Origin: Minisyncoccota bacterium | Lineage (GTDB): Bacteria; Patescibacteriota; Minisyncoccia; Phycocordibacterales; Zambryskibacteraceae | Assembly (NCBI GenBank): GCA_036517475.1 | Contig: DATDVZ010000009.1 | Location: 14,524-78,523 of the forward strand | Reading direction: 5' to 3' | Length of the DNA: 64,000 nucleotides | Shown here: positions 1 through 64,000 of the stretch, one piece after another | Layout of the letters: each line of letters opens with the position of its first letter | Position numbering within the stretch: position 1 is the stretch's first letter | The notes under the pieces: model-generated | What the model was told of the DNA's origin: nothing | The model's database searches: none | The model's input: only the letters and a program-made list of their open reading frames with translations | Program-made: the position numbers and the translations under genes

Positions 1-221
1 TCAGGAATAAGTTTAAAAAGATCTTTTACAAAACCCCTGCCGATTTCAATATCCACCAATTTACCTTCCTTGGATTTGCCTGAGCTTAGAGAATAATCCC
101 AATGAGGCAATGAATCCAAAAAATAATGGCTAGCGATTCCGGCAAAAAGGGCGCCCACTGGATTTAAGCTGAATACTTTTACCACTGCAGCACCGACAAC
201 TTGATGAGTGGTTAAAACCAT
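1..221 (-). CDS. Partial ORF (N-terminal part, runs off the left edge): membrane-bound metal-dependent hydrolase-like protein (DUF457/YdjM-like)
   Basis: Minus-strand ATG at 221 preceded by a TATAAT-like box. Translation begins MVLTTHQVVGAAVVKVFSLNPVGALFAGIASHYFLDSLPHWDY, which is hydrophobic and has an H..D..H motif. Not in the supplied ORF track because it is truncated. Confidence 0.4.
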   Translation of the reverse strand, partial: MVLTTHQVVGAAVVKVFSLNPVGALFAGIASHYFLDSLPHWDYSLSSGKSKEGKLVDIEIGRGFVKDLFKLIP

Positions 222-258
222 AACGCGAATTATAACGAATTAGATCGAATGATACGAA

Positions 259-957
259 TTACCTCACTGGAATAGTTACCGCTAACTGCTCTAGTAATAG
301 TTTCACTGACGGCGATCGGTCTTCAAGATAACTTTTTGCTTTCATAACTTCACTGAGAATAGATACTGAATCGGGTTCCTGTATTTGATGGCATAGTTCA
401 ATTTCAACTCCATTCAACAGATCGCGAGCCATATTTTTACTCTCTTGTGATGATAACTCTGAATCCTTACCGGCGATTTCCTGTATTTGCTCTAACCTCT
501 CACTTATTTTCGCATCAATAAATTTTCTGCCGATTGTCTTAAGTTTTTTGGAGTCACCACTGAATCTACCGGCAAAAATCAATCTTGAACGCAGAGTTGG
601 TAGAAGTCTTTCGTAAGAATTCAAAATCAAAAAGAAGTGCGTTTCGGATGCAGGTTCTTCAAACACTTTCAATAGTGAGTTCTGGGCCTCAACAGTTATT
701 GAATTTGAAGTGATAATAAAAATCTTCTTCCCTCCGGTAAAAGACCTGTTTGCCTGCCTCTGTGCTATTTCTCTTGCCTCATCAATGCCAAAAGTATCAT
801 AGCTAAGAAGGCTGTAATCCGGATTGCCGGAAATTTCTATCTCAAGGCTATTTTTTAAAAAATCATTTAAATTCTCTAGAATTAATTCCTTTTCTCCCTC
901 AAAGGCATAAGCATGATGGAGATTCCCTTGTTTCCATGAATTAGTTAGTAAATCCAT
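259..957 (-). CDS. holB: DNA polymerase III delta' subunit (clamp-loader HolB)
   Basis: 232 aa. KVFEEP and SRL/SRC-type motifs of clamp-loader delta' are present, and the N-terminus has an NLHHAYAF P-loop-degenerate region. Confidence 0.8.
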   Translation of the reverse strand: MDLLTNSWKQGNLHHAYAFEGEKELILENLNDFLKNSLEIEISGNPDYSLLSYDTFGIDEAREIAQRQANRSFTGGKKIFIITSNSITVEAQNSLLKVFEEPASETHFFLILNSYERLLPTLRSRLIFAGRFSGDSKKLKTIGRKFIDAKISERLEQIQEIAGKDSELSSQESKNMARDLLNGVEIELCHQIQEPDSVSILSEVMKAKSYLEDRSPSVKLLLEQLAVTIPVR

Positions 958-1057
958 AATCTAATTATCTTATTTTTTTTCATCTTTAATAATCTTGACA
1001 ATTAATTATAAAGTGATATATTTTTCAAAGAACTAACCAACTCAACGTGGAGGAATA

Positions 1058-1363
1058 ATGGACTCAACTGATTTGATTGCTGAACTAGAAAAGCAACTTA
1101 AGGCTCTTGGTTTACCGACCAACCCACATGATATCATCGGCCAGCTTTTCCGTTTTGAATGCAAATTGTATACTGAATCGCATATTCTAATTGGACGTAT
1201 TCTTGGTATAGATTTCAGGCCTGGCACTCTTAGACTTCAAGTTTCCAATACTACTGTCGGTCTTTTCACACTCATTGCCATCTACTACGAGGGTGGAAAA
1301 TGGGCTTCATTTATTAAGGCATACAGACATGGTTTCCATGAAGGAAAGTTTCAACTCCTCTAA
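1058..1363 (+). CDS. Hypothetical protein (101 aa)
   Basis: ORF with an AGGAGG-like SD (ggaggaataATG), followed by the rho-independent terminator at 1370-1395. Confidence 0.5.
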   Translation: MDSTDLIAELEKQLKALGLPTNPHDIIGQLFRFECKLYTESHILIGRILGIDFRPGTLRLQVSNTTVGLFTLIAIYYEGGKWASFIKAYRHGFHEGKFQLL

Positions 1364-1369
1364 TCTTCA

Positions 1370-1395
1370 GGCGTGCGTAAGCACGCCTTTTTGTT
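1370..1395 (+). terminator. Rho-independent terminator (GGCGTGC-GTAA-GCACGCC followed by a T-run)
   Basis: Perfect 7-bp GC stem followed by TTTTTGTTT. Confidence 0.7.
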
Positions 1396-1446
1396 TAAAC
1401 TTTTAATACAAACGTTTTAATTTAAAATTTAATTTAAACTCCATTT

Positions 1447-1480
1447 GTAAACATTTTATACGATCGTATAGAATGTTTAC
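1447..1480. promoter_or_regulatory. 34-bp palindrome gtaaacattTTATACGATCGTATAGaatgtttac (operator-like); first of three copies of this family
   Basis: Near-perfect dyad symmetry. The core TATACGATCGTATA recurs at 44718-44749 and 45280-45319. Confidence 0.6.
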
Positions 1481-1540
1481 ATTGCATCTTTATTCCCCAT
1501 TCGTCATTCATCACTCGCTACTCGTTATTCGTCATTCCCT

Positions 1541-1576
1541 TTCTATTCTAATGTTCTCAAGAACATTAGAATAGAA
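1541..1576. repeat. 36-bp perfect inverted repeat (16-bp arms, 4-nt spacer) 50 nt downstream of mreB
   Basis: ttctattctaatgttc-tcaa-gaacattagaatagaa. There is no flanking U-run on either strand, so it is not a canonical terminator. Confidence 0.6.
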
Positions 1577-1625
1577 AATTCGTGTCATTCTTCCGCCAGC
1601 TGACGGATCGTTCACAACACTCGCG

Positions 1626-2639
1626 TCATCGCTTAGCAATAATGCTCTTTTTATATGTGTCTAAGTGCTCCAATGCAATTCCAGTTCCTCTAGCTACACA
1701 ATATAAAGGCTCTTTTGCAAGGACTGCCTTTACTCCAGTTCGGCGAAAAACTAATTCTGGAAAATTCGGAAGCTGTGATGTGCCTCCTGTCATAATAATT
1801 CCCCGATCAATTATGTCAGAAGAGAGTTCCGGCGGAGTATCCTGTAGAACATCTTTAATGGCTTTTATAATTTCCCGCAATTCCCTGCTAATTGCCTTTA
1901 CCACTTCATTGGTCTTTATATCCACCGAGCGCGGAAGCCCAAGTACATAGTCCCTGCCTTTAATAGTCATTGTAAGCTCCTCATCAAGAGGTATAGCTGA
2001 ACCTATTTTAATTTTAATTTCCTCCGCTGTCCTATCGCCTATTGCCAAGTTATAAGTTCTTTTAATATGATCTGCTATTGCAGAATCAATTTTATTCCCG
2101 GCAACTTTAACAGAAGTTGATGCCACTATCCCACCAAGCGATATTACTGCAACATCCGTTGTTCCTCCTCCAATATCAACAATCATATGTCCTATTGGTT
2201 CATGAATAGGAATACCGGCGCCAATTGCAGCCAAAATCGGCTCTTTGACAACATAAGCGCTTTTTGCTCCCGCTTTTATCGCCGCCTCTACCACGGCGCG
2301 CCTCTCTGTTGAAGTGACTCCTGCTGGAACAGAAATTAAAACTTCTGGCTTGGCAATACTCCATTTGCCCAAAGATTTATTTATGTAATAGCGTAGCATT
2401 GCCTCGGTTACCCTGTAGTCTGCAATTACTCCGTCTTTCATTGGTCTGTAGGCAACGATTGAATCGGGAGTCTTGCCTATCATTTTCTTAGCATCAAGCC
2501 CGATTGCCAGAATTTTATTGTCCTCCTCTGAAATAGCCACAACGGACGGCTCGTTTAGAACAATCCCCTTTCCGGGAACGAATACCAATACAGAGGTTGT
2601 GCCCAAATCAATCCCTAATTTTTTAGACAGAATAGCCAT
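1626..2639 (-). CDS. mreB: Rod-shape-determining protein MreB (actin homologue)
   Basis: 337 aa. The GIDLGTTS phosphate-1 motif, the DIGGGTTD adenosine/phosphate-2 motif and overall MreB architecture are present. Confidence 0.93.
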   Translation of the reverse strand: MAILSKKLGIDLGTTSVLVFVPGKGIVLNEPSVVAISEEDNKILAIGLDAKKMIGKTPDSIVAYRPMKDGVIADYRVTEAMLRYYINKSLGKWSIAKPEVLISVPAGVTSTERRAVVEAAIKAGAKSAYVVKEPILAAIGAGIPIHEPIGHMIVDIGGGTTDVAVISLGGIVASTSVKVAGNKIDSAIADHIKRTYNLAIGDRTAEEIKIKIGSAIPLDEELTMTIKGRDYVLGLPRSVDIKTNEVVKAISRELREIIKAIKDVLQDTPPELSSDIIDRGIIMTGGTSQLPNFPELVFRRTGVKAVLAKEPLYCVARGTGIALEHLDTYKKSIIAKR

Positions 2640-2740
2640 TAATATTGCATTTAGCTTACCGTGCCCGTTAGAAATTTGCCAGAGGGTAAATTTCTTTCGG
2701 GAAGCTTAAAGCTTCAAATTTCAAGTTATTATATTAGATA

Positions 2741-2945
2741 TGAATCCCGTTAGAGATTATTTGGTTGATAAACTTAGTTATATTAATAATAATTAACATC
2801 ATCTATTATTTAATAGGTATTACAATCATTTACGGAAGTGCTTAAAAATTAAATCATTTTATTTATTAAATAGTCGCTTAATTTTTTGAGAGAAAAGTGT
2901 TTAATATAAACTATAGTGAGCACTTTCTATCTCTAACGGGATGAA
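2741..2945. mobile_element. MITE-like segment bounded by inverted 19-20 nt termini (tgaatcccgttagagatta ... ctatctctaacgggatgaa); copy A
   Basis: The termini are identical to those of the segment at 21960-22137 but in opposite order. The interior is AT-rich and non-coding. The right terminus contains the priA ATG. Confidence 0.45.
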
Positions 2946-4839
2946 ACTCTACGAGGTAATTCCAATTGCAAAAGGAATCAGCAGAGAAACGTTGTCATAT
3001 TTTGGTGGAGACAACATAGAGCTTGGAGCTTTGGTATCAATACCTCTGCGTAAAAAAAATATAAATGCTCTTGTAGTTGGGAGTAGTGAGGTAGTAAATG
3101 AAAGAGCAAAAATTAGAACTTCTCCATATAAACTGCGAAAAATAGAAAAAGTTCTTTCAAAGAATTTTATAACTCCAGCATTTTTTGAGTCAGCAAAAGA
3201 AACTGCGCAATATTTTGGAACAACTACTGGCGCGGTACTCGGACATGTCCTGCCAAAACAAATAATAGAGGAATCAATCAGGAAAAATGGAAAGGAGAAA
3301 AGCGAAAGGAGAAAAGAGAATTTAACCAGGGAGCCACTAGTTTTTCAGACAGAAAATGAGGAGAGAATTGCGCACTATAAGAGTCTTATCAGAGAAGAAT
3401 TTGCTAGAAACTCATCAGTATTCATCTGCCTACCAACAATAGAAGATATAAATTTTTACAAAATATTACTCGGAAAGGGAATAGAGAAATACACAGCAAT
3501 CCTTAATAGCTCTCTCACAAAAAAAGAATTCGCTAATCAGATAAAAAAAATTCACGACGAGGATCACCCTGTTTTGATACTCGGAACTCCTCCATTTTTA
3601 TCAATCCAGAGGAAGGATATTTCTACAATAGTTCTAGACAGAGAAAACTCGCGCGGATACCGCACACAATCAAGGCCATTCATTGACTTGAGATATTTTG
3701 TTGAAAAATTCGCCAAGAACCACAAAAACAGACTGATTCTGGCTGACTGCGTGCTTTCCATTGAGACAATGTTTAGATTCAAAAATGAGCAATTTCAAGA
3801 ATATTTTTCTGTAAAAACCAGATATCCCTCTCAGGCAAATGCAATGCTCATAAAAATGAATAAAAAACGAGATGACACTGAAAAGGAGAAAAGTGAATTT
3901 AAGATATTATCTAGAGAATTGGAATCATTAATTGATAGGAATATTGCCGACAATGAAAAACTTATTATTTTTGGAGCCAGAAAAGGACTCTCCCCCATCA
4001 CCCTTTGCGGTGATTGCGGGCAGAGTGTCTCGTGTCCGCGTTGCCAAACGCCTATGGTTTTATACGGCAAAGAGGCGGCAAATTACTTTAAATGCAACCG
4101 ATGCACAGAAACGCTCTCAAGCGACCAAAAGTGCTCAAACTGCGGCGGTTGGAGGCTGATGACATTGGGAGTTGCAGTGGAAAATGTTGAAAAAGAAATA
4201 AAAAAGAAGTTTACTGAAGCAAAAATTTTTAGATTGGACAGGGAAAATGTAAAAACAGATAAGAAGGCCAGAGACTTGGTAAAAAAATTTATAGCGGAAC
4301 CCGGCTCAATACTTCTTGGCACGGAACTGATGCTGCTTCAATACAAAGGCAAGACAGAAAATGTTGCTGTGGCTTCAATTGATTCCCTAATATCTTTACC
4401 TGATTTTAGAATAAATGAAAGAATTTTTTATTTGTTAATTGCTCTTCGTGCGCGCGCGCAGAATGTTTTTGTAATTCAGACCAGAAATCCGGAAAATAAA
4501 ATCTTTGAGCATGCTCTAAGCGGAAATCTCAACGAATTTTTTAATCAGGAAATCAAGGATAGGAAAGAATTTAATTATCCGCCTTTTTCCTTGATTATTA
4601 AATTGTCCCTGGAGGGAAGGAAACCGACAGTCTCAAATGAGGCTCAAAAGATTGCTTTGCTTTTAAACAAATGGAGTCCCACCCCTTTTCAAGGTGAGCC
4701 CAGTAAACGGGGAAATGCAGTTATGAATATATTACTGCGTCTCAAACCCGAAAATTGGCCAAACGAAGAGCTTTTGAGAATTTTAATATCATTGCCTCAG
4801 CAAGTCGCAATTCGTATTGATCCTGAAAGTCTACTGTAA
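2941..4839 (+). CDS. priA: Primosomal protein N' (PriA-like) with a Cys-rich zinc-binding region; no recognisable Walker A
   Basis: 632 aa. The CGDCGQSVSCPRCQ...CNRC...CSNCGG zinc ribbon pair and a C-terminal region typical of PriA are present, along with an N-terminal 3'-DNA-binding-like segment. No GxGKT motif was found. Confidence 0.7.
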   Translation: MKLYEVIPIAKGISRETLSYFGGDNIELGALVSIPLRKKNINALVVGSSEVVNERAKIRTSPYKLRKIEKVLSKNFITPAFFESAKETAQYFGTTTGAVLGHVLPKQIIEESIRKNGKEKSERRKENLTREPLVFQTENEERIAHYKSLIREEFARNSSVFICLPTIEDINFYKILLGKGIEKYTAILNSSLTKKEFANQIKKIHDEDHPVLILGTPPFLSIQRKDISTIVLDRENSRGYRTQSRPFIDLRYFVEKFAKNHKNRLILADCVLSIETMFRFKNEQFQEYFSVKTRYPSQANAMLIKMNKKRDDTEKEKSEFKILSRELESLIDRNIADNEKLIIFGARKGLSPITLCGDCGQSVSCPRCQTPMVLYGKEAANYFKCNRCTETLSSDQKCSNCGGWRLMTLGVAVENVEKEIKKKFTEAKIFRLDRENVKTDKKARDLVKKFIAEPGSILLGTELMLLQYKGKTENVAVASIDSLISLPDFRINERIFYLLIALRARAQNVFVIQTRNPENKIFEHALSGNLNEFFNQEIKDRKEFNYPPFSLIIKLSLEGRKPTVSNEAQKIALLLNKWSPTPFQGEPSKRGNAVMNILLRLKPENWPNEELLRILISLPQQVAIRIDPESLL

Positions 4840-4918
4840 TAACTACTATTGACATAAAGATAAATTGTATGGTAGAAAGAAAGCGGATTTATTAGGTTCT
4901 TTCACATAAGGAGGAGAA

Positions 4919-6067
4919 ATGAAATACCTGCTCTGCGCTCTTGCCTGCTTTGGCGTCTTTTCCATTAATGCCTGCAGTGATAATGATGACCCCTGCTCCG
5001 TGCACTCTTCTGAAGACAATTTGACCGATGATGAAAGAGATGCTCAGTGCGGTGGCCAGCTGGCTGAAGTTCCTGAAAGTGAAATTTACACTTACGCGGA
5101 AAAGCCGGTAAATGTAGCAACAAAAGTGGAGGACAGCACTCCGGCAGATCCCGTAAAGCAATATCAAAGAGCTGCGTTACTAACATCCGAGGCTCTAAAT
5201 ACAATTGATGAGTATCAAAAAGCTGACAGACTAGTTGAAGCCATCAGACTCTATCTTTTGGCGGCGCGTGAAATGCCCAGAGAAGTATCATCTGATCTAA
5301 AACAAACGATCGATGCTTTGTTTGCGATCGACAGTCTGATGGACAGTAACTTTGGGACCACTTCCTACGGTCCGCATGGAGAAGTACTCAAATACTTGCT
5401 TGAGGCGTGGGACGAGGGTGTTGATACCAAGATTACTCGTCCTCTTCTTAATCGGTATATGCGAGCAAATTTGGCGATAGTGAGAAGGACGGGATTTAAT
5501 CCAGCTCTGCGTTACCGTGATGAGGACGAGGCTAAGCGGAGTTATAAGCAGCAGTTCCCTGCTTGTCATTACATTGTCGGAGAGATTGTGGCTATCTATG
5601 AGATCACGCGTCGTCTTCAGACTTCTGATGCAAAACTTTGGAAACGCCATAACGTGGATCTCTTAACTACAGACAATATATGCGAGGGCAACAGAAGCAA
5701 TGTTGATGAAGAAGCCAGAGAAGCGGGTTACCACGAGTACATTGAAATGAATCTTATTGAAGATGCGCAGCGTGTATCACGTGAAGCTGCTGCTCACTAT
5801 CTCTCGAAATTCGCAATGGGACACTACAGTGATTTTTCCGGAAAAGTTTTTCCGCCCCCAGGTGATTCAATGTTTTTTGAAAAAGCCAAGATGTGGCTTG
5901 AAAGGATTACTAACAAAGCCACACGACTAAAACTCATTAGATATCAAGCAAGACATACCGAGAGCTTCAAGGAGTTCAAGACAGCATCAATCCTCTACGA
6001 AATGCTTGGCGATTCAGTGAACACGCGCCGCATGCGAATGCTTGCGGAGGCAAATCTTTCGAGATAA
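4919..6067 (+). CDS. Hypothetical lipoprotein/secreted protein (382 aa), GC-rich relative to neighbours
   Basis: Signal peptide with a lipobox-like LCALACFGVFSINAC. Strong SD (aaggaggagaaATG). Terminated by the hairpin at 6079-6106. Confidence 0.6.
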   Translation: MKYLLCALACFGVFSINACSDNDDPCSVHSSEDNLTDDERDAQCGGQLAEVPESEIYTYAEKPVNVATKVEDSTPADPVKQYQRAALLTSEALNTIDEYQKADRLVEAIRLYLLAAREMPREVSSDLKQTIDALFAIDSLMDSNFGTTSYGPHGEVLKYLLEAWDEGVDTKITRPLLNRYMRANLAIVRRTGFNPALRYRDEDEAKRSYKQQFPACHYIVGEIVAIYEITRRLQTSDAKLWKRHNVDLLTTDNICEGNRSNVDEEAREAGYHEYIEMNLIEDAQRVSREAAAHYLSKFAMGHYSDFSGKVFPPPGDSMFFEKAKMWLERITNKATRLKLIRYQARHTESFKEFKTASILYEMLGDSVNTRRMRMLAEANLSR

Positions 6068-6078
6068 TAGCTTTATCG

Positions 6079-6106
6079 GCCCCGACTTTGCAATCGGGGC
6101 TTTTTT
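6079..6106 (+). terminator. Rho-independent terminator (GCCCCGA-loop-TCGGGGC followed by TTTTTT)
   Basis: 7-bp GC stem, 8-nt loop and a T6 run. Confidence 0.7.
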
Positions 6107-6129
6107 CTTAATAAGTTTATGATAAAGTT

Positions 6130-6663
6130 TTGCCAATGGTTAGAATAATCCAAAAAGAAAATAAAATTCTAAGACAGACAGCAAAAGAGGTCTCAAAAAG
6201 TGAAATTGGGACTTTCAAACTGAAAAAAATTATTTCCGATATGAAAAAGGCACTCAAAACTCAAGGCGACGGGGTTGCTTTGGCTGCCCCACAGATTGGT
6301 ATATCAAAAAGAATATTTGTCGTATCAGGAAAAGTTAGCGCATACACAAAAGGAGAGGATGTTACAAAACACAATTACCCCGATTCGGTTTTTATTAACC
6401 CAAAAATTATTAAACTTTCAAAAGAAAAAAGTGAGATGGAAGAGGGTTGTCTTTCAGTAAGATACCTTTACGGAAAGGTGAAAAGATCCGTCAAGGCAGT
6501 TGTTACTTACACTGACGAGAGTGGTAAACAACATCAAAAAGGTGCCTCAGGACTGCTTGCCCAGATTTTTCAGCACGAAACTGACCATCTCAACGGGGTG
6601 CTTTTTACCGACAAAGCAAAAGATTTAAAAGAGATACCACCAGAATTATTAAATAAAAAATGA
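6130..6663 (+). CDS. def: Peptide deformylase
   Basis: The three PDF motifs are present: GVALAAPQIG, EGCLSV and HETDHLNG. Confidence 0.93.
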   Translation: MPMVRIIQKENKILRQTAKEVSKSEIGTFKLKKIISDMKKALKTQGDGVALAAPQIGISKRIFVVSGKVSAYTKGEDVTKHNYPDSVFINPKIIKLSKEKSEMEEGCLSVRYLYGKVKRSVKAVVTYTDESGKQHQKGASGLLAQIFQHETDHLNGVLFTDKAKDLKEIPPELLNKK

Positions 6664-6753
6664 AAAAGTAAAAATAAAAATTACAATGCAAAAATCAAAA
6701 AATTTTTTATTTTTAATTTGTATTTTTGATATTTGAATTTTAATTTTTAATAT

Positions 6754-7608
6754 ATGAAATTTATCTTCTTCGGTACAACTGATTTTTCTATAAAAATTCT
6801 TGAGAAACTCAAGGAGAAAGATTGGTTGCCAAAATTAATTGTCACAAAAGAAGATAAACCCAAAGGAAGGAATCTCACTTTGACTGCCCCAGCCGTTAAG
6901 ATGTGGGCAACTACTAACAACATTGACTACTTACAACCGACAACACTTAAGAACACCGAATTCATAAAGAATCTGTCAGTTGTTAGTTGTGAGTTATATG
7001 TTGTTTGTGATTTTGGTAAAATAATTCCAAAAGAGGTTCTAGACATACCAAAACACGGAGTTATTAACGTCCACCCTTCCCTTCTGCCAAAACTTCGTGG
7101 CGCTTCCCCCATTGAAAGCGCAATACTTTATGAAAATGAAACGGGAGTTTCAATAATGAAAATGGACGAGGAAATGGACCATGGACCAATACTTTCACAA
7201 AAGAAAGTTATAGAGTGGCAATCTGATAATCCTCCGTATGCAGGAGTTTTAGAGAAAATTTTAGCTGAAGAAGGAGGAAACCTTCTTATTGAGACACTGC
7301 CAAAATATTTAACAGGAGAAATCAAACCCACAATACAAGATGAAAACAAAGCAACATTCACAAAGAAAATAATAAAAGAAGACGCCTTAATAAATCTTGA
7401 GGAGAGCCCCCAAGACAATCTAAGGAAGATCAGGGCATATCATATTTGGCCGAGAGCTTACATATATTTTGAATCAAAAGGAAAAAAAATAAGGACAATA
7501 ATTTCAAAGGCAAAAATTGATAATGGTGAACTGGTTATAGAAAAAGTTATACCTGAGGGGAAAAAAGAGATGGATTTTATTGATTTTAAAAACGGCTATT
7601 TGAGATAA
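6754..7608 (+). CDS. fmt: Methionyl-tRNA formyltransferase
   Basis: The Fmt HPSLLPKLRGASPIESAIL motif and N-terminal formyltransferase fold pattern are present. Conserved def-fmt synteny. Confidence 0.92.
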   Translation: MKFIFFGTTDFSIKILEKLKEKDWLPKLIVTKEDKPKGRNLTLTAPAVKMWATTNNIDYLQPTTLKNTEFIKNLSVVSCELYVVCDFGKIIPKEVLDIPKHGVINVHPSLLPKLRGASPIESAILYENETGVSIMKMDEEMDHGPILSQKKVIEWQSDNPPYAGVLEKILAEEGGNLLIETLPKYLTGEIKPTIQDENKATFTKKIIKEDALINLEESPQDNLRKIRAYHIWPRAYIYFESKGKKIRTIISKAKIDNGELVIEKVIPEGKKEMDFIDFKNGYLR

Positions 7609-7631
7609 AGTAATTCGTTGTTAGTTGCTCG

Positions 7632-7699
7632 CCCTGTTAAATAACCCAGCACTTAGTAAGCTAAGTGCTGGGTTCCCGCATTAGCGGGATTTAACAGAG
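7632..7699. repeat. Nested-palindrome micro-element, copy 1 (CCCTGTTAAATAA-[hairpin]-TT-CCCGCattaGCGGG-ATTTAACAGAG)
   Basis: Same framework as 41118-41173 with a different inner hairpin. Lies downstream of fmt. Confidence 0.55.
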
Positions 7700-7859
7700 T
7701 AAATTGTTAGTTGTTTGCTACTGGAATTACAGGATAATATGAGGCCTGAACTTTTTCCTCTGTTTTAACAAGAAATTGCAATATCAAAATCAGCCCGAGA
7801 ATGCCAATAAGAATTCCTAATGATATTTGTGAATTGATTTTTTTATTGAGGTCCATATT

Positions 7860-8231
7860 CTATTTCCAAAAATCCAAACCTTTGATTAAATTTTTTATTT
7901 TCAATGCGCCCTTTTTCATTATCGTAATCCTCTTTTCTTTATTAGATTTTAGCTTCTGAAGTATTTCATCTTTTACTTCATCAATTGCAGAATATAAATC
8001 ACTCTTTTCTGAAACCGCATAGAAATTTTTACCCCCGCATGTAAGGTTCACTTCTGCCTTAAAGACGTTTCCTGACTTATGATGCTCTGTGGTTTTGCCA
8101 ACTTCCACCTCACAGAGTGAATTCATACTGTCCCTGCCCAAAAATTTATTAAATGCTCCTAAACGTTTTTCAATATATTTCTCAATTTCAGGAGTTAATT
8201 CAATATGAGTGGTCTTTATGTTAATCCGCAT
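7860..8231 (-). CDS. hpf: Ribosome hibernation-promoting factor (HPF/RaiA/YfiA family)
   Basis: MRINIKTTHIELTPEIEKYIEKRL ... EVEVGKT..H... is typical of HPF. The start was moved to the internal Met because the upstream 36 nt form a terminator hairpin. Confidence 0.85.
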   Translation of the reverse strand: MRINIKTTHIELTPEIEKYIEKRLGAFNKFLGRDSMNSLCEVEVGKTTEHHKSGNVFKAEVNLTCGGKNFYAVSEKSDLYSAIDEVKDEILQKLKSNKEKRITIMKKGALKIKNLIKGLDFWK

Positions 8232-8244
8232 ATATTTATATTTT

Positions 8245-8279
8245 ACTAAAATAAGCGCTCTTCTCAAAGAAGAGCGCTT
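8245..8279 (-). terminator. Hairpin terminator between the small upstream ORF and hpf (AAGCGCTCTTC-loop-GAAGAGCGCTT)
   Basis: 11-bp perfect stem. On the minus strand it is followed by ATTTT. Confidence 0.5.
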
Positions 8280-8288
8280 GCAAGGAGT

Positions 8289-8435
8289 TTATTTCGATTT
8301 CTTCTCTGCCTCGGCAGCATCCTTTTTAGCTGCTTCAGCGGCTTTCTCATGAACTTCGGCTTCCCCCTTCTTTGCTTCCGCTAGGTCCTTCTGTACTTCC
8401 TTGACTCTTTCGGCCGCTTTTTGTTCTTCTGACAT
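8289..8435 (-). CDS. Small Lys/Ala/Glu-rich protein (48 aa), below the ORF-track cutoff
   Basis: Perfect SD (aggaggatatATG). Translation is MSEEQKAAERVKEVQKDLAEAKKGEAEVHEKAAEAAKKDAAEAEKKSK. Followed by the hairpin terminator. Confidence 0.4.
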   Translation of the reverse strand: MSEEQKAAERVKEVQKDLAEAKKGEAEVHEKAAEAAKKDAAEAEKKSK

Positions 8436-8600
8436 ATATCCTCCTGGATTTTAGAAGTCTACCAATAATACATGAAAAGTAAATGAGAATACACTTCATT
8501 AAGTATTCATTTTTTAAATTCAAAATGTAATTAAAGAGTTTATTAATTCGTCATAAGCAATGGTCGCACTTAGGATTTAATGGTTTAACCGCCGAAAATT

Positions 8601-9032
8601 TTGTTTTACAAAATTATATCGGGTAAAAAAATGAAAAAAATAATTTCTTCACTGCTTATCGCCTCAGTATTAACTGTTGGTTTACCAGCTCAAAATGCGC
8701 ACGCCCTTACTCGTAATGAAGTAGTAGCGATTGCGCCAGCCCTTAGCATCGCTCTATCACAGATGCTAGTTGTCCTAAATCAAGAACAAATAAAAATGCA
8801 GCAAGAAAATATGACCCTTGCCCAAGCTTCAATTTCATTAAGTTTGGCTTCAACCAGACTTAACCAAGTCAAGGATAGCGCCACTGAAAGCGATCTCCAA
8901 TCAATTTGGAATATTCTGCAACCGGTAAAATTACAAGTTGATGTAATTGCTCAAAGACGCGCCGCATTCAGTGCAGCCCTTGATAAGATTGGTGTAATAC
9001 TTGTAACAATTACTAATGGGATCAGTTCTTAA
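8601..9032 (+). CDS. Hypothetical secreted protein (signal peptide; probable start at MKKIISS, about 8631)
   Basis: N-terminal signal peptide KKIISSLLIASVLTVGLPAQNAHA. The hairpin aaccttgcaa-gtta-ttgcaaggtt plus T-run follows the stop. Confidence 0.55.
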   Translation: MFYKIISGKKMKKIISSLLIASVLTVGLPAQNAHALTRNEVVAIAPALSIALSQMLVVLNQEQIKMQQENMTLAQASISLSLASTRLNQVKDSATESDLQSIWNILQPVKLQVDVIAQRRAAFSAALDKIGVILVTITNGISS

Positions 9033-9417
9033 AAACTAAAAACCTTGCAAGTTATTGCAAGGTTTTTAGTTTTTTACCACTCATTTTTTAGAGATAGTTT
9101 CTTTTCTTTAATAGGAACTTTTTTCTTTTTCTTAACGGTTCTCATCATTGCATTCTTTACCTTCCCCTCTAACCTTGGCGGAACAGTTTTTCGTAATTCT
9201 TTTTCTTTTTTATAATATTTCATAATTATGCAACAGTATAATATTGTTTATTAATTGAATATGAATTAGTAATGTTTAAAATCAGAGAATACTACAGTCT
9301 AGCTGAAATAATCGGATTTGTAATTTCTCTTGCCATAGAAGCCGCCCTGACAAATTAATAAAGATTAAATTCAATGCAATAAAAAACCGCTCATTGGTAA
9401 TTAACGAGCGGAGATAT

Positions 9418-9651
9418 CTATAAATCTTTGATTATTTGCTCAGCCCTACTTACAAGGTTTTTTTCCCTCAAAGTTAAACGCTTTTTTCTTAAAACACTAA
9501 TGAGGTTAGCCAATATTCTTTTATCAGCTATTCGCTTCTTTCTCGCATTTTCAATTTGTAGTTGTTCTATCCTCTCTTGACCCTCTCTAATCCTGTCTGC
9601 AGTTTCGGGGTACTTATCGCTTAAATCACTCATTTGCTCAGCAAAACCCAT
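9418..9651 (-). CDS. Hypothetical protein (77 aa)
   Basis: ORF with a downstream minus-strand hairpin and U-run at 9387-9415. Confidence 0.4.
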   Translation of the reverse strand: MGFAEQMSDLSDKYPETADRIREGQERIEQLQIENARKKRIADKRILANLISVLRKKRLTLREKNLVSRAEQIIKDL

Positions 9652-9783
9652 ATTTCACCAAGAGTAAAATCTTTTGAAGATTATAATCATGTGTTGTTGA
9701 ATGTCAATAATAGTTACGAACTCAATAATGTCTTCTTAGCAAAACTATTAGGACGTAAAATGCAAATTTATTGATGTCACATC

Positions 9784-9858
9784 TGGCTCCGCGGGTAGGA
9801 TTCGAACCTACGACCAATCGCTTAACAGGCGACCGCTCTACCACTGAGCTACCGCGGA
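9784..9858 (-). tRNA. tRNA-Asn (anticodon GUU), CCA encoded
   Basis: Reverse complement reads UCCGCGGUAGCUCAGUGGUAGAGCGGUCGCCUGUUAAGCGAUUGGUCGUAGGUUCGAAUCCUACCCGCGGAGCCA. It has a 7-bp acceptor stem, D, anticodon (CU-GUU-AA loop) and T arms. Confidence 0.9.
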
Positions 9859-9860
9859 AT
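9846..9860. repeat. 15-bp direct repeat copy A (gagctaccgcggaat, tRNA-Asn 5' end plus 2 nt)
   Basis: Identical 15-mer at 10134-10148. The two copies flank the GIY-YIG ORF. Confidence 0.7.
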
Positions 9861-10100
9861 ATATTTTCTTACAAACTCACGACCGCGATAGCTTTTCAAC
9901 TGTTTTTCACGTCGTATAACAGCTTCACGATCAGCAGCTTGCTCTGTGTAAATTACCATCCATTCGCCAGAAAATCTAGCGGTATAAGAATTTTTAAAAA
10001 ATTTTTTCAAATGTAATTCTAACCGGTCACCCATATCCTTAGTTTGACCTATGTAGATTTTACGATGTGTAGAATTATATAGAGCGTAAACTGTATACAT
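9849..10100 (-). CDS. Small GIY-YIG nuclease (YhbQ/UPF0213-like); ORF runs into the tRNA-Asn 5' end and uses a TAG formed by tRNA nt 8-10
   Basis: YTVYALY...IYIGQT...RL.EH...REK.LK matches the GIY-YIG core. The stop codon lies inside the tRNA gene on the same strand. Confidence 0.75.
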   Translation of the reverse strand: MYTVYALYNSTHRKIYIGQTKDMGDRLELHLKKFFKNSYTARFSGEWMVIYTEQAADREAVIRREKQLKSYRGREFVRKYIPR

Positions 10101-10133
10101 ATTTGAGCCGCTCAACCTCCGCCAGCTGGCGGA

Positions 10134-10148
10134 GAGCTACCGCGGAAT
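10134..10148. repeat. 15-bp direct repeat copy B (gagctaccgcggaat)
   Basis: Exact duplicate of 9846-9860. Immediately preceded by the 18-bp perfect palindrome ctccgccagctggcggag (10117-10134). Confidence 0.7.
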
Positions 10149-10278
10149 GGATTTAAAATATACCAGAAAAATTTTCTATGTAAATTAGTAGTGATTTAAA
10201 GACCTGACTTATTTGACTATTATTTTCAGTTGAAATAAAGTACCAATAGAAACAATCATTAAACAAGGAGGTGTTATT

Positions 10279-10647
10279 ATGGCAGATATCCGTCTTATAG
10301 GTATTCATCGGATTAGACGCAAGAAAGACGCCTTGATTCTCTATTCTGTAACGACTATTGTGCCGGGCTATCCGAATGAGGAAAGCCAGAGAAAAGGCGG
10401 GAAAAGAACTGTTGCTATCTGCACTACTCTAAAAAGAGCCAGAGAAATTATTGAGAGTAATGAAGGTGATATTTTCGAAACTTCTTATCGTTATGTGGTA
10501 ATTGAAGGAATTACAGCAGATGCGCTGTATTGTTATCATCCTGGAAAGCAGTATTGGTACCATTGGAAAGGAACGAGCGAAAAAGGAAAATATATCCGCG
10601 GCAGAAGGCCGAAGGAATTCGGAAGAATTATTGGATGGTGGGAGTAA
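10279..10647 (+). CDS. Hypothetical protein (122 aa); first gene of the GC-richer plus-strand block
   Basis: Strong SD (aaggaggtgttattATG). Terminator at 10648-10673. Confidence 0.55.
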   Translation: MADIRLIGIHRIRRKKDALILYSVTTIVPGYPNEESQRKGGKRTVAICTTLKRAREIIESNEGDIFETSYRYVVIEGITADALYCYHPGKQYWYHWKGTSEKGKYIRGRRPKEFGRIIGWWE

Positions 10648-10673
10648 AAAGAGCACGAATGTGCTCTTTTTTA
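10648..10673 (+). terminator. Rho-independent terminator (AAAGAGCAC-gaat-GTGCTCTTT followed by TTTT)
   Basis: 9-bp stem and T-run. Confidence 0.7.
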
Positions 10674-10741
10674 ATTTAAAAACTTGATTTTTTAGAGGGA
10701 TTTGCTATAATAACGAGAAGAAATTCTCAAAAGGAGGAGAT

Positions 10742-11047
10742 ATGAACGACAGACTAATTGTTGTCGTGAAGTGCGATGAAGGAGTGTGTAATCGTATCTT
10801 TCGTATCGGTGTTTCATTTAAGTTCGCAGGAAAAACCATTCCAGTAAACTGCCCCGGATGTCTAAAACAGCTCCATGCAAAAGTACCAAAAGTACCTGAA
10901 GCAGAACAAAGAGAAGTGGGAGGATCACCTATCAGTGGTGTTGAAGAAGCAATAAATAAAATCGGAGAGAGAATAGGTGAAACTGTTGACTCGATTGTTA
11001 CAAAAACCGGAGAGTTCATTCTTGGAAAGGACGAAACGCCCAAATAG
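10742..11047 (+). CDS. Hypothetical protein with N-terminal MJ0042-type zinc ribbon (C-x4-C ... C-x2-C)
   Basis: VKCDEGVCNRIFRIG...NCPGC. SD aaggaggagatATG. Terminator hairpin at 11034-11058. Confidence 0.55.
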   Translation: MNDRLIVVVKCDEGVCNRIFRIGVSFKFAGKTIPVNCPGCLKQLHAKVPKVPEAEQREVGGSPISGVEEAINKIGERIGETVDSIVTKTGEFILGKDETPK

Positions 11048-11232
11048 GGCGTTTTTTTCTTTTATTTTCTTCTGTGAAAATTTTTCTTGCGCGCCACATA
11101 TATGGCCCGAATTAAAAATTCGAGAAGTAGAGTCAGTAGAAAAATATTCAGGAATGCTTTTATAAGTATGTCATTCGTCATTTTATTCTCATCTTTATAG
11201 AATAAAATATAATTATCGGTAGTGAAGTTGGA

Positions 11233-11583
11233 ATGAATATATTAAGTGATAATGTAATAGTATTAATCGTTATTAATTTAAAGACTTTTATGATCATCGT
11301 ACACGATATTTTTGTTTGCAAGCCGGGCAATGCTTCTAAACTTGCCAAGATGTTTAAAGAGACCATGAAAATTTCACCTGAAATGAAGCATGTAATGACT
11401 GATATGACCGGCCAATGGCATCGAGTGATAATGGTGAGTCAATTCGAGAGTCTCTCTGCTTTTGAAGAAAACTGGAAGAGATTAGAAAACCCAACTGAGG
11501 AGATAAAGAAGGATATGGAAAGATATAAAGATATGAATGATATGTATGTTTCAGGATCGCGGGAAATTTATAGAGTTTGGTAA
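11233..11583 (+). CDS. Hypothetical small protein (possibly a dimeric alpha/beta-barrel type); true start may be the internal Met at 11290
   Basis: ORF with a hydrophobic N-terminal extension that is likely untranslated. Followed by the 34-bp palindrome at 11599-11632. Confidence 0.45.
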   Translation: MNILSDNVIVLIVINLKTFMIIVHDIFVCKPGNASKLAKMFKETMKISPEMKHVMTDMTGQWHRVIMVSQFESLSAFEENWKRLENPTEEIKKDMERYKDMNDMYVSGSREIYRVW

Positions 11584-11598
11584 TTTTGTAACACTTAC

Positions 11599-11632
11599 AA
11601 CATTCCAACATTCTGCAGAATGTTGGAATGTT
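11599..11632. repeat. 34-bp perfect palindrome aacattccaacattctg|cagaatgttggaatgtt (twin of 30585-30620)
   Basis: Perfect dyad. The second copy differs only by a compensatory C/G to T/A pair. Confidence 0.7.
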
Positions 11633-12347
11633 GTTTCAATTTGACTTTCTCGCAAAGATAGTTAGTCTTTTTTCAGAAACTTGCAGAGAGACGGGTTTGC
11701 CAAGAAAATTATATATTGCTCTGGATACAGAGGCTGCGGGTCCCGAGTTGGGAATTCATAGCACCATTTCAATTGGAGCCGTAGTAATAACTCGTGACTT
11801 GCTTAAATACAGGGATTACGAGGAAAGAGGCTGGGTCTTTTATTCTGAATTAAAACCTCTTTCATATAGATTTTCAGCTGAAGCAATGAAAATTGCATGC
11901 TCTCAACTTGACTGTATTCAGGAAAGCTGGGAAGTCAATCCTGTATTTGTCACAGGGCACAAAGATTTCAAACCTGATTTAGTCCTTAAACTAATGAGAA
12001 AGATTTGTCCGCATCCAGATGCTGTAATGCGACAGTTTTACAATTGGATTCAGGAAAGAAGAGTCGAAGCAAGCGCTGAAGAAATAGTCGGCGTAACTGA
12101 TACTGTATTTTTTGACAGTGGCAGAATAAGTCTACTATTCGGTCAGCATTGCCCATTTCCGTCTCCTTTTGGATGGAGGGGGCTTGATTTGACTTCTCTT
12201 TTCAAAGGGTATACCGGATTGCCGGATGCAAGTTTGTCCGAGCTAGGAGTTCCAGATATACGTGAGAAACCCCATAGGGCAGATCATGACGCAGTTTATC
12301 TTGCACAGATGGCAAGAAAACTTTTGTTTGAAACACTTGGATGGTAA
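11628..12347 (+). CDS. DEDDh-family 3'-5' exonuclease (DnaQ/RNase T-like fold)
   Basis: Exo I motif LYIALDTEAAG. Exo III motif HRADHDAVYLAQM (H-x4-D). Strong terminator at 12346-12384. Confidence 0.7.
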   Translation: MLFQFDFLAKIVSLFSETCRETGLPRKLYIALDTEAAGPELGIHSTISIGAVVITRDLLKYRDYEERGWVFYSELKPLSYRFSAEAMKIACSQLDCIQESWEVNPVFVTGHKDFKPDLVLKLMRKICPHPDAVMRQFYNWIQERRVEASAEEIVGVTDTVFFDSGRISLLFGQHCPFPSPFGWRGLDLTSLFKGYTGLPDASLSELGVPDIREKPHRADHDAVYLAQMARKLLFETLGW

Positions 12348-12384
12348 CCCCAACATCCGCCAAATGGCGGATGTTGGGGTTTTA
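12346..12384 (+). terminator. Rho-independent terminator (AACCCCAACATCCGCCA-aat-GGCGGATGTTGGGGTT followed by TTTAT)
   Basis: 16-bp perfect stem. Confidence 0.8.
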
Positions 12385-12482
12385 TAAAAATTATCAATAT
12401 TGAGCGGATCTTGACAAATTTAAGTTTTTATAGAGAATCTGATCAGAAATATCGGCACAAACCCTGAAGTTGGGAGGATAAA

Positions 12483-12995
12483 ATGAAATACACCTGCTAC
12501 ATAGGTGAAAAATTTTATGAGGCTGACGATATCAGATCTTTAATGCTTGGTCTCGAAATAAAAGACTTAGCAAATGCGATGACTTTAGTAATAAATCTAC
12601 CAATCGATTTGGAAGCTAAGTTGCGTCGTCGAAGGAGAGGATTAGAAGGTCTAAGAGAAGAAATCTGGCTTACTGGTGGCAGAGCTTCTCACACCCGCAT
12701 GTGTTTAAGGAAGACTGATGATCACCCAGAGCATGAACTTGGTGTCAGTTGTAGTCCAAATGGTTTTGAAGTTCCAGTGGACTCTATCAACCTTCCATTC
12801 CGAAACATTGACGATATTTTGACTGACCGCGGTCTTGTTTGGGTAAAGCCCGGGCGACCAGCGACTGCAATGCTCATTGTAAACCTCGTCCAGTTTAAGA
12901 ACCTAGGAGGTGTAGTGAAAATTGTTGAGGAAGCAGAAAATGTTGTGGAAGAAAAAGTGCTCTCACACTTTCAACAGAATGTCAGCTGTAATTAG
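12483..12995 (+). CDS. Hypothetical protein (170 aa)
   Basis: SD gggaggataaaATG. TTGACA promoter upstream. A hairpin (ttccaattcc-gcta-ggaattggaa, about 13017-13044) follows. Confidence 0.55.
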   Translation: MKYTCYIGEKFYEADDIRSLMLGLEIKDLANAMTLVINLPIDLEAKLRRRRRGLEGLREEIWLTGGRASHTRMCLRKTDDHPEHELGVSCSPNGFEVPVDSINLPFRNIDDILTDRGLVWVKPGRPATAMLIVNLVQFKNLGGVVKIVEEAENVVEEKVLSHFQQNVSCN

Positions 12996-13061
12996 CTGGC
13001 ATTTTTAATCATAAATTATTCCAATTCCGCTAGTGGAATTGGAATGATTTATTTAATATTT

Positions 13062-13679
13062 TTATATTTTGTGAGTTTTCCAGACAGTTAGTTTGCCAGC
13101 TTTTATTTCAACCGGATCAGCTTTGCGAAGTTTTTTAATTGCTGATTTAGATAAAAATTGAATATGTTTTGTTTTGTTTAATGCTTTGTCTATGTGCCAG
13201 ATCCCCCTTTCATCAGTTACCCAATTTCTTTTTATTTTATTTAAATTAAAAACTGCATAGCTGCGCAGAGTTTTCTTGCCATCATTTTTAAAATATTCAT
13301 GGAAATATGAGAAAGCAACTGCCCGAGGTGAGTCATAAATCGGATCTCTAAAACGCAGTACCGCGTGATTGGTTTTACTTATCGCCCCCCACTTACTCCC
13401 CTCTTTAAATAATGCAACAACATGACTATCGTCATTATGTTCTGTTACTAAATCAAGAATTATTGCTGGCTTACCATTATAAAGTAGTGCGGATGCAGCA
13501 AATAAAGCGCCTTCAAAACAATGGGCAGTTTTATTTTTTAAGACAAGGCAAGGCGAATAAAGAGTTTCATTAAAATTTATAGGTAGAGTTTCCAAAAAAT
13601 TTTGGATTTTAACCGGAGTATTAAGTTTTTTTAAAATCCGGATCTCAGATTTACTTAAAACTTCAAAAAATTTAGTCAT
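13062..13679 (-). CDS. Hypothetical protein, possible papain/transglutaminase-fold Cys-His peptidase (conserved TAHCFEGALFAAS ... DSHVVA)
   Basis: Only minus-strand gene in the block. A Cys in a G-x-C-x-x-G/A context is followed by a His about 40 residues later. The family assignment is tentative. Confidence 0.45.
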   Translation of the reverse strand: MTKFFEVLSKSEIRILKKLNTPVKIQNFLETLPINFNETLYSPCLVLKNKTAHCFEGALFAASALLYNGKPAIILDLVTEHNDDSHVVALFKEGSKWGAISKTNHAVLRFRDPIYDSPRAVAFSYFHEYFKNDGKKTLRSYAVFNLNKIKRNWVTDERGIWHIDKALNKTKHIQFLSKSAIKKLRKADPVEIKAGKLTVWKTHKI

Positions 13680-13803
13680 TTAAATATTTTAACTTTTTAA
13701 GATGATATCTGTCCTAAATTTAAATCTTGACAACATAGGTTTTTACAGTTAAATTACTGGCAGAATGTTCGTTAATAATTAACTTGCAATAAGGAGACCT
13801 GAG

Positions 13804-14535
13804 ATGATAAAGGGTGGAACCACCAAAGAATGCTTCTTGGATTATGCGAGAAACTTTTGGCCCCAAAAAGGGTCAAAAATGTCAAGTAACGCAAAGAGAC
13901 CGTTAGCGGAATTTGTCGGTGTAAGTACTGATGCAGTTAACACTTGGCTTGCAGAAAAAGGTAAGCCAAACGGTATTCATCTTCTGAGATTAAGATTTTA
14001 TCTTGATAGGGTCGGATATAGCCTTATTGAGCTTATCAGTCTCCGGCGTACGAGTCCTAATTATGCTTTGGCAGAAATGCTGGCGCTTGGAGTATTGCCG
14101 ATTGGTGAAGCTGTAAGGCAACTTAAGTTAAGCGGTGGCAACTCCTCGGTCCTAAGAATAGCTTTAGGGAAAGCCGGAACTTCTCGTGACAGAGCCGAGC
14201 AAATCATCAGAATGAAGGAATCTCGTAAAAAATCGATCACTGAAGCCGTTGAACATCTGAAAGAAGTGATACGCAAAGCTGACGCAAGAAAAGAACCTGA
14301 AGTCACGGAAACACCTGTACAAAAGAAGACTCCAACTGGTAAAGAAACGTCAGTTGAAATTCTTGCTCATCTCGTGCTTGCCATTACTCCGCTTCTTGAG
14401 AATGCTGTGAGTGGCACTAGAGAAGAGCGCAATGAGCTGCGCAAACTTACTGGATCTGATGGAATGTTTCGTCTTTCCAAAGCTTCAAGTCGCCTCTGCA
14501 GTGAAAAAGCACTGGAGGTGATGAATGGCCATTAA
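13804..14535 (+). CDS. Hypothetical protein with probable helix-turn-helix (243 aa); overlaps the start of the downstream GHKL ATPase gene
   Basis: SD aaggagacctgagATG. TTGACA -35 at about 13726. The segment AEFVGVSTDAVNTWLAEKG is HTH-like. The 11-nt overlap with the next ORF implies translational coupling. Confidence 0.6.
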   Translation: MIKGGTTKECFLDYARNFWPQKGSKMSSNAKRPLAEFVGVSTDAVNTWLAEKGKPNGIHLLRLRFYLDRVGYSLIELISLRRTSPNYALAEMLALGVLPIGEAVRQLKLSGGNSSVLRIALGKAGTSRDRAEQIIRMKESRKKSITEAVEHLKEVIRKADARKEPEVTETPVQKKTPTGKETSVEILAHLVLAITPLLENAVSGTREERNELRKLTGSDGMFRLSKASSRLCSEKALEVMNGH

Positions 14536-16318
14536 TCCTAAATCAAACGGAGGAAAAATGGACAAAAGACCCTTCGGTTTCCATGAAGGTAGGACGCTAC
14601 TTAAGGTCGCCGGCAACTATCCGCGACTCTTAGATGTTCTGCTTGAATGTGTTCAGAATTGCATCGATAAGGGCGCGCAGTCAATAACTATCGTCATAAA
14701 TCAGAAGCAGAGAAATATCTCAATTCGAGATGATGGTGACGGTGTTACTGTTGCGGAATTTGACAAAGCGATTTCAAAAATCGGATTCTCTTTGAAAAAA
14801 AGGGATAAGCTTGGAAGGTTTGGCTACGGTCTGATTTCCGCACTTGGAAAGTGCGTGGACCTTATCTTTATCTCAACTCCCAAGCATGATCCACGGGACT
14901 TTAAGCAATGGACATTCAACACAAAAGAACTAGAAGCTCAAGAAAAGATTGAAGGAATACCAATGCAGACTCGGCCTGATTTGGTTTTTGCCAGAGATGG
15001 CGGAACTAGTTCACGAGGAGTGACATTTGTTCCATGGCGGACTGAGTATCGGATTCATAATTACACTTCTGACCGACAGATTAATCGCGTAACGATTGAT
15101 TCGCTGCGAGAGGAAATCCTAGTTAGATTCGGTCATGCAATGCGGAAAAACAAGACTCTCGTCCTGATTACCATCATTGATGAGGATGGAGAGCGGTTAC
15201 ATCAGGAGTTCCGTGCAAAGGAGTTTGAGGGAGTAAAGCTGCCGGAGACAGAGATGCAAGAAAAAGATTGCGGAAAGACAATTTTCCGTCTCTTTCTTGC
15301 CAAGAAGATTGGCAAGCATCGCAGGGGTAAAGTCCTCATCGGTGAAACGGGAAATGATTTCCGTCTTGACTGGGGCGCTTTCAATCGATCTTTACCTGAG
15401 GTCTGCCATCTCAGCGATGAGGTGATTTCTGCTCTGAGGTCCGGTACCTTTGAGGGTGAGGTTCTCAACAGCAGAATCAGACTTCACGTCAGTCGTCGTG
15501 GATTTGAAGAGGACGATGCTCTTGTGGGATTCTGCTGCGTAATTGAGAAGTGGTTTGAACAGGAAGGTTCAAAACATTTTGAAGAATCGCAGGAAGAACA
15601 AAAGGAAGAGCGGTATCAGAATCTGGGTATTCGCTCCATGAAAGTGATTGAGGACATACTGCAAAACTTCCCCCATCTCTTTGCCGGCCTGAAGACCTTC
15701 AAAAAAGGTTCTACGGGACAAGGACATATTGAGAGAAAGGGAAAGAAAAGCGATGAAACCTCAGTTGCGGTTGTGACTGGACAAGAAGGTCACACTGGTG
15801 GAGATAATGCAGAGAAAAAAGAACCTGAAGTTGAAAAAGTGGATCATACCCCTTACACGGTTTCAGGACCAAAGGGTAAGAGACGCACTATTGTCTCCAA
15901 AGGCAGTTTGGGGTTGCAGCTCACACATGATCCAATGCAAGGTTCTGACAGGTTGTGGGACCTTGATGAGGATTATGGAGTTTTAAGGATTAACATACTG
16001 CATCCTCTCTGGAGACAGTGTGAGGATCATTCCGACAGAACGCTGATGCGTTTTCAGGAATACATAATGCTCCAGGCTCTCCAGTTACATTCAACGGAGC
16101 AGTCTGATTGGGTCAATTTCGCTCGTCCTGTTTTGGATGAGTTGAACGGCCCCTACGTTTACATGCTGGTTCACGGCGATGCGTTGGCCGGTCGCCAACC
16201 AGGTCGGACAAAGTCTTCATCAGATGAATCCAAACCGAAACTCACTTTGGTCAAGCCAAAGATGGCACGAACAAAGAGGGTAAAAAGTTTGGGTAAAAGA
16301 AGTTCAAAAGCGAGTTAG
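14525..16318 (+). CDS. GHKL-superfamily ATPase (MORC/MutL-like HATPase_c_3 type) with long uncharacterised C-terminal region and Lys-rich tail
   Basis: Bergerat-fold motifs are present: N-box LECVQNCIDKGA (ExxxNxxD), G1 box IRDDGDGV (DxGxG) and G2 box GRFGYGLISALG. The 597-aa protein ends in KPKMARTKRVKSLGKRSSKAS. Confidence 0.7.
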   Translation: MAINPKSNGGKMDKRPFGFHEGRTLLKVAGNYPRLLDVLLECVQNCIDKGAQSITIVINQKQRNISIRDDGDGVTVAEFDKAISKIGFSLKKRDKLGRFGYGLISALGKCVDLIFISTPKHDPRDFKQWTFNTKELEAQEKIEGIPMQTRPDLVFARDGGTSSRGVTFVPWRTEYRIHNYTSDRQINRVTIDSLREEILVRFGHAMRKNKTLVLITIIDEDGERLHQEFRAKEFEGVKLPETEMQEKDCGKTIFRLFLAKKIGKHRRGKVLIGETGNDFRLDWGAFNRSLPEVCHLSDEVISALRSGTFEGEVLNSRIRLHVSRRGFEEDDALVGFCCVIEKWFEQEGSKHFEESQEEQKEERYQNLGIRSMKVIEDILQNFPHLFAGLKTFKKGSTGQGHIERKGKKSDETSVAVVTGQEGHTGGDNAEKKEPEVEKVDHTPYTVSGPKGKRRTIVSKGSLGLQLTHDPMQGSDRLWDLDEDYGVLRINILHPLWRQCEDHSDRTLMRFQEYIMLQALQLHSTEQSDWVNFARPVLDELNGPYVYMLVHGDALAGRQPGRTKSSSDESKPKLTLVKPKMARTKRVKSLGKRSSKAS

Positions 16319-16324
16319 TTAATT

Positions 16325-16352
16325 ACCGTCCCACAGTTATGGGACGGTTTTT
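16325..16352 (+). terminator. Rho-independent terminator after the GHKL gene (ACCGTCCCA-cagtta-TGGGACGGT followed by TTTTT)
   Basis: 9-bp stem and T-run. Confidence 0.75.
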
Positions 16353-16359
16353 ATTTTTC

Positions 16360-16390
16360 TTGACAAAAAGTTAATAGAGTATATAGTACT
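16360..16390 (+). promoter_or_regulatory. Sigma-70-like promoter (TTGACA, 17 nt spacer, ATAGTA/TATATA)
   Basis: Consensus -35 and a good -10, located 35-60 nt upstream of ATG 16425. Confidence 0.55.
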
Positions 16391-16424
16391 TGTGGATAGC
16401 ATTTTTCTTAACCAGGAGGCAGTA

Positions 16425-16907
16425 ATGCCCGCAACACACAAGTCAGCAGGAAGCCGGTCCCAGAAACCCACCAAGGACCAATTGAAGGCGTTTGTGAAGG
16501 ATCTATTGAATAAGGTCAAAGATTTGGCACAGCCAATTAGCACGTTTGACCTGCATGATGTCCTTCGCGCGCACTTTGGTACCGGTGCAAAAGTGCGTAA
16601 TTTTCGAAAGTACTTCAAACCTGTTAGGGGCAAGAATCGCAAGAATGCCCGGTTTTATCGAGCACTTGCTCCTTTGACGAAACTCGTATCTTCCGAAGTA
16701 ACTGGAACTGAAGAGACTGAAAAGAAGGGCCGCGGAAAGAAGCGGAAGACTCGTAGCTCCCGCGCTCCTCGATTACAAACAGTGTTAGAAAAGAAGGCCA
16801 GTGCTACGGTAAAGATGGCAAAAGCTCAAGCCCTCTTCATTGAGAGAGATAACCTTCAGAAGAGACTTACTGAGGTAAACTCCGAGCTTCAAAGAATCTT
16901 TTCGTAA
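16425..16907 (+). CDS. Basic (Lys/Arg-rich) hypothetical protein, possible nucleic-acid-binding (160 aa)
   Basis: Start assigned to MPATHKS with SD accaggaggcagtaATG. Contains KKGRGKKRKTRSSR-type tracts. Terminator at 16927-16957. Confidence 0.55.
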   Translation: MPATHKSAGSRSQKPTKDQLKAFVKDLLNKVKDLAQPISTFDLHDVLRAHFGTGAKVRNFRKYFKPVRGKNRKNARFYRALAPLTKLVSSEVTGTEETEKKGRGKKRKTRSSRAPRLQTVLEKKASATVKMAKAQALFIERDNLQKRLTEVNSELQRIFS

Positions 16908-16926
16908 GTTCGAAACGCGCCCCGAT

Positions 16927-16957
16927 ATACATCGGGGCGCTTTTTTCTTGACAAAAT
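16927..16957 (+). terminator. Rho-independent terminator GCGCCCCGAT-atac-ATCGGGGCGC followed by TTTTTT
   Basis: 10-bp GC-rich stem. Same stem family as 17934-17963 and 30552-30581. Confidence 0.8.
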
Positions 16958-17011
16958 TAATTTTTAGGGTTATTTTTATCTTAGAATTTTGCTCTATCAA
17001 AGGAGAAGACA

Positions 17012-17926
17012 TTGCTGACAGAAACCCAGTTACAGTTAATGGTAAGAATGTTGAGGGAAACAATTAGAAACGGCGGTAAAATCCGAGTCTTTGGCTGGCG
17101 CGATAAAAGTCACGATGAAATGACAAGAGCCTTTGAAAGATCTGGTATTGTTTTTACGAACGTAAGGCCCATTTCAGCAAATGCTAGAGATTACTGGCTC
17201 CTAACTGAGCAAAGTAATAAATCCGCATTACGTTCTTTGCAAAGTAAGGGTGCGCGAGTAAGTTCCTTCATTCTTAATACTGCAGTAATAAAACAACTTT
17301 TGAGCCATCTGATGGATTTACTTTCCCTGCAGGAGCAAAAGAAAGCTGAACAGGCTCGTCATAGGGTGGAACTAGCGGGAGCTCAAGGTAAAAGAGAACC
17401 GAAAGTACTATCTCCTCCAGGAGAGAAAGTGGGAATAATGAACATATCAAGAGGAACTGCCTTTACAGATACAGACAGGAATTTTATCAACGAATTCTTC
17501 AGAGCAGTTGGTAAAAATCTGGTAGGAACATTAACAAGAGTTGAATCAGCTAGAATTACCAGAAAGTACTATGGACCCAAAACAAATCCAAGCCAAATGA
17601 AAAGTTTGCTTGAAGGTGTCAAAAAGGAAGGTGGTAAAAGAATTGGCAATTATAAGCTGACGAGAAGTGCATTGGAATTTGTTTCATCTCCAGATATTGA
17701 ACCGACTGATCGCCTTGAAAAGCTTCGCTGGCTGATTTCACGCAGAGAATCTCTACTTTATAGGCGTAAAGAGATTACTGAAAGAAGTAATACCCAAGTC
17801 GCAGAACTTGATCAAAGGCGGCAACAGATAATCTCGGACAGAGACGATGAAATCAATAAGATAGATTTTGAACTTGAAAGAGCGAATGAAGCAGAGAAGT
17901 TGCTTGAACAAATCGATAAAATCTGA
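17012..17926 (+). CDS. Hypothetical protein with C-terminal coiled coil (304 aa; TTG start in the ORF track)
   Basis: SD aaaggagaagacaTTG. TTGACA promoter immediately after the previous terminator. Terminator at 17934-17963. Confidence 0.5.
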   Translation: MLTETQLQLMVRMLRETIRNGGKIRVFGWRDKSHDEMTRAFERSGIVFTNVRPISANARDYWLLTEQSNKSALRSLQSKGARVSSFILNTAVIKQLLSHLMDLLSLQEQKKAEQARHRVELAGAQGKREPKVLSPPGEKVGIMNISRGTAFTDTDRNFINEFFRAVGKNLVGTLTRVESARITRKYYGPKTNPSQMKSLLEGVKKEGGKRIGNYKLTRSALEFVSSPDIEPTDRLEKLRWLISRRESLLYRRKEITERSNTQVAELDQRRQQIISDRDDEINKIDFELERANEAEKLLEQIDKI

Positions 17927-17933
17927 GTATGGT

Positions 17934-17963
17934 GCGCCCTGATACATATCAGGGTGCTTTTTT
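17934..17963 (+). terminator. Rho-independent terminator GCGCCCTGATA-cat-ATCAGGGTGC followed by TTTTTT
   Basis: GC-rich stem and T-run. Confidence 0.75.
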
Positions 17964-18021
17964 GTCCAAATTTTCCCAAGAAAACTTTTGGCGAATATTA
18001 AATGTGTTAGAATAGCTCTTT

Positions 18022-18873
18022 ATGTTTTTCAAGCAAAAAAAAAATATTGCTTTTATAATTTTTCTTCTGATAGCGGGCCTAGGTTTTTTGGGTTGGAAAT
18101 ACTGGCAACTATCAAAAGAAAATAATTTTATTCAGAACACTTTGAGTGAAAAAGAAAGTGCATTATTGCAGACAGGTCATGAAAATACGGATTTGATTTA
18201 TAGACTTGAAACGGAAAAACAAAGAAATGATTCATTTGCATATCAAATCGAAGAGATTGCTGGGACAGTGGGAATTCTTAAGAAATTAAAAGAGACAGAC
18301 GAAGAACTATTACAAAAATACTCAAAAATTTATTTTTTGAATGAAAATTATATCCCCTCTTCTCTTTCAGAAATTGACGAAAACAACACTTTTGGATCAA
18401 GGATAGTAAGAGTGCATGCCAAAATTGAACCTTTTCTAAATAATCTTATACAGGCTGCAAAATCAGATGAAATGAATTTACTTGTAATTTCCGGATACAG
18501 ATCTTTCAATGAACAAAATGTTCTCAAAGATAGTTATGCCTTTACATACGGATCAGGTGCAAATAAATTCTCAGCAGACCAGGGGTACTCTGAACACCAG
18601 TTAGGTACTACAATTGACTTTACAACTTTGAAAGTGGCTGATACTTTCTCCGGTTTTTCCAAGACTCCAGAATTCAAATGGCTTCAAGAAAACGCTTATA
18701 AATACGGCTTTATTCTCTCCTACCCTGAGGGTAATAGTTATTATCAGTTTGAACCGTGGCACTGGAGATTTGTCGGCACGGCTCTTGCCAAAACTCTACA
18801 TGAAGAAGGCAAAAATTTCTATGATCTAGACCAGCGTGAAATAGACAAACACCTCGTCAATATTTTTGATTAA
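18022..18873 (+). CDS. Membrane-anchored D-alanyl-D-alanine carboxypeptidase, VanY/peptidase M15B family
   Basis: N-terminal TM segment. ISGYRS, SEHQLGTTIDF and EPWHWRF are the zinc-ligand motifs of the VanY/M15B family. Confidence 0.8.
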   Translation: MFFKQKKNIAFIIFLLIAGLGFLGWKYWQLSKENNFIQNTLSEKESALLQTGHENTDLIYRLETEKQRNDSFAYQIEEIAGTVGILKKLKETDEELLQKYSKIYFLNENYIPSSLSEIDENNTFGSRIVRVHAKIEPFLNNLIQAAKSDEMNLLVISGYRSFNEQNVLKDSYAFTYGSGANKFSADQGYSEHQLGTTIDFTTLKVADTFSGFSKTPEFKWLQENAYKYGFILSYPEGNSYYQFEPWHWRFVGTALAKTLHEEGKNFYDLDQREIDKHLVNIFD

Positions 18874-18936
18874 CTAAAGTTTGACACAGAAAATTAGCTG
18901 AGTAGGATAAACACCGGAAACCACAAAGGAGAAAGA

Positions 18937-19401
18937 ATGCACGCCACGAAGCATGCCGCAAACTCCGCTGAACAATTTGGTGGAAAACCCGAAGATTACA
19001 TTGAAATCCATAAGTTCTTGGATTCAAGTAAAAGTCATATGAACGATGCGAGGCACCGTACTCTGACGCACAACTCGTGGTTTATCAGAGAGGTTGTACC
19101 CTTGAAGTTCGGTGATTTCATCACCAACTCGGATGGACACAAGGTTTCAGTGGTAGATATTGCGGAGCGACATGTGCTTGAAGATTACGATATGCTTTTT
19201 GTACCGACTCTTCAGGACTTTCTTTCTTCAATGACTATTGAGGATTGGATGGATAATGCCAGAGGAGGAGCTCTCCCTCCAAGCAGAGCAAAGGTTGGTA
19301 ATAAAGTTGAAGTACCTTCAGTGCCTTCTGTAACTCCTAGACCTCAGGGTTGGGAACATAGACCGCACGCAGGTCGGGCAGGAAAAGGAATATTGGATTA
19401 A
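18937..19401 (+). CDS. Hypothetical protein (154 aa), GC-richer than its flanks
   Basis: SD aaaggagaaagaATG. The terminator ccaccattaaggtgg followed by TTTTTT comes after the stop. Confidence 0.55.
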   Translation: MHATKHAANSAEQFGGKPEDYIEIHKFLDSSKSHMNDARHRTLTHNSWFIREVVPLKFGDFITNSDGHKVSVVDIAERHVLEDYDMLFVPTLQDFLSSMTIEDWMDNARGGALPPSRAKVGNKVEVPSVPSVTPRPQGWEHRPHAGRAGKGILD

Positions 19402-19512
19402 AGATACTGCCACCATTAAGGTGGTTTTTTATTTTCTTAAATAAAGTAATAGTAAAATTATCAAATCAATTATTTATTATTTGTTAATTCGAACGAATTA
19501 ACAAATAATGAT

Positions 19513-20058
19513 TTATTTAAATTTGTTTTTTAAAAGATCGGCAAATTCTTTTTGTACTTTTTGAAGTTTTGGGTTTATGACAATTTCGCAATACGGACTG
19601 TTTTGATTGTTTTCATAAAAATCCCTATGGTAATTTTCTGCCTCGTAAAATTTTGTAAGGGGTTCAAGTTCGGTAACTATGGGCTTGCCGGATTTACTTG
19701 ATTCATTCAGTTCTTTAATAAAATTCTTTGCATTCTCTTTCTGCTTTTCATTAGTATAAAAAATTACAGAGCGATATTCGGTTCCAATATCAGCCCCCTG
19801 CCTATTTAGAGTTGTTGGGTCATGTGAGGCAAATAGAACAGTAAGCAAGTCTCTATAAGTGATTTGCTCTGGATCATATTCAATATAAATTACTTCAGCG
19901 TGTCCTGTGTTACCACTATAAACTTGTTCGGATGTCGGATTCTCCACCGTACCGCCCGCATATCCAGGTAAAACTTTTTCAACTCCTCTTAACATTTTAA
20001 AAACCGCCTCCGTGCACCAGAAGCAACCACCTCCGAAAACAGCGATTTCATTTTTCAT
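19513..20058 (-). CDS. msrA: Peptide methionine sulfoxide reductase MsrA
   Basis: The active site GGGCFWC and the MsrA fold signature are present. Confidence 0.92.
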   Translation of the reverse strand: MKNEIAVFGGGCFWCTEAVFKMLRGVEKVLPGYAGGTVENPTSEQVYSGNTGHAEVIYIEYDPEQITYRDLLTVLFASHDPTTLNRQGADIGTEYRSVIFYTNEKQKENAKNFIKELNESSKSGKPIVTELEPLTKFYEAENYHRDFYENNQNSPYCEIVINPKLQKVQKEFADLLKNKFK

Positions 20059-20133
20059 TTTTAAATTATAACATTGACACTATATAATTTTCTGCTAATT
20101 TAATTCTAGAGTTCTAGTTATGGGGGTATAATA

Positions 20134-20328
20134 ATGAAAATCTGCCCAGAGAGGATGCAAAAGGATTTATCTGAAGCAGCTCAACTCAAAGGTTGGCCAA
20201 TTGAAGATGCTTGGCAAAAAGTAATTAAAGTAGCGACAATACTCCAAATTCCTCCTGAAGAAGCTCTAGCTTTTATTCTGGAAAATGCAAAAGTAATGAA
20301 GAGGCTTGAAACCCAAGCGAACCAATAA
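20134..20328 (+). CDS. Small hypothetical protein (64 aa)
   Basis: GGGGGT SD-like element 6 nt upstream. The hairpin CGAACC-aataa-GGTTCG followed by T7 comes after the stop. Confidence 0.45.
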   Translation: MKICPERMQKDLSEAAQLKGWPIEDAWQKVIKVATILQIPPEEALAFILENAKVMKRLETQANQ

Positions 20329-20472
20329 GGTTCGTTTTTTTATTTATTTGACAGGATTCACCCTGTCGAATCCTGCTTTGCAGGAACTCCATAAAATGGA
20401 GTTATTTGACAGGGTGAACTCTAGTTCACTATAATATTAACCTACAACTTACAACCAACAACTAACTACAGA

Positions 20473-21738
20473 ATGCCGAAACTTTTGTCTATAAGAAATC
20501 TGCCGAAAGCTATTCTTCATATTGATGGAGACTCATTTTTTGTAGCAGTTGAAGTTTCAAAAAATCCCAAATTGCGAGGTAAACCAGTCGTGACGGGAGA
20601 GGAGAGAGGAATTGCCTCTGCCCTATCATATGAAGCAAAGGCTCTCGGGCTCATCCGTGGCACGCCAATTTACCAAATCCGCAAAAAATTTCCGCAGGTC
20701 ATAGTACTACCGGGAGATTATGAAAGTTATGAAATCTATTCGCAAAAAATGTTTGACATCGTACGCCGATATACAGACACAGTGGAAGAATATTCAATTG
20801 ATGAATGCTTTGCGGATTTAACCGGCTGGCGCAAGCCCTTAAAAATGACATATTTGCAAATTCTAGAAAATGTAAAGAAAGATATTCGCAATGAATTAGA
20901 CATTAGTGTCTCGGCAGGCCTTGCACCAAACAAAGTTCTGGCAAAAGTTGCTTCTAATTGGCAAAAACCTGACGGTCTTACAATAATTCCGGGCCGCCTA
21001 TCTCATAAATATTTACAGAAAACTGCCATAGAAAAAATCTGGGGAATTGGGCCAAATACGTCAGAATTCTTGAAGAAAAAAGGAATTAAAACTGCATATG
21101 ATTTTGCAATTAAAGATGAGAATTGGGTAAAAAATAACCTTACAAAACCATTTTTTGAAATTTGGGGGGAACTTAACTGCCAAGAGGTTTACAAAATTAA
21201 TCCAATACCTAAGGAAACTTACGCCTCAATACAAAAGACTAGAACTTTTACTCCCCCATCATCTGACAGATCATTTTTAATTTCTGCTCTTTCAAAAAAC
21301 CTGGAGGAAGCCTGCGCCAAAGCAAGGGCGTATAACCTAGCAGCTAAAAAAATTTCATTTTTCCTTAAAACCCAAAGTTTCTCCTTTCGCACTTCACTGA
21401 TTACATTTGATTCTCTACTTAACTTGCCGGAGATGATAATGCCTGCCATAAGAGAAGAATTTGACAAGATTTATGTAAAAAGTGAACTGTATAGGACTAC
21501 TGGGGTTATTCTTCAGGATTTAACCGATCAGAAAATTTCACAGCTTGATTTATTCGGCGAAAACGAAAAACAAGAAAAATTCAAAGTAATACATGAACAA
21601 ATTGATAATTTGCAGGCAAAACATGGAAATAAAATAGTGCATCTGGCATCTACTAACACTGCCCTAATCCGCCAACTGGCGGATAAAAGAAGCGGGACTG
21701 AAATAAAGAATGATGGAAGAGATCTATTGTTTCTGTAA
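20473..21738 (+). CDS. dinB: Y-family DNA polymerase IV (DinB)
   Basis: ILHIDGDSFFVAVE has the catalytic Asp residues, and SIDECFADLTG, together with the little-finger region, matches the Y-family. Confidence 0.9.
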   Translation: MPKLLSIRNLPKAILHIDGDSFFVAVEVSKNPKLRGKPVVTGEERGIASALSYEAKALGLIRGTPIYQIRKKFPQVIVLPGDYESYEIYSQKMFDIVRRYTDTVEEYSIDECFADLTGWRKPLKMTYLQILENVKKDIRNELDISVSAGLAPNKVLAKVASNWQKPDGLTIIPGRLSHKYLQKTAIEKIWGIGPNTSEFLKKKGIKTAYDFAIKDENWVKNNLTKPFFEIWGELNCQEVYKINPIPKETYASIQKTRTFTPPSSDRSFLISALSKNLEEACAKARAYNLAAKKISFFLKTQSFSFRTSLITFDSLLNLPEMIMPAIREEFDKIYVKSELYRTTGVILQDLTDQKISQLDLFGENEKQEKFKVIHEQIDNLQAKHGNKIVHLASTNTALIRQLADKRSGTEIKNDGRDLLFL

Positions 21739-21742
21739 ACAA

Positions 21743-21945
21743 CTTATCCACTAGCGAGCGAATATTCCTTTTAAAAAATCTTGCAAAGCGCTTGGGCGCA
21801 AGCAAAGAAATTTTCAGCAGAAAATTATGCGGACTTTTCCGATTATCCACTAGCGAGCGAATATTATTTCGGAAAAGGCTACGGAGTATGACGATACGAG
21901 TCTTGAGCAAATTTTCAGCAGAAAATTATGCGGACTTTTCCGAAA
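21743..21945. repeat. Two tandem ~100-bp direct repeats with conserved 23-nt and 35-nt ends and divergent centres
   Basis: ttatccactagcgagcgaatatt ... aaattttcagcagaaaattatgcggacttttccga occurs twice (units about 21743-21842 and 21843-21945). Confidence 0.6.
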
Positions 21946-21959
21946 TAATACGAGCGAGC

Positions 21960-22137
21960 CTTCATCCCGTTAGAGATAGGAAACGCTTCAATATATTGGC
22001 GATGTGTTACTAAAGTTATCTTGTTTAAGGCGTTTCCGTGAATATTTAATGATATCAGTTTATTAATCTCTATTTTTATTACTTCGTGTTATAGATGATA
22101 ATCTATAACAATGTAATCTCTAACGGGATTCATGAAG
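21960..22137. mobile_element. MITE-like segment, copy B (cttcatcccgttagagatag ... taatctctaacgggattcatgaag)
   Basis: The 19-20 nt termini are identical to the termini of 2741-2945 but in swapped order. AGCCTTCAT is present at both outer flanks. Confidence 0.45.
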
Positions 22138-22320
22138 CCTTCATCTTCATAAAAGGACAATTAGGTATAGAATTATTGGTAAAATCATAAATATGAGTCC
22201 CATACGAAGCCGCGGTCACGGTTTCAAAAAGGGACTAAATCAAATAGACAATAGTCGGCACACTTAATAATAATTTATTTAAAAGCAGATTTTGTTGACC
22301 GCGACCTGCTTCGTAACAGG

Positions 22321-22995
22321 ATGAGAATTTTATTGGTAGAAGATGAAGAAAAGCTTGCCAATACTTTAGCCAAAGGGCTGGAGCAAAAGGGATATGCTGT
22401 GGACGTGATTTATGAAGGCGATAAGGCTTTTGATAGAATCTCACTAAATCACATTGATTACGACTTAATAATTCTTGATCTAATGCTTCCCGGAAAAGAT
22501 GGGGCCACCATTACAAAAGAAGTAAGAGCCAGAGACATCACAGTGCCCATATTAATCCTTACTGCCAGAGATGAGACTGAAAATAAGGTTGATCTTCTTT
22601 TATCCGGCGCGGATGACTACCTCGTAAAACCCTTTTCATTTGACGAATTAAACGCCAGAATTACTGCACTTCTGCGCCGGCCGGAAAATATGGTATCTAC
22701 TGTTCTTCAGATTCGTGATATAAAATTAAATCCCGCCGAAAGAGTGGTAACTAGGGGCGATGTTGTTATTCCTCTTACATTAAAAGAATTCGGCTTACTG
22801 GAGCATTTTATGCGCAATCCAAACAAGGTAATTAACCGTGAGGAGCTCCTAAGCCACCTGTGGGATTTTAATTACGATTCATTCAGCAATGTCGTCGATG
22901 TTCACGTTAAAAACCTTAGAAGAAAGCTCGATTATTCAGACCGCGAAAATATACTTGAAACGGTTCGCGGCGTGGGTTACCGGCTTAAGGAATAA
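22321..22995 (+). CDS. OmpR-family two-component response regulator
   Basis: Receiver domain (LVEDEE, DLIILDLMLPGKDG) plus a winged-helix output domain (VHVKNLRRKL, GVGYRL). Confidence 0.9.
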   Translation: MRILLVEDEEKLANTLAKGLEQKGYAVDVIYEGDKAFDRISLNHIDYDLIILDLMLPGKDGATITKEVRARDITVPILILTARDETENKVDLLLSGADDYLVKPFSFDELNARITALLRRPENMVSTVLQIRDIKLNPAERVVTRGDVVIPLTLKEFGLLEHFMRNPNKVINREELLSHLWDFNYDSFSNVVDVHVKNLRRKLDYSDRENILETVRGVGYRLKE

Positions 22996-23014
22996 ATACA
23001 GAACGGACGCATTT

Positions 23015-24064
23015 TTGCGCACTGAAGTAAACTTAATTGCTCTTAAGCTCCTTTTTGCACTCTCACTTCTGCTTATAATCGCGATTGATTTCAACCATCT
23101 CTATAAAAATGTCACTTATACTATTATTGGTGACATAAGTGATAGTATAAAAAGTGGAAGTTTCACAAGTTTGACCGCAGAACAAATACTAATTTCTGCC
23201 CAAGAAATAAAAAATAGAAATTTTTTTGCAGTCCTAATTTTTACCACACTTGTCACTCTTCTCTTCAGTTATTTTATTTCCAGAGTCACTCTCTCCCCCG
23301 CTCGCAACGCTCTTAAATCACAAAAAAGATTCATAAGTGATGTTGCCCATGAACTTCGTACGCCTATTTCAATAATAAAAACTGACAGCGAGGTAGCACT
23401 CTTTGACAAAGATCTGGATCCGGACACAAGGAAACTGCTTAAAAGCAACATTGAAGAATTAGACAGAGTATCAAATATTATTAACAATCTTTTAAGCCTC
23501 AACAACCTGATAAACCCCGAAAGGATAAGTTTTGGTGGTGTAGATTTAGAACTGGTTATAGATGAGTCAATAAAGAAGCTCGACACGCTGGCAAGAAACA
23601 AAAAAATCGAGATCACCCTTAAAAAGACCCAGCCTTTGATATTATCCGGAAATATAACTGCTTTAGAGCAGATTGTCACAAATATTCTGAAGAATGCAAT
23701 TACCTATACCTCTGCCGGAGGGAAAATTACAATTACCGCTGAACCTGACTTCGGTGGGAATGTGATTTTGACAATAAAAGATAATGGTATAGGAATTGAT
23801 CAAAAAGATTTATATCATATTTTTGAACCTTTTTATCGAGCTGAAAGTTCTCGCAAAAGACACATCGGTGGCTCAAGCGGTCTAGGTCTTACAATAGTCA
23901 GTGAACTGGTAAAACTTCATTCAGGTAAAGTCAGCATAAGAAGCGCAGTCGATAGAGGCACCACCGTCTCAGTTATTTTTCCATACGGTCAAGAATTCTC
24001 TCCTACTGAAAGAAGAAAAGTAAGCGAAGTGTCCTTAAATTTTCTCGACAGAAGGAGTCATTAG
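23015..24064 (+). CDS. Sensor histidine kinase (membrane-anchored, HisKA + HATPase_c); start uncertain (TTG at 23015 or overlapping the RR stop)
   Basis: H-box VAHELRTPIS. N-box NLLKNAITYT. G1 box DNGIGI. G2 box GSSGLGLTIV. Two N-terminal TM segments. Confidence 0.85.
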   Translation: MRTEVNLIALKLLFALSLLLIIAIDFNHLYKNVTYTIIGDISDSIKSGSFTSLTAEQILISAQEIKNRNFFAVLIFTTLVTLLFSYFISRVTLSPARNALKSQKRFISDVAHELRTPISIIKTDSEVALFDKDLDPDTRKLLKSNIEELDRVSNIINNLLSLNNLINPERISFGGVDLELVIDESIKKLDTLARNKKIEITLKKTQPLILSGNITALEQIVTNILKNAITYTSAGGKITITAEPDFGGNVILTIKDNGIGIDQKDLYHIFEPFYRAESSRKRHIGGSSGLGLTIVSELVKLHSGKVSIRSAVDRGTTVSVIFPYGQEFSPTERRKVSEVSLNFLDRRSH

Positions 24065-24437
24065 TTTCACCCAACACCATTTTTAATTAATTTAGTAATT
24101 AATTAAAATAATAAATAAATTATTAGATAAAATTTATAATCCTACATCCATAAAAATAGTGCTGGGTTCATACCTTCTTCATTGAGAGCTGTTAAAATTT
24201 TTACTGGAAACCAGAGCAGTACTCTGGCATTAGAAGTCTAATAAAACACTATGTGATAAAAAGAAATTAAGATGTTTTTATATTGTTAGGAGAAGTGATG
24301 AGGGTCCTGTTTTAAAAGAGCGGGACTCTCATTACTTCTCTTAAACCAAAATTTCAACTCTCTTGTCAGAGTTTTTTTTGTAATTTACCCCGTGAGATAA
24401 TTATCGTTAATATTTATGCCATTGCATTGCGCAATTA

Positions 24438-24465
24438 TATCTCATGGGGTATACCCCGTGAGATA
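24438..24465. promoter_or_regulatory. 28-bp palindrome TATCTCATGGGGTATACCCCGTGAGATA (operator-like) in the 500-bp pilB upstream region
   Basis: Near-perfect dyad. Half-site copies lie at 24386-24399 and 24547-24562, the latter 12 nt before the pilB ATG. A related palindrome lies at 55407-55430 upstream of dnaE. Confidence 0.55.
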
Positions 24466-24573
24466 AAAATCAGTTAGTTATCTGAATGCTTATTTTAAAT
24501 TAAATAATAAAATAATAAATATATATAGGTAGTTATTGCAAATAAATATCTCACGGGGTATATTTTGTTGAAT

Positions 24574-25800
24574 ATGAAAACTACAGTAGGAGAAGACCGC
24601 GTGGAAATTGAGCTAAAAAAGGCTCCGCAAATATCAATAATAGGTCTGATCGACGCACTGATTGAAGATGCAAACGACAAAGGCGCTTCGGATATTCACA
24701 TTGACCCCAATGAAACTGAAATACGTGTCAGATTACGAATTGATGGAGTACTACAAAACGCCTTTAAGTTGCCTCAGAGTATTCATTCTGAAGTTATTTC
24801 AAGAATTAAAATTCTCTCGCGGCTGCGAACAGATGAGCACCAAATGACGCAAGACGGAAGATTCAGGCATATTTTTCTGGACGGGAGTTTTGTTGATGTC
24901 CGTGTTTCAATTGCACCAACTTATTATGGAGAAAATGCGGTGTTAAGGCTTCTTTCCGACAGAGCGGAAAGTTTTACTCTTGAAACACTCGGCTTTAGTC
25001 AAAGTGATCAGGAGAAAATAAAAAAAGCAATGAAGCGTCATGGTGGCATGATTCTTTCCACTGGTCCGACCGGTTCCGGCAAGACCACAACCCTATACAC
25101 AATGGTTAAAATGCTCAACAGAAGCGATATTTCTATTGTCACAATTGAAGATCCTATTGAATACTCAATAACCGGAGTGGAACAGATTCAGGTAAATTTC
25201 CGAACCGGCCTCGCCTTTGCAAGCGGTCTGCGTTCAATTCTAAGGCAGGACCCAAACATAATAATGGTGGGAGAAATAAGAGATGCTGAAACCGCCTCCA
25301 TTTCGGTAAATACCGCACTCACAGGGCACCTGCTTCTTTCAACACTTCATACTAGTGACGCATCCACTACAATACCGCGGCTCTTGGATATGGGAGTAGA
25401 ACCATATTTGGTAGCCTCTACCATAAATATTGCCATTGGACAGAGACTTGTGCGAAAAATCTGCAATCACTGCAAGGAAAAGAGCATTGTTTCAGAATCG
25501 GTCTTAAAAAGTTTTGAAAACTCCCAGCTTTCAAAATATCTCAAAATTGGCGATGTAATTTACAGCGGAAAAGGATGTGAAAAGTGCAATAGCAGCGGCT
25601 ATTCGGGAAGAATTTCCATTAACGAGGTATTGGTTGCTGACGATGAAATCCGCGAGGCTATTTTGCATAAAGCTCAGTCAACTGAGTTAAGAAAGATTGC
25701 TACAAAAAACGGCATGCGAACAATGCTTGAAGACGGTTATAACAAATGTCTGGAGGGAAAAACAACAATAGAGGAAGTTCTAAGGGTAATCCACGAATAA
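24574..25800 (+). CDS. pilB: Type IV pilus/type II secretion assembly ATPase (PilB/GspE family)
   Basis: Walker A GPTGSGKTTT, Asp box, Walker B and His box are present, with the tetracysteine CNHC...CEKC of the GspE/PilB family. Confidence 0.9.
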   Translation: MKTTVGEDRVEIELKKAPQISIIGLIDALIEDANDKGASDIHIDPNETEIRVRLRIDGVLQNAFKLPQSIHSEVISRIKILSRLRTDEHQMTQDGRFRHIFLDGSFVDVRVSIAPTYYGENAVLRLLSDRAESFTLETLGFSQSDQEKIKKAMKRHGGMILSTGPTGSGKTTTLYTMVKMLNRSDISIVTIEDPIEYSITGVEQIQVNFRTGLAFASGLRSILRQDPNIIMVGEIRDAETASISVNTALTGHLLLSTLHTSDASTTIPRLLDMGVEPYLVASTINIAIGQRLVRKICNHCKEKSIVSESVLKSFENSQLSKYLKIGDVIYSGKGCEKCNSSGYSGRISINEVLVADDEIREAILHKAQSTELRKIATKNGMRTMLEDGYNKCLEGKTTIEEVLRVIHE

Positions 25801-25807
25801 ACCACTG

Positions 25808-26902
25808 ATGCAAAAAATAACGCTGTCAAAGTTAAAAAATATTAATTTTTTTGGCTCCCTCACATCTAAAGATCAAATTTTCTTTGCCAAACGGCTTGCA
25901 TTCCTAATTAAAGCAGGAGTGCCAATACATGATGCGCTGAATCTGATTAAAGAGCAGACAAGCTCAAAAAAATACAGGAAAGTTTTAGAAAATCTTGTTT
26001 CTAGGGTTTCCGAGGGTGCTTCCCTCTCAAAGGCAATGTCTGCATCCAAAAGAGATTTTGGCGATTTTTCCATTAATATCATTTCTGTGGGCGAGGAAGC
26101 GGGGGTGCTGGCAGAAAATTTAAACTATCTTTCAGAGGAGCTTGAAAAGAGAGAATCCCTCAGAAAGAAGATTATTGGCGCGCTTTTATATCCATTTTTT
26201 ATTTCAATAGCAACACTTCTGATCACAGTGGTGCTGACTATCTTTATTTTCCCCAAAATTGCGCCCATATTTGCAAGCCTTAACACAAATCTGCCGTTCT
26301 CAACAAAAACAATGATATGGGTGAGTAATTTTCTTTCTGAGAGCTGGTTTATAATTTTCCTTCTTCTTTTTTTAATTACTGTTGGAGCAGCAATAGCTGC
26401 AAAAAAGAGCCAAAAATTCAGGAATCTATTTCACAGAAATCTGCTTCGCCTGCCTTTCATCGGCAAAATACTTTTAAATTACAACTTGGCAAATCTTAGC
26501 CGAACTCTCTCGCTTCTTCTTAAAAGCGGAATGACTCTAGGTGAAGCAGTTGCGATTACATCCAGATCTCTACAGAATGTTTCATATAAGGGCGAGTTAA
26601 AGCAGATTGAGACTTCAGTAAATAGGGGTGAAAAAATTTCCGAGTACATAAAGAAAAATAAAAAATTGTTTCCGGAAATTTTTTCATCACTAATAGCTAT
26701 CGGAGAAAGAAGTGGAAATTTATCCGAAACTCTTTTTTATCTCTCAGAGTGGCATGAAAACGAGGTGAATGAGTCTACAAAAAATCTTTCATCTTTGCTT
26801 GAGCCTGTACTTATGCTTATAATGGGGCTAATTGTCGGCTTTATTGCAGTATCAGTAATAACTCCGATTTATGGCATAACACAACATTTAGGACCAAGAT
26901 AA
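25808..26902 (+). CDS. pilC: Type IV pilus/T2SS inner-membrane platform protein (PilC/GspF family)
   Basis: Duplicated GspF domains with three TM segments. Adjacent to the PilB-like ATPase. Confidence 0.88.
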   Translation: MQKITLSKLKNINFFGSLTSKDQIFFAKRLAFLIKAGVPIHDALNLIKEQTSSKKYRKVLENLVSRVSEGASLSKAMSASKRDFGDFSINIISVGEEAGVLAENLNYLSEELEKRESLRKKIIGALLYPFFISIATLLITVVLTIFIFPKIAPIFASLNTNLPFSTKTMIWVSNFLSESWFIIFLLLFLITVGAAIAAKKSQKFRNLFHRNLLRLPFIGKILLNYNLANLSRTLSLLLKSGMTLGEAVAITSRSLQNVSYKGELKQIETSVNRGEKISEYIKKNKKLFPEIFSSLIAIGERSGNLSETLFYLSEWHENEVNESTKNLSSLLEPVLMLIMGLIVGFIAVSVITPIYGITQHLGPR

Positions 26903-27015
26903 ATCCAGCACCATTTTTTATAATTCTCATTTGGAGATCCTGTTTGATTAAACTTATCTTATGTCTGTTTAGTCAACTCCAATACTAATATAAAAAATGG
27001 TGCTGGGTAAATTTT

Positions 27016-27807
27016 TTACAAGAGAAAGAAAATTATTGCAGCAATTATTAACCTATACCAAATAAAAATTTTGAGACTGTGATTTTTCAAAAACTTAATT
27101 AAAAAGCCTATTGAAAGAAACCCGAAAATAAAAGAAAAAATAAATGCTATAAGTAGCGGGAAACCCAATTGAATAATCTCTCCTCCTATAGAAAGATCAA
27201 TAAATTTCTTAAAACCGGATCCTACAAGTATCGGAAATGAAAGGAGGAAACTAAAAAGTGTGGCATCAATTCTTGTAAGCCCCATAAGCAGACCGCCGGA
27301 AATAGTAGATCCTGATCGTGAAATTCCCGGTATTAAAGAAAGTGCCTGAAATAAACCTATTGCAAAACCAGAACCAAGACTTATTTTCTTGTTTTCTTTT
27401 TTATATTTCTCGGCAAAATACATTAAGAGTGATCCAACAATAAGGGCGATGGCAACAAGACTAGTTGCGCGAAAAACAGTCTCCATTTTATCCTCCAGAA
27501 GTAAACCGAGGAAAAACGCCGGTAGGGTGCCTAAAATTATTGCCCAAACTAAGGTTTTTTCTTCCTCCTCAACATTCCTGCCAGTCAAAAGACGAAAGAA
27601 ATTTACAAAAATTTTCCACAGTTCTCTTCTGAAATAAACCAGTACCGCAAGAGTTGTCGCTAGTTGTAAAATTGCATCAACTGACAGATCAGTTGTGGCT
27701 CTGCCAAAAAATTGATGAACTATAACCAAGTGTCCGGATGAGGAAACTGGAATAAACTCGGTAAGACCTTGAACAATTCCTAGAACTGCGGCCTGAAATA
27801 TATCCAT
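27016..27807 (-). CDS. uppP: Undecaprenyl-diphosphatase (UppP/BacA)
   Basis: MDIFQAAVLGIVQGLTEFIPVSSSGH with the SGxTI/SRSG motifs. Polytopic membrane protein. Confidence 0.92.
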   Translation of the reverse strand: MDIFQAAVLGIVQGLTEFIPVSSSGHLVIVHQFFGRATTDLSVDAILQLATTLAVLVYFRRELWKIFVNFFRLLTGRNVEEEEKTLVWAIILGTLPAFFLGLLLEDKMETVFRATSLVAIALIVGSLLMYFAEKYKKENKKISLGSGFAIGLFQALSLIPGISRSGSTISGGLLMGLTRIDATLFSFLLSFPILVGSGFKKFIDLSIGGEIIQLGFPLLIAFIFSFIFGFLSIGFLIKFLKNHSLKIFIWYRLIIAAIIFFLL

Positions 27808-27907
27808 CAGAAAATTTTACCATGTTTTGATAACCTGCTATAATTGCTTTGAGTTTCAATCTTTGGTTTTGTTTTGTTTAACAATTTTACATTTTAATTT
27901 TACTATC

Positions 27908-28621
27908 ATGCCGCCAGAACAATATAATCAGCCACAAGAAAAAAAAGATCCGATCTGGTTAGTCCCACTCTCAATAATTATCTGCGGAGCTCTTATTGGT
28001 GGAGGTATATATTTCTCCTCTAAAAACCCCAAAGGGGAAATAAAAAACTCTCTTCTCGGTGCTGCATCTGCACAGTTAAACCCCGTAACATCTGAAGATC
28101 ATATATTTGGCAATCCAAATGCTTCAGTCTTTGTGGTTGAATTCGGCGACACAGAATGCCCTTACTGCAAAAATTTCCATCAAACAATGAAAAGAGTAAT
28201 GTCAGAGTATGGTGAAAATGGATCTGTAGCATGGGTATACAGACATGCTCCCCTGCATAAGCGCGCGCCCAAGGAGTCTGAGGCAACAGAGTGTGTTGCT
28301 GAGTTGGGCGGAAATGATAAATTCTGGAAATATTTAGATCTAATTTATACAACGACAAGCGGAAATGATACTTTAAATCCTACAGAACTTCCGAAATTGG
28401 CAGTAAGTGTCGGAATAGATGAAAAAAAATTCAATGACTGCCTCTCAAGTGGTAAATACAGCGTCCAAGTGCTATCTGGTATTGAAGAAATATCAAGGGC
28501 TGGCGGCAGAGGAACGCCATTTAGCATAATTATTACCCGATCCGGAGAAAAAGCCCCCGTTGAGGGCGCTCAGCCATATGAAGTAGTTAAAGCAATAATA
28601 GAAGCCGCCTTAAAGCAATAA
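27908..28621 (+). CDS. Membrane-anchored thiol:disulfide oxidoreductase (DsbA-like thioredoxin fold)
   Basis: CPYC active site in FGDTECPYCKNFH. An N-terminal TM anchor follows the Met at 27908. Confidence 0.8.
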   Translation: MPPEQYNQPQEKKDPIWLVPLSIIICGALIGGGIYFSSKNPKGEIKNSLLGAASAQLNPVTSEDHIFGNPNASVFVVEFGDTECPYCKNFHQTMKRVMSEYGENGSVAWVYRHAPLHKRAPKESEATECVAELGGNDKFWKYLDLIYTTTSGNDTLNPTELPKLAVSVGIDEKKFNDCLSSGKYSVQVLSGIEEISRAGGRGTPFSIIITRSGEKAPVEGAQPYEVVKAIIEAALKQ

Positions 28622-28669
28622 ATTAGAACGCCAGAGGGATTGTGAGTATTTAACCTCAGGCGGACTAAT

Positions 28670-29488
28670 TTATTTATCGATAAGTCCCCATCTGTAAATT
28701 TCAAGTGAATCTTTGCCTTCAAACATATCGGAAGGATTGGGCAAAAAAACTCTGCGAGAGTGAATATCTTCTGTTGCATCTTTGAGCAGCCGGTGAAATA
28801 GGACAAATTCTTTCTCGTGTTTTTTAAAATCAATAATGTGTCTGCGAAGTTGCGGTTTGCCGTCCCGGTTTTTCTTCTTTTTACATTCGTAGACAATAAA
28901 TCTTTTCACTGGTTTTTTGAATTCAGAAAGTACCGTGTAATAGTTAAAAAGAGCCTGAATCATAAAGAGTGGATTATCAATATTGAGACTGCCGTAAGAA
29001 TCAACAAATTTATGATCAACAATATCCACTGATTTTGTATCAGCACTTGAGACAACTACAAGATCTGATATTGCTTTGACAGGAATAGCGATACCAGGAA
29101 TTTGAGCGTGAGTCTTTACCTCAACTCCAAGCACTTTGTGTTTTGGTGGACGCTCCAAATAAAAGAAGACTGCTTGTTTGTATTCAGATTCCATATGAAG
29201 ACGTTTTTTCTTTTTTGCTCGCACATTCACTGCTTTGCCAAAGTTTATTTCAAAATCTGAAATTTGCCTTAGGTAATCGAGCCCCAATTGTGTTGCCTCA
29301 TCAACTGAAAATCCGCCGTAAAAATTCTGCAGAGCAACATGAGCGGCGCGCCCTACAATTGATGCTGGAGTTGCTGGTATGTCATAGACACCTTCAACAT
29401 ATCTCTTGTGCCATGCTAAGGGGTTGCGCAGATATGTAATGAGAGAAGAATAACTCCAGTATTTTATTGGATATCGTCTGCGACTCAT
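28670..29488 (-). CDS. PD-(D/E)XK nuclease superfamily protein (Cas4/RecB-like N-terminal motif, no Fe-S cysteines)
   Basis: N-terminal YSSLITYLRNPLAWHKRY motif. D...(D/E)xK-like VDIVDHK. Confidence 0.5.
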   Translation of the reverse strand: MSRRRYPIKYWSYSSLITYLRNPLAWHKRYVEGVYDIPATPASIVGRAAHVALQNFYGGFSVDEATQLGLDYLRQISDFEINFGKAVNVRAKKKKRLHMESEYKQAVFFYLERPPKHKVLGVEVKTHAQIPGIAIPVKAISDLVVVSSADTKSVDIVDHKFVDSYGSLNIDNPLFMIQALFNYYTVLSEFKKPVKRFIVYECKKKKNRDGKPQLRRHIIDFKKHEKEFVLFHRLLKDATEDIHSRRVFLPNPSDMFEGKDSLEIYRWGLIDK

Positions 29489-29582
29489 AAAAGAAATATT
29501 AACATGTGTTTCTTTTCTTCGTCATTCTACATTCGTTATTCCTCAATTCTTTTTCACTCTTATTTTTAGCCTTGTTTTATTC

Positions 29583-29610
29583 TTGACAAAATCTCTTATT
29601 TATGTATAAT
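29583..29610 (+). promoter_or_regulatory. Consensus sigma-70 promoter (TTGACA, 16 nt spacer, TATAAT)
   Basis: Perfect hexamers at optimal spacing upstream of the 29717 gene. Confidence 0.7.
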
Positions 29611-29716
29611 TGACAGCAAATTTTAATGGCTCGAACAGCGGGAGTCATTAAATATAAGCAGTTTCCGCTGAGGCTCTCGCAATTAGCGAGGCCGACTGTT
29701 CTTTCACAGCTAGCAT

Positions 29717-30538
29717 TTGCTAGCAAAAAGAAAGGGTGTTATGGCAACAGGATTACTGACTCTACTTTCAGCACGAGTCATCAACAACAAGGCTGTTCAA
29801 CTGTCAGCAAGACAGGGTGTAAAAATCACTTTTTACGGCTCATCCATGCTTTGTAGTATTCCCTCTTTACCAGACCAAGTACTGGGAACTCACAGAACGG
29901 TAGATGAACTAACTATCTATCCTGATCCTGATGAGGGTAAGGGTGGAATTATTGCGGTAAGTGTATTAAGTACCGAGCGTGATCATAAAGGCAAGCCATG
30001 GTCTGATACAATTTTTGCATTCTTTGAAGTAATCTGGAGGGGAAACCATCCATTTATCAATCTTGATGAAACATGGACTTCCCCAGAGCGTATTGGTCAG
30101 CTCACACAGAAGGACCAGATTATTGTAACCATCAGGAACCGGCGTTACTGTTCTTACAACCACCACCAGTGGAAGAACGGTGAGAGTCAGCCGACTTTCG
30201 TTCCCGACAGTGATCTTCTCTGCCGTTATTTATACGGCACCGCCTCGGCGGCTGATGTACTTCACGCTGCTGTTCAGCATAAGCTGGAGGAATCAGCCAA
30301 GAGCCGCGTTGAGAAACTCTCGACTGAGGTGGCACGTCTGGAATTAGAGAGGTCTCGATGGGAGACGGATGCGCGTTCAATTGGAACCAAACTTTTTCAA
30401 GCGCGTGAATCCAATGGTCTACTACGAGAGAACCTGCGAAATTTCGCCGACAACGAGCTTTCAGGAAGTTGGAAGCCCTCACACCGAAGAATTGCTCAGC
30501 GAATTCGGGAACTACTTGATAGTTCCCCTCGTCTGTAG
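29717..30538 (+). CDS. Hypothetical protein (273 aa; possibly starting at Met 29741), GC-rich
   Basis: Consensus promoter upstream. Strong terminator at 30552-30581. Confidence 0.55.
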   Translation: MLAKRKGVMATGLLTLLSARVINNKAVQLSARQGVKITFYGSSMLCSIPSLPDQVLGTHRTVDELTIYPDPDEGKGGIIAVSVLSTERDHKGKPWSDTIFAFFEVIWRGNHPFINLDETWTSPERIGQLTQKDQIIVTIRNRRYCSYNHHQWKNGESQPTFVPDSDLLCRYLYGTASAADVLHAAVQHKLEESAKSRVEKLSTEVARLELERSRWETDARSIGTKLFQARESNGLLRENLRNFADNELSGSWKPSHRRIAQRIRELLDSSPRL

Positions 30539-30551
30539 CAAATGACTTTTG

Positions 30552-30581
30552 GGCGCCGATGTATCTATCGGCGCCTTTTTT
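30552..30581 (+). terminator. Rho-independent terminator GGCGCCGAT-gtatct-ATCGGCGCC followed by TTTTTT
   Basis: 9-bp GC stem and T6 run. Immediately followed by the 36-bp palindrome. Confidence 0.8.
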
Positions 30582-30584
30582 ACA

Positions 30585-30620
30585 AAACATTCTAACATTC
30601 TGCAGAATGTTAGAATGTTT
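30585..30620. repeat. 36-bp perfect palindrome aaacattctaacattctg|cagaatgttagaatgttt (twin of 11599-11632)
   Basis: Perfect dyad centred on CTGCAG. Sits between convergent genes (29717+ and rpoD-). Confidence 0.7.
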
Positions 30621-31814
30621 TTAGTATCCGCGCAAGCGATTTATCTTCTCGTGTTGTCGGATTTTTTCATGTGCCTTTGCTTCAATCTGGCGGATTCTCT
30701 CACGAGTAACACCGAATACTTTACCTACTTCTTCAAGAGTGTGAGTATAGCCATCAGTTAGCCCGTGTCTCATTTCAAGAATTTTTCTCTCTTTTGGCGG
30801 TAGGTCAGTTAAAATTTCCTTGACTTGATCGGCAATAATTCGATGAGAGGCTTCCTGATCTGGAGAAAGGATTTTATCATCAGGGACAAAATCCCCAAGT
30901 TTGCTTTTCCCATCATCATCATCTCCCACCGGTGTCTCAAGCGAGACTGTGGCCTGATCAATTTTTTCAATATTATAAATTTTTTCTACTTCCAAATTCA
31001 TTTCAACAGCAATTTCTTCCGGCAGAGGGTCTCTGCCTAAATCCTGCGTGAGTCTTCTTACGACTTGCTTGTATTTGGCAATTGTTTCAACCATGTGCAC
31101 CGGCACCCTGATTGTGCGGGACTGATCAGCCAAGGCTCTGGTTATCGCCTGTCTTATCCACCATGTCGCATAAGTTGAGAATTTAAAACCCTTTGTCCAG
31201 TCAAATTTATCAACCGCCTTGAACAACCCCAGGTTTCCTTCTTGAATCAGATCAAGAAGGGTCAGATCTGGGCTTCTACCGACATATTTTTTGGCAATTG
31301 AAACAACCAATCGCAAGTTGGCCCGGGCCAGAAGATTTTTTGCTTCTTCATCCCCTTTTTCAATCCTTCTAGCAAGTTCTTTCTCCTGCGAGCCGGCAAT
31401 GAGGGGGTACTGGCCAATCTCTTTGAGGTACATTTGGATAGAATCATAGGATGAATCACCTTTGTACTCGTATTTTTTGCCCAGTAAATCTTCTTTTTCA
31501 TGAGGCATCTCCAAAAGCCCGCCACCTTCTAAAATATCAATACCGGCTCTATTTAATTTTTCATATAAATCCTCTAGAAAAAAAATATCCTCCTCAATAT
31601 TGGGAAATTCCTTCAAAATCTCATCATATGTGACAAAACCTTTTTCTTTGCCTTTTAAAGTCAGACGATCAACTTTAGAATCAACTTCCCCAAGTTTAAC
31701 ACTTGCTGGTTTTTTTAATTTTGGAAAAACTTTCTTTACTAAAGCTTTCTTTGGTTTTTTCAAAGGTTTGCTCTTTTTTATTTTCCTTACCTTTGTTTTT
31801 TTAATTTTTTTCAT
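30621..31814 (-). CDS. rpoD: Primary RNA polymerase sigma factor (RpoD/SigA) with Lys-rich N-terminal extension
   Basis: Regions 2-4 are conserved, including DLIQEGNLGLFKAVDKFD, TYATWWIRQAITRA and the 4.2 HTH. Confidence 0.93.
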   Translation of the reverse strand: MKKIKKTKVRKIKKSKPLKKPKKALVKKVFPKLKKPASVKLGEVDSKVDRLTLKGKEKGFVTYDEILKEFPNIEEDIFFLEDLYEKLNRAGIDILEGGGLLEMPHEKEDLLGKKYEYKGDSSYDSIQMYLKEIGQYPLIAGSQEKELARRIEKGDEEAKNLLARANLRLVVSIAKKYVGRSPDLTLLDLIQEGNLGLFKAVDKFDWTKGFKFSTYATWWIRQAITRALADQSRTIRVPVHMVETIAKYKQVVRRLTQDLGRDPLPEEIAVEMNLEVEKIYNIEKIDQATVSLETPVGDDDDGKSKLGDFVPDDKILSPDQEASHRIIADQVKEILTDLPPKERKILEMRHGLTDGYTHTLEEVGKVFGVTRERIRQIEAKAHEKIRQHEKINRLRGY

Positions 31815-31868
31815 AAGTACTAAGATGTAATAAGTTTGTGAAAATAATGTGAAGATTCTTAAATGATC

Positions 31869-33584
31869 CTATAATCTTTTGACTGCTAGTTCTGAGAGTT
31901 CTTTTGTAATTTCCTGGCAGAGATTCAGAAGCTCTTTCGACTTTTTTCCATCCTTCTTTTTTTCTGCCTGATCAAGGGCATGCATTGTTTCGATAAATTT
32001 CTCTCTCAATATATCTTCCTTCAGATTATTTAGTAACTCCTCAACTTCCATCTCAAGATTTTCCCTTCCTTCATAATAATTCTCTGCTTCAAATATCAAT
32101 TCTTCTCTATTCCCTTCTGCTTCAGGAAAATCAGATACAATCTTGCCTGTAATTTCCTTCAGCCTATCAAGAATTTTTGATTCATCAATTATCTTACTTT
32201 TCTCTTCTCTTTGCCATAATATTATTCCCAGAAGGCGTCGTTCAATATGATTTTTCCTTTTTTTTATTTCAGTAGCAGTAGTAACCTTTTCTTTTTTTAA
32301 GTTATCCGTCTGTACATATTTAAGTTTTCTCAAATCAAACCATATAGCTTCTTCCGGAATGGAAGTTTTTTTTGAAATCTGTGAAACAAAGTGTGACTGC
32401 TCTATTGCACTTGTGAGTTTGCCAACATAAGGCAGAACTTTCTCTCCGACTTCTTTGGCAAGTTTCCTCCCTTCAACCCTCTGTGCAAGCAAGTCATCAA
32501 GATAAAAATCTATTAGGTGTCTGGAGTTGCGAAGACACGCTTTAAAATTTAGAGCATCATCCTTTAATAACTGCGCCGGATCACTGCCTTTGGGGAGACT
32601 GGCAAGTTTAACTTCCATTCCCAGATCAAGAGCTAAAACTGCGGATTTGTTGGCTGCCAAAAACCCAGCTTTGTCGGCGTCAAATACAAACATAATTTTG
32701 TTTGATAGTTTTTTTAACTTCAATAAATGACCCTCGGTAAAAGCAGTACCCGATGAAGCAACTGTATTGGTAAATCCGGCCTGATGACAAGCAATTAAAT
32801 CCATTTGTCCTTCAACAAGAATTGAGTAATCTTTTTTGCGGATTTCTGTCTTTGCTCTGTCAAACCCATATAGAGTTTCACTTTTATTGAAAAGTTCAGT
32901 CTCGGGAGAATTGATATATTTCGGCGCATCAGGCACATCGTCAAAAATTCTTCCGCTAAAAGCGATAATTCTTCCATTTTGATCAAAAATCGGAAACATG
33001 ATTCTTCCACGAAACACATCATAGAAACCTTCCTTGCTTTGCTCGCTTTTTTTAATCAAGCCGCACTTTAGCATTTCATTGTCATTTACCCTTAGAACAC
33101 TTAAATGATTCTGGAGATTCCTCCACTCATTTTCTGCATACCCCAGACGCCATAATTTAACAGTCTCTTTTTCAAACCCCCTTTGATTCAGATATTGCAT
33201 TGCTTTTTGATTTTTGGCGAGATTTTCTTCAAAATATTTTGATGCTAGTTCCATAATTTCGTATAATTTGTCTTTCTCGCTTCTTGCTTTCGGATCAATT
33301 TTTTCAAGCTCTATTCCGGCACGATCTGCCAGAAGGCGCAGTGCGCCAAGGAAATCAAGGCCTTCCAATTCCTCCACGAAAGTAAAAATGTCCCCTTTTG
33401 CCCCGCAGCCAAAACAGTAATATGTGCCCCGACCGGGTGAAACAAAAAATGACGGCGTTTTTTCATTATGAAACGGGCACTTGGCCTTATAGCTTGCTCC
33501 GGCTTTTTGCAATTTTATATAAGAACCGACCACCTCGGTTATATCAAGCTTTTCTTTAATTTTTTCTACGGAATTAGATGGCAT
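31869..33584 (-). CDS. dnaG: DNA primase DnaG
   Basis: Zinc-ribbon CPFHNEKTPSF...CFGCGAKGD and a TOPRIM domain (EGQMDLI). Confidence 0.92.
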   Translation of the reverse strand: MPSNSVEKIKEKLDITEVVGSYIKLQKAGASYKAKCPFHNEKTPSFFVSPGRGTYYCFGCGAKGDIFTFVEELEGLDFLGALRLLADRAGIELEKIDPKARSEKDKLYEIMELASKYFEENLAKNQKAMQYLNQRGFEKETVKLWRLGYAENEWRNLQNHLSVLRVNDNEMLKCGLIKKSEQSKEGFYDVFRGRIMFPIFDQNGRIIAFSGRIFDDVPDAPKYINSPETELFNKSETLYGFDRAKTEIRKKDYSILVEGQMDLIACHQAGFTNTVASSGTAFTEGHLLKLKKLSNKIMFVFDADKAGFLAANKSAVLALDLGMEVKLASLPKGSDPAQLLKDDALNFKACLRNSRHLIDFYLDDLLAQRVEGRKLAKEVGEKVLPYVGKLTSAIEQSHFVSQISKKTSIPEEAIWFDLRKLKYVQTDNLKKEKVTTATEIKKRKNHIERRLLGIILWQREEKSKIIDESKILDRLKEITGKIVSDFPEAEGNREELIFEAENYYEGRENLEMEVEELLNNLKEDILREKFIETMHALDQAEKKKDGKKSKELLNLCQEITKELSELAVKRL

Positions 33585-33621
33585 TTATTATTCTCCATTT
33601 ATACCCTTCCGCAATCTTAAA

Positions 33622-36600
33622 CTATCCGGGATTATTCATCTCACTTATCATTTTGTGTTTAATACTTCCCTCGTATCCGGAACCAGCGGGAATAAGACGT
33701 CCGATTATGACGTTTTCCTTTAAGCCGACCAATCTGTCATCTGTTCCGCGGATAGCCGAGGCAATAAGCACTCTGGTCGTATGCTGGAATGAAGCAGCAG
33801 AAAGAAAACTTCTTCTTGAAAGGGAAACTTCTGTTATGCCCATCAATACCGGTTCTGCCTTGGCTTCCGTTTTTCCTTTTTCTTTTGCCATTGCATTTGC
33901 CTCAAGGAGATCCGGTTCATCAACCACTTCGCCGGCCGTGAATTCTGTTTCTCCGGAATCTTTTACTTTTCTTCTTGAAAACATCTGCTTAACAATGACT
34001 TCGATATGTTTGCGGGAAACTGTTTCTCCCTGAAGTTCATATGGTTTGGTAATTTCTCTGATTATATATTCCTGAGCTGCTTCCTTGCCGGCGTATTTGA
34101 ATATTTCATCAATATCAGCAGACCCATCAGTTAAAAGATCGCCCTTTTTCACTTTATCTCCTTCTTTAACAAGAACAGTTCTGGTAGCAATAACCGGATA
34201 TTCAATTTTTTCTTTTGATTTTGATGACCCTTCAGGCAAAATAGAAATCATCTTATCCATTCCCTCTTTCTTTATCGCCATAACAATACCGTCAACATGG
34301 GAAATTACCGCTGGATTCTTTGGAGTACGATTTTCAAAAACTTCTTCCACTCTTGGCAGCCCCGCAACAATGTCCCCGCCGACAGATGCTGTTCCTCCGG
34401 CATGGAATGTTCTCATTGTAAGCTGTGTCCCCGGCTCACCAATTGCCTGTGCTGCCACAGTCCCCACCGCCTCTCCCAAATCCACAGTCTTGTGCAGACC
34501 CAAGTCTTCCCCATAGCATTTGACGCATACTCCTTGGGCCGCCTTGCAGTTAAGCGGAGATCGTACTGACACTTCCTTAATTCCCTTTGATTCAATCAGC
34601 TTGGCATCATTTTTTGAGAGAAGTGTCCCTTTTTTAAAAATGACTTCGCCATCCCCTTGTGCTACATCTTCAGCCAAAAATCTGCCCTTGACGTTTTTTG
34701 AGAGAGAAGTTTCAATTCCTGAGGCTCCGACAGAAGAAACCCTGATAAATTCTTTTGTCCCGCAATCTTCCATACTCACAATAGCATCTTGTGCCACATC
34801 AAAGAGACGTCGTGTAAGATAGCCGGCTTTGGCAGTATTTAGCGCTGTGTCAGTCAAACCCTTGCGGGAGCCGTGTGTAGTAATAAAGTATTCCAAAGGT
34901 GTAAGACCCTCCTTTGAACAAGAAATAATAGGAAATTCAATGGTTTCTCCAATGGTATTAGTAATGAGACCCTTCATTCCCGCCATTTGAGTAAGTTGAG
35001 AATGAGAACCTCTGGCTCCGGAATTTAACATGTCATAGACTGAACCGTTAGGATCTAGAGTCCCCGGAACTAATTTCTCAACATCACTTTTTGCTTTGTG
35101 CCAGATTTCAATATGTTCTCGCATTCGCTCTTCAGTTGAAAGAAGTCCGAGATTATACTGTTCAGTAATATTATCAGATTTAATTCTTGCGGCTTTTATT
35201 ATTTTATCCTTGCCTTCTGGAATTATCACATCATCTATACCCCAAGTTATACCTGAGCGAGTAGTGTACTTGAAACCGAAAACTTTGATTTTATCCAGAA
35301 TCGCCGGCAGCTTCTCAATTCCGTAACGTTCTATCAGATCATCAATAAGAACCGACATTCTCTTTCTGTCAATTTCCTGATTCACATACGGATAATCAGA
35401 CGGCAGGACACTATTAAACATTAGTCTGCCTACTGTTGTCTCAAAAATTTTACCTTCAAATTGTTTGTATTTTTCACTCTCAGTTCCCAGAACTTTTATT
35501 AAAGCGCGCTGTCCCACTATTCCGTAATCGTGTGCTGTTATTGCGCTGTTCGGACTCGGATAAATTCTACCCTCGCCCAAATCATCCTTTACTAGCTTGG
35601 TCATCCAGAAACACCCCAGAATTATGTCTAGTTTATCAATTGAAGCAATGAGATTCCCGCTTCCCGGCTTTAAAAGATTTTTATCAGAAGCCATTATCAT
35701 TTTTGCCTCCAATTGAGCTTCTTCTGAAAGGGGCACATGAACTGCCATCTGATCGCCGTCGAAGTCAGCATTAAATGCTGTACAAACAAGAGGATGAACC
35801 TGAATTGCATTTCCTTCAATTAGCACTGGTTTAAATGCCTGAACTGAAAGACGATGAAGGGTGGGAGCGCGATTGAGCAAAACATATTTTCCCGCAATAA
35901 CATCTTCCAAAATCGCCCAGACTTCTGGGATTCCATCTTCAATCAGCCTGCTTGCCCCGCGAATATTAAATGCAAGTTCTTTTTTCAGAAGCTCAGAAAT
36001 TACGAAGGGTTTGAAAAGCTCAAGAGCCATATGCTTGGGCAGGCCGCACTCATTAATTTTCAAATCAGGTCCAACAACAATTACAGAACGACCGGAATAA
36101 TCTACTCTTTTACCTAAAAGATTCTGCCTGAAAATACCTCTTTTGCCTCTTAGATTATCTGCCAGTGATTTAAGGGGTCGCCTCTGCGCCATAGTTGCTC
36201 CCTGAGATCCGGTGTTGCCATGTCGGATTGAGTTATCAAGCAGAGCGTCCACTGCTTCCTGAAGAATTCTTTTTTCATTTCTTAAAATTACATCCGGCGC
36301 GCCGATTTCCTTTAATTTTTTTAGACGGTTATTTCTATTTATAACTCTTCTGTAAAGATCGTTTACATCGGATGTGGCATATCTGCCGCCATCCAAAGGA
36401 ACCATAGGGCGAAGAGCTGGAGGAATAACAGGAATTCTCAAAAGAAACATCCATTCTGGACGCAAGTTATTCTTTATCATCTGTGTTATGAGGCTGATTC
36501 TTCGATTGAGTTTGGGGGTTTCAAGCGCGCTTGCATCTTTAGTATTTTCCTTGAGCTTCCCGAGTAGTTTCTTTAAATCAGTTTTTTTAAGAAGATTGTA

Positions 36601-37254
36601 GATTGACTCAGCTCCGATACCAGCCTCAAAAAGAGTTGAATATCTCATCGAATGATTGTGAAATTCAACCTCATCAAGCACCTTACCTTCAATAAGCGAT
36701 TCTATTTCACGTTTGGTGCTTGAGAACAGTTCTTTCAGTGCCTCCTTGGATTTATCATCTTTAAGATTTTTTACTTTGGCTTTATATTCTGAATCAAGAT
36801 CCTTAAGAAGGCGCTGTTTTTCATTTTCTGAAACCGCAGTTACGATATACCCTGCAAAATAAATCACTTTTTCCAAATCCCCCGCCGGAATTCCAGTTAT
36901 TAGAGACAAACGCGAAGGTAAAGACTTCAGATACCATATATGACAGATCGGTGTTGCAAGCTCAATGTGACCCATCCTCTCCCTTCGGACAATAGAGCGT
37001 GTAATTTCGACACCACATTTTTCGCAGACAATGCCTTTATATCTTATCCCTCGATATTTTCCGCAATAACATTCATAATCTTTGTCTGGACCGAATATTT
37101 TTTCGTCAAATAAGCCGCTGCGTTCGCTGCGCTGTGTTCTGTAGTTTATCGTCTCAGGCTTGGTAACTTCACCGAATGACCATTCTTTGATTTTCTCCGG
37201 CGATGCCAATCGGATACCGATTCGATCAAATAACGTTGGGTTTGATGATTTCAT
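33622..37254 (-). CDS. rpoC: DNA-directed RNA polymerase beta' subunit
   Basis: NADFDGDQMAVH catalytic loop, zinc-binding CxxC motifs, and the bridge-helix and trigger-loop regions. Confidence 0.97.
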   Translation of the reverse strand: MKSSNPTLFDRIGIRLASPEKIKEWSFGEVTKPETINYRTQRSERSGLFDEKIFGPDKDYECYCGKYRGIRYKGIVCEKCGVEITRSIVRRERMGHIELATPICHIWYLKSLPSRLSLITGIPAGDLEKVIYFAGYIVTAVSENEKQRLLKDLDSEYKAKVKNLKDDKSKEALKELFSSTKREIESLIEGKVLDEVEFHNHSMRYSTLFEAGIGAESIYNLLKKTDLKKLLGKLKENTKDASALETPKLNRRISLITQMIKNNLRPEWMFLLRIPVIPPALRPMVPLDGGRYATSDVNDLYRRVINRNNRLKKLKEIGAPDVILRNEKRILQEAVDALLDNSIRHGNTGSQGATMAQRRPLKSLADNLRGKRGIFRQNLLGKRVDYSGRSVIVVGPDLKINECGLPKHMALELFKPFVISELLKKELAFNIRGASRLIEDGIPEVWAILEDVIAGKYVLLNRAPTLHRLSVQAFKPVLIEGNAIQVHPLVCTAFNADFDGDQMAVHVPLSEEAQLEAKMIMASDKNLLKPGSGNLIASIDKLDIILGCFWMTKLVKDDLGEGRIYPSPNSAITAHDYGIVGQRALIKVLGTESEKYKQFEGKIFETTVGRLMFNSVLPSDYPYVNQEIDRKRMSVLIDDLIERYGIEKLPAILDKIKVFGFKYTTRSGITWGIDDVIIPEGKDKIIKAARIKSDNITEQYNLGLLSTEERMREHIEIWHKAKSDVEKLVPGTLDPNGSVYDMLNSGARGSHSQLTQMAGMKGLITNTIGETIEFPIISCSKEGLTPLEYFITTHGSRKGLTDTALNTAKAGYLTRRLFDVAQDAIVSMEDCGTKEFIRVSSVGASGIETSLSKNVKGRFLAEDVAQGDGEVIFKKGTLLSKNDAKLIESKGIKEVSVRSPLNCKAAQGVCVKCYGEDLGLHKTVDLGEAVGTVAAQAIGEPGTQLTMRTFHAGGTASVGGDIVAGLPRVEEVFENRTPKNPAVISHVDGIVMAIKKEGMDKMISILPEGSSKSKEKIEYPVIATRTVLVKEGDKVKKGDLLTDGSADIDEIFKYAGKEAAQEYIIREITKPYELQGETVSRKHIEVIVKQMFSRRKVKDSGETEFTAGEVVDEPDLLEANAMAKEKGKTEAKAEPVLMGITEVSLSRRSFLSAASFQHTTRVLIASAIRGTDDRLVGLKENVIIGRLIPAGSGYEGSIKHKMISEMNNPG

Positions 37255-37263
37255 ATATTTTTC

Positions 37264-40200
37264 TTATTGTTCTTCTTGGTTATCGCTTTCTACATCTTTT
37301 AATTCAACATCAAGACAAAGTCCCTTGAGATTATTCATAAGAACATTGAAAGAGGCGGGTGCGTTAAGCTGATTAATTCTTTCCCCCTTAACTATTGCAT
37401 CAAATGCTGCTGATCGACCCATAATGTCATCTGATTTTATGGTAAGCATCTCCCGAAGGGTGTATGCCGCCCCGTGCCCCAGAAGTGCCCAGACCTCCAT
37501 CTCTCCAAATCTCTGTCCCCCACCCTGTGCTTTTCCGCCAAGCGGTTGTTGAGTAATTAAAGAATATGGACCAATTGATCGCATATGGATTTTATCCTCA
37601 ACCATGTGGTGAAGTTTCATGATATGCATATACCCGACAGCAATTCTCTGATTAAAAGATTCTCCCGTCCTGCCGTCGTAAAGAACCATTTTCCCGTCTT
37701 CGGCAAATCCGGATTTTTTAAGCTCTTCTTTAATTTCTGTGTCAGTTGCGCCAGCAAATGGTGGAACAATTGCCTGATAGTTGAGAGTATTTGCAGCGAG
37801 CCCTAGATGCATTTCCAATATTTGACCAAGATTCATACGGGAAGGAACGCCAAGGGGCGTGAGAATGATGTCAATTGGCGTACCGTCAGACATATAAGGC
37901 ATTTCTTCAACGGGAAGAATTCTTGAAATAACTCCTTTGTTTCCATGCCTTCCTGCAAGCTTGTCTCCGACTGAAACTGAACGAAGTTGCGCAACTTCTA
38001 TATGAATTCTTTTTATTATTCCTGAGTCAAGCTTATCTCCCTTCTCGCGTGAAAAAATCTGAACATTGATTACTCTTCCTCTTTTTCCTCCCTCCATTCT
38101 CTTTGAAGTGTCCTTAACATCACGAGCTTTTTCTCCAAAAAGTGATCTCAGTAGCCTCTCTTCAGGAGTAAGTTGCGTCTCACCCTTGGGTGTAATTTTT
38201 CCCACAAGAATGTCTCCGGGTCTTACTTCCGCGCCTATTCTTATAATTCCATCTTCGGCAAGATTCCTTAGTTTACTTTCGCCGACATTTGGTATATCGC
38301 AAGTTATGATTTCAGGACCAAGTTTTGTGTCACGCACATTAACGACAAAATCCTCAATATGAATTGATGTAAATTTGCTTTCTTTGATAAGTCTTTCTGA
38401 AACAATGATTGCATCCTCATAATTTGCTCCTGACCAGCTCATGAAAGCAACAAGAATATTTTGCCCCAACGCTATCTGCCCTCTGTCAGAGGTTGAGGTA
38501 TCAGCAAGAAGCTGGCCTCTTTTTACTTTTTCTCCGATTTCAACTGATGGCCGCTGATGAAAAGCTGTGAATCCGTTTGTCTGGCTGAAGTTTATAAGTC
38601 TGTAATCTTTTTCTTTGCCTTTTTCATTCTTTATAACAACGTGTTTGCCGTCTACATGGGTAACGGTGCCCGCCTCCTCAGCGTAAATAAGCCGGCCAGT
38701 ATACTTTGCTGCTGCTTCTTCTATACCCGTCCCAACGAGAGCTGCTTCAGGAATAACACAAGGAGTTGCCTGCTTTTGCATGTTTGAACCCATCAGAGCC
38801 CGATTGGCATCATTGTGATTAAGAAAAGGAATCATTGAGGTTGATACTGAAAATGCCTGATTTGTAGCAACATCAATATAGTGAACGTCCTTTTTGAGAA
38901 CTAAACTTGGTTTTCCACCGACACGGACTTCCACTTCATCAACTGTAATGTTGCCATTTTCATCATAGGGAGTTGCGGCATGAGCAATATTAAACTGCTC
39001 TTCCTCAAGTGCATTAAGATATAGCACCTCCTTGGTAACCTTGCCGTCTTTGACTTTGGCATAAGGGGTTTCTATCATTCCAAAATCATTTACTCTTGCA
39101 TAAACCGCGAGCCGCAAAATTAAACCAATGTTGGGCCCCTCGGGAGTTTGTATTGGACAAAGTCTTCCGTAATGAGAGGAGTGAACGTCTCTTACTTCAT
39201 AACCTGCTCTTGCTCGGTTTAAGCCGCCAGTACCAAGCGCGGATAGAGTTCTGAGACTTTCCAACTCCTGTAGTATATTTTCCTGGCCCATAAATTGTGA
39301 AAGTTGGTTTGTGGTGAAAAATTCTTTCATTCTGGCCTGCAGAGGTTTTGGAGATATAAACTGAATAGGAAGTGTAACGTCCGTATCAACTGTAGACATC
39401 CTGTTCTGAATGTTTCTCTTAATCTGAGCCATACCAACTCTTATTTTCTGTTGGAACATTTCTCCCACAAAACGCACTCTTCTTGAGCCGAGATGATCAA
39501 TATCATCCTCCGTGGCGCCGACAGTGTTATTGAGAGTAATAATGTGATTAACAATCGTAGCGACATCATCTAAGGAAAGAGTTTTTCTCTCCACTTCAGA
39601 AGAAGATATGCTTTTGCCGAAACGGTTGTTGAATCGGAAGCGGCCAACTTTATGCATATCATATCTTTCAGACCCGAAAATTGCCTGAAAGAATTCTCTG
39701 GCGTTATCTTCCGTTGCCAGATCACCGTCACGAAGTCTCTTGTGGATTTCAATATAAGCTTGCCCCTGATCTTTAGAATGATCTTTGGCAAGAGTTTTTT
39801 CTATCTGCTTTCCGTTAGCATTCTTTGAGAAAAGACCAATAATTTCCTTGTCTGTCTTAGCTCCAAAGGCACGCAGAAGAGTTGTTACGGGGAATTTTCT
39901 TTTCTTGTCAATGCGAACATAAACAACGCCCTCATAATCAGTTTCCATCTCAATCCACGCTCCGCGTGAGGGTATAACCTTGGCGCCGAATAGTCTTTTA
40001 CCTCGCAGTTCTTGCGAAGTAAAAAAAACTCCAAATGATCTTGCTAGCTGAGGCACCACTACTCTTTCAATACCGCTGATAATAAAAGTGCCGTGGGTAG
40101 TCATTAGAGGAAAATCAGCCATAAAAATCTCCTGTTCCTTTTCAGTATTGAGAATGTGGTTTTTTAGCTTAACCTTTACTTTAAGAGGGGCTTCATATGA

Positions 40201-40440
40201 AAGTTTATTCTCCTTAGCATAATACTCATCATATTTCGGCTCTGAAAGTTCACATTCCTTAAATTCGAGAGTGAATTTTTTTTCAGAAAAATCTTTGATT
40301 GTTTTGAATTCATCAAATACCTCTTTAATACCCTCATCAATAAGCCATTTGAAAGATTTAATCTGCGGTTCTACCAGATTAGGAATTTCAATAAGGGGTT
40401 TTTTGAATTTTCCAAAAAAACGTTTTGTTGGTGTTTGCAT
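37264..40440 (-). CDS. rpoB: DNA-directed RNA polymerase beta subunit (short, 1058 aa)
   Basis: Conserved beta-subunit blocks are present, including the rifampicin cluster region and the C-terminal GGQRFGEMEVWAL. Confidence 0.97.
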   Translation of the reverse strand: MQTPTKRFFGKFKKPLIEIPNLVEPQIKSFKWLIDEGIKEVFDEFKTIKDFSEKKFTLEFKECELSEPKYDEYYAKENKLSYEAPLKVKVKLKNHILNTEKEQEIFMADFPLMTTHGTFIISGIERVVVPQLARSFGVFFTSQELRGKRLFGAKVIPSRGAWIEMETDYEGVVYVRIDKKRKFPVTTLLRAFGAKTDKEIIGLFSKNANGKQIEKTLAKDHSKDQGQAYIEIHKRLRDGDLATEDNAREFFQAIFGSERYDMHKVGRFRFNNRFGKSISSSEVERKTLSLDDVATIVNHIITLNNTVGATEDDIDHLGSRRVRFVGEMFQQKIRVGMAQIKRNIQNRMSTVDTDVTLPIQFISPKPLQARMKEFFTTNQLSQFMGQENILQELESLRTLSALGTGGLNRARAGYEVRDVHSSHYGRLCPIQTPEGPNIGLILRLAVYARVNDFGMIETPYAKVKDGKVTKEVLYLNALEEEQFNIAHAATPYDENGNITVDEVEVRVGGKPSLVLKKDVHYIDVATNQAFSVSTSMIPFLNHNDANRALMGSNMQKQATPCVIPEAALVGTGIEEAAAKYTGRLIYAEEAGTVTHVDGKHVVIKNEKGKEKDYRLINFSQTNGFTAFHQRPSVEIGEKVKRGQLLADTSTSDRGQIALGQNILVAFMSWSGANYEDAIIVSERLIKESKFTSIHIEDFVVNVRDTKLGPEIITCDIPNVGESKLRNLAEDGIIRIGAEVRPGDILVGKITPKGETQLTPEERLLRSLFGEKARDVKDTSKRMEGGKRGRVINVQIFSREKGDKLDSGIIKRIHIEVAQLRSVSVGDKLAGRHGNKGVISRILPVEEMPYMSDGTPIDIILTPLGVPSRMNLGQILEMHLGLAANTLNYQAIVPPFAGATDTEIKEELKKSGFAEDGKMVLYDGRTGESFNQRIAVGYMHIMKLHHMVEDKIHMRSIGPYSLITQQPLGGKAQGGGQRFGEMEVWALLGHGAAYTLREMLTIKSDDIMGRSAAFDAIVKGERINQLNAPASFNVLMNNLKGLCLDVELKDVESDNQEEQ

Positions 40441-40719
40441 AAATTAAAAAAAACACTGCTCTGTTTGCAGAGTTCCAAATTAAATTAATATGTCATTATG
40501 AAAAGTTGGAGTGCAAGACTAAAACGAAATTATTCCGCAACTAAAACTTCGTTCCTATTGGCCATAACTCAATCTTGCTGAAGTGAAGTGAAGGGACATT
40601 TTACTCCCTGTAAAATTAATGTCAATCTCACAGTTGTCTTATTGTGGATAAAAAGTGGATTACACTCTCTAAAAAACTGCGGCCCTAGCTAATATAATGA
40701 CGAAATAATGAAGATTATC

Positions 40720-41454
40720 TTACCTTTTTTTACCTTTCCACATTTCAATTTTCTTATGATGTCCAGAAAGTAATACTTTAGGCACTTTATAAGATTTTCC
40801 TTTGTACTTTAGGACTTCCGGTCTTGTATATACATCCGAGGAAGAAATGCGTCTTTCTTCAAGAGAGTCAAATTTACCCAATACTCCTTTAATCTGCCTT
40901 GAAACTGCATCCATTACTATCATTGCTGGTAATTCCCCTCCAGTTAAAACAAATGGCCCAACTGAAATTTCTTCCACTTTATAAATTTTCTTAACCCGTG
41001 CATCTATGCCTTCGTATCGTCCGCAAATAATAATTAAGTCAGAAAATTTTTGTGAATAATTTTTTGCTATTAAATTTGTAAATTGTTTCCCAGAAGGGGT
41101 AAGCCAAATTATCTTTACCCTGTTAAATAATTTCACCTTTGGTGAAATTCCCGCCTTGCGGGATTTAACAGGGTGATTTTTAAATTTTGATTTTGCAAGC
41201 GCTACTTCTATCGCTTTAATAACCGGCAGCGCTTGCACGACCATCCCCGGCCCTCCCCCATAAGGTGGCTTATCAATTCGTATTGCTCTCGGGGGCCTGC
41301 CCTGTAGGAAGCTTCGCTTTCCTACGGGGACATAGTCCCGGGGGTTATAGAAATTAACTTTAATTTTCTTATCTTCAATTGCACGTTTAATTATGGATTC
41401 GCCCAAATATGACTCAAAAGCCTTGGGAAATAGGGAAATAATATGGAATGTCAT
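40720..41454 (-). CDS. trmD: tRNA (guanine37-N1)-methyltransferase TrmD, carrying an in-frame palindromic insertion
   Basis: SPOUT-fold motifs PYGGGPGM and CGRYEGID are present with the C-terminal domain. Start assigned to MTFHIISLFP. About 19 extra codons correspond to the repeat 41118-41173. Confidence 0.88.
   Translation of the reverse strand: MTFHIISLFPKAFESYLGESIIKRAIEDKKIKVNFYNPRDYVPVGKRSFLQGRPPRAIRIDKPPYGGGPGMVVQALPVIKAIEVALAKSKFKNHPVKSRKAGISPKVKLFNRVKIIWLTPSGKQFTNLIAKNYSQKFSDLIIICGRYEGIDARVKKIYKVEEISVGPFVLTGGELPAMIVMDAVSRQIKGVLGKFDSLEERRISSSDVYTRPEVLKYKGKSYKVPKVLLSGHHKKIEMWKGKKR
41118..41173. repeat. Nested-palindrome micro-element, copy 2, in-frame within trmD
   Basis: CCCTGTTAAATAA-tttcacctttggtgaaa-TT-CCCGCcttgGCGGG-ATTTAACAGGG. 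It encodes the insert KSKFKNHPVKSRKAGISPKVKLFNR, which is absent from canonical TrmD. Confidence 0.6.
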
Positions 41455-41526
41455 AGAATTAAAATACCATTGACACATCTTTGTTGCAATGATATTTTAG
41501 CATCAGATATTTAACTGGAACGGTCT

Positions 41527-41985
41527 GTGACAATCGAGGAGGAATTTGAACGTCTCAGGTTACTAGCAGCAACAAAGGAAGGTTGGCGACAATTAGAAGA
41601 CGGATGGATGAGAGCTCTTAATCTTCCATTCCCTAACATCACCACTCAAGACTATGATCTAAGTTTGGGTTTCGCAATCGATGCGAAGTTCGGCACATGG
41701 TTGTATGAGATTGGTAAACCTGAAGATAAGTCCCATGGGATGGCCAGGATCAGACTTCGTCTCAAACTGTTGTTCGATAAGGAACTCCCGGTTTGGCACG
41801 AATCAGATTTGGTTGAAGGGAGGTTAGCCAATGTAATAGGCTGGCAATTCCCATTTATCTATCTCATGCGACTATGGGAAAGAAATGAAGAATTAAGTAG
41901 AATTGAAGCTAAATTGATCGAGCAAGGAATCGGGCTTCCTCTCAACTGTTTATGGATTGCTCACACCGAGCAAGAAGAAGTGTAA
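41527..41985 (+). CDS. Hypothetical protein (152 aa), GC-rich
   Basis: ORF with the GC-rich terminator gcgcgtc...gggcgcgc followed by T8. Confidence 0.5.
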   Translation: MTIEEEFERLRLLAATKEGWRQLEDGWMRALNLPFPNITTQDYDLSLGFAIDAKFGTWLYEIGKPEDKSHGMARIRLRLKLLFDKELPVWHESDLVEGRLANVIGWQFPFIYLMRLWERNEELSRIEAKLIEQGIGLPLNCLWIAHTEQEEV

Positions 41986-42089
41986 TTACGCGCGTCTAAA
42001 GAGTGGGCGCGCTTTTTTTTATCCTATATTGCACTTTATGATGATTATTAATTAAAAACCTCGTATTTACAAACACGAGGTAAAGTTAT

Positions 42090-42698
42090 TTATAAATTTG
42101 TAAGCGAAACTAGCTTGCCTTCACTGATACGAGACTCTGCCTTTTTTTCCTTCCTGAGTACAGAACGAAATAGATAAATCATCGTTAGAGTGAGAATTTG
42201 CAAATCAAGCCCTAACCAGTTTTCTTTCATCCGTTCAATAAATTCCAGATCGCTTATTACTGCCTGAATGTTCCCCGGAAGATCATGTGGTTGTCCTCTG
42301 ATTTGAGCCAACCCAGTAACTCCAGGTAAGACAGAAAACCTTATGTCGTAACCGAGGTGTTTGAATTGATCACTGAAAAGTTCCGCCCACTCAACTATTG
42401 TTGCACGCGGACCAACAAGAGCCATGTCACCAATGACGACATTCCAGAATTGTGGCAACTCATCAATTTTCGTCTTGCGCATAAACCCACCACAGAGACG
42501 AATGGGTTCCTGATTATCTTTCCGCAAGGTGCGAAGTTTGATAATTGTAAAAACCAGATTTCCCTTTCCCTTTCTTTTTTGGAGGAGAAAGGGATTACAC
42601 GGATAACATGCAAAAACAGTTATTGATGCCAAAAATACTATTGGCAAGGTAAGTATTGATAGAGCTATTGCAAGAAGATAATGAATAACTCTTCTCAT
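42090..42698 (-). CDS. Undecaprenyl-phosphate sugar phosphotransferase (bacterial sugar transferase, WbaP/EpsL C-terminal domain family)
   Basis: N-terminal TM segment. DELPQFWNVVIGDMALVGPR and the VLPGVTGLAQ motif of the Bac_transf family. Confidence 0.85.
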   Translation of the reverse strand: MRRVIHYLLAIALSILTLPIVFLASITVFACYPCNPFLLQKRKGKGNLVFTIIKLRTLRKDNQEPIRLCGGFMRKTKIDELPQFWNVVIGDMALVGPRATIVEWAELFSDQFKHLGYDIRFSVLPGVTGLAQIRGQPHDLPGNIQAVISDLEFIERMKENWLGLDLQILTLTMIYLFRSVLRKEKKAESRISEGKLVSLTNL

Positions 42699-42842
42699 TT
42701 CATCACTCCTCTGCTTGGTAATCTATAAACACACTAAGTGATTATTCACGATGGTCAATATTTACAAACTTAAATTTTATTTCTTAGTTCTCTAGTCAAA
42801 TGCGTGTTATTATTTTTACAGAAGACAAATAGGATAAATAAT

Positions 42843-43055
42843 ATGAGTTCATTGAAATTGTTTTGGTACACCGCAAGATGTATCCCGGGCATAATCCTAA
42901 ACATTAGTCTACTTTTTCTAGTTCCTATCATGGCTAATTCCGTAGAGCCAATGTGGGCTAAACTAACAACAATATTTGCAACGATTATTTTTGGTGTTGT
43001 GGCTGTAGTCTTTCTTGGGTTATGGGCAATAAACGGATTAAACCGAACAAATTAG
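42843..43055 (+). CDS. Small membrane protein (about 70 aa, two TM segments)
   Basis: Hydrophobic ORF followed by two consecutive hairpin terminators (43040-43105). Confidence 0.4.
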   Translation: MSSLKLFWYTARCIPGIILNISLLFLVPIMANSVEPMWAKLTTIFATIIFGVVAVVFLGLWAINGLNRTN

Positions 43056-43263
43056 TTCGGTTTTTTATTAACAGAAAATCCCGCTTAAGCGGGATTTTCT
43101 GTTAATAAACGAGAACTTTAATTTTTTCACAATTAGCGTAGTTACAATTACAAATTACGATTTTTTTAGCAAAATTCAACTGTTTGACGAGCATGCGGGC
43201 AGTTTCAAATTTTGCGTTAAAAAATGAGTTAATTTGTTTGTAACGAAGCGTTACGTGAAAAAA

Positions 43264-43569
43264 TTAAAGTTTGAGGTCCTCCATAGCCTGATCAAAATCT
43301 TTTACCTGTGAACCTCTGGTGCTGCCTTCCGGCTCATTGATTTTAAGATTAACTCGGGCATTATTTTTCATTCCCACTACTCGCAACAGTGTCCTTATTG
43401 CTTTGGCTGTATTACCCTGTCGTCCGATAATTTTGCCCATATCTGCCGGATTGACATCAAGAGTTATTAGAACTCCCATTTCATCCACTGTTCTGGCAAT
43501 CTTTACATCATCTGGATTGTCAACTAATGTTTTAACAATCACTTCTAAAAACTTTACGTCTTGTTCCAT
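43264..43569 (-). CDS. khpA: KH-domain RNA-binding protein (KhpA/YlqC-like, UPF0109)
   Basis: [13 protein letters not shown]...[26 protein letters not shown] contains the GxxG KH motif. Conserved neighbour of rpsP. Confidence 0.8.
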   Translation of the reverse strand: [101 protein letters not shown]

Positions 43570-43656
43570 TTCTTTGCTTGATTTACTACTAATTCAGCAG
43601 TTCTGTACTGCTGCGAAAAGTATAACACAATATTAAAAAATATGCAACTCTGTTGC

Positions 43657-44181
43657 TTATGCTTTTGATGAATTCTCTGGCGCAGGAGATTCTTCTGGAG
43701 TTTGCTCTACAGGAGTTATTTCCACCCCAGCTTTAACTTCAAGATCTGGTTCGGGAATGGTCATTACTTCTGACTCAATCTCTACTTTTGGAGCTTCGGA
43801 ATCTATTGTGGGTTGTTGGTTGTTTGTTGCTTGTTGTTGGTTTTTAGTTGTTGGTGGTTGGTTACTTGTTGTTGGTTGTGTGTTGTCAGTTGTCTGTTCT
43901 TTAACTGGCGGACTTTTCTTCGGTAATACGTTTATCTTTTTACCCTCGATAATGTTGTGGCTTATGAGAAGATTGTGAACTGTGGGAGAAAGTTTTGCCC
44001 CTTTACTTATCCACTCTTTGATTTTTTCGCCTTCAAATTTCTCTGTAGTTTTTCTCGGATCATAAGAGCCGAGTACTTCAACATAACGCCCGCTTTTGGT
44101 GCTGTTCTTAGAATCAGTTAAAACAACCCTGAATGTGGGCTCGTGTTTTCTTCCTGTTCTTTGTAGACGAATTTTTAACAC
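43657..44181 (-). CDS. rpsP: 30S ribosomal protein bS16 with Thr/Gln/Asn/Pro-rich C-terminal extension
   Basis: MLKIRLQRTGRKHEPTFRVVLTDS is the bS16 N-terminus. The about 90-aa low-complexity tail is encoded by (GTTGTTGGTTGT)-like repeats. Confidence 0.9.
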   Translation of the reverse strand: MLKIRLQRTGRKHEPTFRVVLTDSKNSTKSGRYVEVLGSYDPRKTTEKFEGEKIKEWISKGAKLSPTVHNLLISHNIIEGKKINVLPKKSPPVKEQTTDNTQPTTSNQPPTTKNQQQATNNQQPTIDSEAPKVEIESEVMTIPEPDLEVKAGVEITPVEQTPEESPAPENSSKA

Positions 44182-44245
44182 AATCGAAATATCCTAACAG
44201 ATTTAATAAAAAAGAAAAGATCCGAATAAATTCGGATCAAGGAAG

Positions 44246-44584
44246 CTACCAATGAATATATACATGATTTGGAATGAAACGAGATCCACTTTCTTGGATT
44301 TGGAGCTGAAGCCCCCTTCTTTCGGCCCATTCTTTAAGCCCTTTAACCATACATTCGGAACAATAGGTTTGACGCCCGAATTGATGCTCAAATTCGTAAA
44401 CAAGGCTCGAACGCAACCCATAATCTGCCTCCTGCCGCAGTTTGCTAGGAAGTTTGGAGGTAATGCGTCGAACCTCAAAGAGCGCCTGCTCTTCATCCTG
44501 TTTTTTCCTTTCCTGTCGCCTTATTCCCTCATCTGCCAAAGCCCTCCTCGAGATGGTGCGCAATTCCCGCAGTAGCTTTTGCAT
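44246..44584 (-). CDS. Hypothetical protein (112 aa), GC-rich; the antisense ORF 44252-44575 is the less likely alternative
   Basis: Charged composition typical of a real protein on the minus strand. No homolog was recognised. Confidence 0.35.
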   Translation of the reverse strand: MQKLLRELRTISRRALADEGIRRQERKKQDEEQALFEVRRITSKLPSKLRQEADYGLRSSLVYEFEHQFGRQTYCSECMVKGLKEWAERRGLQLQIQESGSRFIPNHVYIHW

Positions 44585-44717
44585 GTAATTTCTCCACTTC
44601 TTAAAATAAAATCGAATCCAGACGTTTTATACCATAAATAAAACTGAAATCCAATAGTAAAATGCGCTTATATAAAGCAAAGAAATTTGATATAAATTTG
44701 ACATAAAATACACATTA

Positions 44718-44749
44718 TTAACATTTTATACGATCGTATAAAATGTTAA
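44718..44749. promoter_or_regulatory. 32-bp perfect palindrome ttaacattTTATACGATCGTATAAaatgttaa immediately upstream of the wHTH/Cas2-like regulator gene
   Basis: Perfect dyad 11 nt upstream of ATG 44760. Probable autoregulatory operator. Confidence 0.6.
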
Positions 44750-44759
44750 TATTCAAACA

Positions 44760-45251
44760 ATGAGTTTAGTGGATGATATTCTAAATGGGCTTTACCAAGG
44801 CAAATACAGGAATTATCGTTTTCTCTTTGATCTTGTTTACAAAAAAGATGAGAATGGAAATCTGAAAATAAAAGAAAATACTTTTCGTAGCACCTTAAGC
44901 AGATTGGGCAAAAAAGGTTTAGTTCAAAATAAATATGGTGCTTGGAAAATTACTGAAGATGGTTTGGAATTCTTAAATTCAAAAAATAAAAAAATAAAAG
45001 AATTCTTTTATGAAAAACCTAGAAATAAAAATATAGTGAGAAATTTGATAGTGTGTTTTGATATCCCAGAAAAAGAAAGAAGAAGTAGGGACTGGCTGCG
45101 TTCAGAATTAATTGGTTTTGGATTTGAACCAATACAAAAAAGTGTATGGTTTGGACCTCCGTTGCCAAAAGAATTTGTTGAGTTTCTTTCTGAAAGAAAG
45201 ATTCTAGATTACATCCGTTTTTTTAAAGCTGAAAGAGAGGATGTTGAGTAG
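44760..45251 (+). CDS. Winged-helix + Cas2-like (PaaX-like) putative transcriptional regulator
   Basis: The N-terminal 90 aa are wHTH-like. The C-terminal LIVCFDIPEKERRSRDWLRSELIGFGFEPIQKSVWFG follows the Cas2/VapD beta-alpha-beta pattern (hhhhYDI...R.+h...L..aG.R.Q.SVF). Flanked by perfect palindromes. Confidence 0.6.
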   Translation: MSLVDDILNGLYQGKYRNYRFLFDLVYKKDENGNLKIKENTFRSTLSRLGKKGLVQNKYGAWKITEDGLEFLNSKNKKIKEFFYEKPRNKNIVRNLIVCFDIPEKERRSRDWLRSELIGFGFEPIQKSVWFGPPLPKEFVEFLSERKILDYIRFFKAEREDVE

Positions 45252-45279
45252 TTAATTTTATTCTTAAATATACAAATCA

Positions 45280-45319
45280 AATGTTAACAAGTTATACGAT
45301 CGTATAACTTGTTAACATT
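45280..45319. promoter_or_regulatory. 40-bp perfect palindrome aatgttaacaagTTATACGATCGTATAActtgttaacatt in the RNase R promoter region
   Basis: Perfect dyad 38 nt upstream of the rnr ATG. Same core as 44718-44749 and 1447-1480. Confidence 0.6.
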
Positions 45320-45356
45320 CTAAAAATTCATTGTTTTGCTATAATTTAAATAAATC

Positions 45357-47297
45357 ATGTCTAAGACCTATAAAGGCTCTATTTCAGTAAGCTCACGGGG
45401 CGTGGGTTATTTTTCGCATCCGGATTTTAAGGAAGATGTAGAAATCCAGCCTGAAAACATCAATACCGCTATGCATAATGACGAAGTTGAAATTGTCATT
45501 GTGCCTGCTCCAACTACCCTTCTGCAAGAAACCGGCAAAATGCCACGAGTTCAAGGCAAAGTAATAAAAATTATAAAGCGCGCCAAAATTCAATTTATCG
45601 GGACGCTTAACGCCTACAAAGATTTCTTTTTCCTAAAACCAGATGACCGCAGATTATACAAGGATATTTTCATCCATTCCTCTAAAGCAATGGGGGCTAA
45701 GGATGGGGACAAAGTTCAAGCGCAAATTGTCGATTGGAAAGATCCTAGTAAGGGGCCGGAAGGAAAGGTTATAAAAATTCTTGGTAAAAAGGGAGTGCAC
45801 GAGGTTGAAATGCAGTCAATTATCCTTGAAAAAGGATTTGAGCTGGACTTTCCGCAAGAGGTTGAGAAAGATGCGCATAAAATTTTGGATGATTCAAAAA
45901 AAGATTTTGATGAGGAAATTAAAAACAGGAAGGATTTCCGTAATGTGCTCACCTTCACCATTGATCCCTCTGATGCCAAGGATTTTGATGATGCACTTTC
46001 ATTTCAAAAAGTAAGTGACGAATTATTTCAGGTTGGAGTTCATATTGCTGACGTTTCGCACTTTGTAAAAACAGCTGGAATAATCGACAAAGAAGCAAGA
46101 CGCAGAGGAACATCTGTCTATCTTGTAGACAGAACAATTCCAATGCTTCCGGAAATTCTTTCAAATGATCTCTGCAGCCTCAAACCCGACGAAGACAAGC
46201 TAACTTTTTCTGCAGTTTTCGTAATTAATAAAAATGCGGAAGTGAAAGAGCGTTGGTTTGGCAAGACAATAATTCACTCTGACAAGCGTTTCACTTATGA
46301 AAATGCTCAAGAAATTATTGATTCAAAAAATGGCGAGTACTTTGAGGAATTGAGTACTTTGAACGATATTGCAAAAATACTGACAAGAAAAAAACTTGAA
46401 TCTGGAGCAATTGATTTTGAAACTGACGAAGTCAGGTTTGAACTTGATAAGGACGGCAAACCATTGCGAGTTTATAGGAAAGAGCGCCTTGACACTCATA
46501 AATTGATTGAAGAATTTATGCTTCTTGCAAATAAAGAAGTGGCTAAATTTATGACTCCGGAGAAAAAAAGTGTCCAAAATGGAGCATTTGTTTATCGTAT
46601 ACATGATCTTCCTGACAAGGAAAAAATCATGAATTTGAGTATTTTTATAAAAGCCCTCGGATACGAATTACATTCTGAAAATGGTGAAGTAACAGCAAAA
46701 GATATAAATAATCTGCTAAAACAAGTTGATGGCAAACCAGAAGAATCTCTCATTAAAACAGCTGCGGTGCGGGCAATGGCAAAAGCGGTTTATTCAACTC
46801 GCAATATTGGGCACTTTGGTCTCGGCTTTCGTTACTACACGCATTTTACTTCTCCAATCAGACGCTACCCCGACTTGGTGGTTCATCGTCTGCTTTTAAG
46901 ATTTCTGACAAAAGGAAAGATTGAGCAGGGTGAAATGATTAAATATGAAAAACTTATGGAGGATTGTACGGATAAAGAAATTTCAGCCGCAGATGCAGAA
47001 CGTACTTCAGTTAAATACAAACAAGTTGAATATATGTTGAGTCATATTGGGAAGGAATTTGATGCTACGGTTTCAGGAGTTTCCGAATGGGGAGTTTATA
47101 TTGAGGAGATTGAGACCAAAGCCGAAGGAATGGTCAGGTTTAAAAACATGACTGACGATATGTACAATCTGGATGAAAAAAATTACGCAGTAGTCGGGAT
47201 GAAAACTAAAAAGAAATATTCTCTCGGAGATAAAGTAAGAGTAAAACTTACAGATGCGGATCTTGATCGCCGAACCCTAGACTTTATTTTCGTTTAG
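45357..47297 (+). CDS. rnr: Ribonuclease R (RNB family 3'-5' exoribonuclease with cold-shock and S1 domains)
   Basis: RNB catalytic region (TIDPSDAKDFDDALS, the four-Asp motif). C-terminal S1 domain and N-terminal OB folds. Confidence 0.92.
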   Translation: MSKTYKGSISVSSRGVGYFSHPDFKEDVEIQPENINTAMHNDEVEIVIVPAPTTLLQETGKMPRVQGKVIKIIKRAKIQFIGTLNAYKDFFFLKPDDRRLYKDIFIHSSKAMGAKDGDKVQAQIVDWKDPSKGPEGKVIKILGKKGVHEVEMQSIILEKGFELDFPQEVEKDAHKILDDSKKDFDEEIKNRKDFRNVLTFTIDPSDAKDFDDALSFQKVSDELFQVGVHIADVSHFVKTAGIIDKEARRRGTSVYLVDRTIPMLPEILSNDLCSLKPDEDKLTFSAVFVINKNAEVKERWFGKTIIHSDKRFTYENAQEIIDSKNGEYFEELSTLNDIAKILTRKKLESGAIDFETDEVRFELDKDGKPLRVYRKERLDTHKLIEEFMLLANKEVAKFMTPEKKSVQNGAFVYRIHDLPDKEKIMNLSIFIKALGYELHSENGEVTAKDINNLLKQVDGKPEESLIKTAAVRAMAKAVYSTRNIGHFGLGFRYYTHFTSPIRRYPDLVVHRLLLRFLTKGKIEQGEMIKYEKLMEDCTDKEISAADAERTSVKYKQVEYMLSHIGKEFDATVSGVSEWGVYIEEIETKAEGMVRFKNMTDDMYNLDEKNYAVVGMKTKKKYSLGDKVRVKLTDADLDRRTLDFIFV

Positions 47298-47329
47298 AAA
47301 ATCAATAAGTAAAGCGATTATGATTTACT

Positions 47330-47488
47330 TAACCCCGCACCAATTTTGAGCAGAGTAACAAAGCGAAGCGCGAGTGGACAAGTAGCCACATCCTTCGTGA
47401 GGCGCAGCGCTTCGCCTATGACCGGAGGCACCTATTCGGTGCACGCACTGCACAAACAATAACAGAGGCAAAATTGGTGCGGGGTTAT
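47330..47488. ncRNA. GC-rich structured element (candidate ncRNA or complex bidirectional terminator) bounded by a 16-bp perfect outer stem
   Basis: The outer stem aaccccgcaccaattttg ... caaaattggtgcggggtt encloses about 120 nt with nested stems (gcgaagcgc/gcgcttcgc, gcacctattcggtgc). The element is markedly GC-rich in an AT-rich intergenic context between convergent genes. Confidence 0.35.
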
Positions 47489-47546
47489 TATTTTCTAACT
47501 CTCTTCGTTCATAAGAAAAATAATAAAATAAGCCGCATTAAGCGAC

Positions 47547-48656
47547 TTATAGATTCAACTCAGAAACAACTGGAAGTTCCCTTATAACTGGAGGTCCGGA
47601 AATAGGTTCGGCAGCAATTTCAACTTTCTTTCTTCTTCCTACTTTAATCTTAAGACAAAGCTGTTTTTCTGCCTCCATTATTTGTGAGGCAACAACTTCC
47701 ATCATGGCAGGAGCATTTGGAAGACCATCAGGCAATGATTTCAAAAACGGTCTTGCTCCATGACAAGGAAGACAATAGTCACATTTAGCGCAATGCCTAC
47801 CTACATTCTTGGGAAATGAGGCGGCATTGTGGCTATCTATAAAATGATCAATGGCAAGAAACATCTCCTGAAAATCTCTTTCTTCACGGAATGTGAAAAA
47901 CATTTTGTTTGTCCGTAAATGATACCAGAGAAATCCGACAGGCCACTTACCATGCTTCATTTTGTACAGCCACATGTAGAAAGTGGGTTGGAAATATTCA
48001 TGAAGCTCAAATTGTTGTTTAATCCAATCCTTATCAGTTGGATTTACAACTTTTTCGGCGGGGTCAAATGTGGAGAACTCTGTCTTCAAATCCAGAATTA
48101 CAACCGGCGCATATTCAGGATTAAGTATGCCGTTAATTACAAGTTCAGGTCTTTTTTTTGCTATCCAGTCAAGTGAAACATTGTGGACTTGATCAAAAAC
48201 ACCAACCATCCTGACTTGGGGTTTGTAATTCCATCGATATCTTTGTTCAACTTCAACGGGTGCAGGCCTTCCATTCATCATCTCCCAGTAATTTGAAAGA
48301 CATAACATTTCAATACGGAGAAACTTATCGTCATCATCGGCTGAAGGGTCTATGAGCAGACCCTTCCCTTTAGCGTACTCAAGCTCTCTTTGCCATCTGG
48401 CATAGAAAGCATTAAGCGTACTCCTTTTTGTTCTGAAGAAAAAAGGTCGTCCATCTTTTGTTGGATGATGAATCTGGCGAACATGATCATGAACTGCTAT
48501 ACCACCGAGCCTTGGATAATCAACCGGATTTGGAACATCGGGATTATTTTTCCAAAAAAGTAATCTTGGACATGAAAGAAACATCCTCAAGTCAGAGTAA
48601 CTAACATGAAGAACTCTCCCTCTCTGTCTGGTTTTCCCTGATCTAGGCATTAGCAT
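47547..48656 (-). CDS. Cas4-like PD-(D/E)XK nuclease with C-terminal Fe-S cysteine cluster (DUF83/RecB-family)
   Basis: N-terminal YSDLRMFLSCPRLLFWK motif. Core VFDQVH...VVILDLKTE. C-terminal CAKCDYCLPC, which together with the N-terminal Cys forms a four-Cys cluster as in Cas4/AddB. No cas1/cas2 or CRISPR array nearby. Confidence 0.7.
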   Translation of the reverse strand: MLMPRSGKTRQRGRVLHVSYSDLRMFLSCPRLLFWKNNPDVPNPVDYPRLGGIAVHDHVRQIHHPTKDGRPFFFRTKRSTLNAFYARWQRELEYAKGKGLLIDPSADDDDKFLRIEMLCLSNYWEMMNGRPAPVEVEQRYRWNYKPQVRMVGVFDQVHNVSLDWIAKKRPELVINGILNPEYAPVVILDLKTEFSTFDPAEKVVNPTDKDWIKQQFELHEYFQPTFYMWLYKMKHGKWPVGFLWYHLRTNKMFFTFREERDFQEMFLAIDHFIDSHNAASFPKNVGRHCAKCDYCLPCHGARPFLKSLPDGLPNAPAMMEVVASQIMEAEKQLCLKIKVGRRKKVEIAAEPISGPPVIRELPVVSELNL

Positions 48657-49143
48657 CTCCTGAAATAACCCTTCTTAAAGTGTTAATTTCTCCTTTTAAG
48701 TCACTTACAGCCTGATCAAATTCAGAACGAGGGACAAGACTATCTTTCTTAAACATTTTCGTTTTCTCAATTTTATTGAGTGCGATGTGGTGCATATGAA
48801 CAGACCCAACTGCAGTACAAACAATGTACCAAAATTTGAGCCAGGAACTATCGTAGTGTGCAACAAGAGTTGAAAAAACAAAAATATAGAACCCATTACT
48901 ACCTACCGCAGCAAACATGTGAAGCCTCGTATTTGCCATCTGTCTTGCTCTGCTTACCAGAGTAAATGTGGCATTCTGGCCCATCAATAAAATCGTAAGT
49001 TTGATTATTTCATAAGTACCGATTCCAGAAAAAAATCCAACCGGAAAAGAAAATAGAATTATTAATGCTTCTGGCCACAGATGAAACAAAAAATTCAATG
49101 ATTTTCGCATGGACAAATTACGAATAACTGCTGCTGAGGTCAT
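48643..49143 (-). CDS. Integral membrane protein (about 4 TM segments) with charged C-terminal tail; overlaps the Cas4-like gene by 14 nt
   Basis: Hydrophobic N-terminal 120 aa. The C-terminal part RSEFDQAVSDLKGEINTLRRV is coiled-coil-like. The overlap implies co-translation. Confidence 0.55.
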   Translation of the reverse strand: MTSAAVIRNLSMRKSLNFLFHLWPEALIILFSFPVGFFSGIGTYEIIKLTILLMGQNATFTLVSRARQMANTRLHMFAAVGSNGFYIFVFSTLVAHYDSSWLKFWYIVCTAVGSVHMHHIALNKIEKTKMFKKDSLVPRSEFDQAVSDLKGEINTLRRVISGDANA

Positions 49144-49226
49144 GAAAACCTCCTGTGAATAGGATTAAATTACAAAGAGCAAACTTCAATCAAGTTATAC
49201 CTTTACAGTACTCTGTCAAGAAATTT

Positions 49227-49481
49227 TTAAAAAAACAATTCTCTTTCAATCGCTTCAGCCTGTGCGGGATCAATCCCCAGATCATGGGCGATTCTTTCGG
49301 TTAAAGTCAATAATTCTTTATTCCATGGGGTCTTTCCCCCATTTTTTAATCTTTCAAACACTTCTATGTCTATCCCACTAGTATTTTTTGGATCAGTTGC
49401 AATTTCCTCCAATTCAATAAGCAGTTGGCTTAAAAGTCTTTTGAAATTTTCATCAAAACTTCTTGGCTTTTCCGAATTCAT
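49227..49481 (-). CDS. Small acidic hypothetical protein (84 aa)
   Basis: ORF preceded by the low-complexity GTTGTTGGTTGT repeat tract (49498-49530). Confidence 0.4.
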   Translation of the reverse strand: MNSEKPRSFDENFKRLLSQLLIELEEIATDPKNTSGIDIEVFERLKNGGKTPWNKELLTLTERIAHDLGIDPAQAEAIERELFF

Positions 49482-49528
49482 GATTTTAGGTTTTTATCAG
49501 TTGTTGGTTGTCTGTTGTTGGTTGTAAG

Positions 49529-51769
49529 TTATTTTGCCACCTCTACCGCCTCATCAAAATGGATTGAGAGTATTTTTGAGGCCCCAGTTCCCGCCATTGT
49601 CACTCCGTAAATTATACCTGCCCTCGACATAGTTTCTCTATTATGAGTGATAAGTATTAACTGAGAATGTTTTGATAAATTTTCAATCATATCGCTGTAT
49701 TTTTTTGAGTTTGCTTCATCTAATGCGGCATCTGTCTCATCTAAGACAATAAATGGTGGCGGATTGACTTGAGACATTGCAAAAAGTAAAGCTATGGAAG
49801 TCAAAGCCCGTTCACCTCCTGAGAGCATGGCAAGCCCTTTTATTTTTTTTCTTGGAAGCGATACCTCAATTTCAATCCCCCCCTCATTCTCAATTTCTTC
49901 AGAAATTTCATTTACCTCCAACTCCTCATTAAATTCGTCTTGTTTTTTTGTTTTTGATTTTTCATTTTTAATTTTTAATGTTGCTACCCCGCCACCAAAC
50001 ATCAAGGTGAAAAACTCCTGAAATTGCTTGTTAATTTTTTCAATTCCGATATTAAATTCAGTATCAATTTTTTCTCCAAGTTCTTCTATAAGAGAATGCA
50101 AGCTTTGTGCAGATTTATTCAAATCATCAAGTTCACCAGAAAGAAATGAGTCCCTTGAATTTACCTCCTCAAACTCCTTAATGATTTCGGCAAACCCCGA
50201 GGCCCCAGCATCCTCCAGGCGCACCTTTATTTTTTCAATTCTCCTGCGCCTTTCTTCCTGCAAACTTCTTACTTCTTCAGAAACCTGTAATTCAAATGAG
50301 TTGTAATCTAAGATCTCCTTACCAGCAAGGATCGCGCATTCTTCCAATTCCCTTTTAAGATCACCTTCCAAATGCAGAATACTTTCCATCTTTTGTCCGA
50401 GCATCTGCAACTCAAGAGAGATTTTATTCTGTTCCGACATAATCCTGAATACTGACTTTTCCGCATCACGGTTTGAATCCTTTTCTTTTTCAATTGCTTT
50501 TTGCAAAACTTGATATTCTTTTTGCAGATGACTCTCCTTCTCTGATGCACTATTGAGCTTTAAAGTCAGATCATCTTTTTCATTAGTTAATTTTTTGATT
50601 AAGTCCTCTGAATCTTTTAAAGGAATCTTGTTCTTATTTATCTGGCTGCTCAGAAATTCGTTAAATAAAGTTTTGATCTCGGCAAATATTTTTTTGACTA
50701 AATTTATGTCATTTTTTGATTCTCCTTCAGTTATTTTTTCATCAATTTGCGCCTTGAAACCCTCTATTTCCTCCAATGAAACAGCAGAAGAGGCTCCAAT
50801 ACTTGCTTCTTTTTGTTTTTTTAAAATCCTCTCCTCCCCAAGTATTTCACCTTGAATTCTTCCCAATTCCTGCAGACATTTCTCCTTTTCCATTCTTACA
50901 GAATGAATATCACTTTCAAGCACGATCAATTTGTCTGTTTTTTCATCCTTATCTTTTGATTCAAGAATCTTTTTGGCGTTCTCCAACTCCTCGTCCAGTT
51001 TCTTTTTGTTTTTTTCCAGAGGACCTCTGGCATTTTCAATTTCTTTCTTTACGCCTTCTACAAAAAGAGATTCTCTTTTTAAATACTCTTTTGCCAGATT
51101 CAGAAGTTCTTTTTTTAATTCTTCGGCTTTTTCTACTTTTTCAACTTGCCTTTTTAAAAATTTTAAATGTGGGGCAATTTCTTTTCTTAAAGCGTTCACT
51201 TGCTCAATATTCTGCAACGTCTTTTCAAGTTTTCTCTCACTTTCTTGTCTTTTATACTGATATATTTTAAGCCCGAGAGCGTCCTCAAGAATTGTCCTGC
51301 GTTCGCGCATATTGGCATTCAATATGCTGTCCGCCTCGCCTTGCGAAATTATATGGTGTCCTGATGCGCCGATATGAGCATCGGAGAGAAGCTCAATTAC
51401 ATCCCTAAGCCTGACTTGGGATCCGTTTATAAGATAGTCATTAATACCATCGCGATGAACAACTCTTTCAATTATCACTTTATCAAAATCAACATTAAAT
51501 AATTTATCTTTATTATCAAAAGTAACTTTAACTGAGGCACGGTTTGCTCTGGGGGTTTCTCCTGCTCCGTTCCAGATTAAATCCTCTCCCTTTTTGCCGC
51601 GCAAGCTCTTAATTGACTGCTCACCCAATACAAAACGAAATGCCTCCGCAACATTTGATTTGCCAGAACCATTGGGTCCCACTATTGCCGAGATTGGGGA
51701 ATTGAATTCAAATACGCTTTTTTTGGGAAAAGACTTAAAACCTGTTAGTTCGATTGACTTTAACTGCAT
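49529..51769 (-). CDS. smc: SMC-family chromosome-segregation ATPase, unusually short (746 aa)
   Basis: N-terminal Walker A in MQLKSIELTGFKSF...VGPNGSGKSNVAEAFRFVLGEQS. C-terminal LSGGERALTSIALLFAM...FIVLDETDAALD (signature, Walker B and D-loop). Long coiled-coil middle. Confidence 0.85.
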   Translation of the reverse strand: MQLKSIELTGFKSFPKKSVFEFNSPISAIVGPNGSGKSNVAEAFRFVLGEQSIKSLRGKKGEDLIWNGAGETPRANRASVKVTFDNKDKLFNVDFDKVIIERVVHRDGINDYLINGSQVRLRDVIELLSDAHIGASGHHIISQGEADSILNANMRERRTILEDALGLKIYQYKRQESERKLEKTLQNIEQVNALRKEIAPHLKFLKRQVEKVEKAEELKKELLNLAKEYLKRESLFVEGVKKEIENARGPLEKNKKKLDEELENAKKILESKDKDEKTDKLIVLESDIHSVRMEKEKCLQELGRIQGEILGEERILKKQKEASIGASSAVSLEEIEGFKAQIDEKITEGESKNDINLVKKIFAEIKTLFNEFLSSQINKNKIPLKDSEDLIKKLTNEKDDLTLKLNSASEKESHLQKEYQVLQKAIEKEKDSNRDAEKSVFRIMSEQNKISLELQMLGQKMESILHLEGDLKRELEECAILAGKEILDYNSFELQVSEEVRSLQEERRRRIEKIKVRLEDAGASGFAEIIKEFEEVNSRDSFLSGELDDLNKSAQSLHSLIEELGEKIDTEFNIGIEKINKQFQEFFTLMFGGGVATLKIKNEKSKTKKQDEFNEELEVNEISEEIENEGGIEIEVSLPRKKIKGLAMLSGGERALTSIALLFAMSQVNPPPFIVLDETDAALDEANSKKYSDMIENLSKHSQLILITHNRETMSRAGIIYGVTMAGTGASKILSIHFDEAVEVAK

Positions 51770-51852
51770 CAGAGTATTATTTTAACACTTATTAACTTAA
51801 CTGAAAGCTAAAAGTTGACAGCTGATAGCTCTACTGGGCCATTTTTAATCTA

Positions 51853-51880
51853 TTGACTGTAAATGGGTGTGTGATATAAT
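51853..51880 (+). promoter_or_regulatory. Sigma-70-like promoter (TTGACT, 16 nt spacer, TATAAT)
   Basis: Near-consensus hexamers upstream of the small membrane-protein ORF at 51905. Confidence 0.6.
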
Positions 51881-51904
51881 GTTAAGTAGAAATTCAACCC
51901 CAAA

Positions 51905-52087
51905 TTGGGAGGAAAAATGTTTTACAAAATGATGGCGGTAGGTACAGCAGCATTTTCGGGATTGGGTGTAGTCATTTACTTTTCCTTGCACAACCCACTA
52001 TATTTGGGTGGTTCCGTATTTTTCGGACTATTGAGCATTCAGTATAGCTTTTTGATTCTGGGTGAGGAATTGAGTAAAAAACGATAA
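51905..52087 (+). CDS. Small membrane protein (60 aa, two TM segments)
   Basis: SD ttgggaggaaaaATG. Strong promoter upstream. Confidence 0.45.
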   Translation: MGGKMFYKMMAVGTAAFSGLGVVIYFSLHNPLYLGGSVFFGLLSIQYSFLILGEELSKKR

Positions 52088-52192
52088 CTTCACGAACCGG
52101 CGCGTTCTAAAACCGTCTGTCTGCATAATCCTTTGCTCTTTGAAGATCGTTAGGCAGATATATTGCCCCCGACTATCAGTAGTCGAGGTCTA

Positions 52193-52240
52193 AAACCCCG
52201 AGATTGCAATTGCAATCTCGGGGTTTGCCTTTTTATATTC
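52193..52240. terminator. Bidirectional terminator with 14-bp perfect palindromic stem (CCCCGAGATTGCAA|TTGCAATCTCGGGG)
   Basis: Perfect dyad flanked by A-run and T-run. Located between the 51905 ORF (+) and rnc (-). Confidence 0.7.
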
Positions 52241-52266
52241 CACGTTCAACTTTTCACTTTTCACTT

Positions 52267-52998
52267 TCAACTTCTTTGACTATTCCACCCCTTCTCTTCC
52301 AGCGCCCTTCTTGCGGCATCCTGCTCGGCATCTTGCTTACTTTTTCCCTCCCCTGTTGCTACAAGCTCATCTTTGAGATAAACGCCGATTGTAAAATGTC
52401 TGTCGTGATCAGGACCAGTTTCTTTTATTGTTTTATATGACGGAGTTATAGAGACTTCATCTTGGGAACGCTCCTGAAATAATGATTTTGAGTCAATCCA
52501 AGTTTTTTCTTCAATAACCTTCTCAATAAGAGGGGTGATACATTTGTAAACGAATTCCTTAGTTTTTTCATAGCCCAAATCAATGTAAATTGCCCCGATT
52601 ATTGCCTCCATAGTATTCGCAAGAATATATTGACGGGCCCTGCCTGTATCTTTTGCCTCTCCGCGTGAAAGCAGAAGGTAGTCATTTACACCCAAATCAA
52701 CTGCTACAACATATAAAGTGTTGGCGTTAACCACAGCAGAACGTAAAGATGTCATCTCGCCTTCTGTTTTGTCAGTATATTTTCTATAAAGATAATCAGT
52801 AATGACAAGTTCAAGCACTGCATCTCCCAAAAATTCCAGTCTTTCATTGTGTCCCAAAGAGAAACCTCTGTTTTCATTTATATAAGAACGATGAACAAAT
52901 GCCTGTTTAAGCAGGTCTTTGTTTTTAAAATTTAAATTAGTTTTTTTCTCAAAATTATCAATATCTTGAACTTTTTGCATCCCATTAGAAAGCGGCAC
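52267..52998 (-). CDS. rnc: Ribonuclease III
   Basis: RNase III signature ERLEFLGDAVLELVITDYLY. C-terminal dsRBD. Confidence 0.93.
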   Translation of the reverse strand: MPLSNGMQKVQDIDNFEKKTNLNFKNKDLLKQAFVHRSYINENRGFSLGHNERLEFLGDAVLELVITDYLYRKYTDKTEGEMTSLRSAVVNANTLYVVAVDLGVNDYLLLSRGEAKDTGRARQYILANTMEAIIGAIYIDLGYEKTKEFVYKCITPLIEKVIEEKTWIDSKSLFQERSQDEVSITPSYKTIKETGPDHDRHFTIGVYLKDELVATGEGKSKQDAEQDAARRALEEKGWNSQRS

Positions 52999-53090
52999 GA
53001 TAATACGGCGTGCCCATCTTTAAATTAATACTCATAAATTTTCTCATTTTAAAATATTTTTTGTCTTTTCTAACGGGACAGGTAACCAAA

Positions 53091-54005
53091 TTATTTTTTT
53101 ATTTTAATTTTTTGTTTATCGGAAAGAATATTAATTGCTTTAGTAACGAGAGGTAAAATATCATCGTAGAAATTTAGCTCAGCAATTTCAGGTAGTGAAA
53201 ACCATCTCGCATCAGTAAGCCCACCCGTAGTCTCAAGTTTAAGGGGTTCGAAATCCGATTTTGCAAGATAGTAGTGAACTCTTTTTTTCATTTTACCCAA
53301 TTCAGGATGGAATGCTATGTATTCATTTTTACCCAAATCATCTTCAAGAGTCACCTTCAAGCCGATTTCTTCCTTTATTTCACGAATAGTTCCGTCTTTT
53401 ACATTCTCGTCACCTTCAAGTTTGCCTTTTGAAAGAGTCCAGTGCCCAAAAACATCATGAACAAGAGCAATGAAAGTCTTATTCTTATCTATTGCATAAA
53501 CTACTGCTCCGCCGAGGTTTTGTGTAGGCAACTGATCGTCCGGAATATCCTTTATTTTTTTCTTTGATGTCTCGTTCTTGCCAGGCTCACCAAGTTCTTT
53601 ATATATAGCTCCGAGTACACCATTGACGAACTTGCCGGATGTTTCTCCGCCAAATGATTTTGCAAGTTCAATAGACTCGTTTATGGCAACCTTAGGGGGC
53701 ACTTCTTTATGATCTGCGAAAAGAAGCTCATAAAGTCCGATGCGAAGAATATTGCGATCAACAACTGAAATCTTTTCCAGAGGCCAGTCAGGAGCCGCCT
53801 TCTTAATAATATTATCCAGATCTTTGATTTTAGATAAAACTCCTTTTAACAGCTCACCCATGAATGAAAAGTCTTTCATCCCAGGAGCAAATTCCTCTGC
53901 GTCACGTTGTAATATTTCAGTCGCCTCTTTTTCTGATTTATTGTTGAAATCCCACTCAAAGAGTGATTGAAGAACGACAGATCTTGCTAGGTGCCGGTTT
54001 GCCAT
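53091..54005 (-). CDS. nusB: Fusion protein: N-terminal NusB antitermination factor and C-terminal NUDIX hydrolase
   Basis: Residues 1-140 are NusB-like (LFEWDF...VDRNILRIGLYELLF...KFVNGVL). Residues 160-300 carry the Nudix box GHWTLSKGKLEGDENVKDGTIREIKEEIGL (GX5EX7REUXEEXGU). Confidence 0.8.
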   Translation of the reverse strand: MANRHLARSVVLQSLFEWDFNNKSEKEATEILQRDAEEFAPGMKDFSFMGELLKGVLSKIKDLDNIIKKAAPDWPLEKISVVDRNILRIGLYELLFADHKEVPPKVAINESIELAKSFGGETSGKFVNGVLGAIYKELGEPGKNETSKKKIKDIPDDQLPTQNLGGAVVYAIDKNKTFIALVHDVFGHWTLSKGKLEGDENVKDGTIREIKEEIGLKVTLEDDLGKNEYIAFHPELGKMKKRVHYYLAKSDFEPLKLETTGGLTDARWFSLPEIAELNFYDDILPLVTKAINILSDKQKIKIKK

Positions 54006-54092
54006 TATTTCTTTAAAAGAACAATAATTAAATTAACTCATCATCTCAAATTATTTACCCGCGAATCTTGAAAGCGGAACAATAATACTAGA

Positions 54093-54329
54093 TTACTTTG
54101 CTGGTACTGTCTCTTTTTTCTTTTCGGTTTTTTTAGCCTCTTTTCTGGTTGTTTTACCAATTATATCAACAACCTCGCGATTATTATATTTACCGCAATT
54201 CGGGCATACAATATGCTTCAGTTTCATCTCTCCACAATTATCACATGCAATTAAAGAAGGATTCTCAAGCTTTAAATGAGACCTTCTGTTATTTCTATGC
54301 GATTTTGTACTGCGCATCCGTACTACCAT
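54093..54329 (-). CDS. rpmF: 50S ribosomal protein bL32
   Basis: MVVRMRSTKSHRNNRRSH...CDNCGEMKLKHIVCPNCGKY contains the L32 zinc-ribbon signature. Start assigned to the internal Met; the ORF track's upstream extension is unlikely. Confidence 0.75.
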   Translation of the reverse strand: MVVRMRSTKSHRNNRRSHLKLENPSLIACDNCGEMKLKHIVCPNCGKYNNREVVDIIGKTTRKEAKKTEKKKETVPAK

Positions 54330-54390
54330 AACTTCAAGAGTATACATTTTTTTCTCAGTTTGGCAAGAAAAAAGATCGCACTTGAGCGAT

Positions 54391-54657
54391 CTAATGAGTG
54401 TGATTTTGGGACTGTTCCTCATGCCTCGTGAGAAGTTCATTGAGAAGTCCTAAATGTTCTGACCAAGAAATATGGCTTTTTAACGGGGAATCTGGTTGAA
54501 CGAAAAAGAACTTGCCGGTGGTTATGTTATATGCATTACAGGTTTCTCCTTCAATGTTCATATCTTTCCAGAGTTTCATTACTGGAGAGCGATTGCCATC
54601 TTTTTCTAAAATACAAAGCGCGGGGCCACGTAACCATCCGAAAGTTTTACGAATCAA
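54391..54657 (-). CDS. Hypothetical protein (88 aa) upstream of rpmF
   Basis: ORF in the position where DUF177/YceD is often found, but no DUF177 motifs were recognised. Confidence 0.3.
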   Translation of the reverse strand: MIRKTFGWLRGPALCILEKDGNRSPVMKLWKDMNIEGETCNAYNITTGKFFFVQPDSPLKSHISWSEHLGLLNELLTRHEEQSQNHTH

Positions 54658-54693
54658 CGTATATTCTCCGGATGAGTCTTCAAAACATTCTAA

Positions 54694-55302
54694 CTATAAG
54701 TTTTTGTCTGTCAAATTCTTTAAAAAGCTTATTCTGTGTATTTTAGAGGTCCCAAAATGTTTTATTTTTTTTCGGTGTTCTCTAGTTGCATAACCGTTAT
54801 GAGAATCAAATCCATATTGAGGATAAATTAGGGAATATTTTTTCATTTTTTTATCTCTAACGACCTTTGCAATTACTGCCGCCAGAGATATGCAGCGCAA
54901 TTTATCATCGCCCCCGATTATTGTTCGTTGATTATGATATTCATTCGGAGCTTTAAGTGAACCATCAAGATAAACAAAACATTCCCAAGGATTAATCCCA
55001 AGCCTCTTTAGGCATCTTTTTATAGCGCACTCTGTTGCATATGTGATACCTTTTTTATCTATAACTGTATTAGAAACACACGAAACTTTGTATTCAATTC
55101 TTTCCTTAATTTTTTCTATTTTTGCTAATTTAAACCATTGCTCTCTTTGTTTCTTAGACAATTTTTTTGAATCTCTTATACCTGAAAAATACTTCAGGTA
55201 GCTTTTTTTCCTGAATAGTACAGCACCTACTGCAATGGGACCGGCAAGAGGCCCGCGTCCTGATTCGTCAATACCTATAATATATTTATTGATTTTAGAC
55301 AT
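54694..55302 (-). CDS. rnhB: Ribonuclease HII
   Basis: IIGIDESGRGPLAGPIAVGAVLF is the RNase HII N-terminal catalytic motif. Confidence 0.9.
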   Translation of the reverse strand: MSKINKYIIGIDESGRGPLAGPIAVGAVLFRKKSYLKYFSGIRDSKKLSKKQREQWFKLAKIEKIKERIEYKVSCVSNTVIDKKGITYATECAIKRCLKRLGINPWECFVYLDGSLKAPNEYHNQRTIIGGDDKLRCISLAAVIAKVVRDKKMKKYSLIYPQYGFDSHNGYATREHRKKIKHFGTSKIHRISFLKNLTDKNL

Positions 55303-55406
55303 CTAAATGTCATTTTTTTAACAAAGCCCGCACTTCTCGCCCGCCAAAATTTCCTTTGAAATTTTGGCGGGCAAATCGATTCCTATGATAAATTTTCTTT
55401 TGTTTG

Positions 55407-55430
55407 TCATGGGGTATGCCCCGTGAAATA
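55407..55430. promoter_or_regulatory. Palindrome CATGGGGTATGCCCCGTGAAATA, relative of the pilB-region operator, upstream of dnaE; second half-site TTATCTCATGGGGTATAATG at 55466-55486
   Basis: 24 nt nearly identical to 24442-24465. The proximal half-site embeds a TATAAT box 17 nt before the dnaE ATG. Confidence 0.55.
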
Positions 55431-55502
55431 CAGATAATATGAGTAAGAATTGTAATATGGGAATCATTATCTCATGGGGTATAATGTGCCCATAATTTTA
55501 CT

Positions 55503-58500
55503 ATGAGAGACTTTACCCATCTACACACCCATTCACACTACAGTCTCCTTCAGGCTCTGCCAAAAATTCCTGATCTTGTAGCTTCAGCCAAAAAATACGG
55601 AATGCACTCCCTTACTTTGACTGATGTAGGTAATTTGTACGGAGCAATTGAATTTTATAAGGAATGCAAAAATCAGGAAATAAAGCCAATTATAGGAGTT
55701 GATTTTTATCTCTCGGCAAGAAGTCGCTTCGATAAGCAAGCTGGTATTGATAATAGGAGAACGCGACTGATACTACTGGCAAAAGATGAAACTGGTTATA
55801 AGAATTTAATAGAACTTGTTACAAAATCTCATTTGGAGGGATTTTACTATAAGCCCAGAATTGACAGGCAGCTTTTAGAAAAACACCATGAAGGACTTGT
55901 CGCCATCTCTCCGTTATTTGGTGGTGAAATTACCTTAGACTTCGGCAATGAAACTTTGATGGATCAGACTTTGGATTTCTATAAAAGTGTTTTTGGGAAC
56001 GATTTTTATCTTCAACTGACAGTTCATCCTGAAATAGATGGACATGAAGAAAAAATAAAACATGTGACAGAAATTTCAAAAAAATACGAAGTCCCCATTG
56101 TTGCTTCACATGAAGTCTATTACATCTCTCCACAGGATAAGCTCTCAAGAGACACCTTACTTGCAGTACAAAACATCGGTGAAAAGGACCGCGACTACTC
56201 AGAAGGGGGGGAGGATTTTTCTTTTATTTCTTGCGAATTAGCAGAGGATTATTTTAAGAGTTTCCCAGAAGCTTTAAAAAATAACTCGGAAATTGAAAAA
56301 AAATGCAATCTGGAACTCAAACTTGGCTCATGGGTATTCCCCCACTTTGAGGTTCCTAGTGGAAGCAATCATGACAATGAACTGAAGAAATTAGTTTATG
56401 ATGGCTTAAAAAGAAGAAAACTGGATGAAACAGATGAAATCAAGGAAAGGATTGAATACGAACTGAGTGTAATAGCAAAAAAAGGTTATTCGCCCTACTT
56501 TTTAATAGTTGCTGATATATTGCGTTTTGCCCATGAGAATAAAATTATTACCAATACCAGAGGATCTGTTGCGGGCTCGATGGTAAGTTTCCTTTGTGGT
56601 ATTACAACTGTAAATCCAATTGAATATAAACTTCCTTTCGAAAGATTCCTTAATCCTGAGCGGCCATCTGCGCCTGATATTGATATAGATATAGCTGATG
56701 ATAAAAGAGATGGGGTGATTGAATATGCGAGAAAAAAATACGGAGAGGATAAGGTGGCCCAAATTGGAACCTTTGGAACAATGATGGCAAGAGGTGCTGT
56801 GCGAGATATAGCGCGAGCGCTGGATTTCCCTTATTCTCTAGGCGACAGAATTGCAAAATTGATTCCTTTTGGATCTCAGGGCTTTCCAATGACAATAGAT
56901 AAGGCCTTCGAGATAGTCCCCGAATTAAAGAATCTCTATGAAAGTGAGAAAGATGTCAGAGACATAATTGATATGGCAAAAAAGATAGAGGGTTGCGCAA
57001 GACACATCTCTGTTCATGCAGCAGGTGTTGTGATTTCTCCTACAAAACTTACAGACTTTGTACCTCTGCAATATGACCCCAAGGGGGAAAATAAAGTTAT
57101 TACTCAATACGACATGTATTCAATTGAAGATGCTGGGCTTCTGAAATTTGACCTGTTGGGGCTTAAAAATCTGGCAATTATTGCTGACACAATTCATAGG
57201 TTGGAAGCCATAGAAGGAAAAACTATTGATATTGAAAACATACCTTTGGATGATAAAAAAACTTTTGAAATTCTCTCACGGGGTGAGACCGAGGGGGTGT
57301 TTCAATTGAACGGAGACGGTATGACCAGATTTCTTATTGAACTCAAACCTTCATCAATTCATGATATAAACGCAATGGTTGCTTTATATCGCCCAGGACC
57401 GATGGAGGTTATTCCGGAATATATCCGCAGAAAAAATAATCCAAAACTTATAACCTTTCTTGATCCAAGAATGGAGAAATTCCTTAAAGAATCATACGGG
57501 TTAATAGTTTATCAGGATGATTTGCTTTTTTGCGCAATAGATCTGGCCGGATATAGCTGGATTGAAGCTGATAAATTCCGCAAAGCAGTTGGTAAAAAAA
57601 TTCCTGCTGAAATGGCGGCACAGAAGAAAAAATTTATTGATGGTGTTATTGAAAATGGACAAAGTCCCGCATTTGCAGAAAAGCTTTGGAAACTTTTTGA
57701 GCCCTTTCAGGCATATGGATTCAATAAAGCACATGCAGCAAGTTACGGAAGGGTCTCATATCAGACTGCCTATCTAAAGGCTAATTATCCAGCAATCTAT
57801 ATGTCGGCTGTTTTAACTGCTGATTCAGGAAATATTGAAAAAATTGCCACTTTTATTAATGAATGCAAAAGGATGGGGATTCCGGTACTTCCTCCATCAG
57901 TAAATGAAAGTTTCAGAGGTTTTAGTGTTGTGCGCGCAGATAGGGTGCCTGACACAATTAGATTCGGACTTGCAACAATAAAAAACTTCGGCGAGGGAAT
58001 TTCTCGCTCAATAGTTGAGGAAAGAAAACAGAACGGAAAATTTATATCTCTACCAGACTTTATCCAGAGAATTAAGGATAAAAATTTAAACAAAAAATCT
58101 CTTGAATCTCTAATCAAAGCAGGAGCACTTGATGAATTTGAAGACCGGGGGGTGATGTTTGCAAATCTGGAATTATTGCTTGAGTTTCACAAGGAGCAAA
58201 TGATGGGAAGTTCATCCCATGACTCGCTTTTCGGCACAGTAGGAGAAATTTCATCAATTTCCTTGAAACCTGCTCTAATTGCAACAATCAAAGATAAGTT
58301 AGCGTGGGAAAGGGAGCTTCTTGGATTATATATTTCTGGCCATCCGCTTGATAACTTTAAGGACAGAATTGAAAAATCGGGAAATAATATTTTAAAAATC
58401 CGCTCAGATCCGAAGGAGGGTGTAGTGGTAGTTCTGGCCGGCATTGTGGATGAGTTAAGAGAAGTTACGACCAAAGGAAATGAGAGAATGATGTTTTTCA

Positions 58501-58664
58501 AATTATCTGACTTAACCGGCTCTATTGAGGGTGTTGCTTTTCCAAGAACATACGAGGCTCTGAAAGAAATTGTCAAACCGGAAGCATGTATTGCAATCGG
58601 GGGTAAAATTTCAAAAAGAAACGGCGAGGTAAGTATTATTCTTGAGAAAGCCAAGGTTTTATAA
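55503..58664 (+). CDS. dnaE: DNA polymerase III alpha subunit (DnaE)
   Basis: PHP domain HLHTHSHYS. Pol IIIalpha catalytic core, fingers, beta-binding and OB regions. Confidence 0.95.
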   Translation: MRDFTHLHTHSHYSLLQALPKIPDLVASAKKYGMHSLTLTDVGNLYGAIEFYKECKNQEIKPIIGVDFYLSARSRFDKQAGIDNRRTRLILLAKDETGYKNLIELVTKSHLEGFYYKPRIDRQLLEKHHEGLVAISPLFGGEITLDFGNETLMDQTLDFYKSVFGNDFYLQLTVHPEIDGHEEKIKHVTEISKKYEVPIVASHEVYYISPQDKLSRDTLLAVQNIGEKDRDYSEGGEDFSFISCELAEDYFKSFPEALKNNSEIEKKCNLELKLGSWVFPHFEVPSGSNHDNELKKLVYDGLKRRKLDETDEIKERIEYELSVIAKKGYSPYFLIVADILRFAHENKIITNTRGSVAGSMVSFLCGITTVNPIEYKLPFERFLNPERPSAPDIDIDIADDKRDGVIEYARKKYGEDKVAQIGTFGTMMARGAVRDIARALDFPYSLGDRIAKLIPFGSQGFPMTIDKAFEIVPELKNLYESEKDVRDIIDMAKKIEGCARHISVHAAGVVISPTKLTDFVPLQYDPKGENKVITQYDMYSIEDAGLLKFDLLGLKNLAIIADTIHRLEAIEGKTIDIENIPLDDKKTFEILSRGETEGVFQLNGDGMTRFLIELKPSSIHDINAMVALYRPGPMEVIPEYIRRKNNPKLITFLDPRMEKFLKESYGLIVYQDDLLFCAIDLAGYSWIEADKFRKAVGKKIPAEMAAQKKKFIDGVIENGQSPAFAEKLWKLFEPFQAYGFNKAHAASYGRVSYQTAYLKANYPAIYMSAVLTADSGNIEKIATFINECKRMGIPVLPPSVNESFRGFSVVRADRVPDTIRFGLATIKNFGEGISRSIVEERKQNGKFISLPDFIQRIKDKNLNKKSLESLIKAGALDEFEDRGVMFANLELLLEFHKEQMMGSSSHDSLFGTVGEISSISLKPALIATIKDKLAWERELLGLYISGHPLDNFKDRIEKSGNNILKIRSDPKEGVVVVLAGIVDELREVTTKGNERMMFFKLSDLTGSIEGVAFPRTYEALKEIVKPEACIAIGGKISKRNGEVSIILEKAKVL

Positions 58665-58678
58665 AAAAAGAGAGGTAT

Positions 58679-58984
58679 TTATCCTCTCTTCAAGTAATAC
58701 TGATCTTTTGGGTTTCCGACGGGCTCCTGTGGTTGATATTTCTCAGAACTATGATCAAAATCTCCTCTGATTTCACGAATTGATCTTGTGGCCATTTCAC
58801 GAACCTCACGACTTTCATCTACTTTTGCGCACGCTTGAAGAGCAATTATCACATCATTCTGAAGATTGGGCTTTGCTCTTGCCAAACCCCCTAAAGTTCT
58901 TGCAGCAAACCATCTTTGTGAACGATCCTCATGAGAAAGTAAAGCAAGAGTTGTCTTAATGGCTTGTGCGTTCGTAAGAATCAT
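58679..58984 (-). CDS. HEAT/PBS-lyase-like repeat protein (101 aa)
   Basis: Repeated WFAARTLGGLA / VREMATRSIREI helical-repeat motifs. Confidence 0.5.
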   Translation of the reverse strand: MILTNAQAIKTTLALLSHEDRSQRWFAARTLGGLARAKPNLQNDVIIALQACAKVDESREVREMATRSIREIRGDFDHSSEKYQPQEPVGNPKDQYYLKRG

Positions 58985-59069
58985 TTATTACCTCGCCAGG
59001 AACAGTAACTAATCAATATCATACAAGTTATTAGCTAATATTCAACATTTATATAAATTAAAAAACTTG

Positions 59070-59426
59070 CTAGCCTGTAGCAAGTTTTAGACGATCCGGC
59101 AGGGCGCGAAGTTTATCAAGAACTTCATCCATAAGACCAAGCACCATTGCCTGCATGGAATTCATTCTTCCTGGGGAGAAATCCTGAGAGATCTCTAACC
59201 AATTTCTGCCGACGTTGGGAGAAATAAACTTTGAACTATGAAGATACATATGGATATTTGCGACTCTGGTACGTGCTGTAGATTCTGGATCTAGTTTATC
59301 CTCATCACCTAAAGAATGAGAAAGAGCTGACACCATGAGCTTCCAATCAGTAAATGAAATTCGGAGATATTCACAAATAGCATCTGTTGAATGCCTATAG
59401 AGTGACCAATCAAGGACCTCACCCAT
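59070..59426 (-). CDS. Hypothetical protein (118 aa), GC-rich
   Basis: ORF with the minus-strand terminator hairpin aacttgcta-gcc-tagcaagtt plus T-run just downstream (59052-59078). Confidence 0.45.
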   Translation of the reverse strand: MGEVLDWSLYRHSTDAICEYLRISFTDWKLMVSALSHSLGDEDKLDPESTARTRVANIHMYLHSSKFISPNVGRNWLEISQDFSPGRMNSMQAMVLGLMDEVLDKLRALPDRLKLATG

Positions 59427-59567
59427 TTTGCTATCCCTATAAAAATCTAAGTAAACATTATCATAATTCTCAATAAATTAAACTGTGGTAGGATAATTGT
59501 TACCTGTCCCGTTAGAATTAACGGGCAAAATCAAATCTAGCATCTATAATTTTAAATAACCCCAAAG

Positions 59568-61358
59568 ATGCCAAAGCTTAAGAAAAATAACGGGAATTCT
59601 AATGGGATGGCTGATCAAAAACTATCCAACTTAAGGCATTCTTTGTCCCACCTTTTGGCCGCCGCCGTAAAGGAAATCTACCCTGATGCTAAGCCAACTT
59701 TAGGCCCGGCTATTGAAAACGGTTTTTACTATGATTTTGACGATTTAAATATTTCAGATGGTGATCTGCCAATAATTGAGGCAAAAATGAAGGAGATTCT
59801 CCCTTCATGGGAAAAATTTGAGGGTAAAGAAATTACAGAAGAAGAAGTAAGGAATTATTTCAAAAATAATCCATATAAATTAGAACTTATAGATGAAATT
59901 TTAAGCAAAGGAGAAAAAATAACTCTTTACACATCGGGTCCGCCAACTGGCGGATTTACAGATCTCTGCCGCGGAGGACATATTGATAATCCTTCAAAAA
60001 TAGATCCAAGGTCTTTTAAACTTTCCCATATTGCCGGAGCATACTGGAGGGGGAATGAAAAAAATAAAATGTTAACCCGCATTTACGGTCTTGCTTTCAG
60101 CACAAAAGAAGAGTTGAAGGAGTATCTCAAAATGCAGGAAGAGGCAGAAAAAAGAGACCATCGCATACTTGGCAAGGAATTGGGGTTATTTATTTTTTCT
60201 GATCTCGTTGGTCCGGGACTTCCGCTTTACACTCCGAAAGGTAATGTATTAAGAAATGAGATTGTTAATTTTTCTCGTGAGCTCAATAATAAAATCGGTT
60301 ATGAAGAGGTCCACACACCCAATATTAACAAAGCGGAACTTTTTAAAATTTCAGGCCATTATGAAAAATACAAGGAAGACATGCTTGAGGTTAAAACACA
60401 TTACAGCAAAGAGGAATATTTCCTTAAACCAATGAACTGCCCACAACATACTCAAATCTATGCTTCGCAAACTCGAAGTTACAGAGATTTACCCATAAGA
60501 ATTGCTGATTTTGCAAATCTTTACCGTGATGAAAGGCCGGGTGAACTTTCTGGTTTGACAAGGCTTCGCTACTTTGCCCAAGACGACGGGCATTGCTTCT
60601 GTACAGAGGAACAGATTGAAGAGGAATTTTTAAAAATTCTCGGAGTTGTTGAGGAAGCTCTCAAAACTTACAAAATGCAATATACGATCTGGCTTTCTTT
60701 GAGAGATCTTGCCAAAAAGGAAAAATATGTCGGAACAGATGAAGTTTGGGAAGACGCAGAAGAAATATTGCGAAAGATTCTCAAAAAGCAAAAAATTAAT
60801 TTTATAGAAAAGGAGGGAGAGGCCGCTTTTTACGGGCCTAAAATGGATATTGTCGTTAAAGATGCAATCGGCAGAGAGTGGCAGATTTCAACAATACAAC
60901 TTGATTTTAATATGCCAGAAAGATTTGGCTTGAAATTTGCCGATCATGATGGTAAAGAGAAAACTCCAATTATGATTCATCGCGCTCTAGTTGGTTCTCC
61001 TGACAGATTTCTTGGAATTCTAATTGAGCATTACGCTGGAGCATTTCCAGTTTGGCTTTCTCCTATCCAGGTGAAAATTTTACCAATCGGAGAGGCTCAT
61101 CAAAAATTTGCCCAGCAAATTTTTGATGCATTAAAAGAATCAGGCATAAGAGCAGAATTAGATGACAGTAATGAAACACTTGGCAAAAAAATACGAAATT
61201 GGAAAATTGAAAAGATTCCATATGCAATAGTAATCGGAGATAAAGAAGTTGAATCCAAAAAAATTAAAGTTGAATCTCGCGATAAAGGAGATTTGGGACA
61301 AGTATCATCTGAAGAATTTACAAAAAATTTAAAAGAAGAAATATCTGATAAGAAATAA
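59568..61358 (+). CDS. thrS: Threonyl-tRNA synthetase
   Basis: Class II aaRS motifs, the ThrRS zinc-binding catalytic core and a C-terminal anticodon-binding domain. Confidence 0.93.
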   Translation: MPKLKKNNGNSNGMADQKLSNLRHSLSHLLAAAVKEIYPDAKPTLGPAIENGFYYDFDDLNISDGDLPIIEAKMKEILPSWEKFEGKEITEEEVRNYFKNNPYKLELIDEILSKGEKITLYTSGPPTGGFTDLCRGGHIDNPSKIDPRSFKLSHIAGAYWRGNEKNKMLTRIYGLAFSTKEELKEYLKMQEEAEKRDHRILGKELGLFIFSDLVGPGLPLYTPKGNVLRNEIVNFSRELNNKIGYEEVHTPNINKAELFKISGHYEKYKEDMLEVKTHYSKEEYFLKPMNCPQHTQIYASQTRSYRDLPIRIADFANLYRDERPGELSGLTRLRYFAQDDGHCFCTEEQIEEEFLKILGVVEEALKTYKMQYTIWLSLRDLAKKEKYVGTDEVWEDAEEILRKILKKQKINFIEKEGEAAFYGPKMDIVVKDAIGREWQISTIQLDFNMPERFGLKFADHDGKEKTPIMIHRALVGSPDRFLGILIEHYAGAFPVWLSPIQVKILPIGEAHQKFAQQIFDALKESGIRAELDDSNETLGKKIRNWKIEKIPYAIVIGDKEVESKKIKVESRDKGDLGQVSSEEFTKNLKEEISDKK

Positions 61359-61360
61359 TA

Positions 61361-61990
61361 ATGAAAATTACCAAATTCGGACAATGTTGTTTGTTGATTG
61401 AGACAAAAGGGAAAAGAATTCTTACTGATCCCGGGAGTTATAGTATTGAAGCACATTCGAGGCTTAAGAACTTAGATTGTGTGTTTTTCACTCATGAACA
61501 TCAGGATCATTACCATTTGGAATCTCTAAAAATTATTATTGAAAATAACCCTCAAGCTATTATATATACAAATACTTCAGTAGATGATTTGTTGAAAAAA
61601 GAAAATATTATTCACACATTGATTAAGCATGGCGATAGTGTGTCTCTGGGAGAAATTACTATAGTCGGTATAGGAGAAAAGCACGCTATGGTGCATAGTG
61701 AAATTCCATTATCAGAAAACACGGGCTATATGATTGATGATCTTTGGTATCCGGGTGATGCATTCACAAATCCAGAAAGAGAACTCAGAGTTCTTGCTCT
61801 ACCCGTTACTGGACCGTGGCTAAAAATAAGCGAATCGGTGGATTATGCAATTTTACTAAAACCAAAATTTGCTTTCCCCGTCCATGATTTCAAAAGATCA
61901 GGAATTGACCACTCCACTCCAGCAAAAATACTACCATTACATGAAATTGAATTTGTCCCAATGATTGAAGGAGAAACAAAAGAATTTTAA
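61361..61990 (+). CDS. Metallo-beta-lactamase-fold hydrolase
   Basis: HEHQDHYH (HxHxDH) motif. Start is 3 nt after the thrS stop. Confidence 0.75.
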   Translation: MKITKFGQCCLLIETKGKRILTDPGSYSIEAHSRLKNLDCVFFTHEHQDHYHLESLKIIIENNPQAIIYTNTSVDDLLKKENIIHTLIKHGDSVSLGEITIVGIGEKHAMVHSEIPLSENTGYMIDDLWYPGDAFTNPERELRVLALPVTGPWLKISESVDYAILLKPKFAFPVHDFKRSGIDHSTPAKILPLHEIEFVPMIEGETKEF

Positions 61991-62044
61991 TTGACTTTTC
62001 TTGTATTTTATTTAGAATTTTGACCAGATTTAATTAAAGGAGTA

Positions 62045-62359
62045 GTGGTGAAACTTTTATTACTAGTCACGCTTTCATTGCTCTTTTGCATTGCCCAAGT
62101 ATCACTCTTGATTTATTGGTTTAGGAGCTCTATCAAAAAGCCTACGAGGCATTTCTTGTTTGTCTTCTGGGCTTCTCTTACCGCGATTTTTCTTATTGGA
62201 CTACCAGCAATTTTTATTTATGAAACTGATAGGGAGCAAAAAAACCTTTTTGTTTCCATGGATCTCTTGATTCTGGCAGTTTCAATTGTCCTTACCAAGT
62301 ACTATTATCGCAGATACTGGCTAAACCGTCCTCGCAGATTTCGAAGACAGCCCATTTAA
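62045..62359 (+). CDS. Hypothetical membrane protein (104 aa)
   Basis: Three hydrophobic segments. SD aaaggagtagtGTG/ATG region. Hairpin terminator at 62351-62380. Confidence 0.4.
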   Translation: MVKLLLLVTLSLLFCIAQVSLLIYWFRSSIKKPTRHFLFVFWASLTAIFLIGLPAIFIYETDREQKNLFVSMDLLILAVSIVLTKYYYRRYWLNRPRRFRRQPI

Positions 62360-62426
62360 AAAATGGGCTTTTTAATTTTTTAATTTAAAGAAATTAAAAA
62401 ACTCCGAACGCTTAGAGCATTCGGAG

Positions 62427-63044
62427 TTAGCAGTTTTTTGGAAATCTACCAAAGGTAGGAAGAACAAAAACATGAAATGCGTTGGTTACCCTCTCCTCAA
62501 TAGCAATCACCTGATTGCACCTCTGTAGTGCCACAAGATGATTACGCATCCATCGGATCTGCTTTGACGAGAGGCTCTTTTTGGAAATATCAAGCGTTGA
62601 GCCAGTTAAGTGCGGCGAGCACGTCAATGGAGTGTCACATCGTGCCGCATTGACGTTTCTTCGTTGCAGCATTCTTTGATATCCAATAGTACGGACCAGA
62701 GAAGTTACCTTGAATCTTGCTCCAGGAAAGGCGCGGTCGAAGTGGCCACCTTCCCGAGCAAGAAAGTTTGCAACCCAGGGGCGAGCATGTGTTAATGTTC
62801 CCCTCTCCAGTTCGGGATCAATATAAAAACCGACCCCACGAGAAGCAATGGGAACCAGACGTCCGCTTCTTGCCATCTTACGGATCTGTTCCCTGCTTCT
62901 CATTGGAGACAGATCATGTCTCACGGCAATCCTATTTTGCTTCTCGAGCTTGGCACGGCTGCCAAGAAGAGCAATCGGCCTCTGTGCATTCCCATTCGAA
63001 ACATTTCCGACAAGGATTGCAATTATTGCAATGAGGTATCTCAC
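62427..63044 (-). CDS. Secreted LAS/M15-like zinc peptidase candidate (205 aa), GC-rich
   Basis: Signal peptide. CSPHLTGSTLDIS fits the H-x3-6-D zinc-ligand pattern of VanX/DD-carboxypeptidase-like enzymes. Minus-strand terminator at 62395-62426. Confidence 0.45.
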   Translation of the reverse strand: MRYLIAIIAILVGNVSNGNAQRPIALLGSRAKLEKQNRIAVRHDLSPMRSREQIRKMARSGRLVPIASRGVGFYIDPELERGTLTHARPWVANFLAREGGHFDRAFPGARFKVTSLVRTIGYQRMLQRRNVNAARCDTPLTCSPHLTGSTLDISKKSLSSKQIRWMRNHLVALQRCNQVIAIEERVTNAFHVFVLPTFGRFPKNC

Positions 63045-63369
63045 ATTTCCTCCAAGAACTATCTTTTTTATTTATACATCAAAATAATATTTTAGCAAGA
63101 TCTCGTCTTAACATAAAAACATTCAAAAAAGTCAGTTTTTTGAAGTTAGAAAATATTTTCTCAGAAGAAAATTATTTTTTTGTTACTTGTTGCCAGAGCC
63201 AGATGCCGACAAGGATAAGGTCAACTAAAACCACAAGCCAAGTGATAAAACCAAACGATCCTAGTCCCCCGTTCATCATGCCCCAGCTGCCATAATTTCC
63301 CATCATATTAGTTATATTCTAGCATTTTGGTCTCGCTAGTTATACACATATAAGTTATCGAGGACTTGA

Positions 63370-63392
63370 CTTATACCCCCTAGGGGTATAAG
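63370..63392. promoter_or_regulatory. CsoR-type operator: palindrome CTTATACCCCCTAGGGGTATAAG
   Basis: GC-rich dyad (TACCCC...GGGGTA) 12 nt upstream of the csoR ATG, typical of CsoR/RcnR operators. Confidence 0.6.
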
Positions 63393-63403
63393 ATTCAAAA
63401 TAT

Positions 63404-63673
63404 ATGAAACCAGATATCAAAAAGAAAGTTAAAAGGAGGTTAAAAATTATAGAGGGCCAAGTAAGAGGCATACAAAAAATGGTTGAAGATGAAAAATACT
63501 GTGTTGATATTATTACCCAGTCCAATGCAATACGAGAGGCGCTTTCTGGTGTAGAGAACTTTATTCTTGAAAATCACTTGGGCACTCATGTTGTTCACCA
63601 AGTTCATCACGGCAAGACAAGGAAGGCTATAGGTGAAATTATGAAGATTTATAAACTAGCAAAAAAGAAATGA
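63404..63673 (+). CDS. csoR: CsoR/RcnR-family metal-sensing transcriptional repressor
   Basis: [28 protein letters not shown] with the conserved Cys/His ligands of the family. Confidence 0.85.
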   Translation: [89 protein letters not shown]

Positions 63674-64000
63674 GAACAAAAAATGTAATTATTTTCATTT
63701 TGGTTGTAGTAGCCGCTCTTGGATTCATGTTCTTTTACGCTAGACCTGCAGGCGATAATATTGATACGAAAAACTACTCTGAAGCTTCAGTAAATGTTTT
63801 AACTTCTGATAAAACTCTTCACGACTTTGGCACAATTTCAATGAAAGATGGGAATGTAAAAACAATATTTAAAATTAAAAATCCAACAGAGGAAATCCTG
63901 ACTCTAAACAAGCTCTACACTTCCTGCATGTGTACAAGCGCAACTTTAATTGTTGGAAATAAAACTCAAGGCCCATTTGGCATGCCGGGGCACTCTGCTA
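63670..64000 (+). CDS. Partial ORF (runs off the right edge): membrane-anchored DUF1573-like protein overlapping the csoR stop (ATGA)
   Basis: MRTKNVIIFILVVVAALGF TM anchor. LHDFGTISMKDGNVKTIFKIKNPTEE...YTSCMCTS resembles DUF1573 (ASPM/SPD-2-like beta-sandwich). Confidence 0.5.
   Translation, partial: MRTKNVIIFILVVVAALGFMFFYARPAGDNIDTKNYSEASVNVLTSDKTLHDFGTISMKDGNVKTIFKIKNPTEEILTLNKLYTSCMCTSATLIVGNKTQGPFGMPGHSA

Follow-up and report, generated by a model that had tools for sequence, protein, structure and literature searches.

The stretch of DNA analyzed here, called the window below, is 64,000 nt long and carries three copies of a short palindromic element, one within the gene for the tRNA methyltransferase TrmD and two between genes. 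The copies and the features beside them are as follows:

6754 to 7608, plus strand: fmt-like gene upstream of copy 1 (from the ORF list; the name fmt is that of the earlier note)
7632 to 7699, plus strand: copy 1 of the three-way-junction element, in orientation A (from the sequence and a covariance-model match), composed of left arm 7632-7642, AA 7643-7644, hairpin 1 7645-7672, TT 7673-7674, hairpin 2 7675-7688, and right arm 7689-7699
20338 to 20356, plus strand: solitary partial arm TTATTTATTTGACAGGATT, directly adjoining copy 3 (from an arm scan)
20357 to 20418, minus strand: copy 3, in the opposite orientation, missed by the earlier note (covariance-model match)
40720 to 41454, minus strand: trmD, encoding tRNA (guanine37-N1)-methyltransferase (244 aa, ATG at 41454), which hosts both copy 2 and the second palindrome
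41116 to 41175, minus strand: copy 2, the 60-nt (20-codon) trmD insert, with its core CCCTG..CAGGG at 41118-41173 (covariance-model match)
41300 to 41329, minus strand: second TrmD palindrome, in the mRNA CCCCGTAGGAAAGC-GAA-GCTTCCTACAGGG, within the extra loop VPVGKRSFLQGRPP

The earlier note had described one framework common to copies 1 and 2, and the sequences at 7632-7699 and 41118-41173 confirmed it. Copy 1 reads CCCTGTTAAATAA, a 12-bp hairpin with a 4-nt loop, TT, CCCGC-ATTA-GCGGG, and ATTTAACAGAG, and copy 2 reads CCCTGTTAAATAA, TTTCACC-TTT-GGTGAAA, TT, CCCGC-CTT-GCGGG, and ATTTAACAGGG. The small hairpin, given as CCCGC-N4-GCGGG, has the 4-nt loop in copy 1 (ATTA) but only 3 nt in copy 2 (CTT). 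Copy 1 is intergenic, with the fmt stop codon (7606-7608) on one side and the stop codon of a possible 49-aa minus-strand ORF (7707-7856) on the other, so that it would sit between convergent gene ends. The peptide of this possible ORF has a hydrophobic core (MDLNKKINSQISLGILIGILGLILILQFLV..), and a few bases separate the end of the ORF from copy 1. Copy 3, read on the minus strand as TTCACCCTGTCAAATAA-CTCCAT..ATGGAG-TT-CCTGC-AAA-GCAGG-ATTCGACAGGGTGAA, is also intergenic, between a 64-aa ORF (20134-20328, plus strand) and a Y-family DNA polymerase gene (20473-21738, plus strand). It shows compensatory changes both in the outer arm (CTGTTAAAT/ATTTAACAG to CTGTCAAAT/ATTCGACAG) and in the small hairpin (CCCGC/GCGGG to CCTGC/GCAGG), and the partial arm next to it looks like the remnant of a tandem neighbor.

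A covariance model built from unrelated genomes recovered all three copies, with 85.7 bits for copy 2 (41113-41178), 65.5 bits for copy 3 (E 2e-14), and 55.6 bits for copy 1 (7627-7704, E 6e-12), the E-values ranging from 1e-19 to 6e-12. Folded as single-stranded DNA, each copy formed the same three-way junction, with z-scores against shuffled sequences from -7.8 (copy 3) to -10.6 (copy 1, -28 kcal/mol). The arm 9-mer occurred 6 times in the window against an expectation of 1.1. The likeness of the window copies is far beyond chance.

To describe the family, we searched a set of genomes, one for each species, for the framework pattern and took 123 copies from the matches listed. Their consensus is ttyaCCCTGTTAAATAA-[hairpin 1]-TT-[CCNGC-N3-GCNGG]-ATTTAACAGGGtraa, in which terminal inverted arms of 11 to 15 bp (TTYACCCTGTTAAAT / ATTTAACAGGGTRAA) enclose two hairpins. 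The structure thus comprises an outer arm stem, a variable hairpin closed by AA/TT, and a 5-bp GC hairpin, and it can fold from either strand. Measured from CCC to GGG, the commonest length is 58 nt; counting one flanking base at either end gives 60 nt (20 codons), and the full arms bring the total to approximately 66 nt. Bases outside the searched pattern were also conserved (CC/GG, A/T, and TT/AA), which extends the arms to approximately 15 bp. The fourth flank position was systematically unpaired (T.G or C.A), so that the two ends of the element differ (TTTAC versus TTCAC).

In the 57 gap-free copies, the three helices join without any unpaired junction base, 95.3% of cells are paired, and 15 of the 29 pairs change on both sides (114 cells). 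None of 500 shuffles matched these pairing values, and sliding the partners reduced pairing to only 26 to 49%. The arm columns were fixed by the search pattern, and the covariation is therefore informative for the two hairpins and the flanks only. The hairpins vary between copies of one genome with pairing still at approximately 95%, and those of in-gene copies are paired as well (approximately 95%) as those of intergenic copies. An Rfam scan of the window at gathering level gave a tRNA as its sole match and none on the element; at E-value level, the best match on the element was mir-1991, sub-threshold at 21.8 bits versus a cutoff of 66.

The identity of the gene that hosts copy 2 was supported by homologues carrying PF01746 and by matches to TrmD structures in the PDB (E about 3e-36), and these homologues place the source organism in Parcubacteria/Patescibacteria. 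Apart from the same organism, the closest TrmD is only about 67 to 72% identical. TrmD orthologues without inserts are 214 to 221 aa long, versus 244 aa here. An alignment of 30 orthologues placed the additional residues at two sites, one after NPRD(Y/F) and the other between ..AIExAL.. and ..KIIWLxPxGKQ. The peptide HPVKSRKAGISPKVKLFNRV was present at the second site in the window TrmD alone and was absent from the 29 aligned orthologues; without the 60 nt at 41116-41175, the loop has its canonical length. The earlier note had put the in-frame insert at about 19 residues. It is in frame, but it measures exactly 20 codons, namely, HPVKSRKAGISPKVKLFNRV, and the neighboring KSKFKN, which the note had counted in, consists of TrmD's own residues. 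The loop lies between a helix ending ..AIEVALAKSKFKN and the strand KIIWLTPSGKQ, and solved TrmD structures have gaps at both insert sites. In an AlphaFold2 model, pLDDT fell below 50 at residues 47 to 71 and 95 to 109 with a confident core; the mean pLDDT was only 71, so the model shows merely that the inserts lie outside the conserved fold and nothing more. Both the alignment and the structure model had been proposed as checks in the earlier note, and both came out in its favor, with an insert that is absent from the orthologues, has exact 60-nt boundaries, and falls in a low-confidence loop.

The second palindrome within trmD, which the earlier note had set beside the first as a similar element, is real but does not count as a further copy of the element. 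Imperfect (z -2.8), it coincides with an insert of approximately 11 residues relative to insert-free orthologues and solved structures. A homologue of this hairpin in the closest orthologue (P0002, at locus L120) shows the compensatory exchange G>C / C>G, and the arm type of the palindrome, CCCCGTAG(G/C)AA, recurs at 48 metagenome loci, which differ in context and include in-frame cases in long ORFs. On these two grounds, we assign the palindrome to a distinct but related dispersed hairpin family. Other TrmD orthologues have different inserts at the same two loops, which indicates that the loops are recurrent landing or retention sites. The insert DNA in four orthologues is palindromic (e.g., AGGATTTAAGATTTAAGAAT..ATTCCTAAATCC) or consists of tandem heptamers (CGCTACA x4), and it resembles intergenic hairpins of the same four genomes. 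The trmD genes of these orthologues are located as follows:

L117, 3001 to 3729: orthologue trmD
L118, 3001 to 3843: orthologue trmD
L119, 645 to 1397: orthologue trmD
L120, 3001 to 3693: orthologue trmD

The element is widely dispersed. A search for the framework in other genomes, another check suggested in the earlier note, yielded at least 116 further loci (one genome per species), often on many contigs per MAG. Among the matches listed, the majority were Patescibacteria MAGs, three independent MAGs were from Omnitrophota (many contigs each), and a few were labeled Saccharibacteria, Gammaproteobacteria, or Cyanobacteriota. These phylum labels come from record titles only. The flanks of the locus labeled Cyanobacteriota (L048, RA.bin105) match those of a Patescibacteria locus from the same study (L040, RA.bin89), with one base of the element differing, and the Cyanobacteriota label is probably a binning error; the match means that labels from record titles need caution. 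The covariance model detected approximately 135 distinct copies in 100 loci, and 3 in the window. The same pattern had no match in 2.9 million viral contigs, leaving no identified vehicle for transfer between phyla.

Searches with the peptide returned little. A profile of the doubled 20-aa peptide (40 columns) gave only 5 candidates, and a 30-aa segment from the window gave only 2 matches at E <= 0.001 among 1.84 billion representatives, a 20-aa match being under-powered. One of the two, the 693-aa protein P0123, contains two in-frame element peptides, HPVKSDEVGISPKAKLFNRV at residues 337 to 356 and DPVKSREAGIPPEEELFNRV downstream at about residue 570; the other, P0124, was set aside as an unrelated repeat protein. 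A full-text literature search for the arm strings, the peptide, and palindromic elements of these phyla found nothing relevant, although it covered few subscription journals and an earlier description is not excluded. Exact-string matches, such as that in the Picrophilus plasmid pPO1, were a primer and its target and are irrelevant.

By a simple ORF map, 40 of the 123 copies taken from the matches listed lie inside ORFs, and 37 of these have the orientation of the trmD mRNA (orientation B). A stricter criterion, which required 150 nt or more of open frame on either side, retained 30 copies. Most of them (24) use one phase of orientation B and encode the peptide (H/Y)PVKSRKAGISPKAKLFNR(V/A), i.e., (H/Y)PVKS..LFNR(V/A). 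These main-phase copies are 55, 58, 61, 67, or 70 nt long, all 1 mod 3, so that the frame is kept once one flanking base per side is counted. Five others use a second open phase (phase 0; TLLNPAK..NYLTG), three of which are 56 nt long and shift the frame within the element; among these three, only the host ORF at L008 has a homologue in the window. The last of the 30 is in orientation A. The remaining frames of the element contain TAA or TGA, and all in-gene copies found were without stop codons.

The host genes are full length and belong to unrelated families: RpoC (RNA polymerase beta'), RpoD (sigma-70), class I tRNA synthetases, PheT, TrmD, TsaE, KsgA, TatD, a DEAD-box helicase, GTP-PEPCK, a Mur ligase, a pseudouridine synthase, TGT, GatA, GatB, PPDK, and MiaB-MiaA. 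The question raised in the earlier note of whether other proteins carry in-frame copies is thereby answered with at least 23 more, in unrelated families. In TsaE, a copy occupies one site in three genomes, with hairpin sequences that are different yet paired. The RpoC of the window itself shows a clean gap of 19 to 22 residues versus its element-bearing orthologues, and an unidentified 790-aa protein of the window likewise shows a clean gap of 19 to 22 residues at the element. Six-frame inspection of the seven intergenic copies nearest to flanking ORFs revealed no split gene, and none of the 123 main-family copies was found to interrupt a tRNA among 12,300 deletion variants. We infer that the in-gene copies are translated and tolerated, in the absence of RNA or protein data.

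Whether the structure is maintained in DNA or in RNA can be addressed, to a degree, from the copies themselves. Between co-directional genes, intergenic copies showed no orientation bias (27 versus 26). Mismatches of the G.T and A.C types were balanced in hairpin 1 (13 versus 14) and hairpin 2 (5 versus 5), and they remained so when the copies were oriented by the transcribed strand. Because the mismatch counts are small, these observations are only suggestive of a constraint at the level of DNA rather than RNA. Such a constraint may reflect recognition of a folded single strand or a cruciform, or self-correction of the palindrome by template switching.

We also looked for traces of insertion. 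Other genomes contain tandem arrays in which successive copies overlap by about 4 nt (..CAGGGTGAACCCTG.. or ..CAGGGTTCACCCTG..), short forms with one hairpin, and long forms with extra modules. At L047:3940-4075, a full copy is nested in the hairpin 1 loop of another copy, a hint that hairpin loops may be insertion targets. The flanks of the element are inverted, not direct, and direct repeats of 2 to 5 nt at offsets of 0 to 8 were not clearly above those of shuffled partners, giving no evidence of a target-site duplication. No arm pair was found around a transposase-sized ORF in approximately 0.7 Mb around known copies, and clustering of 1189 ORFs around copies for a partner transposase gave housekeeping families only, the largest being the type IV pilus ATPase.

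Further families, among them that of CCCCGTAG(G/C)AA, share an arm design of (TTYA or GCTTG)CCCYGT plus 5 to 6 nt. We observed two others in the window and elsewhere, at the following positions:

24386 to 24450, window: second arm family, TTTACCCCGTGAGATAA .. TTATCTCATGGGGTA
24452 to 24560, window: second arm family
55409 to 55484, window: second arm family
L001, 4439 to 4500: second arm family
59508 to 59606, window: third arm family, CCCCGTTAGAA .. TTCTAACGGGG
L001, L017, L018, L028, L039, L089, L090, L099, L104, L106, L112, L113, and L114: loci with the third arm family

The second family (CCCCGTGAGAT, window 24386-24560 and 55409-55484) has the same design as the main element with other arm bases; two of its copies lie in tandem and overlap by GGGGTATACCCCG, and one copy was detected weakly by the covariance model (23.7 bits). 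The third encloses 10 to 100 nt of variable, unrelated cargo and is often flanked by GCTTG/CAAGC or TTYA/TRAA.

A separate arrangement, observed in four MAGs, is a "tRNA within tRNA," in which a disrupted tRNA gene contains, within inverted arms, a complete tRNA gene of the same type:

L103, 1190 to 1490: nested tRNA genes, arms TTCACCCCGTTAGAT
L094, 7780 to 7950, minus strand: nested tRNA genes, arms TTCACCCCCACACC
L041, 6190 to 6395, minus strand: nested tRNA genes, arms TTGCCCGCC
L078, 1880 to 2130, minus strand: nested tRNA genes, arms TCCCGCACC

The cases comprise Val in Lys-like in Val-like (in the anticodon loops), Ala in Ala, Met in Met (in the T-arm), and Leu in Leu, and at L103 the arrangement is nested twice. 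Their arms differ from case to case and start with a TTCACCC-like or related sequence. Taken with the nested tRNA genes, the related arm families point to a larger system that has yet to be described.

The window contains other palindromes as well. Its perfect hairpins with a stem of at least 9 bp are intergenic in 27 of 32 cases, though 86% of the window is coding. Long perfect intergenic palindromes form two sets (1446-1481, 44716-44751, and 45280-45319; 1540-1577, 11597-11634, and 30584-30621), one centered on TCGTATA/TATACGA and the other made of AACATTC/GAATGTT units around CTGCAG or similar. After a terminator-like hairpin, a 46-nt perfect palindrome at 43064-43109 (TTTATTAACAGAAAATCCCGCTT/AAGCGGGATTTTCTGTTAATAAA) contains the element-like pieces GCGGGATTT and CTGTTAA and scores weakly with the covariance model (22.3 bits). 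A short intergenic palindrome at 52193-52226 (AAACCCCGAGATTGCAAT/ATTGCAATCTCGGGGTTT) has arms, CCCCGAGAT, that resemble those of the second arm family. The long perfect hairpin at 61098-61128 lies inside an ORF and was rejected as an insert; it falls in what is presumably the conserved anticodon-binding region of a class II synthetase.

We consider these data best explained by a mobile, or formerly mobile, miniature palindromic element that resembles the Rickettsia palindromic elements (RPEs) and is translated where it is tolerated, and we put the probability of this reading at roughly 0.7. The dispersal of the element, its fold and covariation, its in-frame bias, and its absence from orthologues were observed directly, and its spread by transposition is inferred. 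The family would spread, or would have spread, as DNA into the spacers and genes of Patescibacteria and Omnitrophota. Within genes, copies would survive only in the stop-free orientation and phases and at lengths divisible by three, and the survivors would be translated, mostly into the basic peptide (H/Y)PVKSRKAGISPKAKLFNR(V/A), in permissive surface loops. In the window, one copy would have landed in a TrmD loop and the other two between genes. Mobilization may depend on a trans-acting transposase that recognizes the folded single strand or the arms, like REP/RAYT or IS200/IS605-derived elements; we prefer this mechanism on weak support, no such enzyme having been identified. Several observations count against a mobile element, namely, that neither a target-site duplication nor, around known copies, an autonomous element with the same arms or an enriched neighbor family was detected, the occurrence of the same arm sequence in two phyla, which is unusual for MITEs, and the absence of matches in viral contigs. 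In addition, the steady pairing of the hairpins in in-gene copies and in the same-site TsaE copies may indicate that a host function is under selection and that the copies are not just tolerated.

This last point leads to the alternative that survives best, though we hold it to be unlikely, in which the element is a structured motif of the host and not selfish DNA. Its arms and junction would be the binding or processing site of a conserved host protein, with a role in, e.g., nucleoid organization, recombination, or RNA processing or stability, and the in-gene copies would be co-opted or maintained. Such a motif would account for hairpins that differ within a genome yet stay approximately 95% paired, inside genes as between them, for the TsaE copies with their different but paired hairpins, for an arm sequence shared by MAGs of two phyla, and for the frequent proximity of copies to gene ends (a few to about 80 nt). 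However, palindromes can self-correct by template switching, which could keep the arms paired without any function. Copies are found in over 20 proteins with no relation to each other, and between genes they occur in arbitrary settings and without orientation preference, closely related orthologues differ in presence or absence, and the tandem and nested copies look like insertion events. An RNA role, in particular, is argued against by the lack of wobble asymmetry, and the consensus flanks have no T-run and hence form no intrinsic terminator.

The nested tRNA genes give rise to a bolder and still less probable proposal, in which CCCYGT..ACRGGG arms mark a new class of elements processed by the host or by an enzyme rather than ordinary selfish repeats. 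It rests on the outer tRNAs, which may be either dead genes with the cargo in their place or precursors that mature once the insert is removed. In one version, the arms could bound a protein-dependent, helix-bounded intervening sequence excised from RNA, the 60-nt in-gene copies being the subset that is harmless when unprocessed; in the other, the three-way junction could be a recognition module conserved across phyla of ultra-small bacteria.

That the element itself is an intervening sequence, removed from the RNA or bypassed by the ribosome so that the 20 residues are missing from the mature protein, appears very doubtful. The related arm-bounded inserts do interrupt tRNA genes (L103, L094, L041, and L078), where a retained insert would destroy the tRNA, and the compact junction could plausibly serve as a recognition structure. 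Yeast mitochondria are also known to have short palindromic inserts that translation bypasses. However, the in-gene copies are free of stop codons, and the 24 main-phase copies keep the frame in a single orientation, a bias expected only if the copies are translated. The seven intergenic copies nearest to ORFs were not accompanied by a split gene, not one of the 123 main-family copies interrupts a tRNA, there is no Rfam ribozyme or intron match, and the trmD codon before the element (AAT) and the last codon of the element (GTA) do not form a matched take-off/landing pair. Finally, a chance resemblance, with the TrmD segment as an ordinary lineage-specific loop expansion containing an incidental palindrome, could draw on the great variation of TrmD orthologues of the clade at the same two loops but is refuted by the covariance-model E-values (1e-19 to 6e-12), by the 116 or more further loci, and by the identical peptide in unrelated proteins.

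Palindromic repeats kept in frame in many unrelated genes had been documented at high frequency mainly in Rickettsia. The same behavior is now seen in ultra-small bacteria that are free-living or episymbiotic; the element here is much smaller, has a defined three-way-junction fold, and is present in MAGs from two or more phyla. It partly explains the odd lineage-specific loops in TrmD, RpoC, RpoD, and tRNA synthetases of Patescibacteria, its simple DNA signature lets annotators recognize such inserts, and its copies serve as natural "insertion scans" that mark permissive loops of essential enzymes. It also raises the questions of which enzyme moves a 60-nt element without target duplication and why the fold stays intact in coding sequence.

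Compared with known systems, the element behaves as the earlier note had supposed in calling it REP/MITE-like and tolerated within an essential gene, and all of the checks suggested there came out in favor, but no target-site duplication, partner transposase, or REP-type GTAG head was found. Like the element, MITEs (e.g., Correia/NEMIS, ERIC, RUP, and Nezha) are small, non-coding on their own, and present in many copies with terminal inverted repeats, and they occasionally form in-frame fusions with host ORFs. Of the features that define MITEs, terminal inverted repeats in many dispersed copies are met (arms of 11 to 15 bp, at least 116 loci), whereas target-site duplication is not; furthermore, no parent insertion sequence was found around known copies, the element is shorter than typical MITEs, and its hairpins covary rather than drift. 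With the REP/BIME/REPIN elements of RAYT systems, it shares short palindromes, a fold partly conserved over sequence, the lack of target duplication, and tandem or clustered copies, and recognition as folded single-stranded DNA is plausible for both. REPs, however, are extragenic by definition and have a GTAG-type head, whereas one third of the copies of the element are intragenic (40/123) and its head is CCCTG. The loci retrieved showed no RAYT gene, and ORF clustering, which did not cover whole genomes, gave no candidate. We therefore file the element neither as a MITE, for want of target duplication, nor as a REP, for want of an extragenic location and the GTAG head.

Bypass inserts, i.e., the byps of Magnusiomyces mitochondria and the insert of T4 gene 60, are likewise short palindromic mobile inserts in coding genes, but they are untranslated and break the frame or bear stops, whereas the in-gene copies here are always open and the main phase keeps the frame. 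We rejected a translational bypass element on this ground and for the unmatched AAT and GTA codons in trmD. An intrinsic terminator was also rejected, as the flanks are GGGTRAA(T/C) without a T-run and in-gene copies in full-length ORFs are hard to reconcile with termination. An integron attC site has the inverse core RYYYAAC at the 5' end of its hairpin and the core GTTRRRY at the 3' end; the element has GTTAAAT and ATTTAAC in the opposite order on both strands and is not an attC site. The arm resembles TTATGTTAAAT, which we take to be the XerD half of dif, but the element is not a full dif site.

The closest likeness in behavior is to RPEs. These are palindromes dispersed both between genes and, with unusual frequency, in frame within unrelated housekeeping genes, where the peptide is thought to lie in surface loops (PMC10969869). 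The element also lies in frame in unrelated ORFs with a conserved peptide (24 copies, unrelated Pfam families). RPEs are about 100 to 150 bp long, form ten families, and are confined to Rickettsia, whereas the element has 60 nt and a perfect three-way junction and is found in MAGs labeled Patescibacteria and Omnitrophota. It is not known to have sequence similarity to RPEs. We file the element as a member of no named family, the RPEs included.

Follow-up and report, generated by a model that had tools for sequence, protein, structure and literature searches.

Paired repeats upstream of pilB/pilC and dnaE in a Minisyncoccota bacterium: probable miniature units of a mobile element family of CPR bacteria

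The gaps upstream of pilB/pilC and dnaE

The window analysed here is a stretch of 64,000 nucleotides (38% G+C) from a Minisyncoccota bacterium, a member of the Parcubacteria group within the candidate phyla radiation (CPR), and the closest named homologues of its DnaE protein, at 63-70% identity, come from Zambryskibacteria and Taylorbacteria. One intergenic gap of the window is bordered by the stop codon of a histidine-kinase gene, at 24064, and the ATG of a pilB-like T2SSE ATPase gene, at 24574 (24574-25800, plus strand; Pfam PF00437, 8.9e-119). The ATPase gene is followed by that of a pilC-like T2SSF platform protein (25808-26902, plus strand; Pfam PF00482, 6.9e-54). The initial annotation recognized a non-coding region of about 500 bp here; the region is real, and its extent is corrected to 24065-24573, or 509 bp. 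A small open reading frame was considered and rejected, as none of at least 40 aa lies wholly inside the gap and gene callers also placed none. An OmpR-type two-component system adjoins the gap, and is not conserved beside the repeat arms (see below) of other loci. The ATPase protein is also present on Rifle-aquifer metagenome scaffolds.

The part of the gap nearest the ATPase gene contains two repeat units, each bounded by inverted arms. Unit 1 (24386-24451, dyad distance 66) begins with an outer arm on the minus strand (24386-24399), which reads TACCCCGTGAGATA on the plus strand and TATCTCACGGGGTA, then TAAATT, when read outward on the minus strand; this is the same 14-nt arm as that of the CPR repeat family described below. 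The left end at 24386 faces the TAAATT hexamer with no gene behind it. After a spacer of 38 nt (24400-24437), the second arm of unit 1 (24438-24451) abuts the first arm of unit 2 (24452-24465), and the two together make up a 28-bp palindrome (24438-24465) with GGGG-TATA-CCCC at its centre. Unit 2 (24452-24560, dyad distance 109) has a long AT-rich spacer (24466-24546; 81 nt, long class, 15% G+C), within which a -35-like TTGCAA (24536-24541) lies 17 nt upstream of a TATATT. Its outer arm (24547-24564, plus strand) consists of TATCTCACGGGGTA at 24547-24560 fused to that -10-like TATATT (24559-24564), which stands 9 nt before the ATPase ATG. The arm sequence proximal to the ATPase gene, TATCTCACGGGGTATA at 24547-24562, had been described as a half-site ending 12 nt before the ATG; it is present, and ends 11 nt before it.

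A structured non-coding stretch (24147-24384, plus strand) lies outside the repeat units. The hairpins that the initial annotation had seen in the gap do exist, and the one at 24286-24344 has a stem of 28 bp whose pairing is flawless on the plus strand alone; a T8 run occupies 24372-24380. Folding of the stretch gave z = -6.2 for the plus strand and z = -4.7 for the minus strand, and it may be a candidate small RNA or terminator region. The sole match in an Rfam scan of the window was tRNA-Asn, with no family at gathering score in 24100-24573, and a permissive scan of the pilB gap returned only hairpin-like matches far below threshold. No homologue of the structured stretch was found among 80 relatives' loci.

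The second gap of interest, 200 bp long, separates rnhB from dnaE (DNA polymerase III alpha subunit; 55503-58664, plus strand). It contains a degenerate junction at 55403-55430 (TTTGTCATGGGGTA/TGCCCCGTGAAATA), in which the left arm is decayed and the right arm opens a further unit, the dnaE unit (55417-55481, dyad distance 65), which the decayed arm thus precedes. The initial annotation had reported a 24-mer almost identical to the palindrome at this place; the near-copy is present, and is 23 nt long (55408-55430). The dnaE unit continues with a spacer of 37 nt (55431-55467) and ends in an outer arm on the plus strand (TATCTCATGGGGTA, 55468-55481) fused to TATAAT (55480-55485); the proximal site as a whole reads TATCTCATGGGGTATA (55468-55483). 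This TATAAT is 17 nt before the dnaE ATG at 55503, and a second -10-like sequence, CATAAT (55491-55496), 6 nt before the ATG, aligns with the -10 box of relatives. The four closest relatives, with DnaE proteins 69-70% identical, keep the gene order rnc-nusB-rpmF-rnhB / dnaE-thrS, and their rnhB-dnaE spacer measures 68-83 bp and carries a plain TATAAT promoter. The 200-bp spacer of the window must therefore hold extra DNA.

The palindrome and half-site sequences are present at both gaps where the initial annotation had placed them. Its claim that the two upstream regions have a motif in common also stands: TATCTCAYGGGGTATA occurs in seven copies, all confined to these two gaps, with none comparable elsewhere in the 64 kb. 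The 16-mer TATCTCAYGGGGTATA gave 8 matches in the window when up to 3 mismatches were allowed, against 0.57 expected, and none of 100 shuffled windows reached 8; the eighth match, at 35236, is at chance level. In a position-weight scan of the 64 kb, seven sites scored above 20 bits, every one of them in the pilB-upstream or dnaE-upstream gap, and the remainder fell below 15 bits. Because strong sites are restricted to the two gaps, a general promoter consensus is rejected as an explanation within the window.

A repeat family of CPR genomes

The family was searched for with the exact palindrome core in one genome per GTDB species. The core was matched at 35 loci, about 25 of them in CPR genomes and 10 outside, and several CPR genomes supply more than one of these loci. 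The CPR loci belong to Saccharibacteria, Kaiserbacteria, Campbellbacteria, Paceibacterota and other Parcubacteria, range from 42 to 59% G+C, and have the full 28-mer invariant with outward-facing half copies at its sides. The 10 non-CPR matches consist of the core only, with no flanking arms, and the chance estimate is about nine. Among 2.9 million viral contigs there was no palindrome and only four isolated arm matches, each without a partner; a phage origin was ruled out on the absence of the palindrome from this collection.

The sequence common to Saccharibacteria, Kaiserbacteria, Campbellbacteria and other Parcubacteria is a near-invariant 17-nt arm, which occurs in inverted pairs about 63 bp apart that are often in tandem. 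Of 50 adjacent pairs, 37 have their dyads 61-67 bp apart, most commonly 63. The unit can be written as TA-CCCCRTGAGATA, a free spacer of 33-39 nt, and TATCTCAYGGGG-TA or, with its variable position, as TACCCCRTGAGATA, the same spacer, and TATCTCAYGGGGTA. The arms, of 12-14 bp, are terminal inverted repeats of non-coding units of about 63 bp that occur in multiple copies, three of them in the window. Single units without a palindrome also occur, and the 28-bp palindrome arises where two units abut; tandem units elsewhere give junctions identical to the GGGG-TATA-CCCC centre at 24438-24465. In the 188 kb of motif-positive loci there are 113 arm sites, of which 97 are perfect 17-mers, 7 have one mismatch and 9 have 2-4.

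The only variable arm position, Y, co-varies within units. In 42 units with distinct spacers, the two arms of one unit were C/T at this position in 36 cases, C/C in 6 and T/T in none, as compared to the 20.6, 13.7 and 7.7 expected from arm frequencies if the two were independent. Where two arms meet at a junction the counts were C/T 23, C/C 5 and T/T 3 (n = 31). Because Y co-varies within units, what is inherited or selected is the unit, which has a polarity, and not the palindrome. The 28-bp palindrome is accordingly not an operator for a dimer; it marks the place where two repeat units meet.

Apart from a weak -35-like signal the spacers have no conserved columns, and in G+C content they resemble the host. 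Neighbouring units often carry identical spacers, and most spacers are otherwise mutually unrelated, even inside one genome, which speaks against typical MITE copies. The tightly held spacer length of 33-39 nt is likewise an observation against a purely selfish model. Unit copy number varies between close relatives, with three units at one locus (L013) and two at another (L026) whose flanking MurA proteins are 96% identical. Some spacers do show kinship: units at two loci of one genome (L014 and L032) share 19 nt of spacer. At a pair of orthologous arrays (L012 and L034), with flanking proteins 61% and 47% identical, the arms are perfect and spacer length is held while the spacers are saturated with change. 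Selection on arms and spacing is suggested by this pair, in which both are intact where the spacers have diverged fully, and by the fact that T/T units were never seen.

Repeats of 28 bp separated by spacers of about 35 bp recall CRISPR arrays, and the invariance of the repeat adds to the resemblance. Nonetheless, many loci have just 1-3 spacers per array, neighbouring spacers are often the same, each terminal repeat is precisely half a repeat joined to a -10 box, no cas gene is among the annotated neighbours at any locus, and the repeat is missing from viral contigs. A reading as CRISPR-like mini-arrays has next to no likelihood.

Promoter overlap and downstream genes

In other genomes TATACT adjoins the outward-facing arm, and a start codon comes 6-8 nt after it. 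This arrangement was analysed with 43 terminal arms, all outward-facing and all from genomes other than that of the window. Where position 6 of the hexamer is T, a start codon lies 5-9 nt downstream in 24 cases and is absent in 4; where it is not T, such a start was found in none and was lacking in 15 (Fisher p = 2.6e-8). The initial annotation had proposed that the proximal copies embed a -10-like box suited to leaderless or very short-leader mRNAs, and the position-6 rule agrees with this. The pilB promoters of relatives that are free of the motif read TGnTATAAT or TATACT, then 6-8 nt and ATG, so that extended -10 leaderless promoters are the norm in the group. The arm spans about -24 to -11 of such a promoter and overlaps the -10 box. 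The outer flank of units is GGGG-TATA-C in 39 of 46 cases.

The genes downstream of arms are diverse. In a Pfam scan of thirty of the encoded proteins, those that had a match belonged to more than 20 families with no relation to one another. The downstream genes include those for an NAD-epimerase, a SpoU methylase, a HIT protein and TrwB-like ATPases, as well as prfB, murA and pheS; they also include dnaE (at L019), truB, and genes for a SLOG protein, a 2-hydroxyacid dehydrogenase, a cytidylyltransferase, a GH1 protein and a SET-domain protein, along with pyrB and genes for YibE/F, MgtC, a PD-(D/E)XK nuclease, a GHMP kinase and two-component proteins. No regulator with a DNA-binding domain was found among the arm-downstream genes.

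The orthologous promoters of relatives lack the motif. At 80 loci of pilB orthologues, with ATPases 48-68% identical, there were no arm sites in 559 kb; the best arm score there was 12.9 bits, and no 17-mer had fewer than 3 mismatches. No sequence is shared between these 80 upstream regions and the gap of the window. Likewise, no arms were found at the four closest dnaE-orthologue loci (about 86 kb). The dnaE gene of a distant Paceibacterota genome, that at L019, does carry the module. Based on the absence from 559 kb and 86 kb of relatives' sequence, the units are best read as having been gained in this lineage.

These results bear directly on the suggestion of the initial annotation that a common regulator might govern a DNA-uptake pilus and the replicative polymerase. 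According to this model, a dimeric repressor or activator bound to the palindrome and half-sites would co-regulate pilB/pilC and dnaE from a dedicated operator. The model draws on the presence of the motif at both promoters and nowhere else in the 64 kb, on the overlap of the proximal copies with the -10 box, and on the module at the distant L019 dnaE. However, the motif precedes more than 20 unrelated gene families elsewhere, and the conservation in orthologous promoters that one might expect is missing from the 80 pilB and four closest dnaE loci. Each of these two outcomes had been named by the initial annotation as one that would count against its suggestion. The near-perfection of the arms, the covariation at Y within units and not across the palindrome, and the fact that the arms are the ends of an insertion (see below) also argue against a dedicated operator, and we regard this model as very unlikely indeed. 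The shared motif gives no evidence of a shared regulator, because it is best read as a mobile-element end landing in promoter TATA boxes.

Other kinds of site were compared with the motif. NrdR sites, the DnaA box and parS presumably fit neither the sequence nor the geometry of the motif, and we take the same to be true of CsoR-type C4/G4 sites, MerR-type spacer operators and the promoters of T7-like single-subunit polymerases. A LexA/SOS box was rejected, since a nearby Y-family polymerase gene has no arm and the arm-downstream genes are not SOS-like. Parts of the literature hint that the LexA motif of Patescibacteria is a direct repeat.

A GIY-YIG cassette and the origin of the units

Larger members of the family enclose a gene. 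At a Campbellbacteria locus (L027), an ORF of 85 aa that encodes a GIY-YIG domain (PF01541, E = 1.6e-13) is bounded by an outer arm on one side and a junction on the other, and a Saccharibacteria locus (L039) has a homologue in the same position; the two loci are about 75% similar in DNA from precisely the outer end of the arm up to the junction, and their flanks are unrelated. At a third locus (L023), a homologue lies beside an array, and both of its flanking arms share the variant TCCCGTTAGAGATA / TATCTCTAACGGGA. In all, an 80-aa GIY-YIG gene is flanked by arms or a co-varying variant in 9 of 9 independent loci examined, one of which (L153) has a degraded right arm. Six of the nine are an unbiased sample, because they were picked by protein homology alone. 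In these six species 8-10 nt separate CCCCRTGAGATA, or its CCAC variant, from the start of the GIY-YIG gene (6 of 6), and in five of them the end of the gene falls 1-3 nt short of TATCTCAYGGGG. CPR members of the protein family number 668 at E <= 1e-10; identity among the matches listed (120 of 668) is 66-91%, and many of these are on contigs shorter than 1 kb. The 80-aa protein is without a DNA-binding module.

The miniature units retain traces of such an element. The spacer of one unit (L036) matches the leader and ORF of a full-length element at 21 of 23 positions. In the window, the unit 1 spacer read on the minus strand begins GAGATA-ta-ATTGCGCAAT and matches the 5' leader of the GIY-YIG element at L157, with ATTGCGCAAT itself identical at 10 of 10 positions. 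No full-length copy with these arms was found within the 64-kb window.

At three loci (L142, L152 and L157) the P3 stem of RNase P RNA is made up of the arms, of which the 3' one is directly followed by AGGAAAGUCCG. Rfam model RF00010 was matched downstream of the arm with 86 and 53 bits (E = 2e-25 and 4e-14), below its gathering score of 100 bits. When the ORF is swapped for a tetraloop, the RNase P RNA folds into P1, P2 and P3, and the P3 arms of L157 show a compensatory CCAC/GTGG change. The GIY-YIG gene thus sits within a conserved host gene, at the P3 loop, and leaves the predicted fold of the RNA intact. The more distant GIY-YIG homologues, too, have closing stems, though of other sequences, and occur in a 16S rRNA gene (L110) and beside tRNA genes (L069 and the window); the one in the window, at 9849-10115, is beside tRNA-Asn and 32% identical. 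We found no description of this repeat family in the literature on the motif, the taxon and the element type, and a CPR repeat family tied to a GIY-YIG cassette and RNase P RNA is apparently undescribed.

The helix with compensatory change in rnpB raises the question of whether the units also act as RNA. A 12-14-bp stem is possible in every unit, and units with unlike arms keep full pairing on one strand by way of a G-U pair; transcribed units could then fold into P3-like hairpins that define mRNA ends as terminators, stabilizers or processing sites for RNase III or RNase P. However, the position-6 rule and the 6-8 nt to the ATG fit a -10 box in DNA, which places the arm upstream of the transcript. 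In addition, no unit has a Watson-Crick A-T pair at Y and few have G-C, contrary to what selection for pairing would produce, and the hairpins are not trailed by a T-run. A function of this kind at the RNA level is considered quite improbable.

Another possibility is that the units are REP/REPIN-like repeats mobilized in trans by a Y1 (HUH) transposase instead of the GIY-YIG protein. They are extragenic inverted doublets with a conserved polar mismatch, and Y1_Tnp genes do occur near a GIY-YIG or an empty site (L152 and L160), which gives a lead to the mobilizing enzyme. Nonetheless, in the nine loci it is the GIY-YIG gene that lies inside the arm pair or its variant, and the arms are identical across CPR classes, whereas REP families are normally species-specific. 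Mobilization by a Y1 transposase is highly improbable.

Evidence for movement of a full-length element comes from a comparison of two loci with the same gene order and UvrD proteins 84% identical. The gap between uvrD and a LysM gene at L132 reads ACTC-TATA-(278 bp, CCCC...GGGG)-TATA-CTAATTTT; the corresponding site at L160 is empty and reads ACTC-TATA-CTAATTTT, with no arm across 7.9 kb. This is a precise 278-bp insertion with TATA on both sides, equivalent to the blunt entry of a TA...TA element into TA|TA.

Based on these data, we propose that the repeats of the window are probably non-coding miniatures, three in number, from a family of hairpin-bounded mobile elements restricted to CPR; two of them lie upstream of pilB and one, with a decayed arm, upstream of dnaE. 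The full-length members would be those in which such arms enclose a GIY-YIG gene, and they occur at two kinds of site: the P3 loop of RNase P RNA, and TATA sequences in which the cassette stands by itself. The miniature units would insert into the TATA of extended -10 leaderless promoters, and the likeliest history of those in the window is that they entered or adjoined ancestral -10 boxes. The right junction, GGGG+TATA+(A/C)T, would rebuild a usable -10 box, which could explain why insertions are tolerated and accumulate at gene starts. Each insertion would also recreate (G)TATA(C) at both ends, and this may account for tandem GGGG-TATA-CCCC arrays and for the C after TATA. The core promoters of pilB/pilC and dnaE would then be chimeric, composed of an element end and the remainder of a host -10 box, and their sequence identity would reflect common descent of inserted DNA rather than a shared operator.

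The arms may nevertheless have a regulatory role; binding by the GIY-YIG nuclease is one possible example. In its strongest form, this idea holds that the family has been domesticated as a global module, in which a protein (perhaps the GIY-YIG protein or a derivative) bridges the two arms and modulates many leaderless promoters. The 63-bp mode corresponds to six helical turns, and the placement of arms over the -10 box, the absence of T/T units and the preservation of arms and spacing at orthologous arrays with fully diverged spacers would all be understandable. On the other hand, the nuclease is the only candidate binding protein linked to the sites, the downstream genes are functionally incoherent, the distribution among close relatives is patchy, and near-invariant sites are atypical of regulons. 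We consider a domesticated module unlikely.

Taken at its broadest, the proposal that these repeats are units of a mobile element family describes a new kind of element: a hairpin-closed cassette of about 280 bp with only an 80-aa GIY-YIG protein, at home in P3 of RNase P, inserting into TATA sequences and giving rise to miniatures of about 63 bp that serve as portable, possibly co-regulated leaderless promoters before essential genes across CPR. We offer this full scheme tentatively, as a possibility that falls somewhat short of being likely. If true, the core promoters of dnaE, pheS, prfB, murA and other essential genes are remade in CPR bacteria from the ends of mobile elements, and RNase P RNA is host to a minimal GIY-YIG cassette from which miniature copies arise. 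No GIY-YIG enzyme is known to us to act as a transposase, and we know of no insertion-sequence family that uses a GIY-YIG nuclease; the scheme, if true, would add a nuclease type to mobile elements. It would also provide small promoter parts that can be moved between genes, for use in those few CPR organisms now open to genetic manipulation. Finally, identical "operators" before unrelated genes are usually taken as evidence for a regulon, and here they would be selfish-DNA insertions; the same misreading could affect comparative regulon reconstruction in other CPR genomes.

Relationship to known systems

The closest parallels to the miniature units are MITEs such as the Correia elements of Neisseria, which create promoters. 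Both are short and non-coding, with terminal inverted repeats, TA-containing targets and many intergenic copies, and in both the outward -10 elements at the junction drive neighbouring genes, as predicted for the units described here. The CPR units differ in being far smaller (about 63 bp), with an interior that is free in sequence and fixed in length, and in having arms identical across CPR classes; furthermore, the related full-length element encodes a GIY-YIG nuclease and not a DDE transposase. REP/REPIN sequences with their RAYT transposases are also extragenic inverted doublets with conserved arms, a looser interior, fixed spacing and tandem clusters. However, the single CPR arm is not itself a hairpin, the units mark the beginnings and not the ends of genes, the gene found between the arms is GIY-YIG rather than Y1 transposase, and the arms are common to phylum-level lineages.

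The full-length cassette resembles free-standing GIY-YIG homing endonuclease genes (T4 Seg, I-TevI) in its GIY-YIG catalytic domain, with putative activity, and in its precise presence/absence polymorphism. Like homing genes and the protein-coding insertions in CPR rRNA genes, it sits in a stable-RNA gene (P3 of rnpB), with distant homologues in 16S rRNA and beside tRNAs. Unlike the homing genes, it encodes a protein of only 80 aa without a DNA-binding domain and has a stem of 12-14 bp closing it in every case; it is also present at TATA sites that are not homologous, and would have given rise to the non-coding miniatures. The last comparison is with looping operators (lac O1/O3, gal OE/OI and deo), which share with the units one site overlapping the promoter core and another placed upstream by a whole number of helical turns. 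In contrast to these operators, the CPR sites form an incoherent regulon, are near-invariant, have no cognate regulator linked to them, co-vary between the arms of one unit, and reach their positions through insertion.

Structured DNA in the pilB and dnaE gaps

The gap between the histidine-kinase gene and the pilB-like ATPase gene contains a non-coding stretch (24147-24384) that is strongly structured, with z = -6.2 on the plus strand and -4.7 on the minus strand. Within this stretch, a 28-bp hairpin (24286-24344) is perfect on the plus strand only, by way of G-U pairs; a weak hairpin and a T8 run come after it. The stretch occurs once in the window and matches no Rfam family, and no homologue was found among 80 relatives. 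Upstream of the gap are genes for a Y-family (impB/mucB/samB-type) polymerase (20473-21738) and for an OmpR-type response regulator and its histidine kinase (22321-24064). No arm, the near-invariant end sequence of the hairpin-bounded repeat units, is present at any of these genes, and their neighbourhood (20473-24064) is not kept in relatives.

The genes rnhB and dnaE diverge, and the spacer that separates them contains a hairpin whose 15-bp stem is perfect (55339-55372; GCCCGCCAAAATTTC-CTTT-GAAATTTTGGCGGGC); this hairpin is likewise found once in the window. Because the corresponding spacers of the closest relatives are only 68-83 bp long, this hairpin falls within extra DNA.

The arm-flanked cassette and its surroundings

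Inside the GIY-YIG ORF of the arm-flanked cassette is an inverted repeat, CCCCAAGCAGTTTTA ... TAAAACTGCTTGGGG, with its two parts about 150 nt apart (comparison loci L027:6742-6996 and L132:2501-2743, and homologues). This gives the cassette nested complementarity over a long range. Beside the filled site of L132 (2765-2960), there are additional insertion/deletion differences from L160, a relative's empty site: a segment of about 190 nt is found only in L132, and a 44-nt hairpin (…AATCCCGCCCAAGCGGGATC…) only in L160. In three different genomes, genes for TrwB/TraG-like coupling-protein ATPases begin directly after an arm or after the GIY-YIG cassette (L017:1-1786; L021:3228-6010; L153:1773-3261).

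The Zambryskibacteria rnpB gene of L152 (2080-2770), with a GIY-YIG gene in P3, carries two further short hairpins, one in the specificity-domain region and the other in J2/4; their loop, GTCGCGCAAGCGC, is identical and their arms almost so. A different large hairpin is present twice in the rnpB of L157. Genes for Y1_Tnp (IS200/RAYT-type, PF01797) adjoin the L152 rnpB (1341-1970) and, in L160, lie just past uvrD (4957-5637) and roughly 2 kb away from the empty site. This enzyme is a possible alternative for mobilising the hairpin repeats.

Small GIY-YIG genes in other settings

Inverted repeats of a different sequence likewise close the more distant small GIY-YIG genes of three CPR loci that lack the motif; they measure 24 bp (L110:1-330), 13 bp (L111:3790-4110) and 15 bp (L069:150-470). 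Sequence resembling 16S rRNA comes after the L110 gene, and the L069 gene has a duplicated tRNA 3' end as its flank.

The window itself has an 88-aa GIY-YIG ORF (9849-10115, minus strand) directly upstream of a tRNA-Asn gene (9784-9858), and its product is 32% identical to the arm-flanked family. Two direct copies of a 15-bp sequence, GAGCTACCGCGGAAT, which corresponds to the tRNA 5' end, flank this ORF (9847-9861 and 10134-10148). The arrangement (9784-10148) looks like a homing-endonuclease-type insertion adjoining a tRNA gene.

Follow-up and report, generated by a model that had tools for sequence, protein, structure and literature searches.

The 163-aa protein encoded at 44760-45251 on the plus strand of the window (the whole stretch of 64,000 nucleotides analysed here) is, judged by profile matches, an AlphaFold model and Foldseek, a truncated PaaX-type transcription factor without the effector-binding C-terminal domain, and is referred to below as mini-PaaX. 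Its gene lies between two long dyads, A upstream and B downstream, and we put at about 70% the probability that mini-PaaX is a dimeric autorepressor, free of an effector domain, that acts on these flanking dyads. This reading draws on the sequence anatomy of the locus, the domain homology of the protein, and the family-wide association of the dyads with the gene, their position and their pattern of conservation, all of which are observed.

Direct reading of the window sequence gave three dyads, A, B and C, which are in register and align with one another without gaps. Dyad A, the putative upstream operator, is perfect over 36 bp (44716-44751) and extends to 40 bp (44714-44753) with one mismatched pair. 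Its outer boxes are TTAACA and TGTTAA, its centre is CGATCG (44731-44736), and its halves, split at the centre, are TATTAACATTTTATACGA and TCGTATAAAATGTTAATA; in position and design it matches the upstream dyads of homologues. The perfect 32-bp palindrome (44718-44749) described in the first-pass annotation is real and sits within this larger dyad. The perfect 40-bp palindrome at 45280-45319, described there as well, is dyad B, the putative downstream operator, which begins 28 nt past the mini-PaaX stop codon, is centred on CGATCG (45297-45302) and consists of the halves AATGTTAACAAGTTATACGA and TCGTATAACTTGTTAACATT. The distances given for the two were about right, with 10 nt from the end of dyad A to the ATG at 44760 and 37 nt from the end of dyad B to the rnr ATG at 45357. 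A third copy with one mismatched pair also exists, at 1446-1481 (dyad C, 36 bp, halves TGTAAACATTTTATACGA and TCGTATAGAATGTTTACA), but it is not within mreB, where it had been placed: it lies 145 nt past the mreB stop codon, in the 262-bp gap between two convergent genes, one at 1058-1363 (plus strand) and mreB at 1626-2639 (minus strand), and according to the gene map of the window it is not in a promoter.

These sites are far more frequent in the window than expected by chance. With up to three mismatches allowed, the 16-mer core has four matches against 0.29 expected, the three dyads being those with zero or one mismatch, and the pattern TWAACA-N7-CGATCG-N7-TGTTWA has three matches against 0.12 expected, a number reached in none of 100 shuffled sequences. 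Extension of the window by about 16 kb added no further dyad, so that the total is three sites in about 80 kb. It should be noted that perfect palindromy is a trait of this species; a sister species with 64% identity, like most relatives, has asymmetric inner spacers.

The dyads belong to the regulator gene, as the first-pass annotation had supposed, since homologues across Parcubacteria bear dyads of the same type on both flanks. The comparison covered 80 homologous Parcubacteria loci, 76 of which have a callable gene. Among these 76, an upstream dyad was found in 68, a downstream dyad in 61 and both in 58; nearly all the downstream dyads are centred 19-140 nt past the stop codon, and the two dyads of a locus are spaced 533-846 bp from centre to centre (median 614). 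In total, 113 dyads fall no more than 360 bp from the gene, in about 55 kb overall, compared with 14 in the other 617 kb or so, a density about 90-fold higher. A scan of metagenomes with a 26-nt degenerate dyad retrieved two contigs of other organisms, one carrying the downstream dyad of a cassette (L092) and the other an orphan dyad (L091).

Throughout the family the dyads are built alike: the outer box is lineage-specific, the spacer is rich in T, and the centre, CGAYCG, is invariant. In a conservation profile over 119 sites, of which one (dyad B of the window) was entered 1 nt off-centre, positions -17 to -12 vary among lineages (0.3-0.6 bit), but are 92-99% symmetric inside a site and 84-97% identical between the two dyads of the same locus. 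The spacer (-10 to -5) is 65-71% symmetric, above the 26-43% expected by chance, and the centre RCGA-TCGY is kept family-wide. Symmetric boxes and a symmetric centre joined by a less symmetric spacer fit a symmetric dimer with specificity boxes, whereas in a hairpin stem symmetry would be expected throughout. Paralogues of one genome carry differing boxes (L030, L032 and L033). The combination of variable boxes and a conserved centre is paralleled in the protein, where the N-terminal domain is variable (39.5% identity) and the C-terminal domain is conserved (63%).

Mini-PaaX consists of a winged helix (residues 1-76, approximately, with the recognition helix at about 39-51), a disordered linker (77-92) and a PaaX_M domain (93-163). 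The first-pass annotation had proposed a winged helix followed by a Cas2/PaaX-like fold, to be checked by structure prediction, and this is what was found. PaaX_M (PF20803) matches residues 97-161 with 52.4 bits against a cut-off of 24 (E 5.6e-14), and is also the precomputed domain of every listed homologue; the profile of the N-terminal PaaX winged helix (PF07848) stays below threshold, with 13.5 bits against 24.8. The AlphaFold model (pLDDT 78) comprises a winged helix and a beta-alpha-beta-beta-alpha-beta domain, and its best Foldseek match is E. coli PaaX (8a39, E 3.8e-4), followed by Rv0674 of Mycobacterium tuberculosis (3kfw, E 1.4e-3, 20% identity over 166 columns). By tblastn, residues 33-158 align to annotated actinobacterial PaaX-family genes. 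No profile match to the PaaX_C effector domain was obtained in mini-PaaX, whose chain ends at residue 163, directly past PaaX_M, and the PaaX equivalog model TIGR02277 scores 21.1 bits, far under its cut-off of 264.55.

The C-terminal domain also resembles the Cas2/VapD ferredoxin-fold nucleases, in that it matches Cas2 models over the first beta-alpha-beta. The Pfam and TIGRFAM profiles are barely over cut-off and cover that segment only (PF09827, 24.6 against 23.8 bits; TIGR01573, 25.2 against 24.5), while the PADLOC Cas2 model gives an E of 1.4e-6. Unlike those nucleases, mini-PaaX has this domain fused to a winged helix, and its best family is PaaX_M rather than Cas2. The Cas2-like domain has two acidic residues, D101 and E104, that do not vary among homologues. 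By profile coordinates D101 (in FDIPE) would lie at about the position of the catalytic Asp of Cas2, and the invariance of the two residues could indicate a role of the domain beyond dimerisation. Clustering at 50% identity divides this large family into 1569 clusters. Several paralogues occur per genome, and a single copy is present in the window. Among the best-scoring 150 of the 1569 cluster representatives, all are shorter than 235 aa and nearly all have 140-230.

PaaX of E. coli and Pseudomonas (8a39, 3L09), a repressor that responds to phenylacetyl-CoA, has the same succession of winged helix and PaaX_M, but is about 305 aa long compared with 163 aa here, the C-terminal helical effector domain being absent from mini-PaaX. 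The uncharacterised PaaX-like protein Rv0674, with 234 residues, is also shorter than PaaX, but retains extra C-terminal residues compared with mini-PaaX. The site bound by E. coli PaaX is TGATTC-N27-GAATCA, the protein represses its own promoter through steric hindrance, and long operators are typical of PaaX-type proteins specifically (PMC9493321). Binding of mini-PaaX to TTAACA-N20-TGTTAA, which is predicted, would likewise involve widely spaced inverted hexamers over a promoter. The box spacing (N20), the extra invariant CGATCG centre and the presence of operators on both flanks of the gene are differences from PaaX. No paa genes occur among the genes examined around mini-PaaX, whose neighbours are rpsP, khpA and rnr, and among the papers searched none links PaaX with Candidate Phyla Radiation (CPR) bacteria/Patescibacteria, nor with Cas2.

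The position of dyad A argues for autorepression. A predicted extended -10 element, TGTTAATAT (44744-44752, plus strand, consensus match), has its hexamer TAATAT (44747-44752) in the right arm of dyad A, only 7 nt ahead of the ATG, which implies a leaderless mRNA. The same arrangement recurs in the family: relative to the centre of the upstream dyad, -10-like hexamers are most frequent at +13/+14, and in most close homologues they stand 7-10 nt ahead of the ATG, so that the offset of +13 and the 7-nt gap of the window are the family-wide mode. The overlap of the upstream dyad with the predicted -10 element of the gene itself fits the autoregulation suggested in the first-pass annotation, and mini-PaaX probably switches off its own gene, with dyad A as the operator.

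In the mechanism that we propose, binding, dimer geometry, repression and the roles of dyads B and C are all predictions. Mini-PaaX would form a dimer through its Cas2-like domain, as PaaX and Cas2 do, and would sit on a 32-36-bp dyad, the two winged helices reading the lineage-specific outer boxes (TTAACA...TGTTAA), about 27 bp apart from centre to centre, and the conserved dimer core lying over the family-invariant CGATCG centre. Since dyad A includes the -10 element of the leaderless promoter, the bound protein would block RNA polymerase, resulting in negative autoregulation. Dyad B would be the second half of a conserved dyad-gene-dyad cassette, and may cooperate with dyad A by looping or, alternatively, form a protein-bound barrier where the gene ends. 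As to phasing for looping, a Rayleigh test on dyad spacing gave p 0.046 at a period of 10.5 bp only, a value to be read with the fact that four periods were tried on related sequences. Dyad C would be an orphan with the same specificity, placed where two genes converge.

A different role for dyad B was suggested by the gene downstream, rnr (45357-47297, plus strand), which encodes RNase R (TIGR02063, 682 bits, E 9e-205). If dyad B were the rnr operator, mini-PaaX would be a dedicated regulator of RNase R, and the regulator would be coupled to RNA turnover. The local geometry is compatible with this: dyad B ends 20 nt upstream of a predicted extended -10 element of rnr, TGCTATAAT (45337-45345, plus strand, consensus match, 11 nt upstream of the rnr ATG), and covers roughly -34 to -73, and the arrangement is identical in all same-species contigs that reach that far. 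However, a tblastn search with the RNase R of the window located rnr within 5 kb in only 3 of the 80 homologous loci, at a distance of 2.8-4.7 kb and never adjacent. The genes that follow the cassette elsewhere are varied housekeeping genes (infB, trxB-like, pyrH-like, gyrB) in random orientation, with 38 co-directional and 35 convergent cases, and the downstream dyad is found whatever the neighbour; in the loci with infB as the next gene, a distinct conserved promoter-like motif is present, and the dyad is situated well upstream of it. Linkage to RNase R as a general function was therefore rejected, and the control of RNase R suggested in the first-pass annotation is not supported, the downstream dyad being a feature of the cassette across the family. 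Because the two-dyad layout is common to relatives, mini-PaaX is probably self-repressing and is improbable as a dedicated RNase R regulator. In this organism dyad B adjoins the rnr core promoter and could influence rnr, and from its position alone control of rnr by dyad B is possible.

No promoter stands in a consistent position downstream of the second dyad. The orphan dyads of the family tend to lie between convergent genes or just past stop codons. After curation, about six orphans are in convergent, four in co-directional and one in divergent gaps; the share in convergent gaps (about 6 of 11) compares with 25% of intergenic bp (p about 0.03). The orphan of L091, for example, lies between convergent genes, while other orphans stand 27-32 nt past stop codons. 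A plain promoter regulon would not predict sites that are convergent or at 3' ends and seldom at divergent promoters. The genes next to the orphans (lepA, mnmA, comEC-like, clpB and beta-lactamase-like, named by reading their translations) show no shared functional theme.

It is conceivable that mini-PaaX, bound at downstream and orphan dyads, acts as a sequence-specific roadblock or insulator against read-through, with upstream autorepression setting the level of the protein. Such a role would explain why the downstream dyad is present in any neighbour orientation, and why the orphans are enriched in convergent gaps or found just past stop codons; in addition, because downstream dyads have no U-tract, any termination there would need a factor. 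Nevertheless, the numbers are small, a few sites per 80 kb cannot serve most genes, and the other 3'-end palindromes of the window have unrelated sequences, so that we regard this role as unlikely. It is similarly doubtful that the cassette is more than an autoregulated repressor, namely an autonomous module whose Cas2-like domain engages CGATCG and whose protein works mainly at 3' ends and convergent junctions, either as a roadblock or insulator or by nicking or recombining at the centre, in which case cassette and orphans would behave as a low-copy element of the REP/RAYT type built on a Cas2 fold.

The dyads might instead be RNA 3'-end or terminator stem-loops, or DNA cruciforms, with B ending the regulator transcript, C ending that of the gene at 1058-1363, and the link to the protein being secondary. 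Indeed, dyads A, B and C fold as perfect hairpins (-15.7 to -21.8 kcal/mol, z -7 to -8.5), and the window contains 18 long palindromes against 0.8 expected, most of them at gene 3' ends. Because the three dyads are perfect or nearly so in such a palindrome-rich window, a structural or hairpin role is possible for B and C, which, like most orphans, lie just past stop codons or between convergent genes. Perfectly symmetric dyads of differing sequence also occur within one genome (e.g. L017). On the other hand, the upstream dyads lie on the promoter, ahead of a leaderless start, and would not be transcribed from it. It is the outer box and the centre that carry most of the symmetry, the spacers of the closest relatives being asymmetric, and a generic hairpin would need neither an invariant CGATCG centre nor paralogue-specific boxes. 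As for intrinsic termination, the stems are A+T-rich, no plus-strand T-run follows A, B or C, and family downstream dyads are not enriched in U-tracts (at least six T in the next 9 nt at 5 of 58 downstream compared with 3 of 59 upstream dyads); intrinsic terminators were thus rejected, and a primarily structural role of the dyads appears quite unlikely.

That the unit of gene and flanking dyads is selfish or mobile (REP/RAYT- or att-like) is very unlikely; in such a cassette the Cas2-like domain would nick or recombine at CGATCG, and the orphans would be empty or scarred sites. A cassette of that kind would account for the two palindrome copies flanking the gene, which are 100% identical in L055 and L060 and one base apart in L045, and for the variable genomic context and the presence of several paralogues in a genome. 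In 73 of 76 loci the gene has a higher AT content than the genes around it (65 of 76 when judged by GC3), the acidic residues D101 and E104 are invariant, and in L030 two dyads stand 90 bp from each other without an intervening gene. Against it, synteny is stable within sub-clades (rpsP, a hypothetical gene and the cassette in the sister species; csd-like, cassette and infB in 6-7 genomes), and multiple identical copies are absent. A search of 2.9 M viral contigs gave one distant match, and plasmids yielded only full-length actinobacterial PaaX relatives and no short form; the domains found in the protein are the winged helix and PaaX_M only, with no HUH, tyrosine or serine recombinase motifs. 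Finally, in an arm comparison read without the row of the window, symmetry within a dyad (3.0-3.3 mismatches per 19 positions) is better than the cross-arm or direct-arm relations (3.5-4.1), and an att-hybrid or target-duplication origin of the flanking dyads was rejected on this basis. Membership in a defence system was rejected too, as the matches to Cas2, winged-helix and Csa3 models are weak, no CRISPR array is present in the window and no cas1 among the genes examined around the locus; a weak Cas4-like PD-(D/E)XK nuclease nearby (E 2.5e-4) is not conserved in homologous loci.

Two known systems resemble the proposed autorepressor with flanking operators. In REPtrons, a RAYT transposase gene is bracketed by palindromes that its product likely recognises, and more copies are found at intergenic 3' ends. 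Mini-PaaX, however, is not an HUH/Y1 transposase, its sites number three in about 80 kb, and its flanking copies appear as independently maintained symmetric sites. In Bacillus subtilis, RTP is a small winged-helix dimer, autoregulated, with long Ter dyads beside its own gene; it has no Cas2-like domain, is encoded by a single gene per genome and functions in replication termination, while several mini-PaaX paralogues with different boxes are present per genome.

CPR bacteria are mostly uncultivated, and their gene regulation is almost unknown; the source organism of the window is itself an uncultivated groundwater bacterium. The pairing of mini-PaaX with its dyads offers these bacteria a concrete and testable association of a protein family with a DNA site, and shows the form taken by a PaaX-type protein without the effector domain. 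Together, the variable boxes and the variable winged helices provide a natural collection of repressor-operator pairs that may be orthogonal, and tests of these in E. coli would not require culture of the source organisms. It is unusual for a repressor to have operators on both flanks and orphans between convergent genes, and this layout could point to looping, insulation or a DNA activity of the Cas2 fold; a roadblock or insulator, if true, would be one operating in compact, regulator-poor genomes.

Rfam and tRNA scans found a tRNA-Asn alone. On the other side of dyad A, a hypothetical gene of 112 aa (44246-44584, minus strand) is divergent from mini-PaaX, its start lying about 130 nt from the dyad, and is a possible second target of dyad A. 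This gene is called in all same-species contigs and conserved in the sister species (L093), and a terminator-like hairpin is found at it (44219-44238).

The window contains three dyads of one design. On reading the sequence, dyad A, upstream of the gene for a 163-aa regulator (44760..45251, plus strand), is a perfect palindrome at 44716-44751; dyad B, between this gene and rnr, is likewise perfect (45280-45319), and the distant dyad C (1446-1481) has one mismatched pair. The three align in register and share the half-site T-R-T-W-A-A-C-A-W-K-TTATACGA. At up to three mismatches, the pattern TWAACA-N7-CGATCG-N7-TGTTWA matched only A, B and C in the window (0.12 matches expected), and three matches were reached in none of 100 shuffles of the window; a search with the core 16-mer returned the same sites, each at 0-1 mismatch. 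The palindromes reported in the first-pass annotation are therefore real, are as described and stand in register, except that the third is not in mreB (1626..2639, minus strand) but outside it, in a 262-bp gap between this gene and a convergent 101-aa ORF. In about 80 kb of the genome (the window and an extension of about 16 kb), A, B and C are the only such dyads.

The regulator scored 52.4 bits (cut-off 24) against PaaX_M (PF20803, 'PaaX central Cas2-like domain'), while in the profile search Cas2 models matched barely over their cut-offs and winged-helix models weakly. An AlphaFold model with 36 homologues as input (mean pLDDT 78) has an N-terminal winged helix with its recognition helix at 39-51 and its wing at 55-64, then a disordered linker (residues 77-92) and a beta-alpha-beta-beta-alpha-beta domain; its top structural matches were E. 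coli PaaX (8a39, E 3.8e-4) and Rv0674 (3kfw), in agreement with the winged-helix and Cas2-like fold proposed earlier. Residues 33-158 aligned by tblastn with annotated actinobacterial PaaX-family genes. The protein ends at the point where the PaaX effector domain would start, and its profile score is far under the PaaX equivalog cut-off; both features identify it as a two-domain 'mini-PaaX'. The family is large: at E ≤ 1e-3 it takes in 1569 cluster representatives (50% identity), of which the 150 best-scoring are all shorter than 235 aa, nearly all 140-230 aa. Named members belong to Parcubacteria (Zambryski-, Jorgensen-, Lipton- and Nomura-bacteria, Paceibacterota), and contigs encoding the identical protein are of groundwater metagenome origin and have the same gene order as the window.

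In 80 loci with encoded homologues, taken from species-representative genomes, a dyad of the same design was found on both sides of the gene in almost all cases. At a symmetry threshold of 14/22 positions, the upstream dyad was detected in 68 of 76 loci, the downstream dyad in 61 and both in 58, and dyads were visible by eye in sub-threshold loci such as L011 and L013. At 15/22, 113 dyads lay within 360 bp of the gene (about 55 kb) against 14 in the remaining 617 kb or so, i.e. an enrichment of about 90-fold. The closest relative, from a sister species (L093, 64% identity), preserves the gene order upstream (Bac_transf, khpA, rpsP, a hypothetical gene, then the cassette) and has both dyads, with asymmetric spacers. 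This family-wide dyad-gene-dyad cassette, with lineage-specific outer arms (boxes), an invariant CGATCG centre and a PaaX-type protein devoid of the effector domain, is a new finding, no description of it having been found in the literature searched.

Site anatomy was analysed on 119 sites, picked by the symmetry threshold and a centre filter, so that absolute values are inflated while the contrast between positions is unaffected: information content across the family is low (0.3-0.6 bit) at positions -17 to -12, counted from the centre, which are 92-99% symmetric inside one site and 84-97% identical between the upstream and downstream dyads of a locus; positions -10 to -5 are T-rich, with a symmetry of just 65-71%; and positions -4 to -1 (R-C-G-A) are kept throughout the family. 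Variants of the centre are CGACCG, CGGCCG and CTATCG. Boxes differ even among paralogues of one genome (GTTACAA, TTAACAT and TATATCA in one Jorgensenbacteria genome). The pattern fits a putative symmetric protein dimer that would recognize two specificity boxes and make a shared contact at the centre; a hairpin stem would be symmetric all along, and does not account for it. Variable boxes and a conserved centre are mirrored by a variable winged helix and a conserved Cas2-like half (mean identity to the window protein across homologues 39.5% and 63%, respectively), from which we infer that the winged helices would read the outer boxes, with the dimer core over the centre. The proposed arrangement resembles that of the characterized relative PaaX, whose operator is a long dyad with hexamers set far apart (TGATTC-N27-GAATCA) and which uses steric hindrance to repress its own promoter (PMC9493321).

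Hexamers resembling a -10 element are most frequent in upstream dyads at +13/+14 from the centre, within the right box, and in most close homologues end 7-10 nt ahead of the ATG, which implies leaderless mRNAs for the regulator family. The predicted extended -10 of the window gene (TG-T-TAATAT, 44744-44752; offset +13, 7 nt to the ATG at 44760) has exactly this geometry, and a protein on dyad A would span positions -10 to about -45. Autorepression through dyad A appears to be the best-supported functional inference, and comparative evidence lends good support to the earlier proposal of an autoregulated dimeric repressor with palindromic operators. Extended -10 elements just 7-11 nt from start codons, with no Shine-Dalgarno sequence, were seen in the window (44744-44762 and 45337-45359) and in homologous loci L012-L042, suggesting leaderless or nearly leaderless mRNAs for rnr as well as for the regulator family.

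The further claim that the regulator controls RNase R is unsupported: rnr adjoins the regulator gene in this species only, and of the 80 homologous loci three have it within 5 kb (2.8-4.7 kb off). The downstream neighbours are varied housekeeping genes, of which 38 run in the direction of the regulator gene and 35 converge on it, and a -10-like hexamer is near 20 of 58 downstream dyads compared with 39 of 59 upstream ones, all of which argues that the downstream dyad is part of the cassette and not of the next gene. Given that the predicted extended -10 of rnr (TGCTATAAT, 45337-45345) lies 20 nt past the end of B, this dyad could have a local influence on rnr, which would then be a lineage-specific side effect. 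In another assembly of the same species (L001, ANAN16 scaffold_1106, 10598-12533), rnr is split into two ORFs of 107 and 535 aa by a frameshift or an assembly error; the other assemblies have one ORF of 646 aa. Upstream of infB, about 80-130 nt past the cassette, a motif GGTGTTTTTGC-N-ACA-N-ATTTRTGATAAGGTTA is conserved in several genomes (loci L015, L016, L019, L024) and may be a promoter or leader element.

A role of the dyads at gene 3' ends, as roadblock, insulator or hairpin, is kept alive by the orphans, i.e. dyads with no adjoining mini-PaaX gene. Hand curation took out one G+C-rich hairpin, the window's second family of palindromes, and two dyads that flank uncalled genes in their loci; of the orphans left, about six lay between convergent genes, four in co-directional gaps (two of these 27-32 nt past a stop codon) and one in a divergent gap. 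This placement is not what a promoter regulon would predict. With 25% of intergenic bp in convergent gaps, the enrichment there is weak (p about 0.03, small numbers). No U-tract marking the downstream dyad as an intrinsic terminator was found. Dyads B and C may also serve as 3'-end hairpins. On an unrelated contig, seemingly more G+C-rich by appearance (L091, 11702-11727), a near-identical dyad, GTAACATTTTATACGATCGTATAAAATGTTAC, is an orphan between convergent genes, with no mini-PaaX gene in the 12.8 kb of this contig. Locus L030 has a pair of dyads at 2846-2980 that share a box (TATCACATGAAAACGCGA) unlike that of the cassette in this locus; they stand 90 bp apart with no gene between them, directly after a 665-aa GTPase gene, presumably lepA-like.

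It is unlikely that the cassette is a mobile element. Points in favour of mobility are the AT content of the regulator gene, higher than in neighbouring genes in 73 of 76 loci (mean GC 0.38 vs 0.44; GC3 lower in 65 of 76, and 0.23 vs 0.33 for rnr in the window), the varied genomic context, the occurrence of several paralogues per genome and the identity or near-identity of some flanking dyad pairs. Against it, the self-symmetry of each dyad is slightly above its likeness to the partner in any arrangement, synteny is stable inside sub-clades, viral contigs and plasmids hold almost no members of the family, and recombinase motifs were not seen.

Long palindromes or hairpins (arms of at least 13 nt, at most one mismatch) number 18 in the window, compared with 0.8 expected from first-order Markov simulation. 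Most have a zero-length spacer and lie at gene 3' ends without a clear U-tract, e.g. 43064-43109 (a perfect 46-bp palindrome), 52193-52226, 12346-12381 and 9029-9076; they may be the terminators of this organism, and their abundance may be the reason that the mini-PaaX dyads of this genome are perfect palindromes while those of relatives are imperfect. Perfect, zero-spacer 38-bp palindromes of a second family, AACATTCYAACATTCTG|CAGAATGTTRGAATGTT, occur at 11597-11634 and 30584-30621, the two copies showing a compensatory C/T-G/A difference (0 copies expected), with a looser relative at 1540-1577. All are directly past gene 3' ends, one between a convergent gene and rpoD (30621..31814); unlike the mini-PaaX dyads, they have no CGATCG centre and carry the AACATT box in another register.

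Two genes from the Cas2-like regulator, a PD-(D/E)XK nuclease with a C-terminal Cys cluster (47547-48656, minus strand; Pfam PDDEXK_1, E 4.8e-10) gave a weak Cas4 match (PADLOC, E 2.5e-4); no CRISPR array is present in the window, and homologous loci do not retain the pairing. Divergent from the regulator, a 112-aa hypothetical protein (44246-44584, minus strand) that matched no Pfam family has its own terminator-like hairpin at 44219-44238 and, as a 104-aa protein, is conserved beside rpsP in the sister species L093. Ribosomal protein S16 (43657-44181, minus strand) has a long, low-complexity C-terminal tail rich in Q/T/N/P, encoded by a 7/14/21-nt tandem repeat (TTGTTGG on the plus strand, 43806-43898).
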